Source of the DNA: Raillietiella orientalis
Taxonomy: Eukaryota
Direction of reading: 5' to 3'
Length of the DNA: 64,000 nucleotides
Assembly: GCA_036172245.1 (NCBI GenBank)
Contig: JAYWIR010000008.1
Span: forward strand, 5,022,001-5,086,000
The translations under genes were made by a program, and so were the position numbers. Of this stretch, positions 1 through 64,000 are shown in pieces (within the stretch, counting starts at the first letter, position 1; each line of letters begins with the position of its first letter). Under the pieces are notes generated by a model. It worked only from the letters and a program-made list of their open reading frames with translations. It had not been told where the DNA came from and did no database searches.

Positions 1-749
1 CCTTGGGAAATACCGGGCTCTGAGCTTCGAGGCAGGAGGAGCATGGAGGACGGTGGGAAAGGGTAAGGAGAAAGAAGTGGGGTAGAAATTCTCGAAATAT
101 ATCCCCTCTCAGAGTCAGACAGTCGATTCGGGGACCTTTGCCACGGGTCACTCGGGTCATCCACTCTCTGCGCTTGACCCGCTCGCTCCACTCGCCAGTT
201 CTCGGCCGCTGCGTCCTCCCCTTCCCTCCCCAAGCCACCTGCCTCCGAGGCCTCCTCGACTCCCGATCGCATTCCTCCTGGGATCTCAAGGTCCTCCCGT
301 ATAATCGGAGGTGGGTTGCCCGGCCAACAGCACTCTCTAGAGCTCCCAGTGGCGGCGGCCAGATTGTACTGTACTGTACTGTACTCGAAACTGCACTCCC
401 GCTGGAGTAAAGTTTCGGGCTGGTCGGGCCTTCGGGCAGGATGGACGTCCAAGTGAGATGCCATCGGGGTAACCAACGGCTGCCATCCGACAGAATGCGC
501 TGTCGGGGACCATTCGCGACCATTCGCAGCTGGAATTTTCACCCGGTTTCTCCAGAGCGTTTGTTTCATATATATGAAAAAAAAAAAAACGTTCACAATC
601 TCTGTGGTTGGACCAGTCCAGCCACGTGCGTTTCAACGGGGCCCTGCTGGGTTACCGGTACACAGGCCAGAGAGCTTCTCCATGGCAGCAGAGAGGGGGG
701 AGGGGATAAGCAAAAAGAAAAGGAAATAAAAATAAAAATAAGTAAATAA

Positions 750-3700
750 ACTTTGGGGTGGTCGTAGTGCAGGAAGGGATCACGTCCTGCTGTAGGCGGT
801 CCTGTGCTCCTCTGCAGGATGCCGGCAAGCTCTCTCTACATGGTGGGATCATCTTGTTGCCATCCTCAAGAAGCGGACGGTACAGTGGATGGCATCCCTG
901 TCGATGCGCCCTCCACTTAGGTCGCTCCGGCAGCGATGATCCCCGCTAGCAGCTCCCTGCTGCTAGCGAGACTGCCGGTCGAAGGGGGTCGCGTAGAGGA
1001 AAGGTTTTAGAGTCCCTGGAGTTGCCGCCGGGGTCGCAGCAAAGTGTTCCCAGAGGGGCCGGAGGGCAACACAATCCGCAAGCAGGTGCGGGAGGGATTC
1101 ACGCTCCCTGCACCTGGCGCAGTTCGGGTCCACACCCCTCCCGTGCCCAGTGATGTCGGCGCCAGGATCCGCAGCTGGGAGGCAGGTACGCTGGTGCATC
1201 CCAAAGATCGAAATGCCCTGCGTGGGGATGCCGAACATCTTGCACGTCCGACAGGAGTCTCTGGCCGTGCCTGGGCTGCTCACTGACTCCATTCTTTCAT
1301 CCCTTAGGGGTCCAGGAGCTTCCGCCGGAGAGGATCCAGGGAAGCACCTTCTTCAGGATCCCCGTCGAGGCCATCAGGCGAGAGGGAAGCAGGTCGACAG
1401 TCCAAGGTCTCCTTCCTTATCACGCTTCCCGTTCTCCTCGAAGCGTGGGAGGCGGCGCGCGGGGAGAACGAGAGGGGGGATTTTATCGCGTTGGCTCTCG
1501 GCATCCACGACCGGTTATCTCCCTGGGGTTTCCTAGGCGCGACAGACGAACGGGAAGTCTCCGTGACGCCCGTGGCCACCGGTGCCGCAGTTCTTTCTCA
1601 GGTGCTGGGAGGGACAGCCGGGTGAGGGAAGCAGTAGGGGCGACAGCGCGGGCGACAATGGGAGCAAAGGGATCGAGAGGAGTGAAACAGGGGGTAGGGA
1701 AAGAAAACCGTCCTGGAGAGCTGGAGGCGTCCGTGCTCCGTCGGATGCTGCAAGGAGCCGTCCGCTGTCAAGGCTTACTTGAGTTTCCGAAGGGAGGCGG
1801 CACCCACGAAGAGATCGCCAGGATTTCCGGGGAGCGAGACGCTATCGGAACGTTACCAGTGGTTCATCTGACCTCTATGCATGCTAAAGCCTGAGGGGTG
1901 GGAAAAAAGGAGGCCGGAGTGGCTTCTTCACCATTGGACGCTGGTCCGTGAAGTGTGGAGGAGAAACAAAAGGGCGATTTCCTCTTCCTCCCTCAAGGAA
2001 GAAGGCGGAGCAGCCACACTGGGTCCTCAAGCCAAAAAAGAAGCTACATCGCCGCCTACCTTGGGGAAAAAGGTGGCTTCTCGGTCGGTCGTCCCGGCTT
2101 GGGTGGACGCGGCAGGAAAAGACCGGCGGACTTCTCCCAGTCAGCGATGATGAGGCTTTCGGCTGCTCCTGCTTTCCCGAAGGGAGAGAGAAGGAAGCGA
2201 GCGCATGACCGAGCAGGGAAACGGGGGTAGAGTGAAGGGAGGCTAGGAGACCCCAGTTGCTCTCGCGCAGCCCATGCTGCGTGACGTCATCGGGAGCGCT
2301 TTTCGTCTCCACGGTCTCGCGAGCAGGCACAAGGAACGGGAAGAACGCGCCGAGATCCTCTCGCCTTTCCCGCGGCCTGTCGCTCTCCCGACTGGCGATG
2401 CAGGTCCCGCTTTTCTGCTTCCCCACGGGACTTTCGCTCTCTGGTCAGAAGGAGAGTTGGAAGGCGCAGGTTATATCCCATCCTCCTGCGCTCGCCACCT
2501 CCCCGCCCCACCCCTGCGCTACCATTTTGCCGGGCTCGTTGGTGACATACCGGCAGGGTTACAGTTGGGACACCGGGGGAGATCCTCTGGAGCGGGTGTG
2601 CTAGGGTAAGGGGCAAGTGGGGTCGTTTCCGGGACAAGGACGTGCGCTGCGGTCTGCTCCGCGTTCCCCATCAGCGATTGACGCCTGTGACGGAAGGGTT
2701 GGCCCCTCCACTTCCTGAAAAGGAAGCCTTCCCAGAAAGTAGGGTGGCGGTGAGCTCCCCTGTGCGCACCGGTGGAGTGCAGGGGCTGGCCTGGGGGCAG
2801 AAGAGGCCGGGGTAAGCGAAGGGATGCGACATCTCCCTCACAGCATCTTTCCCGAAAGCACAGGAGCGAGGAGGAGGAGGGAAAGGAGTGTCGGCTTCCC
2901 GCACCGCACACCGCGCGGGGTAGGAGGAGCGGGAGGAGGAGGAAGAGCTTTCTCGCTCGCTCGCACGCGCCGGTGCCGCCGTCCCGCTCCGAACGAAGAG
3001 CCGCGTCGACTCGCGCAGTTCGCCGCAGGGACACCAGAGAGCAGGGCGGTTGGATGCGCGACCGCTGCTGCTGCCGCCTCGGGTGCCGCCTGGCGGCGAC
3101 GGCGTGCCGCGAGCAGGGCGGCCTCGGATAGCGCATTTCGCGGCTCGACGGCGTGCGGTTCGTCCGCTCGCAGCAGCGTTGGGCCACTCGAACGACGACG
3201 CCGTTGGAGGGCGCGCGCGCGCGCGCGGAACGCCCTGCGTCGAGCCCCGCCACCCCCTGCAACCTCGTCTCTCTCGCCTGGTCCTCCGGGACGGCCGCCG
3301 CTGCGGAGGCGCCGCATCCCTGCTGCTGGGTGACCGTGGAGGCCGCGCCAGGGTGCGCCACCACACGACGGTAAGTGCCCTTGCCCTCCTCCCCCGTCGC
3401 CGCCGTTTTTTTTCGTGGTCGCCCTTCCTTTTGCCCCATCGTCTCCCGCGCTCCCGACCACTCGGGGAAGGTGGGGCTGCGGGCGCCGGATTGGGGCGAA
3501 ACGTGCACCCGGGGGGTCGAAGGAGAAGGGCGCTCGTCCCTGTTGGGCGATCGGCGTGGAGGTGGGCGCGCGGAGTACAGCGGCAGCAGGCCGGCCGGTT
3601 TCCGGCGGCGTCACCGCGGGAGGGTAGCCGCAGGTCTCGCCAGTGCTCTGGAAGAACCGAAGGCGCTCCCGTCGCCCCCTTTCGGGGTCCCACCGTGCGC

Positions 3701-6000
3701 CAACGCATCCACGCCTGCGCCCCTCTTTTCCCTTCGGAGAGGAGCGGCGCGCCCACTCCCTGCTTCTGCCTCGTCCCGGGCGTTGCCGAACGTTCCGTGG
3801 TTTCCCTCTCTGGGCGTCTTAGCGGTGGCGGGCGGAGCAGCCGGGAAGAGCCCCGTCCAGCATAGGGCACGGAAAAGTAGGGGGAGCCTAGAGACAGCCG
3901 GAGGAACGTGGGGGAGGGGAGGACCGCTCGCGAGGGTATTTTCACTTAACCCGCGCGGGCGGGCCTGCAGCCGACGCCTGCCAACTTCCCCCCCACGCCG
4001 CGTAAATATTTACGCCGGCGCCCTCCGTAGCCACCGTCTCCTGGGCAACGGGGCGCAGGGCGCGGGCTAAGCGGCTCCCACCCCATCCTCTTAGAACGAC
4101 GGCGTTGGGCTGCTTGCTGCCCCAGCACGGCGGCGCTCGTGTCGCCTCCACTGAAGTAGGGGTGTCTCCCACGAAGAAGGGGAGGAGGGAGGGAGGAGGT
4201 TTGTCGGAACGGCAGCGGACAGTTCCAAGCGTGGTCACCGGAAGGACTGGGGAATGACTGCCTCTCGCGTGCCTTCTCTCACCCCTCTTCTGTTTTCTGC
4301 TTTCAACCTCGCTGCGTTCCTATGCCACCCCCACCCCCTGCCCTGTTTTCTCGCCGCGACTACTCCTTGGCAACGCCCCTCCTTCCCCTCCGCGGGTACG
4401 TCGCCGCGGCGACGTTCGTCCCTTCTGTTCGTGCGGTTCGCCTCTGAGACGATCCCCGTCCCCGCCCCCATCCGGTCGGTCGTCTCCGTGGCAACCGTCG
4501 CCAGGCACCTTGTGCCGCCCCGCCGTCGCCGCGGCGAACCGCACTCTGTTGGGACGGGGGGCGGCGGCGCAGGCTGCTGCACGTTCGTTGCCTGGAGGAC
4601 AAGGAGCTGCCACAGCGCCACATCCCTCGTGCACCTTGCGCGTTTTCCCTCTCGATGCGTCGCGCTCGGTCGCCTTGCCGGTTGTGCCTATGCTGCCGGG
4701 AAGGCGCGCGTGCCATCCTCCTCCTCCTCTCCTCTCCTCTGCAGCCTCCGGCGCCGCTCCACCTCCCGGAGCCCCCTGAGCGGGAGGAAAGGCCCTGGAC
4801 CTCCCTCCTTCCGAACGGAGCCGCAGCTCGGAAGAGCGGCCGGACGGAGCCTCCACGTTCCTGAAAGGTGGACTTTCCACCCATAGGAGCGGGGGGCCCT
4901 CTACTTCCGCCGGATGCCCTCACCTCCTCTTGCCCTCCCTCGAGGCGACGCAAATGTCGCTTCCGGCGTCCCTCCGCTCCAGGATAGCGGGAGGGATCCC
5001 TCCCTCCTGGCGGTCTGCCCTGCTTTCGCCACTTGCAGTGTGGCGTCAGTACCGGCTATCCTGTCCCCGAGTACCCCTCGTTATCTCCGGCACGCTCCCA
5101 ATCTGTGGGTGCCCCTCCCCTGCCCTCCCTTCCAGGCGTCGCCTCGTGCATGCCCCTGCCTTTCGGGCAGGAGACCTTTCCTGTGCGTGCGTGGGTCACT
5201 CCTGGGGAGGGAACGTTTCGGCATCCCCATTTTTCTCGTTCTCCTGCACCGGACAGCGCCCGGCAGCCTGCCGGTACTTCCAGGAGTGGCGTCTTGCCGG
5301 AAGCGCGTGTGCGCCTCGCAGTTCCGCCTCCCTTCATGCCTTTCCCCATCCCTGCATCACGAAAGGAGGCGCTGTTCGTTCCCATCAGGGTTTGTGTGGA
5401 CGCCTCTCCATTCTCCTCTCCTGCTCCTCGTCCCGGGCTCCAACGCTTCCCGGGAGCACGCTCGCGGCACGCCGGCGTTTCTCAGCTGCCTTTCCCCTCC
5501 TCCGCCGTCCTCATCGTTCCCGTCGTTTCTCTCTCTTTCCTGACCATCGCCGTGCTCGCAGGAGAGAGACCTGGAAATGCTTCCGAGATCACCACCGAGG
5601 CATTGCCCTGGGACGCTGCCTTGGGAGTGTGGGTGGGGAGAGGGCAGGGGTCGTCGAGTTTGAAGCGCTCCTGGCCCACTCCTTACGGGGGAGAGGCGTC
5701 AACAGCCGGAGGAGGAGGAGGGGTGGCGCCTGGGTCTCCTCCCTCCTGCCATCCCATCCTTCCCGTCGCCTTCTCCTCTGCCAGCCGCTAACCGTCCTGG
5801 CCTCCCCGCTCCTGGATGCCCTCTCTCCAGACGTGCACCCCCCTCATGTAGTCAACCGTCCATGTCTTGCCGCTCTGTCGTCCCTCGGTGCGCAGCTCCA
5901 GAAGCTGTTCCTGGATTGCGGGAGGGAGCGACTTCCCGGACGCTAATGCCATCGAGCTGGGGTCGGTACTCCCCCTCTTCCCCGTCCCTTTCGCTGCTGC
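750..6000 (-). mobile_element. Degenerate Tx1/L1-like non-LTR retrotransposon ORF2 relic, split by a ~1.85 kb insert (about 2920-4770)
   Basis: Minus-strand motifs in correct order: EEVRA..PAPMG..STFQE (PGPDG region, ~4900); PTLLSL..KML / PGLFCPQ (RPIxLL..P.lI.P.Q, ~2890-2790); SAPDDVT (YADD, ~2290); FGKAGA..ADWEKSAGLF (N.EKS, ~2130); CARCRERESLPHLLADC..LW (zf-RVT, ~1050-1125); weak endonuclease-end similarity ~5600-5900. Frameshifts and stops throughout. Confidence 0.65.
2920..3376 (+). promoter_or_regulatory. CpG-rich promoter-like block with candidate non-coding first exon ending at 3370
   Basis: Very CpG-rich, (GC)8 at 3211-3226, consensus donor G|GTAAGT at 3370/3371. No in-frame ATG between the stop at 3129-3131 and the donor, so it would be 5'UTR splicing to the acceptor at 15457. 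Confidence 0.4.
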
Positions 6001-7399
6001 TTGGACCACCCCCCAGGAACGCCTGCGCCTATGCTCCGGTGGCGCGATCGCCGTCTCTCCCCGGCCCAGCCTCTCAACGCATGCGCATCCAACCACTCCT
6101 TTCGTCCGGATGCGCCGCCCGGGTCCATTCCGTCCAGCCGATGGCGCGCCACCCTCTTCGGTGCAGTGGGGCGGGTGGGGTGTCGGCCAGTCTGCTCTGT
6201 ACCGGCGAAGGAGCACGCGCGCGCCTTGCGAAAGCCCAGCGGACAGAAACGACGCGCCCACCAACGACGCGGTTTCAGCGCGCAGGCGCGTCTTACTCGT
6301 AGCCGCCTTGCGAGCGACGCCCCCTCGCGGGGAGGTGCGCCGCCCTTTCCGCCGGCACGCGCGGGCGAAAGGGGAAGACGGCGGCAGCGTGCAGCGTGCG
6401 ACTGGGACCACGGTCGTCTCTTCCGTCCCTCCGCGCGCCTGGAGGCTGCGAAACCACGAGCTCTTCCGCCCCCGCGCTTCCCGGTCGATCACTTGGGGTG
6501 TCGCCCAGTGGGCTTCCTTCCTCTTTTCTGTTCCCTTTTCGGACGGCAGCACCGTCGCTCCCCTCATGTCTCCCTGCCTTTTCTGCTGACCGGACTCTCC
6601 CGGAGGGTGAAGTCAAGCGTCCTCGTCGTCGTCCCGGAAACGGGAAGGGATGTCGTGCGTCTACTGCCTCGTCGGTGGATCCTCCTTTCTCTTCCTCCTC
6701 CTCCTCCTCTTTCTTCGGGATGGCGAATTTAAAAAAAAAAAAAAAACGCGCCGCCCGTACTTCCTGTAATTGTTCGTCCGGGATCCTTCCTGCTGGATGC
6801 GCCAGCCTTTCGCCGCTGCAGATCTCTTCATCCCGCTCCGAGGTGCTTTTAATCGTCGGCAGATGATGAAAGGCATCGAGGAGCTCCTGGTGACGAAATC
6901 CGGAGCACGTGGAAACGCGGATGCAGGACGCAGCTTCCGGGATGGTTTCCGTCCGAAAGCGAAACCTCCTCCCGAAGACGAAAATAGAAACAAGGCGGAG
7001 TAGGGGAGGAGGAGGGGGGGGGAGGAATAAAATGGAACGAGAAGCCCGATAGGTCGTGCTTGCAGGGCAAGGTGGCTGCTGCTGCCCGCGCTGGCGAAAG
7101 CGCGGCAGTGCCCCCGCAGCAGCAAGCTCCTCGGGACTTGTCAGGTTCGCCCGCTCGCTGTTACGGGATGTCGCGGCCGAGGGGGAGGAGGCGATTCTCG
7201 GAGGCGTTCCTCTTGCACCCCCCCCCCCCGCTGCGGGGAAGAGTGGCGCAGCGCATGGCCGCCTCCTGCGTTCTGCCTCCCTCGTGGCACGCACGTGACT
7301 CGCCTGCAGGTCTCCCTCCTTGACGCCGACGGTTGGGGCGGAGTTTCGAAGGAGCAAGCGGCACTGTTGCCCAGGGTCAGCCCCACTTCCCGGTGTCGC

Positions 7400-9709
7400 C
7401 TAGGTGAAAATGTCCCCTGCCGTCGGAGAGGGACTTAGCGCCTTCCCGCCCGTCTTGTGCTATAAATAGATCTCAAGAGGCATAAAGATTCGGACTGGCG
7501 AAGGAACTCGCGCAGATGCAGCAGGAGGAGCGAGCTGTCTCGGTTCCCGGGCGGTAGGGATAGGATGAGACGGGCAGGGTGAGGACCCTCGGCCAGGGCG
7601 AGGGGCGGCCAAACTTGTCGAAGATTTCCTTGGCGCTCGTTCGCGTGCGGTGGCGCGGTCGTTGAGGATCGAACACTTTGCAATGATTGCTGCGGGAGGC
7701 TGGAACTTCCATTTCACGACGCAGGGGGCGCGGCCCTTTCGGGGAAGCGCCGTGCGCCCTGTGGGTGGATTGCAAGGAAGTTGGACCACCAGCGCACCCC
7801 CTCCCCGCTCCTTCCGCGGTTCTTTTTGCTCTCCCTGTGAAGCACTGCACTTTCCTTTTGTCCGATTTTCCGGGGCAAGTGTGGCAACCCTGCGAAACCG
7901 AACCTATCGCCTCCACTCACCACCCTCTTCCTGGGTGTGACCTTCCCTGTCTTCCCGGGGGAAGGGCGGAAGGGTGAACAGAAAGGAAGTCCGCGCGTGT
8001 CATCCATCACAGCCGACCCTTCACATACCAGAGTTCGCAAGCTTGCCGAAGGGGTGGTTGTTTTTGGCGGGCCCACCTGGGTGCACCGGCCTACGGAAGA
8101 GCGGAGGGAATCTCGAGGCGCGCCCAGGAGGAACCCTTGCGTCCCCTTTTCGCATAGTCGAGAGGCGCATCCGACAGGCTGCTGCGCACGACCCGTGGGA
8201 CGCCGCCACCCGGACGGTGGCGGCGAAGGCGGCGCAGGTATCCCGTTCCTGTGGTCACTTGCCCTCCTCCTCTTTCCCAGAGGACGCCGGCGGGCCTCGA
8301 GCGAGCCGCGCGTTGAGGAAACCGCCGCGCCTTCCCCCGTGCCGTTGCTGCTTTGAAAAGAGAGCGCGGCGTTGCCTGCGGGCGCGTCGTCGCCGCAGCC
8401 TTTCTTGCTCCGCGCCTCCGTCTCGCAAACTGCTGGGTGCTGGGGAGGGGCAGACGCTCAGGTGGCTTCGGGTGATGCGCCGTGGAGCCGCGGCGGTTGC
8501 CTAGAGACCACTACTCGCCGCCTTCCTTCCGCGCATCCGAAGGGAGCGACTCGTGACTGCCAGGTCCTTTCGATCTTTCCAAAGGACGCCGCGACTTTTC
8601 CTCCTCCCCCCCCACTCCCCTTTCCCCGTGCTTGTCGGAACTCGGGAGCTGGGAGCGTCCGCTGCGCTGGCTCCCAAGCACCGCCCCCACCTGTCCCTTA
8701 TCGTCCTTGCTCCAAGTTTCGTGCTCCCTCGGGACCCGCTTTCCGTCCCCAGCGGCTCGGCCGTGTTTGTTTGTGTTGTGCGCTCTCCCGGTGTCCATGA
8801 GGACCCCACGCTGCCCGGGATGAGCTGCCGGGATCCCGTGTGCCAGCCAGAATCCCAGCTCGCGGGCATCCACGACCCTGCGACGCGCAAGAAAGGATAG
8901 CTTTCTTCTTGAGAGGTCCAGGTCTGATGGGGCCTGACCAGGAGTGCGGACCCGGGAAACTCTCAGCGTTTGTTTGCTCCTCGTCGCCAAACGACGTGGC
9001 GCGCGTGCTTTGCAGCAGCCGGCGTGTACGCATCGTGCAGTGCCGCCCCACTGGAGGTCTCGGAGTGCGCCTGCAGCCGAAATCCGGCTGCTGACTTTCA
9101 CAGAGGCCCGGTCTTGGCTGAAAGTCACCCTTACGATTGCTCGTCTCGTCCGAGCTCCTGGTGCCTTCTCGGGGGAGCGTGTAGTGGTGGTGCATGCGAG
9201 GAGGGATTTTTGCCTGGTGTGCATGCTATCTGGCGCCATCTTTCTTTACTGCATCCTTGCTCGGATGCCTCCTCATCTCCTCTGCATGTCTACTGGCGGG
9301 AGGCAAGCGGAGAGGGGAGGCGAAGTTCGCAAGGGCGGCGGCAACGTGGAGTGGCCGTCCGCTTAGATCCTTCGTAAATAAGGTGAGCCACCGTAAAACC
9401 GACCTGCCTCCATCCCCGCCATGTTTTGACTGACGGAGCCGGATGAGAAGCGAGTCACCTTTAAGCCTGCGCTGATGGCTGAAGGCGCCATGACGCTCCG
9501 TGCCGGTTCCCAGAGCGTGCTCCTTCGAACGGGTTCGAAAGGAACGCTCTTCTTCGGAAGAGGCGAGGCTGGCTGGCCCCTGGGCACCCACAGCTGCGGA
9601 TTCCTCCCTCCTCGGGGAGCGAGGAAGACGCGGCTTCGTCCGTTTTCTTCCAGCATTCATTTTCATAGCATTTCGAAAACCGGTCGAGGTCACGTTTGAC
9701 CCTCGCGCG

Positions 9710-9740
<31 letters not shown>

Positions 9741-10100
9741 GTGCAGCGCATTTTTGTTGTACAGGGTGAGTCAACTTCACACAGGCCCCGCTGAAGCCTC
9801 GCAGCGCCGCCGCGGAGCCAGACTTGGGCGGCTCCGTTTGACGCTGGCTCACTCTTGCGAACACTTCCGAGCGTTCGGAAGTGTTCGCAAGTCTTCCCGG
9901 TCACAACAAAAGAAGCGTTTCCTTGTTGCCACCGTGGCTGATCGGATCGCCGTGGGCAAAAGAGAGAGGTCAACCACCCTGACCACCCTCCTCCGCTCCT
10001 TCTCATCATGCCTGCAGCTTGCGCAGACGGTGCAGGGTGCGCAGGTGGAGAAGTACCTTCTTTTAAGACGGGAGTCATTCAGCAGCGAATGGGTCGCGGG
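7400..10100 (-). mobile_element. Degenerate Ty3/Gypsy pol relic (RT - RNase H - integrase)
   Basis: Minus strand: FVVTGKTCEHFRTLGSVRK (post-YLDD, ~9850-9915); VKL..QKC (~9750); DLQWGG; VVDARELG (DAS..G, ~8870); IGSVSQGCHTC (integrase Zn finger, ~7880); KEIFDKFGRP (core, ~7610). The order matches Gypsy. Confidence 0.65.
9854..9891. repeat. Perfect 17-bp inverted repeat, 4-nt loop
   Basis: CTTGCGAACACTTCCGA-gcgt-TCGGAAGTGTTCGCAAG. Confidence 0.95.
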
Positions 10101-12994
10101 GGTCAGAAGCCTCGTCCTCCCTCTCCTCCCCCTGTCGTTATGACCCAGGCCATATTTTCATTGTGTATTTTTGTTGTTGTTGCTGCTGCTTTTTCCCGAG
10201 GTGACTTCCAAGGTTCAGGCCCGGGTCACGTGAAAGACTCGACTGCGCGAGACTTCCGTATTAAAAGGGGAAACATAACGAAGTGGCGGCGCCATCCGTC
10301 CCGGAAGGTCCAGGAAATCCGCGAACTGTGCGGTGCACGTGAAGGGTTTTAGAGAGGGAGGGGGAGGGATTTTCTAGACAATTCTAAATTCGCCTCGCGG
10401 CCAGGAGTCGACCGAAGCGCGAAAAGAGCGGCGCAGATTTCGGAATGGACGGTGAGCGTGCGTGCGTGCGTGCGTGCGTTCGCCTTCTGGTGCGCTGGAG
10501 ATGGCGGAAGGTGCGGTCGGAGCGGCGCGCCCGTGTGTACATGGCCCTCCTCGTGTGTACACGGATTTTCCTTAGCCTTCCGGCCGTGCCAAGTCGGAAA
10601 AACTCCCTCTTCCTCCTCCTCCGCTTCAGCCGTTCCTCCCGTGGACCTCTCTCCTGCTGCTGCCCGCCACCGCTTGCTCGGCTCACCGCTGCTGCCCGCG
10701 CGTTTCCGGTACCTGTCAGGTGATCCCGGATGCACGGAGGGCAGGCACGCGGGAAAGCGGCCCAGCGGAAAATCAGGGACTCCTTTCTTCGCGCGCGGTG
10801 ATTGAGCTGTGCGTGACATGCGTACGACAAAAAGACACGAGTAAATCACGCGGTCCTCTCGCCGATCACGGTTGGCAGGCAGCCGTTCCCGTGTGCAGTT
10901 GCCGTGATTCGTGTTTGCCCCAACAACGGCGAGCACTGTTTGTACAGCGTGATTTATTGACACCTGATTTACTCTCCTGACAAAGCGGTAATTAATTCCC
11001 GATTCGCTGGTTGAAAAGGGGTGGAGGGTGCGCATGCTGGTCCACGAAGCACACGCGCGCGCGTGCATGCGTGTCTGTGCTGCTGGTGGTGGTGCTGGTG
11101 GTGGTGGTGGCGGCGGCGGCGGCGGCAGCTGTCTCCCCCTCTCCCCCATCGGGAACGGGAGCGGGCGTCAGCGGCCTTTCTATTGCAGCACAGGCGCGTG
11201 CGCGCGCGCGCACATGGCGATTTCGTCACCGCGCCGTTTCCGGGCGCAGGGCGCGAGTTTGCGTCGACCGTGGTCGTGGCCGGAGGATGGTGGCGCCCCT
11301 TCCATCCCAGGCGCTTGTGCTCCGTTGGAACTCCGGACGCCCGAAGGCACTTTCGGCACATCCTCGAGCGTCCCCGAACGGCACGGGTTCCTTCAGAAGT
11401 GTTCTCTCCGGTTGGCCCCAGCAGTCCTCCGTCCACACCGAAGAGACCTTTTGTTTGTTCGGTTTCCTTCCACTCCCCAGATATCTTGACCCTTGACCTT
11501 CGGGAGAAAGGGGGAGGGGAGGAAGGCGAGAGAGGCGCTTTTTCCTTTGTGGCTGCGAATTGAGATCCACACGAGATGTTTTAGTGGCAGCTTGTTTTTC
11601 CTCCGAGTCTTTGTTCGAGTCCATTTTTTTTTTTTGGGGAAAAACATCGCAAGCAAAGGGCGCGATGGGTTCGCGGAAACGGACATCACCGTTGGTGGTA
11701 ACTTTGTGCGTGCGTGTTGTTGTGTTTTGCGCGTGTGCGTGCGTGTCTTGTCCGCAGGAGACAACACCGTTTTGCGAAAGTGCAATCAGCGCTGCGCACG
11801 GCGAAAAGACGCACAGAGTGTTTCCCGGTTTCAGGAGCGCGCGCGTTCTCCCCCCTCCCCCCTCGCGATCCCGCCACTCCAGCATCGCTGGCAACTGCCG
11901 TGCGGGGGAATTTTCGAGGATCGCTCTGCGGACCACCGCCCGCCGACCCCTATCGTGGCACGTCACCGCCGCAGGGTGTTCGGTGGGGTGTCTTCCACGG
12001 AGTCGCGGTCGGGTGGGTCTGCCGCCGCTCCCGGTCTTGCGTTACTAGGAAAAGCGGAGTGAGAGGGTCGCCATGTGAGCTGCCTGCTTCCCCAACTCGA
12101 TCTCGTTCACCGTGGCGACGCGCCCGCGCGCGGTCCCCGCTTGCGCCGGTCAGTGTGGTTCGCTCGCCGTCGAGGTTGCTGTTCCCCCCCCCCCTTTCCT
12201 CTCGCCCCGGGCGTAGCCGGGTGGTATCCCCCTTTCCTCTTCCTCTTCGGAACGGTTGGCAACGCACCCGCGGCTCAGCGCACGTTTCTGCCGCCTCTGG
12301 AGCCATCTCCCTGGGTGATGCCGCTGCGGATTCGTCGCCTGGATTCCTGCATGCCGAGGGTGCGATCCGCGAGTTTGGTGGCGCGTTGCGCCCAACGCAT
12401 CGCGAGGACCTTTGGAACTGTCGTGCGTAGCAGACGCGCACCGGCAGCAGCACCAGCGCGCCTCGGTGACGTCATCGCCGTGCGATTTCGTTGCATGGAG
12501 GCGGCGTTCCATCGGAAGTGTTCGTCACTTTAGCGCGCGCATTTCCTGTGTGGAGCACCGGAAAAAAGAGGGGGGAGCAGGAGAGAGGGAGAGGAAAGAC
12601 GGAGGAGGAGGGCTTCGGCGGCGTGTGTTTTGCTTGGCACGCGAGCCATGCGCCTCGTGGGGCCCTTGGAAACGCGAATCGTTTCCCCCCGTGCAGCAGC
12701 AACAGCAGCCGTGAGCACCCTGCACGGATGCGGGTCGTACGGTAGGAACCGCCGCCGCCGCCATGTTGGCGGCCGCCGGGAACTTTCCTTACGTCGCACT
12801 GCGTGCGTGCGTGCGTGCGTCTCGCGAGGCGAATGCGCCATGCGCACGACGCACCGTGCTTCGTGCCGTGGCACGAGTTGCCATCACCGGCGCGTGGCGC
12901 TCTCGACGTATGGAGAGTTCCTCCGGGCTATATGTGTGTGTGTCTTTGTGTTTTTTTTTTTGTGTGTTTTTTTCGCTTCCCCCCCCCCCTCCCT

Positions 12995-13030
12995 CCCTTC
13001 CCTTCCCTTCCCTTCCCTTCCCTTCCCTTC
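12995..13030 (+). repeat. (CCCTT)n microsatellite
   Basis: Direct reading. Confidence 0.9.
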
Positions 13031-13956
13031 CTGCTTCTCTGAGGCGGGCTATCTCACCGACTGCCATTCTCAGCGCCGGAATGCGGTGTTCTCCTCCTCC
13101 TCATCTCGCTGGCCTTTTCATCTCTTTGTCTCCCTGGCTCATCAGCCCGTTCGAGAGCGTCGGCAGCCGAACTTTTCCTTTCTTTTCCGTCCTCGCTTCG
13201 GTCTCGGCCCGAAAGGCGGCAGATCAGGTGGCGTCGGCGGTTGCCAAACGGTCAGCCGTGAAAGCGGCGGGAGGAGGAGGAACGGCGCTTTGTCGGACGC
13301 GCCGTAAACTCCATGGAGAGTCCCGGGCGCAAATGCTTTGCCGCCGCGGATCGAGTTGGCGGCAGGAGGTTTTTGTCGTGTTTTGTTTTGCTTGGCCCTC
13401 CCAGACTGGTGGGGCGTGCCGAGGAGGGGGGGGGGTGCGCCTCCCGCCGCCGCCGCCGCCGCCGCCGGAGTCGTCAGCCCCTCCTTCAGACGATGACGTC
13501 ATGCACCTTGCTTGGGAAGAGGGGGGTCTCCTTGCGCGCCCGGTCGCACTCCCACGAAGCCGCTCCCTCCTTGGTTCCCCTCCTGGACGTTGGGATGATG
13601 TCAACGGGACCCTACGGGGGCGCGGGACGGCTGCCCCCGCTCGCCGGGGGGGGGGGGGAAGCTGCAGAACGCAAAGTCCCGAAAGCTCCCTCGGCGGGCC
13701 CGATACCCTGCGACGCCCCTAGCAGGCGTGGGCCCGCGCTCGAGGCTAGTGGGGCCTGTGGCCCTCGGCGGGCTGCATCGCGTAACGCGATCGGTCCAGC
13801 TCTCCTCCCCTCCGTCTGCGAGGTGCGGAACCGGCCGGAGGTCTTCGCAGCTCTTCCGCAAGGCGCGCGCGGCCTCTGGAACGGGGGAGGGACAGGAGAG
13901 GGATGTGCGCGGCGTGGTTGGGCTCTTCCGGAAACCTCGTCGTCGTCTGTTTTCCA

Positions 13957-14019
13957 GCCGTGGCGCTGCTTTCCCTGCGGTCAGGAGCACACGAAGCGCC
14001 GTGGCGCTGCTTTCCCTGC
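13957..14019 (+). repeat. 22-bp perfect direct repeat, period 41
   Basis: GCCGTGGCGCTGCTTTCCCTGC at 13957-13978 and 13998-14019. Confidence 0.9.
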
Positions 14020-15099
14020 CTCCGCCGCCGCCGCCGATCCCGGATGGGATGTAGGCGATCGTAGGGATCGAGAGAGTGAAGGATGTCGGGAGGGGAGGCG
14101 AATCAGACGTGAGCCGTAACTCACGGCGAAACGCAGCGTTTCCATAGCGCTTGTGGGATCGATGTGAGGGAGGCGGTGCTCCTTTGCAGGGTCTGCTGCT
14201 TCCCGAGGCCATCAGGTCGACTGTGGGTCGCCTTCGTCATCAACGGAAACGTGCACCCCGTTACCTTGGCGGCGACGCGCGCGTCTGCAGCTCCTGGCCG
14301 TCAGGATCCTCGACGGGGCACCACCGAGAGAGACTTTCGCGGTCGATACCGCCCCACTAGCCGCGGGGCGAGGGGCAGAGGGGGTCCCCGGCAGGGACTC
14401 GCGTTTGCGACGTGACGTCACAGCGGGGCGAGCCGCGCGCGCGCGCGCTGGACTGCGGACAGACGACCCCTCGCGCTCTCACGTGATGGCGCGTGTCGTG
14501 GACTCCGTTTCCCGAGGACGGAGGGCCGCTTGAGGGCGAACTCTCTTTCTCGCCGTGGGGACTTGGGTACCCCTTCCCTAGTCTTTCCTTCTCAGGGGCG
14601 AAAAGCAGGGAAAAATGCCTGGGTGATGGGGAATGGAGAGGAGCCACGCCCCCTGAGGCCGCGTGCGGTGTCACTTCATGGTCTTGCAGCGGATGGGACG
14701 GGGAATGGCGAGCGAGTTATTGGGGCAGCGCGGAAGAGAGGGAGGAACGGGGCACCTTCGGAAGCGCCAGGATGTCCCGTCGTTTCGCGCGCGCCTTCCC
14801 GGATGTTCCTGCGCGAAGCCTTTGCTTCTTCCCCGTTTTTTCTTCCGCGCCTTGCCCCTTCGAGCCTCTCCCGCAGGCGGCGTTCCCGAAGCCCGCCTCC
14901 TCCTCGCCCGAGCCTCTCAGACGCCCGTCCTTGCGGCGGCGGGGCGATAACGATTGCCTTGGCGACGGTACCCCCCCACCTCCTTCCCCCCGCTTCCAGG
15001 ACGTTCTCGTCGTCGCTTCTCGCCGGCTCTTCCGCCGATCGCGGGGGCGTGGAGGACGCCGACGGCGCCACCGCCGCTGGTGCTCGCAGGCTGGCGCGA

Positions 15100-17200
15100 C
15101 GGGTTCGGCCTGACTGCCGCTCCTGGGCCTCGAGGCTTCCGGTGGCCTCCCGCGAACTCTCCTCCTCCTGCTTAGCAGCGGTAGCTGACCTGGAGAGGGT
15201 CGCGACCTTCTCCCCTGGCCGCGCCTCCGACCAGTGGAAACGCTTTGCGGCAGACGAAGGACGCCAGCGGATCCTTGGGGACTTTTCGGGGCACTGCCGC
15301 AGGGGGCTCGGGAAAGGGGGAGGTCGGCCCCGGATCGCGCTTCCCTAGGAAACCACCCTTCTGCCTCTTCCATCCCTCCCCCTCCCTCTCTTCGACCTAC
15401 CCACTCACGTCCGACTGGCATCTTCCGTACTCACGCGGTTCCACCTGTTGTTCCAGGAAGATGGCGGAGGTATCCTCCGAGAAGGATGCGCAGCGGACCA
15501 CCCTGATGATCCCGCAAAGCAAGGTAAAGGGGCAGGGCACTTCCGGCACTTACTGGAGATGGGTGCCGGGGAGGAGGGAACTCGTAGGGTGGGGAAGAGG
15601 CAGCGGGAAACCTGCCATCCGCCGACTGGGGTTTCCGGACGCCTTCTAGACGCGTGTCCTGGGGTGGTCGTCGGGCAGGGAGCGAGCGGGTTCGCTTGGC
15701 TCCCGCAGTCCTCCCCCTCCAAACTTCTTTCCCGAACTCACGTCCTCCGCCCCCGTTTTTTTTTTTTTTTTTTTTTTTTTTCTTCGAGGGTAGGCAGCGC
15801 TCTGGATTTGCCGGGAAGGCGGGCCGCGTCCCGGACAGACAGATGGCACCACTGTCGTCCAGCCCGCGCACGATGGGTGGGCGAGCCGGACGAGCATCGG
15901 CCGGAGCTGCTGGGGGTAGGTGGGGGGCGGGAACGGACGAGGGAACTCCTCCGCCCCCGGCGTACTTCCGTTTGTTGAGCCAACGGTATTCGCCCGACGG
16001 CAGCAGTGCAGGTCATCTCGAGGTTCACCCTTGGACAGCGTCCATTAGGCGAGAAGACGGGAGCGCTGCCGCCCTCTTTCTGGCGTGTGGGCTCACCCTT
16101 CTCCTTTCCTTGCTGCTGTCTGGCAGCGCCGCCCGTGCCAGAAGGGAGGTCGCGACATTACGCTCTCGCTCGCGTCCTCCCCTCCCCCGGCTATCGACTG
16201 CCTTCTCCTCCAGACCTTCCCGTTGGCGGGGTGATGCGCGGGGCTGGAGGGCAGCACGCGACCTCCATCGCCGTCGCCGTTTTTCCGCGGAGAGCGCACA
16301 GCGCTGCTGCAGTGGCTCTCTGAGACAGCGGCACGGTTGCCTCGGGAGCGTCGCTCTCCCGAGGCCCTTTGCCTCCGGGGCGGAAGTCCTTGGTCCCCGC
16401 CGCACGGGCGTTCCGTGCGCCATCCGCTCCCTATCAGAGTTCACGGTGTCCCGGTGAGAAAGGTGGGGAGGCACGGACCGATGAGTACGCCGCTCTCCCC
16501 TTCCCGGCTCTTGGTCGGTCCGTCCTCGTTGTAGCTTACGGCTTCTGTCCCGAGCAGCTGCCGCTTGAGGGCGCGTCTCTGCGCTGACCGGGGCGGAAGA
16601 GCCTTTGGGTCGCACCAGTGAGCGGGAAGGACATCTTCTGCGGGTTTCTCGGCGAGCCGGACGATTTCCATGGAGAACTCGGGGCGCGACGGGGCTCCTT
16701 TGGCGTGGGGGCGGGCGCGTTCGCGTCGCGACTCGGCCCTCGGGGAGGCAGCCCCAGCCTGGAAAGGTGTGCGTTTGCCGGCAGCCTCTCTCCCGACAGT
16801 GTTTTCCCTGAGACACTTCCCGTGCACGCGCCTTGGCTCGTCCGCTGCGCTCAGGGCAGAAAAGGAAGCGTGGAGGTGCGGCTCAGGAGGAGCTGGTCAT
16901 CCCGGACTTGTCTTGACCAGAGGGAGGAGAGGAAGGGCGACCATGGCGACCTCGCGGGCGGCACGGAACTCTCCTCCTGGACCGGCGTCCGGCCATATGC
17001 TCTCTCTCTCTCTCGCAGTGGCCACGAAGGATCCGCCCGCCGTCTTTCCTTCCGGAAGCTGGGGGACGCCCCCGTCTCGCGGAGGGCCTGGATGCTGCCA
17101 CTTTACTTACCTTCCTCTTCTACTGCCCGGCACTTCAGCCTCCGCGACGAGTGGCCGGAGGAGAAGCAGCAGGAGATTCATCTTCGGGGGCGGAGCGCAG
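15100..17200 (-). mobile_element. Degenerate Tx1/L1-like ORF2 C-terminal relic interrupted by KIF26 exon 1
   Basis: Minus strand: AYGRTP (~16990); RAESRRERAR (R.LS..GRA, ~16720); KSREGESG..P.L (LP..EGG.G, ~16490); WQVSRCLFPTLRV..ISSKCRKCPAP (15620-15528); then after the exon EQQVE..GRC-PVGREW (15453-15401). Confidence 0.55.
15461..15523 (+). CDS. KIF26: KIF26-like kinesin, coding exon 1 (MAEVSSEKDAQRTTLMIPQSK)
   Basis: Acceptor ttccag at 15456, good Kozak gaagATGG, donor AAG|GTAAAG. Phase 0 matches exon 2. No conserved motif, so support is structural. Confidence 0.65.
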
Positions 17201-18978
17201 CTTCCCGCTGACGTCGCGCTCGCGCGCGGCAAAGATGGCGACGAGGCGCCCCACGAATCGCGCGCCCCGGCCTCATGGGGCGGAGGGCGGCGGCGTGCGT
17301 ATCCAACGGTCGGCGGCCACCTGTCGTCGCTTCGCGGTCCGTGCGCATGACGCGCGCGAGCGTGTCCGGGCTGTTGACACGGGTCTCTCCCGTTGTCCGG
17401 AGACGTCGGTTCGCGTGGAGGGGGAAAGGGTTGGGGGAGGGGCTCATCGGCGCTCTCTCTTGAGAGCACACCACCGAAAGGTGTGCAGCGACCCTCGGGC
17501 TGGAATCCAGGTTCTGGCGGGAGTGACCCCGCTTGGTCACGCTGGCAGCGAGGGGCCGGGACGCGCGCGCGGGTTCGCGATTCGGGCGGGCGGGCGGCGT
17601 TTTCAGAGCTCTTTTTGTTTTCTTCCTCTCTTCCTCCCTTTGGCGGGACGGGGGGGGGGAGGGGGGCTTTCGTTGGGCCCTCCGTAGTCCAGCGTCTTGC
17701 CCGCACGCGGCGCCGGCGCGCTGCCGCGTAACACTAGAATGCGGCGGCGTTCCTGAGGGCTGCGCCAGACGCAAGCGCGCGGGCGCTCGAACGGGAAGCG
17801 ACGCGCCGTTCTCGTTTTCCCACGCCAATAAAATCATCCACGGGTTGTGCGGATGGAGCTTCTTTGACAGGTCGTGTTGCTTAACGACGCCGGCTCCCAG
17901 CGGAATGATGAGTAACTCGCCTCGTGCACTCCGATTCATCAAAGGGATTTTTTCCTCCTCCCCTTCGCTCTTTCTCTCCTGCCTCTCCTCTCTCTCTCTC
18001 TCTCTCCCCCCGTCCTTTTTTTTTTAATCTTTTTCTTTCCTTTTCGTTTCGTTTCGTTTTCGCGCTGCACCCCCGAGCCTTCCGCCAGGCCCTCGTCAGT
18101 CGGGCAGGCGCGTGGGCACCGGACGATGCAATTAGCTGATCGTTGCGTTGATCTGCTCGATGATCATCCGCTGTCACTCTCGATGGACGCCTCCTCCTCC
18201 TCCTCTCCCGTGTCTTCTTCTTTACCGTGGCGAGCCCTCGCGCTCGCCGTGGCTGGATGGCGTCAGCAGCAAGCAAGGGAATGGGGTGCCTCTTTCCCCG
18301 CCTGCCTTCGCACCTGAAGCGGGGGAGGGGGCTCTCCGTTTCTTGTCATCTCGCAGTGCGCACGCTGCGGCGACGGGGGCGGGGGAGAAGAGGCGCGGCG
18401 CGGTGCCCGGCAGCGGCTACGCAACCTCCTCCTCTCTTCCTGAGGAAGCTGGGGAAGTGCGGCGGCGGCGGCGTCGCCGCGCGTGGGGGTCGCCGGAATC
18501 GCGTGCGTGCGTCGCGCGCGCGCTCCCGTCCGTTCCCTGTCCGCGCGCGGTTTCCCCTTTCCTTTCCTCCGCGGAAAACGCGAGCTTCTCCGACTCGCCG
18601 CTGGCGGAGAGCACGGCGCTGTTGCCAGGCGAACGCCCTATCGCACCGGCGGTTTTTCGTGTCTTATTTATTTTTTTTTTTTTGCAGCTGCGCACGCACG
18701 CGCGGCCACCCCGCGTCTTTCCGCGTTATTGGTTTATGGCCACTATGGTGGTGGCAGCTGGATGCTGCATCAGAGGACGAAGAATAGACGAAGCTGAAGA
18801 AGAGGAAGCCGAACGACTTCGCTCTCAGATTTATGGCATTGCAGAGCGAATTTTTCGACGGACGTTCCAAGCAACGACCGTTCTTAATATATATTTTTTT
18901 CTTTTTAGAAAAAAAGAGAAGAAAATGATTCGAGGGCGAGGCGGAGGCTGTGATTACTGACAGTTTCTTGGATTTCAG

Positions 18979-19241
18979 GGTGACCTCCGTGTTGGCTCGA
19001 TGCCGTCCTTCGGTACCACGAACGGGATCCTCAACGAGACGACGCACAGCATCCTGGAAAACTACCTCAACATGAATGTGGCCCTGCAGCTCACGAGCAC
19101 GAAGAAGCACGCGCAGCAGCACCACCACCAACACCATCACCAACAGCAGCAGCAGCAACCGAACTTTCGTCTCGGCCTGGCTGGCAACAGCCACGGCTTG
19201 CTGCAGGACGAGATATCCGCCGCGGCCATCTTTTTCGTGAG
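18979..19241 (+). CDS. KIF26: KIF26-like kinesin, exon 2 (poly-H/Q; EISAAAIFFVR)
   Basis: Branch-like tactgac plus tttcag acceptor; donor AG|GTACGT, phase 2. SAAAIFFVR joins AAQK of exon 3, giving the KIF26 AAASFFARAAQKL-type motif. Confidence 0.88.
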
Positions 19242-19949
19242 GTACGTCCCCCCCTTCCCTCTCCCTCCGTGGAGTTCTGGGCACAGCCGTTACCGCACGA
19301 CCGTACCCCGAACCGCTGTTGCCAACGGGAGTGCGCTCCGGAGGGGGTGCAGCCAAGAGCGCGGAGGAACCGCGCGCGCGCGTGGCTGGAGGAGCCGCGG
19401 CAGAGTTTGCTCACCACGAGGCCGCCCGCTGCTGCTCTGCAGGCGCGGAGAGCGCGCAGGGCGCAGAGCAGACCGGCGAGCAAGCCCGCCTCGTCCGCCG
19501 TGGGCGCGTGAAAGCCGTCGTCCGTGCCCACGGCGTGGCTTCGGACGTTTTGCGTGCCTTCTTTCTCTTCCTCCCTCCCCCGTTCCCTCTGGCAGACTAC
19601 TTCCCCGCCCTTTCGTTTGGCGAGCGCAAGAGGAAGGTGTCTCTCGTTCCATCAGCCCGCCGCGGGACCTGGGCCTCTTTGCGTGCCTCCAGGATGGGAG
19701 CAGGGGGCCGCTCCCTCACCGGCTGCTGGCGCCGGAAAATCTTCCGGGCGTGTCCAGCGGAGGAAGTTTGTCCTGCGAGCGGAGGTGTCTTTCCAGAAGA
19801 CAAACCTCGACGTCGGCAGCCCCTGCGAAGGCAGGGGGTGGACGGTCGTGTGTGGTGGCGGCGGCGGTGGTGGCGATCCTTGGGTTCCCTGTTTGACGCT
19901 GCGTTCCTGCCACCTAAGTTTTTTAGCCACGCGTGGACGCGCGGTCTTT

Positions 19950-22300
19950 AGGGACGCCTGCATCCTTTTTTAGGGGAAAGGAGCTGGGGTTGGCGCTCTT
20001 TTCCTGGAGACACAGGGGGTTCGGAGGCGGAGTCAGCTTTCGCCTCTTGCCGTCAGATGGGTCTGCTTAGATCGGAAGGCCTCGCTTCCAGCAGGTGAAC
20101 TCGGCCTCATTCTCTCTCCCTCCCTCCTGTTCCAGCGAGCATCCTCTGGGAGCTGCTCGCCTCTCTGTGCCCCTTTTCGTGTGGTCTCCTGGTATTTTGA
20201 GCACTTCGGCTTATCAGCAGGAAGTTCTGACCTGGTCTCTCCGGTCTTTGGTTCTCGCTTCCCTGACAACCGGATCCTTGCGCCTCCGTTTGCCCCCTGA
20301 GGTTTCCCTCCATGCCTCTTACCACTCACGTGCGCTCGCGTGGCTGTGCAGGTCACCTTGCCTTCGGCAGTTGCTTTCGCTCTCGGAGAGCGTCGTGGTC
20401 GCGGTCGCGGTCGTGGCCGTGGCCTCCACCCTCGCTTTAGGGGAGACGGGTCCCTCGCACGACCTACCTCTTCGGAGCTGCTTGGCTCGCGGGGCTCCCG
20501 ACGTCATCCGCCGGTCGGGATCCCCGCGGGGGGCGTTGTCCGTTTTTTCAGTGTTCCTCCGTCCCCATGGCCTCTCTCCCTCTTTCCCCATGGCCTCTCC
20601 CTCTTTCTCCGTGGCCGCGCGACCTCCACGGTGCTGTTGGAGTGCATTCCCGGTCCACATGGCCGAGGACCGCCTCGGGGGCGGACGTCATTTCGGGCCA
20701 TCTCGCTGGAAGCGCCCCTCTTCCCCCGGCCAAGTTCCAGGTCCGCTCTCATGACTACGGCGTGCGCGTTTGTGACTTCCTTCCTTCAGCCTCCTCCTCT
20801 CCGCTACGTGGCGGGGCCGTTGCCTCCTGAAGGGGGGACGCCCGTGCCTTCCCGGTGCGGCGGCTCTCCCTCCTTATGTGACGTGGAGAGGCGCGCTCGC
20901 TCCGCGCGAGCGGATCTTCCTGCAGGAGCGCGAACCGCCCTCCGAACCGCGCGGGGAGAGGCAGGCGAAGGAGGAGGAAAGGACGAACGCACACGACCTC
21001 CCTGGAGAAATCGCGGCGGAGGCTGCGGCCGACGAGTGCGAGCACCACCACCCGCAAGGAGGGATCCGGGGACCCACCCCCGAAAAAAGGGTGCCAGCAG
21101 CACTCTGGGCCTTTCTTTTGGGAGTTTCTGGCTCCGGTCGCCAGGGGAAGGAGAGCGCGGGAGGGGTGGGGGGAGTTCCGGTCCGCTGCCTCTCGCTCTT
21201 CATCCGCCGGCCATCTCGTGAGGAGGAGCGGAAGTGGCGGCCGCTCGGCGCGCTCCCCCCTTGTTCCTCGGCAGGCGGCGGGTGCGGAAGCGGAGGAGGA
21301 AGAGCGGAGGGCGGCGCGGCTTCCGGGAACGCGGCATCTCCAACGAGTGTCCGCGAATGCGGGGGCGGCTGAAATGAAAGTGGGGCTATCTGAAAGACGT
21401 CGCGTTTTTTTGAGAGTTGGCATCCAGCTTCCGGCTGGATATCCATCTTTAGGCGATGGCGTTTTCCTTCCTTTTGCCTTCTCCTACCTCCTCTTCCTCC
21501 GCACCCTCTTTTCTTCATCTTCCTCCCATCCCCTTCCTTTTCTCATCTTCCACGCCCTCCTTCCTCTTCATCCTTCGCATCCTTTTTTCTTGCTCCTCCT
21601 CTCCGGTTCGCCGCCTTGGTTTTTGAGCGTTCGCGCGCTTTTTCCCCTTCCTCGTCGTTCCTTTTTCGTGGGTCCTCCCCTTCGCGCCTCCCAGAGCTTC
21701 CGGAGGACCCCGGTGAAACGGATGACCTCCTTCGTCCTGCTTTCCTCCGTCCGCGCCCACGCCCACGCTCTGATCTCTTTCGCCACACCCTGGCGCCCTT
21801 ATTCGCGGTCCTGTTTTCGCGCTTCCTCCTTTTCCCGAGAGCCTCTTTTCGAGGAACGCTGGCGCCGTCTCCGAGGAGGAGACGGAAATCCGGTCCACTA
21901 CCGGGGGGCGCCAGGGGGCCCCGCGCGCACGCGCGAAGGTGGTGAGGGAGGCGGGTATCCTGGAAACCGTGTATGCAGTCTTTCCCCTCCCTGGTTGGCG
22001 GGGGGGGGGAGGGACTGGTTGCCGCCTTTTCAGGTGTCCGCGCGTTGGACGCCCCTGCTCGCTCACTTCAAAGGGAAGGGGCGGAAGTCCGAATCCACAT
22101 GGAGGTGGCGGGGGTGGTCCAAGCGGCTGTGGGTGTGGAGTCGCCGCTGTGCTACCGGCCGAGGTGCCCCTGCAAGCTGTCCTGGTGGAGGTGCGCGGTG
22201 TTTTCTCACCTTTCTCACCACCACTCTGTACGGTCATGGCGTCCTCTTCCATCTGTTGCTGTGACCCCCAAGAGTGGTCGCTCCAGCCCCTCCCCAACAT
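19950..22300 (-). mobile_element. Possible non-LTR (I/R1/Loa-like) RNase H and C-terminal relic, interrupted by GC-rich blocks
   Basis: Minus strand ISVSSSETAPAFL (I.SDS..AL-like, ~21870) and EW*EAWRETSGGKR..P....RRDQV (~20330-20230). Weak. Confidence 0.35.
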
Positions 22301-23587
22301 GCTCTTGTGCCACGTCGCCGTTGCTTGGTTTCGGGTGGTTTCTCAGCCTTTCCCAGGTGAACTTGTGCTCTCCTTTTTTTTTTTTTTTTTCTCTTTTTTT
22401 GCGCTTGGGCGGAGGTGGTGAGCTCCTCTCGCGGTGCCCGTTTTTTCCCCTCCTGGTCCGGGCAGCGCCCTCTACAACGACCCGAAGAAGCTGCTGCGCA
22501 GTTCGCTCCCGGCCCGCACAGCCGGGCCGGGTCCCACGGTCGCTGCTTGGGTCCTCCTTTTTTTGCCGCACACGTACGGGAACGTCTGGAAGTGGCTAGA
22601 GGAACGGGCGCGTGGCCGAGGCTCCTCTTTTGCAGACGTCATCTTTTTTTTTCCTCTTCGCGACAAGATGTTTTCTCCTTTCCATCCTGTCCCCTGCCTG
22701 CCCGCCTCGAGGCTGCTGCATTCATCGGAGGCAGGGGAGGTGCGCGCATCAACGGATCTGGCTGCGCCTCTCCTTTCCTCTCTCGTCCTCGCATCCCATG
22801 CCTCGATGGCTGTCGTCCTTCGCTCGGGCGGGACCTCGCAGGGTGTTCCTAAGCACGAATTCTTCCACCCGGCGCGGCTGCCGCTGCATCGCATCTCGAG
22901 CCGATCCTGCCGCGCAAAAATTTTCCTTTTTTTCCCCGGGAAGATTTATGGCCCGAGGGATCGGATACGCCGAGACACGACGGTGCAGCATTTCTGCTCG
23001 GAATATTCATTTTTTCGAATCAACTGAATTTTTGTCAGGTTCCTTAGAATTTAAAGGTCTCTCTTTCCCGTGTAATCATGGGAAGTTTTTCTTCTTCCTT
23101 TCTCCCTCATCAAACCCAGCATCCATTTAGGATGCATCTGCTGCATGATAATTTATTTACTCGTTAGCTGTGAGCCGTTTATCGTGGGCTTCTCAAAAAC
23201 TGAAGTTGAATGAATTGCGTTCGGAAGAGAAAGAGACCTGACACTATTGACCGCTTTCCGCTGTGCGTATGGCGGCGGCATCTCTCCGCTGAGGAGCGTA
23301 CTTTTCGCGTTTTCGGCACCGAGCGCTTGGAGTCGCCCGAGAAGCGGGACCCGCACGCGAACTACGGCGCGCTCCCAGGAGCGAGCCTCGTCCTGGGGGA
23401 AGAAGCATCGCAGGTCCCTGCAGCCGGGTCGTTTTCGTGGATCCCCTTGTTATTTCTGGTGCGGGAAACGAGCATTTGGTCCACGCTCCCACGCTTTCGT
23501 CGAAGCGCATCTCTTCGCGTTTGCAGGAGAGCCGTTTGCCGGTCGTTCAAGTGTTTTTTCTTCTTCTTTTTTTAAAGAAAAAGGGAA

Positions 23588-23643
23588 ATGATCCTTATAG
23601 AAAGAAGCTGGTCAGGGACCCCCCATCCTGACTGGGTGGAGAA
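23588..23643 (+). CDS. KIF26: Candidate alternative first coding exon (MILIERSWSGTPHPDWVE-K)
   Basis: ATG in gaaATGA context, donor GTAAGG at 23644, phase 2 compatible with exon 3; follows an AT-richer UTR-like stretch. Confidence 0.3.
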
Positions 23644-23922
23644 GTAAGGTTTCGTCTTCTTCCCCCCTCCCCGCTTTCTCACTGTTTTCGCCATCACGCT
23701 AACGTGGAAGAGAAAATTTGGGGGCGCGTTGGGAACCGGGAATGCACTTCAGGAAAGCTGCTTCCTCGAAGGCACATAATTCTTCCCGCCCCGTCGCGCG
23801 ATGGTTGCACATTCTCTCCTCCCCCTCCCCCCTCCGACGACGACGAACGGGCATCGTCAGGTTCGCAGCACGCGCGCGGAGGGAATCTGCGAAAGGGGGG
23901 GGGGGGCAGTATTGCCTCGGAG

Positions 23923-23957
23923 CGTGTGTGTGTGTGTGTGTGTGGTGTGTGTGTGTG
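23923..23957 (+). repeat. (GT)n microsatellite
   Basis: Direct reading. Confidence 0.9.
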
Positions 23958-25699
23958 GGGGGGGGGGGAGGGCTAAATGCTTTGGATGAAAGGTCAGAGG
24001 TGACTCCTTGACTGGTGCGGGAGATCGATGTTTGGGAACGGTGCAGGCAACGCTGCTCTTCTTCGCCGGTGCAGTTGCGCCCGGCGCGGCGGGGCAACAT
24101 CCATCTCTCTCGCCAGGGGATCTCCGCTCCTGTCTTCCACCCGCGCCGTCGGGGCCGGTCCTCGCCTGAGGTGCCCTCCCTCACCCCTTTTGTGACGAGT
24201 GCGGAGCTCCAGCGTCTCCTCTGCGGTTCTGCTCGCACGTTTGGTTGCGTTGCGAGCGCCGTTGTCATCGCGGCCATCCGACATGGTCAGAGGAAGGGGA
24301 AGGAGGAGGAGGGAAGAGCTGCGTCAGATTGTCGCCGCCGCGGCGCTGTGGTGGCGCCGCCTTCGTTTCCAGCCGACGGCAGCCCGTCCGTCCACCCGCG
24401 GCGGGATGGCGCGCGCATGCGGCTCGAGCACGACCTCATCCCTCAGCCGTTTCCTGCGGGGGCACATTCGTCCCCTCCATCCGGGGTGCATCCTTCGGGG
24501 GGAAGTTGGGGAGGGGGCGTAGGATCTTATTCCCCGGATGAAAGGGTCCAACACGTAGGCAACCTCTCGCCACCTTGCCCATCCGCACGTCGCTCGGGCA
24601 TCCTGGGGCCTGGGGGGAGCAGTTCGCTCGTTCGACACGCGAGCGCTGCTGTCGTGCGCAGCGGAGTCTGTGCGATGTCTCGAGCCTCCGATCCTCCCAA
24701 CGTGCGTCAGTGATGGCTGCCCTTTGCACCCTTCGCCGCCGGCCGAAAAACGAAAAAGAAAAAAGAAAGAATGAAAAAAAAAAAAAAAAAAAAAAAAAAA
24801 TCCTGCCCTTCTCTCCCAGTTCATCACAGATTTATTGTTTCTTCCGTGTGGATGCTGCCGCGTTTCCGATTCGCGCCGTAGGAAGACGGTGGTGTTCTCC
24901 AATTGACAGCGATGATTAAAACGGCCGGCGTAACCTCCGCTCCTCGTGGTCGATGTCGAAAAAAAGGAATGAGAGAGAAAAGAAAAAAAAAAAAAAAGGA
25001 AGAAAAAAAGCCAAAATCCAGGTTTAATTAAAAATACGTCGTCACGCAGATTTATCGCTTCTTCCTAAAGCATGTTGCAGAAGCGCAGTTTCTTCCGCGG
25101 ATGCATGGAGGGAGAGAGGTCGCATTAATTAACGTTTCATCATTGCGATTCCCCGATAGCCCTGCCGGGGCTCCGCGCGCGCCCGTGCAGTCGCCGTGAT
25201 TTCCCAGATCCGAAGGAGGAAGAGCAGGAGGACGAGGGAGGAGGATCCGGTCTTGTTCGGTATCTCGTGGCGACTGCAGTGCACTTCCACGTGTACTACT
25301 TGCGGCAGGGGGGAGGGGGACCTTTGACCCCTTCTCCCCTTTTCCCTTGTTTTCTCCGGGATCCGCACACTATCCAGGTTCCTGCGAAAATTTGAATCCA
25401 TTTGCAGGTGACTCGTGCGCGCCCGCGGCGGCAAAAATAGGAAACAAAAAAAAAATGAAAGAGAGATGCGGAAAGAGCGGAAAAAGCCGCCTCCACCGTC
25501 TGGACCGAGGAGGCGCTGCTGTGCGGTCGGCGGCATTCGGTCGCCGGCAGCGGTGACGGCGCCGCGGCGACACTTCGGGAGGCAGCACCGGGCAGGCTCC
25601 GTCGCTCCCTTTTTCTTCCCGATGCGGCTCCCTTCCTGGCGCTCCCGTCTCCGTTGCTGGTGGACGGGGAATCGCCCGCCACGTCGTGCGCCAAGTCCT

Positions 25700-27900
25700 T
25701 AAGGGCTGGGAGCGCGTCGTCGTCAGACGGGGGACGAGGGGAGTTGGTTCCCCCCCTTGCGTGCTCTTCTAGTCAGGTCGACCATCCCTTCCCTGAGGAC
25801 GCATCACTCATCTCGGAACCGTTGATGCTCCTCGCGGACCCCTCCGGGACCGACGGGGGCAGGGAGCGCTTCGGAGAGCGACGTCCAGGCAACCGTTCCA
25901 GGCGACGCGGGAGCGGAGCTTCCTCGGAAGTTTCCGGCACGCGCCCAGCCCTCCTGGCGGGGCCGGGAGCCCCTCCTGCGCCAGCCCATTCCTTCCTTCT
26001 TCCTCCCCACTCGCCGTTCCTCGCTCCTTTCCTCTTCGCTTCAGCTCCCTGCGGCGGATGCAGGATCACGCAGGAGGTTCCCGTGTTCCTCCCGCGTCAG
26101 AAAAGGGATCATCCCCTCCCATTATTATTAAAGATAAAGAAATAGGGATCGTCAGGGTGAACACGCAGGACGACTTTTCCGTTTCTTCCCGCTCGGACCG
26201 CTTCTCCCAGGAGTCTCCCATTGTTTCCCTCGTGTTCCTGGTGCCGCTGCCGCATCCCGCGATCAGTCCGCGGCGTGAAAAAAACGCCCCTGGAGCTGCC
26301 GCATCCTTCGGCCAGACTTTCCGGGAGCGCGCGACGTGCGTCTCGCTGGGCGCCTCCTTGCCATGGGAGTCACGTTTTCCCGGACTGCAAGGGACGTGTG
26401 GGAGGGGGGGTAACTCCCCGATGGAGTCCCCGCGGCAGACTTTTCTCCCGCCGAGGAGGCGGGACCTTCCGCCTGCGCGCGCGATCCTTTTCCTCTCCTC
26501 TTTCCTGTCTTTCGGGGTGGTCCCGAAGTCGTCGCGCGCTGCTCCTCCCGGACGCCGGCGCCTCGGGACCACCCGCTCCACGGGCTTGCCTGCACCGCCC
26601 CTTCTCTCTCGCGCTTCTCATGCCCTTCTCCTCCTTCCCCTTTGCTCCTCCTCCTCCTCCTCCGTGTCGTCGTCATCCTGAGGTGCTACCGCCCACTGGC
26701 AGTCTTCTGGTTGGCTCGACCTCACTTTCGCCGCCCGTGACCCAGCCTCCAGCGTCAAGACACCCCCCCCGTCTGCTCCGGAGCGTTGCCCATTCCCCGT
26801 TGCTTCTGCTCTGCTCCCAAAGGGCGCCTCATCGTCTGCCCGCGGTGGCCCGTCGGGGGTCGCCGTCGCCCAAGGGCACAGACCCGCGTTTCTTCCCGGC
26901 GTTGCTTGACGGGTGTGGTCACGTAGGACGGTGCCTCTCCGGGGTTTTCTGACGGCCGTACTCAGGTAAGGGCTGGGGACAGCGTGCCCACCGCGCATCG
27001 CTGCGTCCCCTTAGGGACGCTGCCGGAGGTGCTCCCGACACCCGCGTTCCTTCCGGCAGACGTTTCCGGGGAGGACCTCGGTACGGAGGCGCTCCGAGGA
27101 AAAGAAGGGTCTCCGGGCAACGCGCGTGCTAGAAAACGCCCCGGGCGGGAGGAGGGAGGCGGCGGTGCCGGAAGCGGTGAGTCCTCGCGTGCGAATCCTC
27201 CAGCATTTTTTCCCCTCTTCCCCTCTGAGGTCTGCGCGTGGGCAGGAAAGTCGGCAGGCATCGCCTCTCCTCAGCGGAGGTCGACCACTTGGTGGGATTT
27301 CTCAGGAGGGGACTCGGTTAGCACTTGTCAGGGAACCGGAGGGTACGCGCGGGCTCCAGCCTTCTTCCCGTTCTTCCCGGGCCGCTCTCATCCCCGGGGG
27401 AGCGCTACGCCTTCCTCTCCACCCACGCTTTCTGCCTCCCCGTTGAGAAAGATCGGGATCTCCCGATGGAGGGGCGAAGTCGTCCCTCTTCCCCCTCGGG
27501 GCTTGACGGGACTTGGCTCGCGAAAGGGAGGGGGCAAGGAGTGGCTGCCGCGCCACCACGCTTGATCAGCCTCTTGGGCAGTGGGGAAACTGAACGACAA
27601 AAGGGAACCGGGGAGCGCCTCCCTGTTTTCCCTCCTACCTTCCCTTCGCCTTTCCCGCTCCTCTCTCTGTCCTGCGGTCCGGCGCGGCCGCTAACCTAAT
27701 GGTCATTACGGCCCGATTGCTCCCTGAGGAGGGTAGGTAGGTGCTGAGGTCCACTGCAGGGATTCCTTCGTGGGCCGAGCGCAGCTTCACGTAGCTCGGC
27801 TTCCCTGTCAATCTCCCGCCGACGTCACCCGTGCCGCGGGATGGGGAGAGGAGGAGCGTGAGGAAAAATAGAGGGAAAGGAGGAGGCACGCGCGCCTCTC
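25700..27900 (-). mobile_element. Non-LTR (Tx1/L1-like) ORF1 zinc-knuckle and APE endonuclease relic
   Basis: Minus strand RC-GGHA (~26990), SETHV..FFS..G (QET motif, ~26340-26260), LIIMGGD (IxGGDFN, ~26110). Confidence 0.5.
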
Positions 27901-28364
27901 GACGGACGTGAATGGGCAATGGTGGCTATCGGCACTGTCGGCGCAGTTGCCAGAACCGACGGCCATGCTCTCTCACCGTTCCTTGGGGGCAGCGCGCAGG
28001 GGAGGACAGCGGGACACCGAGGAAGGCCACGCGTATTCTTTGGGCCCTGGGCGTTCCCTTCCTGGGGGTTGCGAGGCAACGACGCCGAGGGCTTCCTTCT
28101 CCTGCACGCGTTCCGTTTGGCACTCGGAGGGGCCGCCAGCAACTTCTCCCCCCCCTTCCCAGCTCCTTTTTCCCTCCTGTGACGGGACCGCCCCCTCTTG
28201 CCCTCAAGCGAACGAGCAACGTGCGGGCCACCTCGTAGCGGCCTGCCTTCACCCGAAGGCTTCTCTACTTCTCGCACTTTCCGCCAGAGGGTGGTGACGG
28301 TCGCACGCGCCAGTCGTTCCCGACCGCTGGCGTTCCTTCCGAGATGATCTAAGAATAGAAGTCG

Positions 28365-28399
<35 letters not shown>

Positions 28400-31300
28400 G
28401 GAGGAGGAAGGGAAACGGACCGGGAAGAGGCCATCCCGAGGCGAAGTCTGCTGCCTTCTCCTCCCTCTGTTCGTGGGTGCCTCCAACGTTGCTACCGAGC
28501 GTTGCGCCCGGCTAATGGGCAGGCATTCTCGGGAGGGAACTCTGTCCGTCGCCCACGCTCCTCGCAGAGCGGGAGATACCACGGAAGGCGCCCGAACCTG
28601 GTTGGCTTGCAGCTTCCCCGCGCGGAGGCAACAGAGGGGAAGGGGAATCCCGCGTGGAAGACGAAGACGGCTCCGGAACTCTGGAATGGCAGAAACGTGG
28701 CACGAGCCTGCGGCGCGGGCAGGCTCCTTCTCGGGCACGCCCGCGCGCTCAGGGTGGGGTGGAAGCAAGGGGAAGACATCGGGAAGGCTGCCGTCGTCGA
28801 TATTGCGCCGCTGACCTGCGATCTTTCTGGAACCTAGGCAGGTCCGGGGAGACGAAAAACATCACCTGCCCCTTGAGGTGTCTCTCCCAGAGGGCGAGGG
28901 AGATGCCCGCCAGGAGCGGCATAGGAAGGAGAAAGCGCTGCCAGCCTCCGCAGATTTTTCGCCCTCCCGGAAACGTCCCGCGGGGGCTGTGTCTAGCTGT
29001 TGTCGCGGGCTGTGCCTCTCGCGGGGCGCCTTCGAGTTGCCGCCAGCTTAGAGCGCTCCGGGTGGGGTGAGACTTTTTTCCCTCTGGGACCGACCAGCTG
29101 CTACCCCCATCCCTTTCCCCTCTCTCTCAACTGCCCCCTTCCTCCACGCGAGAGAGCTCCGGGGCCCTTGAGGTCGGAGTGCGCCCGATGATGGTCGGTC
29201 GCAGACACCTTGGCCACCACCGCCCCCTCGTTCCGGCACACTGCGAGCGCGAGGAGGGAAAGGGTGGCGGACGGGGAGGGAAAACGGCCGTGGCCGGTCT
29301 GTGGTGTGACGTCACCGCCACCGCTGTTGCCGCCCCTCTGCGCGCCTTCGCAGCCCGGCTGGTGCCTTCGGTCGAACCGCCCGCTGGGAACGCGCGTGCC
29401 GTCGCGCGCGTCCCGGCAACGGGGAAGAAGAAAAATAGCCGTAGTTAGGAAGCGATAAAGGGAAAACGGGGGGAGGAGGTGGAGGAGGCTCGGAATGGCG
29501 TCCCCAGTCGGGAATCCTTTCGGGATGCCCCTGCGAGCGCGATATTTCAGGATCCGGGATGATTCCCGGAGCCCGTTTATGTCGTCGTCGGAACCCCCCC
29601 TCCCGCGTGAGGGAGCCGCCGCCGGCTTGGCGCCGTGGCTCCAGCCCGCTCCGGGGGAGGAACAAAGGCGGCGCGAGCTCTAAAGGGGGCGTAGAAGAAA
29701 AGAGGGGAGAGGAGAAGGCCGTTCTTCCCTCCCGTTTCACCTCCCTCCGCGCCAACGGGGGCGGATTCTCGAGCCCCGGGGCGGAGCGGGCGTCCCGCCC
29801 CGTCGGGATTCGGCGCAACCCTGGAGCGTGTCGGTCGGGGCGCTGTCCTGACCTCCCCTTCATCCTGCCGCCCGCATTCCTCCTTCCTGTTCGTCTTCCG
29901 GGGTGGTCGCTTCCAGTATGGGTCCCGCGGCTTATCTACCAGCTTGTCCTCTTGGACGACCAGTAGGTGCTCGGTCTGGCCTGCATCCAGAGGACTCCTC
30001 TTTCCGTTCCCTATTTTTCCCCTCGTCTAGCTCCCCGTTGCCGTTCCTCCTTCCCCTCCCCCTCTTCTTGACGTCTCCGGGAAAAGGGAGTGGTGGTCTC
30101 GAGCGTTGAAAGCTCCACCTGCCGGGAAGCTCCTTTCCAGCTCCCTCAGTTCAACTGGCCTCCCCTCTCCCCCTCCACGGGTCCGCATCTGTTTGCGAGC
30201 GCAAAGGGCAAGAGTGGGAGGGAACGGGGGATTCCCTCCTACTTTTTTTCTCTTTTACTGGACTCTCCGGGAGGAATGGGGGGGCGGCCCCCTTCCCTCC
30301 ACCTGCGGCATCTCCCAGGAGCCAGGATGGCTTCCCTGCCAATCGATCCAAACGGCTTCCCGACCCTCGCGGACGGGATCTCCCGCGGAGAAAATGGCGA
30401 GGAGGGGACCTTCCCATTTTCTATGCGAGAAGAAAGAACGGAGGAGGAAGCTTGCGGATCCCCGCGTGATCTCCAAGCCTTTCCTTCCTGCCCCGCGCTC
30501 GAGAGGGTTGAAAGGGGGTCGGAGCGGACGCTTCCGTTTCGCAACTTGGGACGTGCGCTTCGCTCTTGGCGTGTCCATGGCGCCTCGCCTTTGGACCTGC
30601 AGAGTTATCCGGTGCACCGTAGCGACCGGCAGCAGCTCTCCCCTCCTCCTCCGCTTTCCCACGTCTAGAAGAAAAGGACGTGCACCCGTTCGGGGCAGGT
30701 CGCGTGATCCTTCACATCCCGGATGCTCCTCCTGACTGTGTCCTTGTTTCCCCCCGTCGCAAGTGCCCCTCTCCCTCGGAAGAGGAGGCCAGGGGCAGGG
30801 GGTACTCGCCGCCCTTCGCGTCTGCAGCCGCGCCCCAGAGACGTCTGCGAGCGAGCTGAGCCGGCGGAGGGGTTCGCGGAGCGGAAGAGGACTTCGCGTG
30901 CCTTGGGGGCAGAAAGGGAGGGAAGACTGGCGAGGAGGGAGGCGAGCGACAAACGGGGAGACCATCCCTCCTTTCTTCCTTCCTTCCCTTCTCGTCGTCG
31001 TTGTCGTTCACAGAGTCCTGGCGTGCTCGTCTTCCGTCTGCGCTCTGCGGCGGGATCGCCCGTCTCCGGGGCGTCGACTGGTTGAGAGGGTGGGTGGGGA
31101 GTCCCATCGGATACGGCGGAGAGCGCGGCCGCTGGCTGATAGGAGGAGAGGGGCGGCAGGAGCGAAGAGGCGAGCTGGGTGGGCGGCTGCAACGAGACTG
31201 CGCGTACATCCACGCGTGGCGAGCAACTGGCGCCGCCGCGCGGGCGGACGGGTGTCGCCTCCCGCGATTTGTAGGGATGGCGCGCGTGCACGAGAGGGAG

Positions 31301-31799
31301 AGAGTGGCACTCCCGAAACGATGCTTGGGGAACCGGGAGACAGGGATCAGATAAGGGATTTACGGGAGGCTCGGGCAGCGAGGCCGTGCGATCGCACGGA
31401 ATCCCGTCGAAAATCGGGCAGGAACGGGGATGATTCCTTCCTCGTTCCCTCCCTCCTCCCTACCCTCATTTGTTTTCCGTCCCCGTTCCCTTCCTCTCCT
31501 GTTTCGGTACACGTCGGGAAATTCGAATGGGTCGAGCAGCGGCGGCGTTTTCCTGCGGGAGGATGCCGTAACGACTCGGTCCATGTCTCTGAGAAGGAGG
31601 AGTATGGACCATCAGCTTCTTGCTGCCAGGCGCGCTTCGATCGCTTTCCCAGGCCGTCTCCAGGTTTCCCGAGTTCTGGCCAACTAGTGGCAGAAGAAAG
31701 TTGCGGGAGCCGAGGCGAAGCGAGCGTGAGGGGGAAGCAGCGGAGGCAGCAGCAGCAGCGAGACAAACGGAGCGCGCAAGAACTCGCGGGAACAGACAC

Positions 31800-32480
31800 A
31801 TAGGGGAAAACACGTGAGAAACAGAAGAAAACAGAAGGGGGGTGGGGGAGAAACAGGAACGAACAAAACAGACGTGAGTGCGAGAACGGAGAAAAAAGAT
31901 CAAGAAGGAACTAGCAGTGGCAGACAGAGGTGGAGCGAGGCAAACGAAATAACAAGAACAAGGCAACAAAAAGAAAGGCGAAGGACAACGGGGAAAAGCG
32001 TAAGGACAGGAGGAGCAAGCAAAGGATAAAAAACGGGAACAGAGGGGGCAACGCAAACAAGCGAAAGACAAGAAATTATACAGACCAATAATCAGAAGAC
32101 AAACGCAAATAGGTGAAAAGAGGCAATGACAACAAAGGAAGGAGAAAGGCAACTCCCCAAACAAAGCGAAAACAAACAAACAAGGGAAGCGAGCCGACAA
32201 CAACGGAAAGAAGAACAAATCTTTCAACAGAAGCGCTCGCGAAAATAGCCAAAGGAGCGAATGAAGTCAGAAGAGCAAAAAGGAAGCGAACACCGGAAAG
32301 GGAAAACACCGGCTCACTCGAACAAAGCGGAAGCTCAACAAAGACAGAGGAAGAGCAAAAGGAAGCGAACACCGGGAAGAGCGAACACTGGCTCACTCGA
32401 ACGAGGCGGAAGTCTCAACAAAGGAAAGATGGGGAGGAAATCGAAAGGCGGAAGTGGAAGAGGGGTGAAGACGAGGCTGC
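31800..32480 (+). repeat. T-depleted, A/G-rich low-complexity block containing an ~80-bp diverged tandem duplication (32270-32424)
   Basis: Units aagagcaaaa-ggaagcgaacaccgg...ggctcactcgaac...gcggaag-ctcaacaaag start at 32271 and 32351. Confidence 0.85.
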
Positions 32481-34725
32481 AGAAGCCATAGGGGCGACGA
32501 TCGCGAGTCGCTACGGGCTGAAGGCGGGCGGAGGGGATCCTGTGGACCAGAGGCGCTTCTCTTGTTTTCTATCCGAGCGGTCGCTCCTTCCTCCTGCCAC
32601 AGGAGATGCCGTCCCTCGTCCCATGGAGGGCACTTTGTTCTCCAGTCCTTCCTGCGCCAGGGTGAGCGCAAGTTCCTTGAGTTGGCTCCTCTTTCAGACG
32701 GAGTGTGCTGCACCCCTTTCTTCCGGGGAGATAAGGGAGAAGGTTCGGGGGAGAGAAAAGGTCCAGCAGGGTCGGGTCGATGTCCTCTAGCGCTTCCACG
32801 CGGCGACCGGCTCTTTCCGTGCCCTCGAGAGAGAGGAGACGCGGACGCGGTCGGCCCTTTCAGCAGACCCCTCGGCACCTGGGGACGCGAGTCGATCCTT
32901 CTTTTTGCCTGCGCGCCCATCGTCCTCTCTCAGGAGTGACGTGCGCATAGAGCACTCGGAGACTGCGCAACTGATGGGGCGGCCCCTGCGCTGATGCGTG
33001 ACAGGAAGACTCAGGGGGAGGAGAGGGTGCTCTCGGGAAAGTCATTCTCTGCCCTTTGCTGGCAAGAGCCATGAAAGGGTCTCGATCTCCGGAGGAGGAA
33101 GGTCGTTGCTTTCTCCTCCTCCGTCGTCTTGTCCAGAGCGAACCCTGCGCCTGAGTGGGGGATGCCCTCTGGCCTTCTGCAGGGGAGAGTAAGGGAGATC
33201 ACCAAGGAAGTGGAGCTGCTTCTGCGTGCAGCGGAGCGCGGGCGGTTCCGCTTGGCACTTTCCCTCAGGCCCTTCCCGAAACCAGGCTGCTTCCCAAGCA
33301 CGTTTCGGGGTGTATGGGGAGAGAGGGCGAGCGCCCTTTCGTATGCTGCAGAGCTGGATCCGAGGCGTGCCGCAGGCAGCGGAGCAGTAAGGCGTCTACT
33401 GGTTCTTCTTCCTCTTTCCCCTTTCGTCCCTTTCGCCGCCGCAAGCCCCTTTACCCCAACCCCTCCTCCCTCCCGTCGTTGCCTGCGTTTTCTTCCGGAC
33501 GACAGTCGTGGCTCTGCGGATGGAAGGACACAGCAGGCCACAACCTACGCAGTTCTCCGATCCCGATGTGCCTTCTCCCGACTTCCCTGGAGGACTCGAG
33601 ATCCGGCTTCCCCATTTCCCTGTCGTCCATCTGGCAGCGTCAGAGAAGATGGGTAGCGTTCGTGGGCGACGCGCCACTGCCGAGGTCCGCTCCTCCGTCC
33701 TTCGATCCGGCCTCCCTCTACCTCCTCAGAAGGGACTTCCCGTCGCGAATTGTAGGGCCTCTGGGGGGAATGATGGGCGGGAGAGAAGGGAAAAAACAAA
33801 AATAGACATCAAAATGAACATGGAGGATCGCTCCCTCCTCTCTGGGTGCGTGCGCGTTCCCGGGACCGTTCCCGGCCTCGGTTTTTTCTTCGTTCCTTTC
33901 CCTTCGGCTCGGAGGGCTGGCGTTTTCGGGAAGCGGGGGGTTGGGGTGGGGGGAGAGCAGGAGGAGGAGGACCCCCGCGCCTTCGCTCATCTCGCGCGCA
34001 TCTCTCCTTGCGCAGCGCCTCCCCTCCTCCCGTCCGCCCGCCTCTCCGAGTCGTCCCTCGTGGGCCGCACTACGCCTGTCCCGCCGCCCGCTTCTCCCGT
34101 CCTGCCGCCGCAGTGCTCGGCAGGCAGCCTCTGCGCGTGGAGCCGCCGCCGTCGCCGCCGCGTTCGCCCGCAGCACGAGGCAACTCCCGGCGCTTCCGTG
34201 GCGCCCTCCAGGAAGCCGGTCGTCCTCTCCCCTCGTTGTTGCTCCCGGCCGCCCGCTGCTGCCCCACGCTTTCCGACGGACCTGCTGCCGGGGTCCACGT
34301 GAGTGCAACTGCGCGCGCGCGCGCGCGCGCCACTCCCTCCCTCTCTCCCTCCCTCCTTCACCGCCCCTGTCTTCTGTCCAGCCTTCTCCGCCACCCCCCA
34401 CCCCCCCGTGGCGGGGGCGTGGCGCTCCCGACCCCCCCGTCTCCACGCCGCAGTGGCGGCGACCCCCGCCTTCGAAGAAGCCACTGCGCCCGGCGTCCCG
34501 TCCCCGGCCGCATCGCTCCGGAGGGAACGAACGCTCCGGACTCGCTGGTTCGTTCTCCTCCCCTCTCTCCCGTTCCCGTCGCGGCTTCCTTTGGGAAGAC
34601 ACGCACCGTGACCAGGCTCCCTGCGAATGCGCGCTGTCCGGGTGCCACGTGCGACCCCTGCAATAAAACTTTTTTTTTTATTTTTTTTTTGAAAAGAAAG
34701 GAAGGAGGGGAGGAGTGTGATCTTC

Positions 34726-34751
34726 ATGGACCAGTTCCTGATGGATGCAAG
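34726..34751 (+). CDS. KIF26: Candidate alternative first coding exon (MDQFLMDA-R) downstream of a CpG-rich promoter-like block
   Basis: Strong donor CAAG|GTAAGG. Phase 2 ending AG recreates R-AAQK when spliced to exon 3. Upstream CpG-rich region ~33850-34660 with (GC)10 at 34311-34330. Confidence 0.5.
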
Positions 34752-36199
34752 GTAAGGAGAGATGGCTGCGGAAATGGTCGAACGGTGAAGCTGCGTATCT
34801 GAGGTGTGTCTGTGCGTCTCGTGGTTGCCGTTGCTGCCGCCAGCTGTCGCCGCCGTTCGCTTCCTGCCTGCCACTGGAACGTTAGCGGCGGCGCCAGGAG
34901 GGGACCTCTGCCCAAGGGCGAGGCAGTCGGAGGAGCCTCTAGAAGGCGCCCAGTGGCTCCGCCTCTCGCACCTCGCCTTCCCACGCTCCTCTTCCAAGCG
35001 ATGCGTTCGCGTAGCGAATGCGATGGCAGGGGCGTCCGCCGGGAATCCCGGCGCCGAGGTGGTGGAGGTGGGTGGTTGCGAGTGGGTCGGCGGAAAGGTC
35101 GGGTTGCCCCCGCGCGTGCTCCCCGGCAGCGCAAGGGAACCCGAAATCTTCTCGCCCTGGAGCGGAGTAGGCACGCCGGCAATTTCGGCGCCGCCGTTGG
35201 CGCCTTCGCTCTTACTTCACGCCCTGCCCCGTTGCCCTACGACTGCCCGCACCGCATGCGCGCGCCACGAAGTGGTGCCTCGGAAGCTGAAGGGTCGAAC
35301 GCCCCCGGATGTGTCATTTACGTCCGTTCAGCTGGCTGGAATAGGGGATTTCGGGAGACGGTCGGGCTTCCTTCGACCGTCTTCCTTCTCAGGGAGAAGC
35401 GAGAGATGGCAGCCCTGTTCCCTCGCTGCGCGCCACGAAAGAGTTCGAGTGAGACGCGTACTCCTCCGTAGGAGCTGACGCGTTTATCGCAGGGAGGAAC
35501 AGGGAAGTCGGGAAGAGAAGGAAAGTCCGGCGCAGGTGAACTGGTTCGTGGGGCCGGCGTCCTTCTCCCGCTTGTCCTTGCCTCCCTCCCTTCTCTTCCC
35601 TCCTCCCTTTCCTTCCCTCCCGCCGCCTCCCGCCGCTGCGTCTCCTCGCGGGTCGCTTCTCGGTGACCTTTGCCGCCGGCGCCGCACTTTCGGGCGCTCC
35701 GCTCCCTTCGCGGGTGGGCGGAAGGCGACCTTCATCTTTGTGCTCTCCCGTTCCGGCAGCCCCTGGCGGGAACAGCAACTTGCGCCGCCGCCAGCTGAGG
35801 AGGACGGTGGTCGGGAAGAGACGGCATCCTCTTGAGGTCAATTCAGAGCACCCTCACTCCTCGTAGAGACCCTTCCTCCCCGTCCCTGCGCCGTCTTCAC
35901 GTCCTTCGCTGCTGGCACGTGGACGCCGCAAGGAAGCGACCTGACTGAGGGAGACTCGTCCCCGTCGTCCGGGGCAGCGTCAACCGTGCTTTTCCCACCC
36001 TCCCCAAAAAGCGACCCTGGAGTAGTGGAAGAGACTCTTTACCCCCTGGTTCGGGCACTCGATCTTCGCGCCGGAGAGAGGTGCCTTCTCCCGGGAGTGA
36101 GGAGGCATCCCTTGGTTCCCCGCTTCCCTCGCGAAACTCGCGCGCGGTACGGCTGTTGCTGTGCGCGTGGCGTCCTTGGTCCTGATCGTGGATTCTTTC

Positions 36200-36660
36200 C
36201 CCTGGGATGGTGCGGGGACGAAAGAAAAGGGCCTTGGGACGGGCGCCTCGACTTGCTGCGTGGGGCCGTCAGGCGCGTCTGGACCAGAGATGCTGGAGGT
36301 ATTGCCTAGATGCGGGCGGAAGCTTGACGTCCGCATGGCGCGGCGCGAGAGGAAGAGGAGAGGCGGCGAGGAGGGGAGCGGGGAGTCTCCGTCTGGGGAA
36401 GGAAGTCCCTATGTCGCGTTCCTCGGTACCTCTGCGCCATCGCTCGGGCAGCCGGCACTCTAGAAGAGTTCCAGCCTTCTCTCGCTACCTTGCCTGTGGC
36501 GGTGTTGTTCCTACTTCTCCCGCGTCGCCTGGACGCGATCGGGACCAACAGGGTTGCGTCCAGACTACACCTGTAGCATCTCTGGTCCAGACGCTTCCGA
36601 CGACCTTTTTTCCCTCCTCCCTGCCCTTCCCTTCGCACGCCCAGCGCCTCGGACCATCCT
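36200..36660. repeat. Diverged fold-back (inverted) duplication of an APE-endonuclease-like fragment
   Basis: 20-bp perfect core GCGTCTGGACCAGAGATGCT at ~36275 (+) and its reverse complement at ~36575. Flanks are similar; both arms read RLDQRC (RLD motif). Confidence 0.7.
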
Positions 36661-39199
36661 ACCCTTTCCAAAGCAGCGTGTCATCTGGCGTCTGGCAGCG
36701 TCCCTGTGCGTGGGCGAGGAGGGGCGCTCCTTACCCCATGTGTGCACCCGCACGCCCTCCGTTGTACAGCCCCTTTTCTCCTGTCGCCTTGGGCTGCTTC
36801 CCTGTTTTTTCCTTCCCGTACCCAGGTTCTAGGCGCCTCGAATCTCCTGCTCTGGTCTCTGGACTACCCCTGGCGACGGTGGACCCCTGCGGTCGTTTCC
36901 CGAGTCTTTCCCCGACCGGCACTTGACCCCTTCTCTCGTTTGCTGGTTCTTTCTCTCCTGACGGTTCGGCTCTCTCGGAGTGCTCACAGGGATCGCTGCG
37001 AAGGAAGCGGAGTCCTGGGAGGCCGCTCGCGTAGCGGAGAGTTTCCGCATCCCCAGCAGAAGGGAGGGTTGCCTCGGAGACGAGTTTCTCTTTCTAATAG
37101 GACGTGTGTTTTTCTCAGAAGGGGCTGCCGCCGCGGCGCGGACGGCCTTATCCTGGGCGGCGCTCCTGACGAGGTGCGCAGCCGTCCAGCGGCGTCCCGT
37201 CATTTCCGCTCCCGACGGTTTCTTAGCCTTGATCCATCACTTCCTGTTTCGTCCGTCTTCCTCGCCTTTCGCCCACTCGCTCGCTGTCTTGCAAGGTAGC
37301 GGTCGCTCGCTCGTTATCCGCTCTCCGAGCGACGCACTCCCCCGAGCTTCGTGGCAGTCCCTCATCACCCCTAAGGGGAAGGAAGGTCTCTGCGATCCGG
37401 GAACGGCCGGCGGGACGAACGCTTCCCGCGGGAGCAGGCTGCAGCAGCAGTTCCTCCTGTCTCCCGGATCCGCGGATCACCTCTCTTATCCCGGGGGGAT
37501 GCGCGCGTCCGGGATTTTTAAAATTAAACGCCGCCGGAGGAGAGAGCGCCATAAATTTCGCTCTTTATTTTTGGATCCTCCGCCGTTGCGATGGGAGCGG
37601 GAGCCGCGCATCCTCCTCTCCTCCTTCCCCGACCGGCGCGCTTGCTTTCCATCAGCCATCAATCGCGAGAGTGACAGGGAAAAGAGTTTCGGCGCTCCCT
37701 CTTCCGGGAATCCGACCTGGTCCTGTTCGAGCTATGGGACTCCTCTTCTCCTCTCTTCCCGTTCCTTCCCACTCCTCCTCCTCCCCTCCCCCTTCCGGCA
37801 AGCTGTTGCGCGCTCGCCTTCCCAGCCTCTCCACGTCCTCAGCTGCCGCTGCGTGCCACGGACGCTCTGGCGCGGACGCTCTCCGCAGTGTCCTCTAGCG
37901 GCTGCGGTGGCTCGCGGTTCTATCCTCCCCTCCCCATCTTCCTTCGAGTCCGTCCAGGGCACCGGGGAGAGGGGAGGGGAAGGCCTCCCGCAGCCGCTGC
38001 TGGACGGTGCTTCCGACGCGAAGGGCGGCGGACTGCCGGTCTCCGGGAAACCTAAGGAGAGCGCCATCGTGCTTTGCGCCTGCCCGTGCCCATCCTTCCT
38101 GGTCACCCCGCGCGCGAGTACGCGCGGCCCGCAGACCCGGCCATCCCCTTTTTCCCTCGCCACTTCCACGCGCTCCCTTCGTCTGGCCGACCCCGGCCGA
38201 CGCCCTGATTGATCGGGAAGCAATCATCCCGCGCTCGCCCAATTTGCTTCATCTGGGCATCGCTTCTTCCTCCCTGCTCCTCCTCTGCATTCCCCCCTGC
38301 CCTCCCCCTGCCGCCTTCCCCTTCCTTCCCAAATGGAAGGCCGAAAATAGATTCTTTGCAGTAAAAACAGGAGGGTCCTAAATCATCATCCCAATCAGAG
38401 ATCTGGTTTTCGTCTTTCCGTATGATTATGATCGTGGGGGATGCGCAGTTTTACGATGGGATGCTGCTAAGCTCCTGGCCGAGCGGAAGAGCGTTCTCGG
38501 GGCGGATACGGCGGCTGCGAATCTCTTCTGCCTCTTCCCTGATCCTCGTAAAACACGATTCCTGGTGTCATAGATTGATGGCGAGCTCAGTGCACCCCGC
38601 TCGCGGCGTGTACGCGCGTTGCTATTTGTGTTTGCTGACGGCGATAAGCTGTTTTCCTCCCTCCCCCGCCCCCCTCCCCCCGCCCCTGCGGGAAGCTTCA
38701 CTGCAAAACGCTCGCGCGCACGGAGGCTCCTTCTGCCTCGCTTCCCGGCCCGGCTTCTTCTCTCCCTCCCTTCTGAGGCAGCCGGCTCCCTCTACCAGAG
38801 CTCCCTCCCTCCGTCCTCGCTCCCAGGGAGAGCGCGCGTGTCGCTGTTCCTCGCCGTTGGTGCGCCTCGTGACGCCTAACGTTTCCTCCCGTCGAGCAGG
38901 AGAGGCGACCCGCTTTGCTGCGGCCGCATTGCTGTGGCCTCCGCGCGCGGTGCCAAGCGGTGCGGGTTCGAATCCATCCAGGGGAAGGATCGACGCCGAG
39001 AATGGGTGGTGCGTCGTGGGATTTCGGGTCCTCCCCCCGCGGGAGGACGCCGGTTGGCTTCGGGTGCGGCACTGATGAAAGCCGGATGCCCCTGTTGACT
39101 TCAGGATCCTTCCGGGAATCAAGGAGCCTGTTCTCTTCGGGGTTCTCCTCCGCCGCATACCATGGAGCTGGTTGATACCCCTCTTTGTGGGTTTCCTCA

Positions 39200-39717
39200 C
39201 CAGAGTGTGAAGAAGCGCACTGTTCCTTTCAGGGCGCTCCCTTCAGAGAAATTGGGACGCGTCCCTTCGGAGCCCCCTCCCAAGCGCGAGAGGAACGGAC
39301 TCTTCCCTCCGGGGCTTTTCCTGAATTCATAGGGTGGTCCCTTCCCAGGGTACCTTCTAACTTGAAGAGTTAACACGCACCTTCGGGTGGAGTGGAACGG
39401 TGTCAAAGAACGGCTTTGGTGAGTTTTCGTGCCCCTCTCCTTCCGGCGGTGGCAGAGGGGAGGGGGCGGTGTCAGCACAAACATGGGCGCTTCCACCATG
39501 AGGGATGCGTTCCCTCCCTCGTTCCACGTGGAGCCGCACGTGTCCTGCTGTCGTGATTCCACGGGCCGGCGCCCGAGACTGCATCTGGAAGGGACTGCCC
39601 ACCATCTCCACCACCTGCGAGGGAATGAAAACATAACCGAAGACAACAAGGACAACCCACCCGAACGTGGACGTGAACAGACCCGTCTTCTATCTCTGCC
39701 TCCCAAGGGTGGTCAGG
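39200..39717 (+). mobile_element. Tx1/L1-like ORF2 C-terminal fragment, sense orientation
   Basis: NWDA..SSLRG..IHRVVPS and LTRTFGWSG..P..GGG motifs; homologous to the minus-strand copy at 40352-41000. Confidence 0.5.
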
Positions 39718-40351
39718 AGCTGAAGCACAGCCACCGTAGTCGCTGCGCGCGCACGAAAGGGTCTTCTCGTCTTCCCTTCTTCTTCCCGCGCTTCTCAGGT
39801 CCGCGGCGGCAGTCGGAACCGCCGTAAATTTTTGATGGCTTCCGCGCCGCCAGACTGTCGCCTCTCATGTAGACCCCTGGCCCCTTCCCTTCTTTGCTAG
39901 GGACGACTTTCGCCCGTTGGGCGGGAAGTCCGTTTCGTACGGGTTGCTCTCCCCGTTGAAGACTTTGAGCGGGCGTTCAGTCTCGTTCAGTTCCCACCGT
40001 CCTTTCGGCGTGGGAGGGAGGGAGGGTAGGGAGGGGGGATGAAATTCCTGCTTCTACCGGACATTTCCCCCAAACATCGCATTTCCGACGCTTCTTCCTC
40101 CACGGTGCGGGCGCTAGCTGTCCATCACCAGCTGTCCCATTTTTCTGGGACACGCGTGTTCGGACTCGCCTCCTCCTCCTCATGGGGGAGAGCAGCTCGC
40201 CCGCAGGACCTCTCTGTCCCTCTGCGCAGCTTTCCTTCCGGTGAGGGATCGCCTGCCTCCCGCCATCTGCGGACGATCTCTCCTGTCCCGGGAAAGAAAC
40301 CGACCGTTACGGCTTCTGGTGGCCAACTAACCCTGGAATGGCCGTGCTTCG

Positions 40352-41000
40352 CCTGCTAACTACTCTTGGTGGACAGGGATGGAAGGCGGGTGTGTTCATG
40401 TCCACGGTCGGGTGGGTTGTTCTTATTGCCTTCAATTGAGTTTTCACCCCACTTGCAGGTGGTGAGGGTGATGGGCAGTCCCTTCCAGCCGAGGTCTTTG
40501 GCGCTGAGTCTCGGCCCGTGGAAGTGCGATAGGCACACGAGTCTCCTTCAGGCGGGAGTTCCTGGAGGAGAGATGTGTACCTCCTTGCCTGTCGGGAAGA
40601 TGATATTGAGGAGCACGCGAGATTTCTTGCAGATCGACGGGACTTGCCGGACGTCTCGAGATCGAGGACATTCTCCGGCTCGGGAAGCGTCTGTTCCCGA
40701 AGGAGTCATTCCCATCACGTGGGCGAGCTTCGGCAGTGGACTCGGGTGCAAACATAGGAGGGCTGAGGGTAAAAAGCCTCGGGGATCTCCTTGAAGGCGG
40801 GAGCGGAGCAGACTCAGGAAGGAGGGAGATGCTGTTCCAGGAACTGGGAGAGAACGTCGCTTCTTCAGCACTCCTGGAAACTCCCCGTGTCGCGTCCTCC
40901 TGGATTCGAACGCTTCCAGACCCGGCGGACGTCACGTTTTTCCCGTCGCTTTCGGATTTTTCGGGGAGCTTTTCGGATTTTTCTCCCCGCTCTTGGCTAA
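40352..41000 (-). mobile_element. Second copy of the same Tx1/L1-like family; forms an inverted repeat with 39538-39717
   Basis: Reverse complement of 40352-40529 aligns with 39538-39717 (e.g. ctggaagggactgccca, acaacccacccga, cgtggac); PKLAHV..P motif further upstream. Confidence 0.6.
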
Positions 41001-41099
41001 GTCGCGGCGCGTCCTCCGAAGATCGCCTGCGCCCCCCCCCCCCATTCGGCCCACTCCTTTCGCTTCCGTGTCGGCGGGACGGAAAGGTAGGGCGAGACT

Positions 41100-44000
41100 C
41101 CTCTTTTCCCTCCTCACGGGTGTCACTTTGGGACTTCACACGCGTCGGAGGCAGCTTGAAGTGGGTCGGCAGTGGATGGACGCCTGTAGGTGTCGCCACC
41201 GCCATTCGATGCGGCTTCCTCCTTTGAAGTCGTTTTCAGGGTCTCTCTCCCTCTCTTTTGGTGCATCCTCTGTGCCTTCCATCCCTGCCATCCCCTCTCT
41301 TCTTGTGTGTGCGTCGCCGGATCCCACGTGGCGGCTTTGCCGAGGTCAGCGCGGGTTGTGCAACGCCACTCGTCATCCTCTGAGGGCCATCGGTCGACGT
41401 GCTTTTGGGTAATCGATTTTCGGGAAGCTCCGTCTTTATGTTCCCCGGTTTGGCTCCTTCCATTAAGAAATTGCAGGGCTCCCGGCACGTCGTGAAGTCC
41501 CTCTCTCGCCGGATGAGGAGGAGGGACGCCCGGAAAGGATTATCTCTTTCGCTCGATGCCGGCGAGCACGGATAGAGCTCGGGTTGCAGGCTTTGGGGCA
41601 CTTCCCAGGCGAGCGCTTTCCCCCTTGCAGTGGGTTTCCCAACGTCTCCTCTTCCTTCTCGCAGCGACCCACTGCGTTTTCACTCGTCGGTCCACCCGAC
41701 CGACTTCACCTTCCCCGCATTCTCTCCCCTTCTTTCTTCCTCCTCCCTGTTTTTTTTTTTTTTTTCGTTTTTTAACGCCGCTGGTGATCAGCCGCGATGC
41801 ACAGAAGTGCGTACTCTCCTTAGACACCAAAAGAGTTGCAAAGGAGGGAGTCCCTTGCCAGATACACCCCAGAAATTCGGGGACAGCTGGATCGCACCGC
41901 AGATTCCACGGACCGTCGCCCAGCGCGACAGTGCGGAACGGCGTCCGCGCCATGCGCTCGGGGATGCCCGAAGTAGTGTGGAATTCGATCCGTCCCTCCC
42001 CCTATCTCTCCCTCTTCGAAAGGGCGACGGAGCCTTCGTTCGGAGCGCACACGTAGGCGTAGCAGGCGCAAGGTAGTTTTCTTGCTCGCGGCCCCACGTA
42101 GTCGGGACGAATCCCCGCCTCTCTGTACCCGTAGACGCATGAAGAACGTGGATTTACCACCACTGGTCAGCCTTCCATAGATCGCGGTTCGGTGCCTCAA
42201 AAAGCACATCCAGGCGCACCTGAAAGAGGAGCGGGCAAGGTGGAGGGAGAGGATGGTGGTACCTGACCTCCATGGCACAGGCACTGTTTTCAAGGGCAGC
42301 TCCTCCGGAACCCAGGCTATCAAGAAGCTCTTACTCTGGACCTGTACGCATTGCCTCTGCCATCTGTCCCCCCCCCCCGCCCTGCCTCATGGATGTTGCT
42401 GCACCTTTCGCGTGTCCCAGAACAAAAAGGCATCTTTTTGGTCGCAACTTTTCTGGACTTCATCCTTCCTTCCTTCCTTTCTTCCTTCCTCGACTTCTTG
42501 ACCCTTCCCCGAGGCAGACTCTCCATGTCGTACCCTTTCGCTTTCCGTCCCATGCTCAGGGGAGAAGCAGCCGTTGTCCCGGCTTCTCCCCAACGAAAAC
42601 CCTTCCCGGGCACTTCTCGTTCTCACGGACGATAGCCTGCCCGCCCTTGCGTGGTCCCAGAGCTTTTTCTGATGACGTCACTTGCGATTTCCTTTGGCTG
42701 CGCTCTGCCCTCTCGCTTTCCCCGGCAATCCCGAGCCATTTGGCATTCAGACAGAGTCTTCTTGCGTTTCCTCTCCCCGGTGTCCCACAGACCCTGGGGA
42801 TCTCGTGCCCCCGTTTTTCCTGCATTTTGTGCACGCAGCGAAGAGCTTTCCAGAGCTCCATTGGCAGCAGCTCTCAACTCGATCTCGGTCTTTGGTCGTC
42901 GCGGCTGTCGTCAGTGTCGGTTCCCAAGAGAACGAGTTACCTGCTACCCTCTCCCTTTTTGCAGTCCCGCGCCGAATCTCGAGTCGCTTGTGCTGGGAGA
43001 GTTCTCCTCTTGGAGTTAGTGTCCACGCGGCACACCCACTACAGGTGGAAAGCGTGCCGCACAAAGCTGCAAAACGGAGGGAGGAGACGGAGAGGGCATC
43101 TCTCAGCACGCGAGTTCCACGCGCGCGATCTTCTGCCAGGAAGAGCGTGCCCTGTGTGCTCTCATTCTCCTTCCCCCTACCTCTCTTTCTTGTCCCCCTG
43201 TCCTGCGCTAAATGGGCGCCATGTCGGGCGGATGACGCCGCCCGTCGTGCACGAATCGTCCTCCATCCTTCCCCTCTCTAATGGTGTCACGTGTGTTTCT
43301 GTTAGGGCCGCCCAGAAAATCAGCATCCACAGTTTGTCGTCAGGTGGCAGGCGGAGACCGCCGAACGCCCTGGACCAGCGCGCTCCGGTGCATCATGGAG
43401 CCGCCGCGTCCCACTTCGCCGGGGTGCTGCAGACGTCTTTTCCTCCCACTCCGCCCGCGCTCATGCGGAATTTGATGAAGAAGGAGAGCAGCGGAATCGG
43501 AAAGGTGACGGCGCCTCTTTCTTTTCTTTCTTTCTTCGGGGGAGGAAGATTTCCTCGATTTTGCTTTGTCGAGCGCTACCTCTGCCGACGTCGGTCGATG
43601 GGTTTTGGGCCGCGACTTTCGTCGAACTCTCCCAGTTTTCCTGCGAGCGCCGCTTCGCTCTTTCTAGAACGGACCCGCCTACCGCGAGATGCATCCCTTT
43701 CACCTTTCTCTCTCCCTCTTTCTCTTCGGAAATTTTCCCCATCTTATTCCGGGCAGGACGATGACGCAGGGATTCCCTCTTGCAGGTGATCTTTCTATGC
43801 CTCTCGCCGCCAAGAAATGGAGGGAGACCTCAGCGTCCATCAGCTCCAATCCGGCCTTGCTTTGCCTTGCGACATGGCTCGTAGGTGGGAAAAACTGTTC
43901 TCCTTCCCTCCCTCCGGCATTTTCTCCCGAATGTTGCGCGTCCTGGAATATAGAGGTTCGGTCTCCAGAGCGTCCCAGTGCTTCCTCCTTCCGCGAACCC

Positions 44001-46050
44001 AGAGTCCTCGATCCCGCTCGCTCGGGGGAGGTCGGAGGGCGTGCACTCCTTCCTATGGAGCGTGCCCCGATTTCTCCAGTCAGGACAGCGGGGCCCCAAG
44101 TCGTGCATTCTTTTCCTGTCTTCGCTGCCTTTCTTCCGAGCTGCTTGAGATTCGCGTGAAAAGACTTGCACCCCATCAGAACAAAGCGTGACGTGACGCA
44201 AGAGTGGGGGCGCTCTACGAACCACGAGACGTTTCACTGCTGCGTGCCGATGTGTGGTGCATAGTCACAGCAAAACATGGCGCGACCGACAACCGGAGTG
44301 GAATCACTGGTGGTGCGCAGACTGCGACAGAAGCAAGGAAAAAGGAAAGATAAAGGCGAAGGCAAATGGCACATTCTTAAGCACCCGGCACTGTTGAGGA
44401 CGAAAATGCCTTTGCATGACGGCTCAACAGTGGATGGGGTACTTGGCATTGCTGTAGAAAGGATGACCCTAAAATGCGTTTTCGCCTCCTATGTTTTCTT
44501 CTCCGTTCTTTTTATTGTTTCACCACTTGAAGTGATTCTCTTCTCCTTTCTCGTTTCCCCTTGAATTGAAAAGTGATCGGATGATGAGCACTTTGGTACC
44601 GAAGCAGTCGGAAGAAGCCATCCTAAGAAGGATCTGAGAGGGAGAACGTTGCCTCGAGCCAATCCGCTCATTCGAAGTTCCCCATTGTTTTGCGAAGTGC
44701 ACAAGATCTTTCCAGAATCTGAGGCATGCTCCGCAAAGCTGCGAAAGCAGGACGCGACCCTTCGTTGAGTGAGCTTTCCTTCACCGGAGGCTTGAGTTCA
44801 CCCCTTTTAACTGCTTCCAACCTTCTCTTCCTCATCCAGCCGGAACCCGCCTGGAACACTGCAACCAGTTGTTCCTTCGACAGCAAGCGTGTCTGCCGCC
44901 TTCCTTGAAATGTGTTTGGGATCGCCGCCTCACTCTGTCGTCGCGTTTGCATCGAACATCATGTGCCCTTCCAGAATTTCCTGGATCCTGCAATGTGAGC
45001 TTCCCTTCCTCCGGAAGTGCGACAGTTCCGAAGCAGGTCCCCTCTTCTCTCATCCGTTTCTTCCTGTTGCCTCTCAAGCCGGAACCCGTTGCGTGCCCGT
45101 TTTCGTTTCCCGAAGCAGCGAACGGCTTGCCTGCGCCCTCCCTCCTCGCCCCCGTGTCCAGTAGTCCGGTCCCCGTCGCAAAGTCTTGCGGATTTATCTG
45201 GACGCAGTGAACTTTTCGAGTGGCCTCTATCCGACAGCGAGCCTCATGTATCGGCAACCGGTGGCTCAACTGGAAGATCCTCTTTTATGGCGTCTTCCTT
45301 GATGCCTGTCCCTTGTCCCTCCTGCTTGGGTGCCATATCTCGCTGACTTCCACTGTTCACCTATTTCTGCAACGTCTTCTCCGGGATCGCGAGCGGACAG
45401 AAAGAGAATGTGTCCTTCCGTGAGGAAACCTGCCCTGTCCGTGAGGAAGCAATCGGTCCACTCTTCTTCGTAGGTCGTGGGACGTCGAACAGTGTCCAAT
45501 CCGGAGCGCAGCATCGCCGCATCTCGTCGCAGGTGCTCTGCTGCCAAGAGAGCGCCACGTGCATCGCTGAGGTTCACAGACCCCTTTTCGGTCCTTCGCG
45601 TTCCCCGATTCTCCCCTCTCTTGCATCCATGCGTGTCCTGTTCTCAGCTGCTGTTGCCTGCACATCCCCCACGGCTCATCTCGTTGATGCTTTTCTTTCG
45701 GTGCTCTCTTTTCGCTTTTTGGCACGCGCTGCTTCCGGTGACCCGGCTGCTCGGGAAGCACCCTGGGGCGGTTTTGACGGCATTGCGACGCTTTGAGGAT
45801 GTTGGCGTTCCTCGTTCCGCTTCCTCCGGACTGGGATGGACATGGATGTCCCCTCTCTCCTCCCTTGCCCTCCTCGATAGCCGGAGCTCGAGCTGGACAG
45901 CTGCCTCACTGTGAGACTTCGGGGCACGCTGCCCCTGGGCCTTTCCCCGCACTCCGAAGCGTACAGCCACCTCTCTGACCCGCGCCTCCTCGTCCCCCCC
46001 GGGACAGGAATGCGAAACCCGCTTTCCCGTTTTTCCTTCTTCGGTCGCCG
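41100..46050 (-). mobile_element. Degenerate Ty3/Gypsy gag-PR-RT-RH-INT relic containing KIF26 exon 3
   Basis: Minus strand in order: QERGES / PTTYEE (gag); LVAVFQAGS..QILL (PR); DAEV..L.ARGIE..PCVIV (43843-43750); KDGGRFVHDGRR (43270-43235); FLAEDRARG..FAALCG (43143-43058); RGHEI..GTP (~42800); QPKE..GTT; AIYGR (~42180); PFRTVALGDGP (~41920); VD..TQWVAA; NG..HVD..W. Confidence 0.65.
43306..43504 (+). CDS. KIF26: KIF26-like kinesin, exon 3 (AAQK...FAGVLQTSFPPTPPALMR..KE..GIGK)
   Basis: ttag acceptor, phase 2 to 0, AAG|GTGACG donor; conserved KIF26 pre-motor motif. Confidence 0.92.
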
Positions 46051-46910
46051 CTCCAATTCTCACCAAATCATGCCCTCTTTGTCCTCCTTTCATCCGCCCT
46101 CTCCTCCACCCATATTTTCCACAGGGATCCCTCTTGTTCGATTTCGTTCACAGTGAAAAACATAGGGTTTTGAGCCACCGGCCCCTTAAGTGTGTACCTC
46201 CTAAAGTTGCGTCGTGCCTTCCCGGAAACTCTCTCCTGCCGTCGTCATTGCTTTCTATTCCTCCCTCTCCGAGGCGTGTTTCCTGCACGCCCACGCCATT
46301 TTCTGATGAATGGTTTTTTTGATGACTAACGAGCGCGCGTTCATCAGTCTTTCCTTCATGGTGTGAGAACACCCATGAGGAAGGAGGTGCAGAGGCTGCG
46401 TCCGTTCCCTTTCGTCGGCGGATGTTCTCTTGGACTCTGTTCTCACTACCTTCACCTACCGAAACTCGATCCCAAGCCCCGCCGATCGGCGAGGGGGAGC
46501 GAGTGATAAAAAAAAAAACAAAAAAAAAAAAACAAAATAATACAGGAGGTATCCTTCACCGCCTTTTCGGTGGTCCTCTGCGTCCTCTCGACGAGCGAGA
46601 GTGGGCTAAAGATGGGGAGGGTGGTCCGTTCGCCCCCGTTCTGGGAGAGCACGGCGGTTCTAAACCAGCACTTCTCCCTTCGTTTTTGCGTTTCTTCTTA
46701 CCTCTTTCATGGAAGCTCTTCGCACCGGAAGGGAAGCTGTGCGCTCCCATGAGAAACGGCAAGCAGGCATGACGTGAAGCGCCCGGTCTCTTGAGTGCTT
46801 CCAAGAATTATCGTCATCCGCGCCCAGGGGGGCCTTCTCGAAGGTGCGTGCCTGCGTGTGTCTTTCCTGGTATCTGTTCTGAAGCTTGAACAAAATCTCT
46901 CTCCTCCTCC

Positions 46911-46942
46911 CACACACACACACACACACACGTTTGCACACA
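46911..46942 (+). repeat. (CA)n microsatellite in an AT-richer patch
   Basis: Direct reading. Confidence 0.85.
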
Positions 46943-47149
46943 CTAGTGTGTTGAGATCACATGTATGTACGTTAAAAGTGTTTCTGTCCCTCCGCATGCA
47001 TATATGTTAAGAATCCACCTGTGCGTGTTACGTATCACGTATGTGCATATGTACTGAGGTCGTGTGTAAGCTTGCTGAGGTCGGTGCATTGTAGGAAAGG
47101 TCACATGGATTTGGAATTTTCCTCACCCTTTCGAGGGTCGTAGTGAAAC

Positions 47150-49100
47150 GGCACTCTTTGACTCGAGGTCACGTTCGTGTGGTCTCCGTCAGGTGGCTGG
47201 AGTGTCCATAGCGTTTCTCGAAGGCAAAGGCGGAGCCTTCAGGAAGCGTCTGCCGTTTTCCCTGCTTTTCGGTGTGCGCGCTTCCCGTCCGCGTTTCAAA
47301 GGTGAAACGCGAATGGGAAGTTCATGCGAAGTTCTGCAAGATCTCTCCAGTGGACGCGCAGGTCGGAAGGGAAGAAAGGGGTAAGGAAAGATAGATGGGA
47401 CCTGCTCCCCTGCCGCCTCGTCCACGTTCCCAAGAGACGCCGAAGAGCAGCGCGCCCCTGTCGGCTGTTGCGGAATTTCTCGGGTGGCAGGGCGGCGCTG
47501 CTGCGCTTCCCGGCGCACCTCCTTTTCCGCGCGCATTCAGCGGCTTTCTTCCCTCGTAGGGGAAGGAGAAGGGGCCAGCTGCCTGCTGGACACGATTTGG
47601 ACGCAAAGAGCCGTTTCCAGGGGCAGATTGCGTCAACTCCCCGATTCCTCCAAAGGATTCTGGGGGATTCCAGAGAAACCGACAACTTGGCGTTTCGGAA
47701 ATTATTGAGGGATCAGCGGGCGTGCGGATGAAGGAAAGGGAAAAGACTTTTCTGGTACAGGGAGGAGGATGCACCGGGATTTGGGAGGGGAACACTAATC
47801 CGAACTGCTGCTGGGAGGGACACCAAATAGGCAGTCCGCTGCCGCCGTCATCTTCTTCCGCCTCCCTTGTTCCGTTTCTCTCCTCTTTCTTGTGTCCACA
47901 TACATCGCTCAGCTTTTTTGTTTTTTTCCGAGAGTTCCATCGCTCTCCGGGCTTCGCTTACCAGGACCCCAGTATGCGGTCCTGGTCGCAGGTCAGCTTC
48001 CTACGTTTACGATGGAACTCTCTGCGCGAGCAAATCGTCGGACCACTTGTCGTTGAAAGCACGCGGAGACGACGACGCGATGCTGCTGCATCTCTGGCGG
48101 CGTTTTGCGCCTCTACCGATGTCGCCAGCGTCGCCGTCTTCTCCCCTTCTGCCCTTCTCTTTGCTCGGACTCTGGGTCGCGTGTGACGCGTTCGGGACGG
48201 AAAAGCGTACGGGGAGACCGGCTACAGTCTTCCCTGTTTTGGGTCCTCCGGCGCTGCTGGAGTAGCAATGGAGGCGACCTTCAAAACGGCTGAGCATCCG
48301 GGATGGTCGGGAGGACTTCTTCCAGCGGAACACGAGCGCAATGCGGGTGCTCCGTCCACTCGAGGTGGCGCGTCACGGGACGAGCAGCGTGTCTCCGGAG
48401 GCTCGGCGTGCGGGGACGCAGCTGGGCGTCCGCACCAGCCGGCATCGCACCAGCCTCGTCCCGCCCGCGCCCATCGCCACACCTCTTTGCTCCGGAAGCC
48501 GCTCCCAGAGGACCACCACAGATTGGTCGGTGGTCGCCTTCCACCACCCGCGTTCGCAGAGCCGCGCGTGTCCTCGGCCCAGGGCCGTCATTGGTGGCGG
48601 TAGAGACGGTCATAGTTGCAGCAGGAGAGCCAGCTGTACACCGCTTCTTGTCCATTTCCTCAAGGCGGCCGCCGACGTCCTTCCTAAGGAGTCCGTCCAT
48701 CCTTCGTCCTTTCCTACACTTGCGGAGTGGGGCATTGCCCGGAAACGACAACTCCTTCGCGCCCACCTCGCTCTCCCTCGAATCTATGGCGCCGCCATTT
48801 CCGATCTCCGTTTCCCGAAGACTCAGAGCGCCGCCTCACGGGAGCAAGGAGGCCGTTCTCCACTCTCCCGTTAAGATAGCTCCTCTTGCTCCCAAAGCGC
48901 TTCTTCTGACCAAGGGAAGGTCGCGACGCGATAGAGCAAAGCCGCGGTTCCCTCGCTGTTGATGTGGCAACGGCGTGAAGAAGACCTTTCCCTCTTTTCG
49001 TTTCCCGCTCTGTGGCGAAGCTGGGAAGGTGCGCGCTTAGGGGGCCGCTCCAGTGCGTTTTCCCGTAACCACGGACATTCACCTAGCGCCGCAGCGGGAG
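47150..49100 (-). mobile_element. Ty3/Gypsy RNase H - integrase relic
   Basis: Minus strand EPRLCSIASRPSL (P.AyASR.L, ~48930), RLEEMD..G..T.T (~48650), PSIISE..F...F..IG (P.IISD.G, ~47700). Confidence 0.5.
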
Positions 49101-49464
49101 GGGGGAGGGAGAACAAAAAGTCCCGAAGGATTTTTACCGCTGCATGCCGGGAGGGGCGGCGGGTGGAAAAGGAAGCGAACCCCTCCCGGCTTTCGGTTCC
49201 CGGCGTCCTTCCGAGAGTCGTCATCATCGGCGCCAGGGTCGATGCGTTGTCGTCTCGTCTTCCAGGTGTGCGCAATTCCTCCTGCCTCGACGCGCCTTGA
49301 AAGGGAGAGGAGGCGATCCCAGCGAGGATGGGGAGGAGGAGGAGGGCGGAAGAGGAAGAAGATGCGCTTCCCCCCTTCTCCCTTCGTTCGCAACGGCAGC
49401 ACAGCACGCCCCCGCTCCCGGTAGGCAGGCAGAACAGCTGCACCCTATTTTTAAACTCCTCCCG

Positions 49465-50350
49465 TGCGAGGACGCCGCCGCCGCTGCCTGCCTTTCTGAG
49501 GAACCGCCGGGGGACTGGGAACGCGCGTGCGGACGGAACGGGAGGCCGCTGATCCCCGACCGCTTCCAAGAAAGAAGAGGAAGAAAAGGGGAGCCCCCTC
49601 TCTCCCTCCTCTCCCCCAAAGAAAACAAGCGGGATAAAAGGGAAACTAATTTTCGTCCTCCCGTGTGGAACGGTCGCGTCCCGCGCCGACGGTCGATTCC
49701 TCCTCGAGTTTTCCGGAGAGGACGGAAGTCTTCTGCTCCATCAGCCCCCGGATGCTGCGGTGGCGCGCACCTGAATGGATTTATTGTTTTATTGCAGATT
49801 TTCCGCCTCCAGGGAAACACGGGCCTCTCCGGCCGTCCCTTTTTTCCGCACCCGGAATCCGTCGCGCGGATCTTCCCCGTTTTGCTTTTTTGAGTCACGT
49901 ACGTCTCCCGCGCTCGTTTCCCCGGGACGCCGGGGAAATGGCCGGCGGGGGTAGCCCGTGGTGGAGGCGTTGACGTCATCGCCGCCGCCTCTTGCTCTCC
50001 TTTATTGATCGCGCGGCGAGCTCCGTGCCCTCCCCTCCTGCTCGCGGGGAAGAAGGACCAGCCGACCCTGGTGCTTCGCTTATGCCGCAATGGAGCGAGG
50101 GTTGCATCTGCGGGCCGGGTCGCCTCGGACCATGGCCAGTGACGCTGCCGGGTGCCCTCCCCTTCGAGTGCTTGGGCGTCCTCTCTCCCGATGCTGCTGG
50201 TGGACGACCGACTCCCACCCAGAGGCTCCACTCCCTCGTCGCTGAGGGGGGAGTTGAGTCTGTCCTTGGGGACCTCTTGTTCGCGTCCTATCTCGCAGTT
50301 TGGATGCGAGGACGCCGCCGCCGATGCCTGCCTTTCTGAAGAACCACTGG
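49465..50350 (+). repeat. ~45-bp near-identical direct repeat, 840 bp apart
   Basis: TGCGAGGACGCCGCCGCCG(c/a)TGCCTGCCTTTCTGA(g/a)GAACC at 49465 and 50305. Confidence 0.85.
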
Positions 50351-53199
50351 GAAGGGGAGGTCAGGCTCAAACCTCTTCAGAGTGGGGACCCTTCCGTTCC
50401 CTGTATCTTCTGGCGGTCTGGGGCGTGCCACGCCTGCCCACGGGGAAAGGGAAGGAGGGATGGAACCTAGCACGAGCTCAAGTCGGTGCCATCCGGGAAG
50501 AAGCTGCGTCTGTGGGGTGAGTCCCAAGGGAGCAGCGTCCTGAGGAGCCGACCAGATCGATGCCAGGCCCTCCCATTCCTTCCGGCTCCTCCGCCGCCTC
50601 TTCTCCATCCCCGTAGGGTTCGAGGACCGGACTTCAGGATTTTCAGCTTCCGGGGTTGACCATGGGACTTTGCACGTTCGCAGGAAGTTTCCTGGAAGGG
50701 GAAGGGCAGCGGCGGAGGCGCACTGGCGGTCTCATTCCCGGTCGATCTCCCAGAGACTCTCTTCCGCAGGTGGCCTCTTCCGTGGATAGGCGCTGCCTTG
50801 CGGAGCACGTGGGCAGGATCCTCCCTTCCCGCGTCGCTGCTCCCGGGAATTCCGGAAACTTCCGAGTTCCTCCGCGCCCCCGTCCCTCGCCGCAGCGTGG
50901 TTTCGGAACTGCGCGATTTGTCCCATCCACCTCTTCCCTTGTCCACCTCTAGCACGTCCACGTCGGTGGGAGGAGCACGAAGGACGCTGCGGGAAAACGT
51001 TGCAGCAGAGCGTGGGGCCGTGGTGCGTGGGGGAACGGCCGTGGCGGTCATGAACGACCTGAACGGCGTCCATCTATCGGGTCTCGTCTGATAGCGATGA
51101 TCTCGGTCCCTCCTCATCTTTACTGCCTCTCTCCGTGCCGCTGGGAAGCCCACAAGGTTCCATCGTGGCCGGCGCGCGCGCTGTAGATTCTCGCTTTCCC
51201 TCCTTCCTCCTCCCTGCCCACCCGCTTGGCACTCGCTCCTCCCCTGGCCGCGACGGGAGACAAATCGCGCGTCACGCGTGCCGTGTCGTCCCCCGGTCGT
51301 TTTCACCATGCGCCGCGTGAATGTGCCCCTCTCAGCTTCCGCCTCCCTCCTTGATGGAGGCGCGCGCGCGTACGCATCGATCGCAGGGAGGGAAGGTGGA
51401 ATTCCTTGATGAGACGGCTACCGCTCGGGGCAGGGGACTCCCTTCTTCTGCTTTCTTCCTCTCCCCTTAAAAGAAACGGATGGGGAATGGGGTGGGATTG
51501 GATGAAAGCTTGGGTGGTGGAGAAACGGCGGCTGCCATCGTGGTCGGCGCGCTTTCTTCCCTTTTGAGAAATCCCGTGCATTCCAGACGAAGGTGATGCT
51601 GCGCGTCCACAAGGATGCGCAGGGGCGAGAGAGTGGCTCGCAAGCCTTCTTCAACGTCGACAAGAGGAAGAAGCAGGTCACCCTGTACGACCCGGCGGTC
51701 TCAGCCGCTTACGACTCGGCGGCACTGCCTACGGTATCGCCGTCCTCGCCTTCCCTGGAGGGCGGTGGCGGCAGTAACAGCAGCAGCAGGCGCATCGGAG
51801 TCAGCGCCCCCAAGATGTTCGCTTTCGACGCCGTGTTCTCGGAGGACGACTCCTTGGTGAGTGTCCTCTGAGCCCCCGTCCGCCACCCTCGTCCATTCTT
51901 TCCTTCCCTTCCTCCCTCCCTCCCTCCCACCCATCCTCCCCTTTCCCCCGGGGCTCGTCCGTCCCTTGCCAGTTTGGATCGCAGGATCGTCAGTCCCTTG
52001 CCGCTCCTTGCGCGCCCGATCGTCTTTTTTTCCCGGAAGTCCGGAGGCGACTTTCGCTCCTGCTCACCCAGGCGTAGTTCCGTCCTCCACGCTTCTCGTC
52101 GCTCTCTGGGAAGCTCTTTCGCTTCCGTTGCCGGCTCCCAAGCGTGCGTGGCGCCGGCCCAACGTGTCCCGGACGGCGTGGCCGAGTTGCGGCGCGCCGC
52201 CCGCCTCATCTCTCTTGCCGTCCTCCCCTTCTCGTATGCGCCCAGAATACTCCACTCACGCTCCTTTTACGGCAGAAAGGGGTCCTCCCCCTTCCTCCGG
52301 AAGACTCGTAAATCCTGACGGCGCGGACGCTGCGAGGGAAGGGGAAGGCGGGTGACCTGTACGGTAGGGCGAGGACCTTCTCAAACCGCCGCTCTGAGTC
52401 CCCTCCCCTCCCCTCGGCCTCTTCGGCAGGGCGGGACCGGCGCGTCCCGAGGTCCCGCGCGGGATGATCTTCAAGAGAGGCGTCACGCAAGAAGGGGAGA
52501 GCATTCCGTGGGAAGGCAGGAGGAAGAGAATCGGGCGCGAGCTCGGGGACTCTCTGCCTCCTTGTCCGGTCTTCGGCAGGCCCCGGTCGAGGGTAGCATC
52601 GTCCTCTAGCCCGTCTGTCTGGCAAGCTCAGGGGACGGAAGCTGAGGAGACGGGGAGAGACCCTCCAAACAACCCAAGATGTCCTGGCCGCACCGTGCGC
52701 GCGCGTCCTCCTCTCGCCCTGAGGCTACCTACCATCAGCTTTCCCGACGTTCTTTCCTCCGTCGGGAATGCAGTAGTCTGTAACCTTCCTGATTTCCTTC
52801 TCACGCAAGTTCGGGAGGCTTCCTTTAGGGCATCCTCCCTGCCTGGTGGGTCCTGCAATCGTCTCCCCCTCGTGGATGCGCACCGGCAGGATGCGCGGAG
52901 AAAAAAGGGAAGAAGAAAAAGACAGCAGACAAAGGGTGACGGAGTGAATCAGTGGGACGCACTCCCTTCCCTTTTTTTCGAGCCCCTCTTCCTACCCTGA
53001 GGGCGTGACCTGAAAAAGAAGAGACCGAGGAGGAGGGTCTTCTGCGTCTTCAGGTCGTCCTCTCCCGTACGTCTCCGCCGCCGCCGGGAGTGACAAAAAA
53101 CTTACTCCCCCTCCTTCCCCTCCTTCCCTCTCGAGCCTCCTTACCCCTCCTCCCCAGACGCCCTTGCGTGAAGGTCAGGATGACGTTTTCTCCTGGCAG
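50100..53199 (-). mobile_element. Degenerate Tx1/L1-like ORF2 relic (linker - RT - C-terminal domain) containing KIF26 exon 4
   Basis: Minus strand in order: GDVRERTT.EDAEDP (GA.vRSR..w.E.gEkP, ~53085-53030); PGHLGL (PGPDG, ~52680); LPPAF..; EKVLA (~52375); DFREK..ILRSKLARDG.APG..WV..KNG (52041-51885); [exon]; HGISQ (~51575); RDHRYQTR; VL.VDKGRGG (~50940); FPVGRR..P..EE (zf relic, ~50440). Confidence 0.7.
51587..51856 (+). CDS. KIF26: KIF26-like kinesin, exon 4 (motor start KVMLRV..VDKRKKQVTLYDP..APKMFAFDAVF)
   Basis: ttccag acceptor, TTG|GTGAGT donor, diagnostic KIF26 motifs. Confidence 0.96.
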
Positions 53200-53293
53200 T
53201 CGGAGATTTGCGGCAGCGCGCTGACAGATGTGATCCACGCCGTGATGACCGGCTCCGACGGCTGCGTTCTCACCTTCGGGCACTCCGGACTAG
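53200..53293 (+). CDS. KIF26: KIF26-like exon 5 (SEICGSALTDVIHAV..GSDGCVLTFGHSGL)
   Basis: cag/gtgagg sites; first half of the P-loop. Confidence 0.96.
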
Positions 53294-53379
53294 GTGAGGC
53301 CAAGTGCGAGAGAGCGAGGAGCACCCTCGACCTCCCCTTCTCTTCCCCGTGCCCCTCGTGCTCCGCTGCCGCCCCGCAG

Positions 53380-53577
53380 GCAAGACGTATACGATGCTGG
53401 GACATCCGGAGTCCTCTGCCACCCTCGGCGTCATCCCCTCGGCAATCAGCTGGCTGTTCCGGGCCATCGGCGACCAGAAGCAGCACGCGGGCACGCGCTT
53501 CTCGGTGCGCGTGTCGGCTCTGGAGATCTCCGGACCGGAGGAAACCACCCGGGACCTTCTCTCCGGCTTCGAAAAAG
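53380..53577 (+). CDS. KIF26: KIF26-like exon 6 (GKTYTMLG..LGVIPSAISWLFR..RFSVRVSALEI..RDLL)
   Basis: P-loop completion, kinesin motifs, phase 1-1. Confidence 0.96.
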
Positions 53578-53647
53578 GTTGATTCCCTCCCCTTTTAGGA
53601 ACGTGCCTCCAGCTCCCTTTTCCCTCCTCTCCCTTCTGCCTCCTCAG

Positions 53648-53848
53648 ACGCGGAAGAGTCTCCTGGCACTTACCTGGACGCCCTTTACGGCGTCCAGCTG
53701 CAGCATTGCAACGAGCTGCGGGCCCCGACGGCAGAGAGGGCCGGCTACTACCTAGACGCCGCTTTGGCTGCCCGGGAGCCGTCCCCTACCAGCCACATGC
53801 TGTATACCATCCACCTGTACCAGTACAACGCGGACAGATGCGGAGGAG
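53648..53848 (+). CDS. KIF26: KIF26-like exon 7 (ELRAPTAERAGYYLDAALAAR..SHMLYTIHLYQY)
   Basis: Diagnostic KIF26 motifs, phase 1-1. Confidence 0.96.
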
Positions 53849-53906
53849 GTACGTTCGCCGTCCCACCGTCTTCCTCCCTGCTCCCTTACTACGATCTCGG
53901 CTTCAG

Positions 53907-54202
53907 GAGGGAGAAGTCGACTGCACCTGCTCGACCTCGCCGGAGGCGACCGTCAGGGGAAGACGGGGCTGCCGCTGTCTTCCATCGGCAACATCATCCT
54001 GGGCATCTTCAACGGCCAGAGGCACTTCCCGCACAAGGACAGCCGGTTGGCCGCGTTGCTGAGGAACGTCCTCAGTTCACTGACCTGCCAAGTGTCCATG
54101 CTCATCCATGTGTCCCCTCTGACCTCGCGCTACACGGAGACGCTCTCTGTCGTGCAGCTGGCATCGCGGATACACCGGATGAGGGCGCGGCGCGCCAGGG
54201 CG
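53907..54202 (+). CDS. KIF26: KIF26-like exon 8 (GRSRLHLLDLAG..GNII..NGQRH.PHKDS..ETLSVVQLASRIHRMR)
   Basis: End of motor domain; ttcag / gtgagt sites. Confidence 0.96.
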
Positions 54203-54301
54203 GTGAGTGCGCCGCCGCCTCCGCCCTTCCTCGCGCGTCTCCCTCAATCCCGAACTGGTGGGCATTCGCCCTTTTTCCTCCCACCTTCCTCCGTTTTCCA
54301 G

Positions 54302-54958
54302 GGTTTCTTCGGCAACCGGGACGACCTTCTCCACGCGAGGCAGAGGGCCGCCAGAGTCGCCGAGGAAAGCAGCCCCAAGTCCAGCAGCGAGGTCGACCCG
54401 TCCAGCAGCGAGCAGTCCTGCGACACGGTCATCTACATGGGCCCGGCCGACGACCCCACGGATGGGGAGCAGCCCCCTTCCTCCCGCGGACCAGGAGACA
54501 GGATTCCCTGGACAGCGGCGGCGGCGACCGCAAAGCTCGGTGGTGGCGCCGCTGACGCCTTCCCCGCGAAAGCCCCGGCGAGTGGCGCTTTCGGACCGTC
54601 AGGTCGCGACCCCGCGAAGGAGAGGAGTTGCTGCTGTCCCTCCTCCTCCTCCTCCCCGACGAAGCGACCTCCGGTTCCCCCTCCCCTTCCTCCTCCTCCC
54701 GCCACTCCCGGTCCTCCCCGCTCCTCCTCTCCCCCATCTTCCTCCTCTTCCTCCTCCTCTTCCGACTGCTGCCGCTCCCGCGAGAGATCCGCCGATCTCC
54801 CCAGGGGATCGCTGCTGGCGCAGTCCAGGAGGCACCTCAGGTCCGAGAAAGACAGGGAACAACGCTCGCCCCACCTCTCCCGCCGTTCCCCTCCGGCCTC
54901 CAAGGTGAAGGCGAGCGATGAAGAGTGGATCGACGGTCCCCGCTTCTCCAAGCTCAAG
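54302..54958 (+). CDS. KIF26: KIF26-like exon 9 (SSSEQSCDTVIY..TDGE.PP..EEWIDGPRF)
   Basis: Conserved KIF26 SSSEQSCDTVIY motif; AAG|GTATGG donor. Confidence 0.93.
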
Positions 54959-54959
54959 G

Positions 54960-56250
54960 TATGGGGGGGGGGACGGAGGGACCCCTTTCTCCCACCTTCC
55001 AAGCACTTCGGTTGTCTCCCGGGAACAGCTCACCTCTCCCCCCTCCCTCGGTGGTTCCTCTTCCGAATCGCACCGAAGAGCGTCCGGGCCCAGTGCGCTT
55101 TGCGCGATGTTCTCGCGCGATGCGGACCGGCGATCGGGCGGCGACTCGTTCTCCGCCTCCTCCTCTCCCGTGCATGCACGCTCCTTCCGGTGGGGCACCG
55201 CCGGGAGACGTACAGTCCACGACCTCCGGTTTCTCCCTTCCTTGGCGGCGGCACCCGCCATCCGGCTGCTCTCGGACCCGGATTTCGGGGGGACTTCTCG
55301 TCCCCGCCCCCCTTCATCGCTTCTGCCTAGGTCCCGCGGCATTTCGATCCCCGGGCGGTCGCAGCCAGTACTATAAAGGACTCTCCCTCCCTCCGGCAGC
55401 ACGCCGTCCCGAATACGAGGACACGGATGCTCCCCTCAGCATCCGGATCCTAAGGTTCCTTTGAAACGGGAGGAGAGTACAACAGCGCCCATTGCCACTG
55501 CCGCCGCCACCACCGCCGTTTTTGTTCGGCACCTGCCATCCCTTCTACCCCAAAGACACCGAAGACATCCGGTGCTCTTGAACTGCCTCTGGCCGCACGG
55601 CTCTTCGCAGAGCAATCAGCGCTGCTCAGGATTGCCGGAAGCTGGAATCGATGATTTGCCGTTTCCGGAAACAGTTTGCCGGACGAGGAGGAAGGGAAAA
55701 AGGATGGCTGACCCCTGAACCTAGATTGCGGCGGTTTGGTTGCCCTCCATCGCACAGGCCATCTGCGGAGGGTATTGTGCCGCTGGCGAAACGGCTGCCA
55801 TTCATCCCGGAAACGCTCCTCGCTCCGGACCGCGCGCGCCGGAGGACGACTTCCCTCCGGTGGTCGTCTTCATCGGCATAGACGAGCGCGGTGTTCACGG
55901 GCGCCGGGCTGTCCACTTTGCCCGGATGTTACCAACGAGTCATCGTCGCCTCGCTCCCTCGCCGCCGCCGCCGTCGGAGCCACTCCGGCACAGCCGTCAC
56001 CTTCGGTTTCCAAGCTCGGAATCCCGAGGGAATTTCCAATCCAGTGGGTGCACCGCGGACTCATTCGACGCGGTTTCCTGGATGCGGGTTCCCTTTTCGA
56101 TGCTTGCTTTCGGGTTCCGGACTCTCCCTTGTGGAGGTGCTGGTGCGTCTGCCTCTGGGGAGACGTCCCCGTCTGGGGTTGCGCCTTTCTTCCTCTCGCG
56201 TTGCTACCGGCGTCGCCGTCGGCGCCGCTCCCTCAAAAAAAGATCCTTAC
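54960..56250 (-). mobile_element. Second Tx1/L1-like RT and C-terminal relic
   Basis: Minus strand KGTR.Q..MSP (~56090-56060), LVYADED..SVSG (~55885-55810), LGRSDEGGRG (~55320). Confidence 0.55.
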
Positions 56251-57436
56251 TTTCTGTAGCTTCACCCGAAGTCGCACGCTCTGAAATGAGCGGCGCTCTA
56301 CGGCGATAGGTACCCCCCGTCACTCGCCCTCCAGTGTGGGTGGGTGCCTGGGTCGCCCCGCAGGCCCGACTTCCTGGTCTCCCGGCTCGTTCCTACCGTT
56401 CGCTTCCCTCCCACGCTTGCTTCTCCAAGGTGTCCACCTTGGAGATACAGCAGCGGCTGACTTCGTCAGGACCTCTCTGCCTGCGCGCAGGACCGTGGCA
56501 GCGGACGGAGGGGCGTGCCGCCGGGCACGCGACAGGGAAAACCGAAGGGGAGGGACGAGCGGCAGGGGTCCGGTGTCTGCCGCAAGCGTCCGGGATCCTT
56601 CAAAGGAGCTGCGTTCCGGAGCAGGTCGAGATTCATCGTGGCTGCTGCCTGCCGGTGCTCCTCTGGCGCAGTGGCCATCCCTGCTTTCCCGGAATCGGAA
56701 TGCGGACTCTCTTCCCTGCACGCGGATGCAGAGCTCGCGGTGCCGTGTAGGAGGAGGGATGGCTGTGGCTGCCGACTGCCCCTTCCTCCAGTGGCGGCAG
56801 CGGACGTGTGCCCGGGGACTGCAGAGTGTTTATCAGTAATGCAGCATCCGGTAGTAAAATCCAAAGCCTCGGGAGCGGTTCATAAAAAGGATCCGTGTCT
56901 CCGGGATGAGTAATGGACACGGTACACGGGCACCGGGATTATACTGGGAGCGCATTCTGTTCTGCTAAGCTTCGATTAGGACTGGAGCCGGGCGCCTCTG
57001 AGCAGCAAGATAACTTCCACCGATCCACCGGGCTGGATCATTAACGTCATTCGGACGCGCGGAAGAGATGATTTACAGAACGGTAATTTGGAAAAAAAAA
57101 AAAATTCCTGTCGGAAGGTCGAAACGATCTGCAGCCCTGATTATTATCTCCCCGTTTTGATATCATCATCGTTGATTAAAGGAAGGAGAGGAACTAAAGG
57201 CTGGCTCACTACGCCGGAGGACTCTCTCTGCCGGTCTTCCCGCTTGGCGCGCAGCCGTGCGAGCCAGCGGGCACGGCGGTGGGCGCAGGCATCTCCGCGC
57301 TGAGGCAGCGAGCTACTTCGTGCGTGCGGAAGCACCATGTGGGGGCGGCGGTGTACGTGCGTGTCTTTCGCAGGGAGCGCGCCGTGAATTTCTGTTTGTC
57401 GTGGGTTGGGGGTTGTGTGCAGCTGTCGACGTGCGT

Positions 57437-57570
57437 ATGCACACATATCATATGCATGCACATACACACACACGTGGGTGTACGCATAAACATACATACA
57501 CATACATTTACATATGCACATGCATAGGCGCATGCACGTACACTTACATATGTATATGCAACACACGTGT
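57437..57570 (+). repeat. Imperfect (CA/TA)n purine-pyrimidine microsatellite
   Basis: Direct reading; inserted in the Gypsy RNase H relic. Confidence 0.9.
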
Positions 57571-58054
57571 GTTAAAAAGTCCAGCGTATTTTTTATTTTA
57601 TTTTTTTGGCCCTGTTCCCTTCCCCCCCCCGAATGCTCGACGGTTGCTATGGAATCAAGAGACCTGCATGTGCTCTTATCAGTTAGGCGTAACTTTTTAC
57701 GAGCGGAGGTCCAGAGTGATCACTGGCGTCACTGCAGCCGGGAAGCGGGCGGACATCCTCTGAGAGGCAGCGTCCAAATTGCGCTTTTGGGGTATCGAAT
57801 GCCCGGGGACGCCGCCAGTCGAATTCTCTTCGGCAGCAGCGGTCGGGGTGACTGCGTCCGTGTGGCCGCAGCCGTCCAAGGAGGGAGAGGCTTTCGCTTT
57901 CTCCTCCTTCCCGCTGGCGGGAGGTTGCGAATGGCCTTCGCGTGCCGCCGCCGGAGGTACGGAATCGGTCCCGGTACGCATCGTCTGGTCAGCTTCCCTT
58001 CCTCCTCCTTTCTTCCTTCCCCCCCTCACCCTCTTCATACGGTCTCGTTTTCAG

Positions 58055-58627
58055 GTGGCCGAGGGTCGCCGACTGAAAATTTCCAAGCAGGAAATGTGGG
58101 TGGACGGACCTTCCAGACCCGCCTCCAGCAGCGTTCAGCAGGCGAACGTCAAGAACGTCCAGGCGATGTACGCGTACATGGACGATCACAAAAAGCTCAT
58201 GATCGAGCGTTGGGTGGAGACGCACGCCCAGCACGCGGAGATCCCCGCGGAAATCTGGATCGACGGGATGAACGGCGGTGCCGACCTGCCCCGCAAGGAC
58301 ATCGAGACTGCTGCGAAAGACGATCCCTCCTCCGAGGTGGCCGATCGCTCCTCGAAGAACGGTCCGGAAGACCTGACCTGCAGAACGGCAGAGGTCCGTG
58401 GCACAGCGGCGGAAGAGTCCCGCGAGGGCGCCTCGTCCGCCGTCGGGACGGATCACGACGGCCGGGAAACGCAAGGATCCTCGAAGGAAGTCTCCATCCC
58501 TCTTGTGGTGGAAGCTGCTCAGGAGAAGTGGCACCCGGAAGGGCAGCACTGGGATGACGAGGTTTTCGAAACGATCGAAGTTCCGGAACGCGACGAACCG
58601 ATCCCCATGACAGACTCGAGCGCTCAG
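58055..58627 (+). CDS. KIF26: KIF26-like exon 10 (EMWVDGP..YAYMDDHKKLMIERWVE..EPIPMTDSSAQ)
   Basis: tttcag acceptor; invertebrate KIF26-type WVDGP / MDDHK..MI..WVE motifs. Confidence 0.9.
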
Positions 58628-58672
58628 GTAGGGAGTGTTCGTTCCCGACCCTTCACTCGAGGACGTGGCCAG

Positions 58673-58811
58673 GTGACGGAAGAGGACATCTGTCGCTGCA
58701 TGGCCAAGCTGACCATGAGGAGGCCAAGCTGTGAAACCACCGAAGACATGTTCGACCATCCTCTTAGGATCTTGAGCGAAGAAAATCTGACGGTCGCTTC
58801 GACCTTCACAG
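58673..58811 (+). CDS. KIF26: KIF26-like exon 11 (VTEEDI..DHPLRILSEENLTVASTFT)
   Basis: Restores the Q|VTEEDI motif after removal of a 45-nt GT-AG intron; G|GTGAGT donor. Confidence 0.88.
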
Positions 58812-59823
58812 GTGAGTTTTCTGCGGGCAGATTGCAGGCGGGGAGGCTGCCTCGTTATCAGCGTGGGTGCTCTTTCGCGGCTCTCTGGTGCGTGTCTCGG
58901 AAAGGAAAGGACTTCTTTTGCCTTCTGCAAAGTCTCTCCCCCCCCCCCCCCTTCCTCCATTAATTCATAAACGAGATCCCCTTCTTTTGTGGAAAGCTGT
59001 CAGACTCTCAGACTTATTGCTTCAACAGCAGCAGTAGCAAAAGTCGCCTCTGCAAGCACCAGTTTGAAATTCGAAGCGCAGCGGATCGGGGTCGCTCCTT
59101 GCCTGGGTCCTTCTCGTTGTTGAGACTGACTCTTTTTTCCGCTCGCGATCTTCAGCAGTGCACCAGAGAGGGTCTCTTCTTCTGCCCACCCGAGCCAGTC
59201 GGCAACCCCACTCAGGGGCATCTTGAGAGCTCAGCTCCTTGTTTCCCCTTGTAGTCCCACCACCACCACCGCAGGTTTCGTTTTCAGACGAGAATCTGCA
59301 CAATCACCTACCTATCCCACTTGCGATGCCGCCGACGAGCGCCTATCGCTCGTATGGAGACCACCAGAATGTTGACCGTGTTGTTGCTGCTGCTGCTTTC
59401 TGACCGGTCTTTCCTAAGTGCGCACCGCCTGGTTTCTCCCGAGGCCAGACTCCGTTGCACGGGGCGCTTTTGCGTCCCTGAGGTCTCAGAGGAGGTCCTT
59501 TCAGGACTCTCCTCTTCCCGGTAGCTATTACGTAGATTCAGCCCATTCGTTTCCCGTCAGGGCTGCTGCTGCTTTTTGTCTCTCTGTCTTCGCAAGGCCC
59601 ACCTTCTTCGTCGGCCACTGAAGACCAGAGGCGGCGCGTTCGCTTCCGTGAGGGCTTCCGGGGGGTTTTGGTGTTTGAGAGCTCGCATCCACGGTGAGTT
59701 CTCCGACCACGTCTGGGGGACCTCCCGCCGCCGTGTACCTTGCGCGCTACTTTCCCTCGTCAGTCCTCTCGTGACTCCTCGAGTTTTCTCCTTTCCACAT
59801 GTCTCCCTCTCTCCTTTTCCCAG

Positions 59824-61164
59824 ATCCATACTCCATGAGGGAAGGCGAGGGAGATGACAGCAGCAACCCATTCGATGACATCCCGGACTACAAGCAGCTC
59901 TACGATCTCAGCATATCCAAGAACGAGGAGTACTTCGCGAAGCGCTTCCATTACGCGGACGAGGTCATACGGCATCCGTACGTGTCGAAAGAGGCGACCA
60001 AGGTCCCCCTTCGCTGTGAGTCCGCCTCGCTGAACCAGATGCTGTTTGGGGGTGTCGGCGGCCCGTGCGTCCCCAGCCAGAACCTCGTCTGCAGCAGCTG
60101 CAAGAGCAGCATCCTGCGGGCTGGGCCCCAAGACAAGCCGGTGGCGTGTCCTCAGGAGACTCCATCGTCGCTGGCGCCAGCGTCTCAGCCGACTTCCCTC
60201 GTCGCGGCGCCAGAGGCCGCAGGCGCCGTCGGAAGGGAAGAGAACTCCGCCTCTCCCGCCGCTGTGGCGACCGCCTCCACCGCCCCTCAGGGAGGTGGGA
60301 CGAGAAGGCAGGACCAGCCTGGCGGATCGCTGGGAAGGGCAGAACCGAGGTCCGGCCATGCCAAGGTGGCTTGTCCTCACCTTGCTGCATCCACGGGGTA
60401 CCAGCCCGAGGTGGCGGCTGACAGCTCCCTCAGCAAGGAACCGGGGCCGGCCCACGTGTACGAAAATCCGGAGAGCTGGACGAAGGCGGCGAAGAGGATT
60501 CCCGGAAGCGTCTCCGAGGAGAAGGACGCATTTCGAGATCCCCCATCCCCGATCTCCCGAGTCGATAGTGACAAGGACTTCCTCCGTAAGAACAAGAACA
60601 GCTCCCCATCGAAAAGCGAGAAAGTCAGGATCGGCAAGTTCTCCAGGATCCTGAGGAGTCCCGCCAGGGACTGCTCTTCCGCAAGGAAATCCTCCAGGAC
60701 AAAAGTCTACGAGGGTCACTCCGATTGCCCTTCCCACGAATCGTGCCCAGCCGTCGCCGATCTACCGAAACCGTACAAAGTCAGCAGCAGCGCTCCTACT
60801 ACCCCGCAGAGACAGCCCCGGAAAAGCTACCGGCCAAACCTTGCGGAAGAGAACCCCATAAGCTACCAGCCCCCTTGGCACCAGCAGCATTCCCAAAACA
60901 AGAACGCCTTCCCCTGTGACACGTGCTCGCCCTCCTTGGAGACGGAAAGTTATGAGAGTGAAAACGATTCCGGGGTGGTTGCCAGGGTCCACAGAGGAGT
61001 CCGGGTGAACACCTCTGCCAAAGAGCTGAAAGGAGTCATCCACTCGCCTTCGCTTTTGTGCGAGAGTTCCGGCTATGAGAGCGTCGGGATGCTGAGAGAT
61101 TCCGAGTGCAATAGTCTCATCTCGAGTCAGGACTCCGAGCAAGCGGACCACCACTCCAGCCCAA
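59824..61164 (+). CDS. KIF26: KIF26-like exon 12 (large low-complexity exon with NDSGV and SSGYES..RDSE)
   Basis: Polypyrimidine-cag acceptor, phase 1-1, open 1341 nt; conserved KIF26 SSGYES motif; A|GTACGT donor. Confidence 0.9.
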
Positions 61165-61389
61165 GTACGTTTTCTCAGCTTCCTTTTTCTTTTAAGGGGA
61201 CTTCCTCCTCCTCCTTCGTTCAGCCCTATCTCGTTATCCTCTCTCTTCCTCCCCCTTTTCCTGTTCGGTTCTCTCTCATGTGTTTCCCATCCTTTTTCTC
61301 CTCTTCTCCCCCTCTTCCTCGTGTCCTTCAATGACACTCACCGGCGAGCTCGCCGTGTCTTCAACATGCTTTGCTTGCCCCTCGACCAG

Positions 61390-61470
61390 GTGCTGCGGTC
61401 AGCGTCCCTCCCGACGGCGTCCAGGCCAAGAGGAAGACGAGCGTGAAGTACTGGCTGTCTAACTGTTATG
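61390..61470 (+). CDS. KIF26: KIF26-like exon 13 (SAAVSVPPDGVQAKRKTSVKYWLSNCY), probable GC-AG donor; gene likely continues beyond window
   Basis: accag acceptor in phase 1; G|GCAAGT at 61470/61471. Read-through would stop at 61500-61502. Confidence 0.55.
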
Positions 61471-64000
61471 GCAAGTCCACTGCAGCCGAGAGCACTACGT
61501 GAAGGAGGCGCGCATCACCGTCGCTGGAGCGGGCACGGCGGCACGCGCGCCAGCTCGAAAGAAGTCCTGCGTGCTAGTCGTCGTCCGCTGTGTCCTCCCG
61601 ATTTCTTTCCCTCGTCCTCCTCCTCCATCTCCCCCCTCCCCCGTGATCGGATCTCTCTTCAGCCTCGGGAGCCGCCCCCACGCGAAGCATCGTCATGTCA
61701 AACTTGAAACGCTTACAGACTGTAAAATACATGCGACACGGTTGTTACGAAGGAGTTGTCCGACCACTGGTTGCCACGGTTACCCTCTTCCTCAGGATTC
61801 ATAGCTCGTCTTCCCTTGTTTCTTTCCGTGGACCTCGGACCGGAGAAAAGCGTGACCTACCCATGCGCAGGCACGAGGCGATGGCTCCCTCGCAAGGGGT
61901 AGGCGACCCTGAACGGCAGCGCCCCGTCCGTCGCCCCGTGTAAGGGGCCTTTTGGTTCTTTCAGCTCTCTTGGAAGATTTAGACTCGTAGCCGTCTCTCG
62001 GTTGCCGTGATATTTCGTGATACTCTTTTCCTGCAATCTTCCCTCCTCTCCCCTTTTCCATCTTCCTTCTTCTCCCCACCCGCCAAGGTCACCTCTGGAG
62101 GTTCTCTGCGTGTGCACACTCTCAGAAGCACCCGATTTCTTCTTCGACTTGGATTGCGGACCCTGCCCACGTCGACCAGCTTTCTGCTTTTTGTAATCTT
62201 GATACGGGATGGCACGCATGAGCACGGGACAGAAAAATGCCTTCCCGTCCACTTTCCTCGTACTCTTCTTTCGGCTGCTGCTAACTCGGTTGCCTCCTGC
62301 CAGTCGACCGGGAGCAGTCCCGAAGGAGGTCACGAACGGTGCTCGCGGCGGAGAGGGATACTGTGTTCTGTCCCTTTCGTTTTCCTGGTTGCCTGGGATA
62401 ATTTTTCCAAGGTGTTCAGGAACCCTGCATCCCCCGTCGTTGCGTTTATTCTGTCGTAGGAGGAGGAGAGGGACGGACTGGGGAGAAGACTGAATGAAGG
62501 CCTGTGGCTCCCGTCCTTACCGGGTAGACAACCAAGCGGAGGCCGAAGGTTCCTCTGACTTTTGCTCAAATGTTATCGGCAAAAGAGCGGGGAGGTTTTT
62601 CGGGTGCCACTTCGGGTGATGCCACCCTCCCCTTTCGCGCTAGTAGACAAAGTGGGAACTTTTCGAGCAAGAGGGGAACCCCAGGTGCCTTCCCCATTCG
62701 TCGCGTAGTTGGAGTTTCACCCTTAAAGTTGGTGCCATAGGGAAGTGGGGAAGAATACGCAGACCCGGATGCCAACTCGAAAAGCTTTTCCGAGCAACCT
62801 TCGCTGACGACGGCCTCCGAGTCGGCGGAGCACCAGCGCAGCCATGCGGAATCATTTAGCACGAGCCAGTCAAGCGAGGGCGGCTGCTCGGGACGCCTCC
62901 GGGCATCCCGTTGGCAACGGTCGCCACTTATGTCTCCTTCACTTCGAGGGGTTTCCCTGTAGGTGGGCACTGCCGGCACCTGCAGACCCGGGGCTCATTC
63001 ATGCCGGCCACGGGAGCCTGCGTTTGTCCAGAGGAGACCGTTCTTGCGCGGGAGTATTTCCAAAGTCGCAGTTTTCAGCCTGCCCTCGCCGCCTCCATCA
63101 CAGCTGGCTGGCAGGAGGTGTCTTCGTGGCGCGTGATTTTCTTCCGAGCGCCCGTCGTCGCAGGCGACGTGGGTGGCGATGAGACTCCGCGCTCGGGTCT
63201 TAGCAGCAGCAGCGGCGGCTGCTGGCACTTCCAGACCTGCGGCCGGATTGCCGGCATGGTGTCTGCGAGTTGAGGGCAGCGCCGTGACATTATCCCTTCC
63301 CGGGGAGAAGCTGCGCCAGCCGTCTCAACCCAGGAGCCTCCTTGCCTGTCGTGCCCTTCCGGCAGATCTCCCGGTGCTTTGCAGCGGTGCTGCTTTCCCG
63401 TCCCTGCTTTTCTTGCAGGTGAAGCGGCAGAGTGGACGAGAACAGTGGTCGTCTTCTGGAGAGACCGCGCCGTGAGGAACTCGGTCCAGTGCGGCCGCCA
63501 TCCGGAGCGGGGCCCCTCGGTCCCGTTTCTTTCAGCACCATCTGGCACAGAGGAGCCAACTGCTCCACCTACGCGGTCGCGGAGGTCCCACGTCCGTACG
63601 CGGCGCTTCTCCTGGAGAAGCAGTCAGCGGCGAATCTCTCACCGGTATGCGCCTGCAGAGGACCTCCCAGTCCGCGTACATGGCATCGGGGGGGGGAGGG
63701 GGTCAGGTCAGGTGCGTTCGAGGGAATGATCCCGTACGCACTCCCTTTCCCTGTGCCTCTGTGGTTTTTCGGGAGATTACTTCATTCGGAATTTCCTGGA
63801 TCTCGTTCGAACCAGATCTGAGGGATCCGGGCTAGCTGATAAGAAAGGCAGTTCGGGCTTCAGCCCGTTTCTCTACATTCTCATCCGGAGGGATTACAGG
63901 ATACATCCAGATCTGACCGAAACAAATGCACCTTAATAAATGCGGCAATGTTTTGTTCCTCCCTGAATTCCCTTCTCACAAACTCATCCTTGTTTCGGGG

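Follow-up and report, generated by a model that had tools for sequence, protein, structure and literature searches.

Positions 58628-58672 (+) of the window, by which I mean the whole 64,000-nt stretch of Raillietiella orientalis DNA analyzed here, are probably a genuine U2-type GT-AG spliceosomal intron of 45 nt, in phase 0, that would interrupt the tail-coding part of a KIF26/CG14535-like kinesin gene. The GT occupies 58628-58629 and the AG 58671-58672, and the 45 nt, equal to 15 codons, lie without a stop in the frame of a + strand stop-to-stop ORF (57764..58963), flanked upstream by ...PMTDSSAQ, which is of the type EPxPMxDSxxQ, and downstream by VTEEDICRCM... (VTEEDICRCMAK...); left unspliced, they would be translated into the Arg/Gly-rich, 15-residue peptide VGSVRSRPFTRGRGQ. 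A first-pass annotation of this DNA had already pointed to a short, in-frame, stopless GT-AG stretch at 58628-58672, and both its coordinates and its properties proved correct on the sequence. The stretch is 62% GC, and since arithmetic from composition predicts that about one in five 45-nt introns at this GC would be stop-free and in frame by chance, that state is unremarkable by itself; what goes beyond chance is the exact agreement of the GT...AG limits with those of a 15-residue gap that the homologues show within a motif that is invariant elsewhere.

The host gene

The host appears to be an arthropod-type KIF26/CG14535-like kinesin gene on the + strand, with the 45 nt located in its C-terminal tail. 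The 64-kb window contains 210 stop-to-stop ORFs with a length of 150 aa or more; when these were scanned against Pfam, a single one passed the curated cutoff, with a Kinesin match (PF00225; E 4e-12, 46.2 bits against a cutoff of 29.3) in the ORF at 53756-55327 (+), and the matches below cutoff were NeA_P2, YMF19 and NOGCT. Within window positions 1-43000, no ORF of at least 150 aa passes the Pfam cutoff, despite a GC content of 59-68% and many long open frames. The translation of the motor exon matches 538 proteins, and the named ones among the best 120 of these 538 are all arthropod; the named best homologues are all KIF26A/B or CG14535. For the tail, the query was the 252-aa translation of 58055-58810, which among longer proteins matches 49 arthropod KIF26A/B or "CG14535" kinesin-like proteins, and which in a search restricted to homologues of nearly its own length found none at E<=0.001 among 694 candidates. 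Similarly, an exhaustive phmmer search of 1.84 billion representatives returned 37 tail matches, none of them with E<=1e-30 and none above 57% identity, and it seems that the databases hold no close orthologue of this kinesin.

What the gene has in common with KIF26A, KIF26B and insect CG14535 is the Pfam Kinesin motor together with a series of tail motifs, namely SSSEQSCDTVIY, WIDGP (twice), YxYMDxHK..MIxxWVE, EPxPMxDSxxQVTEEDI, HPLRILSxENL..STFTD and SSGYES..RDSE, whereas it differs from those proteins in bearing the 45-nt interruption and in an identity that reaches at most 57-59% even in the conserved blocks. Six arthropod homologues aligned by tblastn lay the gene out on the + strand between about 43.2 kb and a point past 61.1 kb, and in window coordinates the KIF26/CG14535-like gene spans at least 18 kb (43163-61300, +). 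The smallest of its introns has 45 nt and the largest about 8 kb (43520-51583), another measures 3.1 kb (54959-58054), and thus short and long introns coexist within a single gene.

Three further short GT-AG introns in the motor domain are defined by homology, at 53294..53379 (86 nt), 53578..53647 (70 nt) and 53849..53906 (58 nt), all on the + strand, and the last of these carries a candidate branch site, CTTAC, 18 nt from its 3' end. The 86-nt intron falls within the P-loop region, at window positions 53280-53400 (+), whose sequence is GHSGLG|KTYTM where the homologues show GH(A/S)(G/K)LGK(S/T)YTM; this sequence departs from the P-loop of typical motile kinesins, a difference that has been reported for KIF26. 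In the large exon 53907..54958 (+), the C-terminal portion of the kinesin motor is encoded (LHLLDLAGGDRQGK...), and the tail begins there as well (SSSEQSCDTVIYMGP, EEWIDGPRFSKLK).

This large exon is followed by the 3096-nt intron at 54959..58054 (+), with the donor AAG|GTATGG, across which the homologues run from ...DGPR.SK.K straight into the next WxDGP block. Inside the intron, an imperfect CA/TG-rich, microsatellite-like tract lies at 57430-57570 (acatacatacacatac..., gcatgcacgtacac...), and it is followed by a T-rich stretch and next by a C run near 57590-57632. The exon upstream of the 45 nt, 58055..58627 (+; 573 nt, 191 codons), was delimited from tblastn of the six arthropod homologues and from the homologue searches; it begins after the acceptor ttttcag|GTG at 58054/58055 and encodes MWVDGP, YAYMDDHKKLMIERWVE, EIWIDG and ETIEVPERDEPIPMTDSSAQ. 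The exon downstream, 58673..58811 (+; 139 nt), encodes VTEEDICRCMAK...DHPLRILSEENLTVASTFT and ends in phase 1 before the donor G|GTGAGT, and this exon end can be considered conserved because six homologue models or fragments (P0099, P0161, P0163, P0173, P0174 and P0177) read through the donor after STFT as "STFTG...". The next intron, 58812..59286 (+), measures 475 nt if its acceptor is ttttcag|AC at 59286/59287, and this is most likely the acceptor in use, judging from the conserved D that follows STFT in the homologues and that the junction would supply (STFT-D). Beyond 59286, homology provides no support for a further exon.

Evidence for an intron at the Q|V junction

One argument comes from the motif itself. 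In the homologues, the block reads ...E(E/P)xxEPVPMxDSCLQVTEEDI...HPLRILSQENLTVxSTFTD and is invariant, in the present gene the ...EPxPMxDSxxQ|VTEEDI... part of it is split by the 45 nt, and deleting exactly these 45 nt restores ...TDSSAQ|VTEEDI.... Within the first set of 49 homologues, Q is followed directly by VTEEDI in 48, and the 49th does not include the region. The larger set of 177 homologues has the Q|VTEEDI motif contiguous in 141 (131 by a strict pattern and 10 more by a looser one), while 35 of the others, most of them matches confined to the motor exon, are without the motif, and the remaining one carries an insert at that same position. When the homologues are aligned, by tblastn or by MAFFT (21 segments), they show a gap of 15 residues whose limits are exactly those of 58628-58672, as can be seen, for example, in the tblastn row of P0047.

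Codon composition points in the same direction. The third position is G or C in 6 of the 15 codons of the stretch, compared with 450 of 588 (76.5%) in three homology-supported exons (binomial P=0.0026), and just 6 of 546 exon windows of 15 codons, the lowest 1.1%, have a third-position GC as low as this. The codon composition of the 45 nt is therefore intron-like.

These same observations bear on the proposition that the 45 nt are a lineage-specific insertion of 15 residues which is always translated, with the GT...AG ends being a coincidence. The stretch is indeed in frame and stop-free within a long ORF, and the tails of KIF26 proteins are otherwise highly variable in length between their conserved blocks; however, the position lies inside a conserved block and not between blocks, it is the same site at which other arthropods appear to have an intron, the third-position GC falls within the lowest 1.1% of exon windows noted above, and a random 45-nt insert would be expected to start with GT and end with AG in only about 1 of 256 cases. 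Taken together, I regard an always-translated insertion as quite unlikely. A spliced intron, in comparison, would have company in the same gene, where the other homology-defined GT-AG introns include those of 58, 70 and 86 nt.

The splice sites of the 45-nt intron are CAG|GTAGGG for the donor and GGCCAG|GTG for the acceptor. There are 11 pyrimidines among the 20 positions before the terminal CAG, where the gene's three other short introns have 14, 19 and 14 of 20, and the earlier description of this intron as having no polypyrimidine tract thus holds insofar as the tract is weak, but goes too far in that it is not wholly absent. A scan with the branch-site consensus yTnAy finds a single candidate each in the 45-nt and the 58-nt introns, at comparable distances from the 3' end (17 and 18 nt, respectively); in the 45-nt intron this is TTCAC, whose A is separated by 28 nt from the 5' end and by 17 nt from the 3' end. 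The expected course of events is that the spliceosome would pair the donor CAG|GTAGGG with the acceptor CCAG|G by intron definition, probably using TTCAC, 17 nt from the 3' end, as the branch site, and that excision would restore the conserved peptide Q|VTEEDI.

Some features speak against the spliced-intron reading. Pyrimidines make up just 11 of 20 positions at the 3' end; the candidate branch A lies 28 nt from the 5' splice site, less than the minimum of about 35 nt given for flies in PMC5762160; the in-frame, stop-free state makes retention compatible with a full-length protein; and an intron between Q and V is not universal, four fragments or models being unbroken there. Nevertheless, the proposal that the 45 nt are an intron at Q|VTEEDI, which the first-pass annotation had made from the letters of the DNA, is now supported by homology, by codon composition and by a position shared with other arthropods.

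Intron position in other arthropods and the origin of the 45 nt

Intron positions in relatives can be deduced from protein models and fragments that disagree with one another, and this is the approach taken here. Two models from the cockroach Periplaneta americana, P0089 and P0099, differ exactly at both ends of the exon that matches 58673-58811. P0089, a RefSeq isoform, reads ...DSCLQVTEEDI...STFTDSMS, while P0099 has 38 extra residues that end in ...IYIVSQ just before VTEEDI and about 10 extra residues after STFT(G). The latter entry is labeled "hypothetical protein ANN_05195, partial", and it seems to have been mis-called at both boundaries of the VTEEDI...STFT exon. The ...IVSQ at the end of its 38 extra residues resembles the translation of a pyrimidine-rich 3' splice site with a terminal CAG. 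Similarly, P0173, a fragment of 74 aa, begins with the unrelated sequence MYVRPTLNTCHGVVQ and enters homology from VTEEDI onwards. Since P0099 and P0173 both enter homology at VTEEDI after unrelated sequence ending in Q, we infer that a phase-0 intron between Q and V also exists in other arthropods, at least in one cockroach.

The position is not found everywhere, as P0161, P0163, P0174 and P0177 run unbroken across Q|V, yet read through the donor after STFT. The Q|V intron would thus be present in some lineages and absent in others, while the phase-1 intron after STFT appears to be widespread. As to whether the Q|VTEEDI position is conserved in relatives, a check that the first-pass annotation had recommended, the answer is mixed: P0099 and P0173 point to an intron there, and the four other fragments or models are without one.

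Now considering where such a small intron came from, one could imagine a recent gain, either by tandem duplication of an AGGT-containing exon segment (the Rogers model) or by insertion of a small repeat. CAGGT does occur at both ends of the intron (58625-58629 and 58670-58674), and ACTCGAG, which the intron contains, is also present within the final 45 nt of the upstream exon. However, local alignment of the intron with its flanks does no better than with shuffled sequences (a fraction of 0.11 of the shuffles reaches the score for the upstream flank and 0.38 for the downstream flank), in-register identity amounts to 15/45 and 14/45, the best composite in-register score, 17, is reached by 31% of random 45-mers from the window, and a second copy of the 45 nt was not found in the window. 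Furthermore, the position held in common with the cockroach fits inheritance, or parallel gain at a proto-splice site, better than it fits a recent duplication, and a recent gain is accordingly to be considered very unlikely. Neither a duplication nor a repeat origin finds support. Given the shared position, an old intron that shrank would be the simplest account, and parallel gain at a CAG|GT proto-splice site may serve as an alternative.

Retention and comparison with known short introns and exitrons

Introns of this kind have been described in other systems. According to PMC5762160, the "ultra-short" introns of Drosophila measure 40-50 nt, have weaker 3' splice sites with a branch site at about -14, and are spliced more slowly; short fly introns frequently lack a pyrimidine tract, and the minimal distances in flies are about 35 nt from the 5' splice site to the branch and about 15 nt from the branch to the 3' splice site. 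The conventional lower limit of animal introns is put near 30 bp in PMC13644364. Given these two descriptions, a 45-nt arthropod intron with a poor tract belongs to a known kind, and the feature studied here is most likely an ordinary, if minimal, arthropod intron. The likeness of the putative intron to the Drosophila ultra-short introns (PMC5762160) covers the arthropod host, the GT-AG ends, the length of 45 nt, the weak tract and the nearness of the branch candidate to the 3' splice site (17 nt here, a mean of about -14 there), and it has its limits: the 28 nt between donor and branch candidate fall short of the minimum stated in that paper, and the present intron is not AT-rich, being 62% GC in a GC-rich host genome (62%).

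A second comparison is with human short introns that have truncated pyrimidine tracts and that need SPF45/RBM17 instead of U2AF (bioRxiv 10.1101/784868; PMC8363638). Like them, the present intron is short and its 3' end is without a normal pyrimidine tract; unlike them, it belongs to another lineage and has 45 nt where the model intron of that study has 56 nt, and the likeness is one of sequence only.

The third comparison is with exitrons, and it brings up the question of whether the 45 nt are always removed. Retention of the 45 nt would be in frame, and the sequence alone is for this reason compatible with retention or with facultative splicing. An unspliced transcript, being a multiple of three longer and containing no stop, would be expected to escape nonsense-mediated decay, and it would give rise to a 15-residue Arg/Gly-rich insert (VGSVRSRPFTRGRGQ) within the motif. 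One can therefore conceive of a facultative, exitron-like intron that is spliced in some transcripts and retained in others, producing two full-length isoforms that differ by 15 residues. In its favor are the invisibility of retention to nonsense-mediated decay that comes with a stop-free length of 3n, the weak pyrimidine tract, the lower speed at which ultra-short introns in Drosophila are spliced, as described in PMC5762160, and the existence of exitrons as a described class (PMC4484396 and PMC10985678). Against it, the in-frame and stop-free state is expected by chance in roughly one fifth of 45-nt introns at this GC, the insert would interrupt a motif that 141 of 177 proteins have in contiguous form, which argues against a tolerated isoform, and a third-position GC of 6/15 is unlike coding sequence. 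Exitrons share with the 45 nt a stop-free length of 3n, a location within coding sequence and a longer protein upon retention, but they have an exon-like composition and reside in annotated coding exons (PMC4484396, PMC10985678), whereas here the composition is intron-like (GC3 6/15) and the segment is missing from the homologues. On balance, facultative splicing seems rather unlikely. One step further, the 45-nt intron might act as a regulated switch, in which retention would place the 15-residue peptide in EPxPMxDSxxQ|VTEEDI to create an isoform with altered partner binding, and this I would hold to be unlikely.

The Gypsy reverse transcriptase reading of the minus strand

The first-pass annotation had gone further than proposing an intron, and had read the reverse complement of the 45 nt as the LGHxIS.EG motif of a Gypsy reverse transcriptase (RT), with three successive introns forming three successive pieces of that enzyme. 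The peptide behind the first claim, "GHVL-SEG-SGTNTP", turns out to be assembled from minus frame 2, which reads GHVLE and then meets a TGA, and minus frame 0, which reads SEGSGTNTP (LATSSSEGSGTNTPY), so that a 1-nt frame jump over a stop is needed to obtain it. The second claim fares no better, as no RT match is found in Pfam or the PDB, and the introns themselves had been mis-delimited in two of the three cases: the "previous intron" at 57650-58054 is just the last 405 nt of the 3096-nt intron 54959-58054, and the "next intron" at 58812-58960 covers no more than the first 149 nt of an intron whose 3' end is most likely 59286.

For the comparison with RT, each piece and each frame was scanned separately. 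In 57147-58999, the minus strand has 15 stop-to-stop frames that reach 20 aa or more, and none of them matched an RT family in Pfam at E<=10, the only returns being sub-threshold noise (RSN1_7TM, E 3.5; OMP_b-brl_4, E 0.025; HV_Gp350_C-term, E 0.07), and the whole-window scan of 210 ORFs of at least 150 aa contained no RT, integrase or RNase H families at E<=0.01. An antisense stop-to-stop ORF of 336 aa, at about 57989-58999 (-), overlaps two kinesin exons and the 45-nt intron, and it is probably an open antisense frame of the sort typical of GC3-rich coding sequence; it has no Pfam match, and a phmmer search of the PDB with this ORF gave 0 matches at E<=10. Also, no [YF]xDD motif, searched for as [YF][VILMA]DD, exists in the three minus frames of 58673-60500, the region N-terminal to the claimed motif. 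Pfam, PDB and YxDD searches were thus uniformly negative, leaving the proposed relationship with no RT similarity above chance, the very outcome that the first-pass annotation had named as refuting its reading, and the RT part of that reading is accordingly refuted. The sole YMDD nearby is on the + strand, in the kinesin tail motif YAYMDDHK (58175-58186), for which the homologues have Y(G/A)YMD.HK. YMDD also occurs as a catalytic motif of reverse transcriptases, and its occurrence in YAYMDDHK is a coincidence that could mislead a reader of motifs.

It should be acknowledged that the string is uncommon. The window contains a single instance of the pattern GH[VIL][VIL] followed, 0-9 nt on and in any frame, by [ST][DE]G, namely the one at the 45-nt intron, compared with a mean of 0.1 over 20 block shuffles, but the pattern was set post hoc and is one of many possible RT motifs. 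Weighed against this single point, the idea that the minus strands of the 45-nt intron and its two neighbors are consecutive pieces of a decayed Ty3/Gypsy RT requires the frame jump across TGA, goes without an RT match in Pfam and the PDB at E<=10 and in the 210-ORF scan and without a [YF]xDD motif, and depends on "introns" of which 2 of 3 were wrongly delimited. Furthermore, between the supposed pieces lie conserved kinesin exons with boundaries held in common with insects, an arrangement that a single inserted element cannot explain. Put differently, the likeness to Ty3/Gypsy RT (Pfam RVT_1, PF00078) amounts to just seven residues (GHVL / SEG) taken from two joined frames, and unlike a true member of that family, the region has no profile match, continuous frame or YxDD, and its pieces alternate with host exons. 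A decayed RT is so improbable that it can for practical purposes be set aside, and the minus-strand "RT motif" is best regarded as a chance reading.

Discussion

The interpretation favored here, a 45-nt spliceosomal intron in the tail of a KIF26/CG14535-like kinesin, has no bearing on retrotransposon biology, and the case rather illustrates that GC-rich antisense sequence readily lends itself to the reading of short "motifs". Should retention turn out to be regulated, the feature would be a minor instance of an in-frame micro-intron that switches between protein isoforms. The practical value of the finding is as an annotation caveat, in that gene predictors whose lower limit for introns exceeds 45 nt would miss this intron and report a KIF26-like protein with a spurious insert, and those 15 residues would fall in the most conserved motif of the tail.
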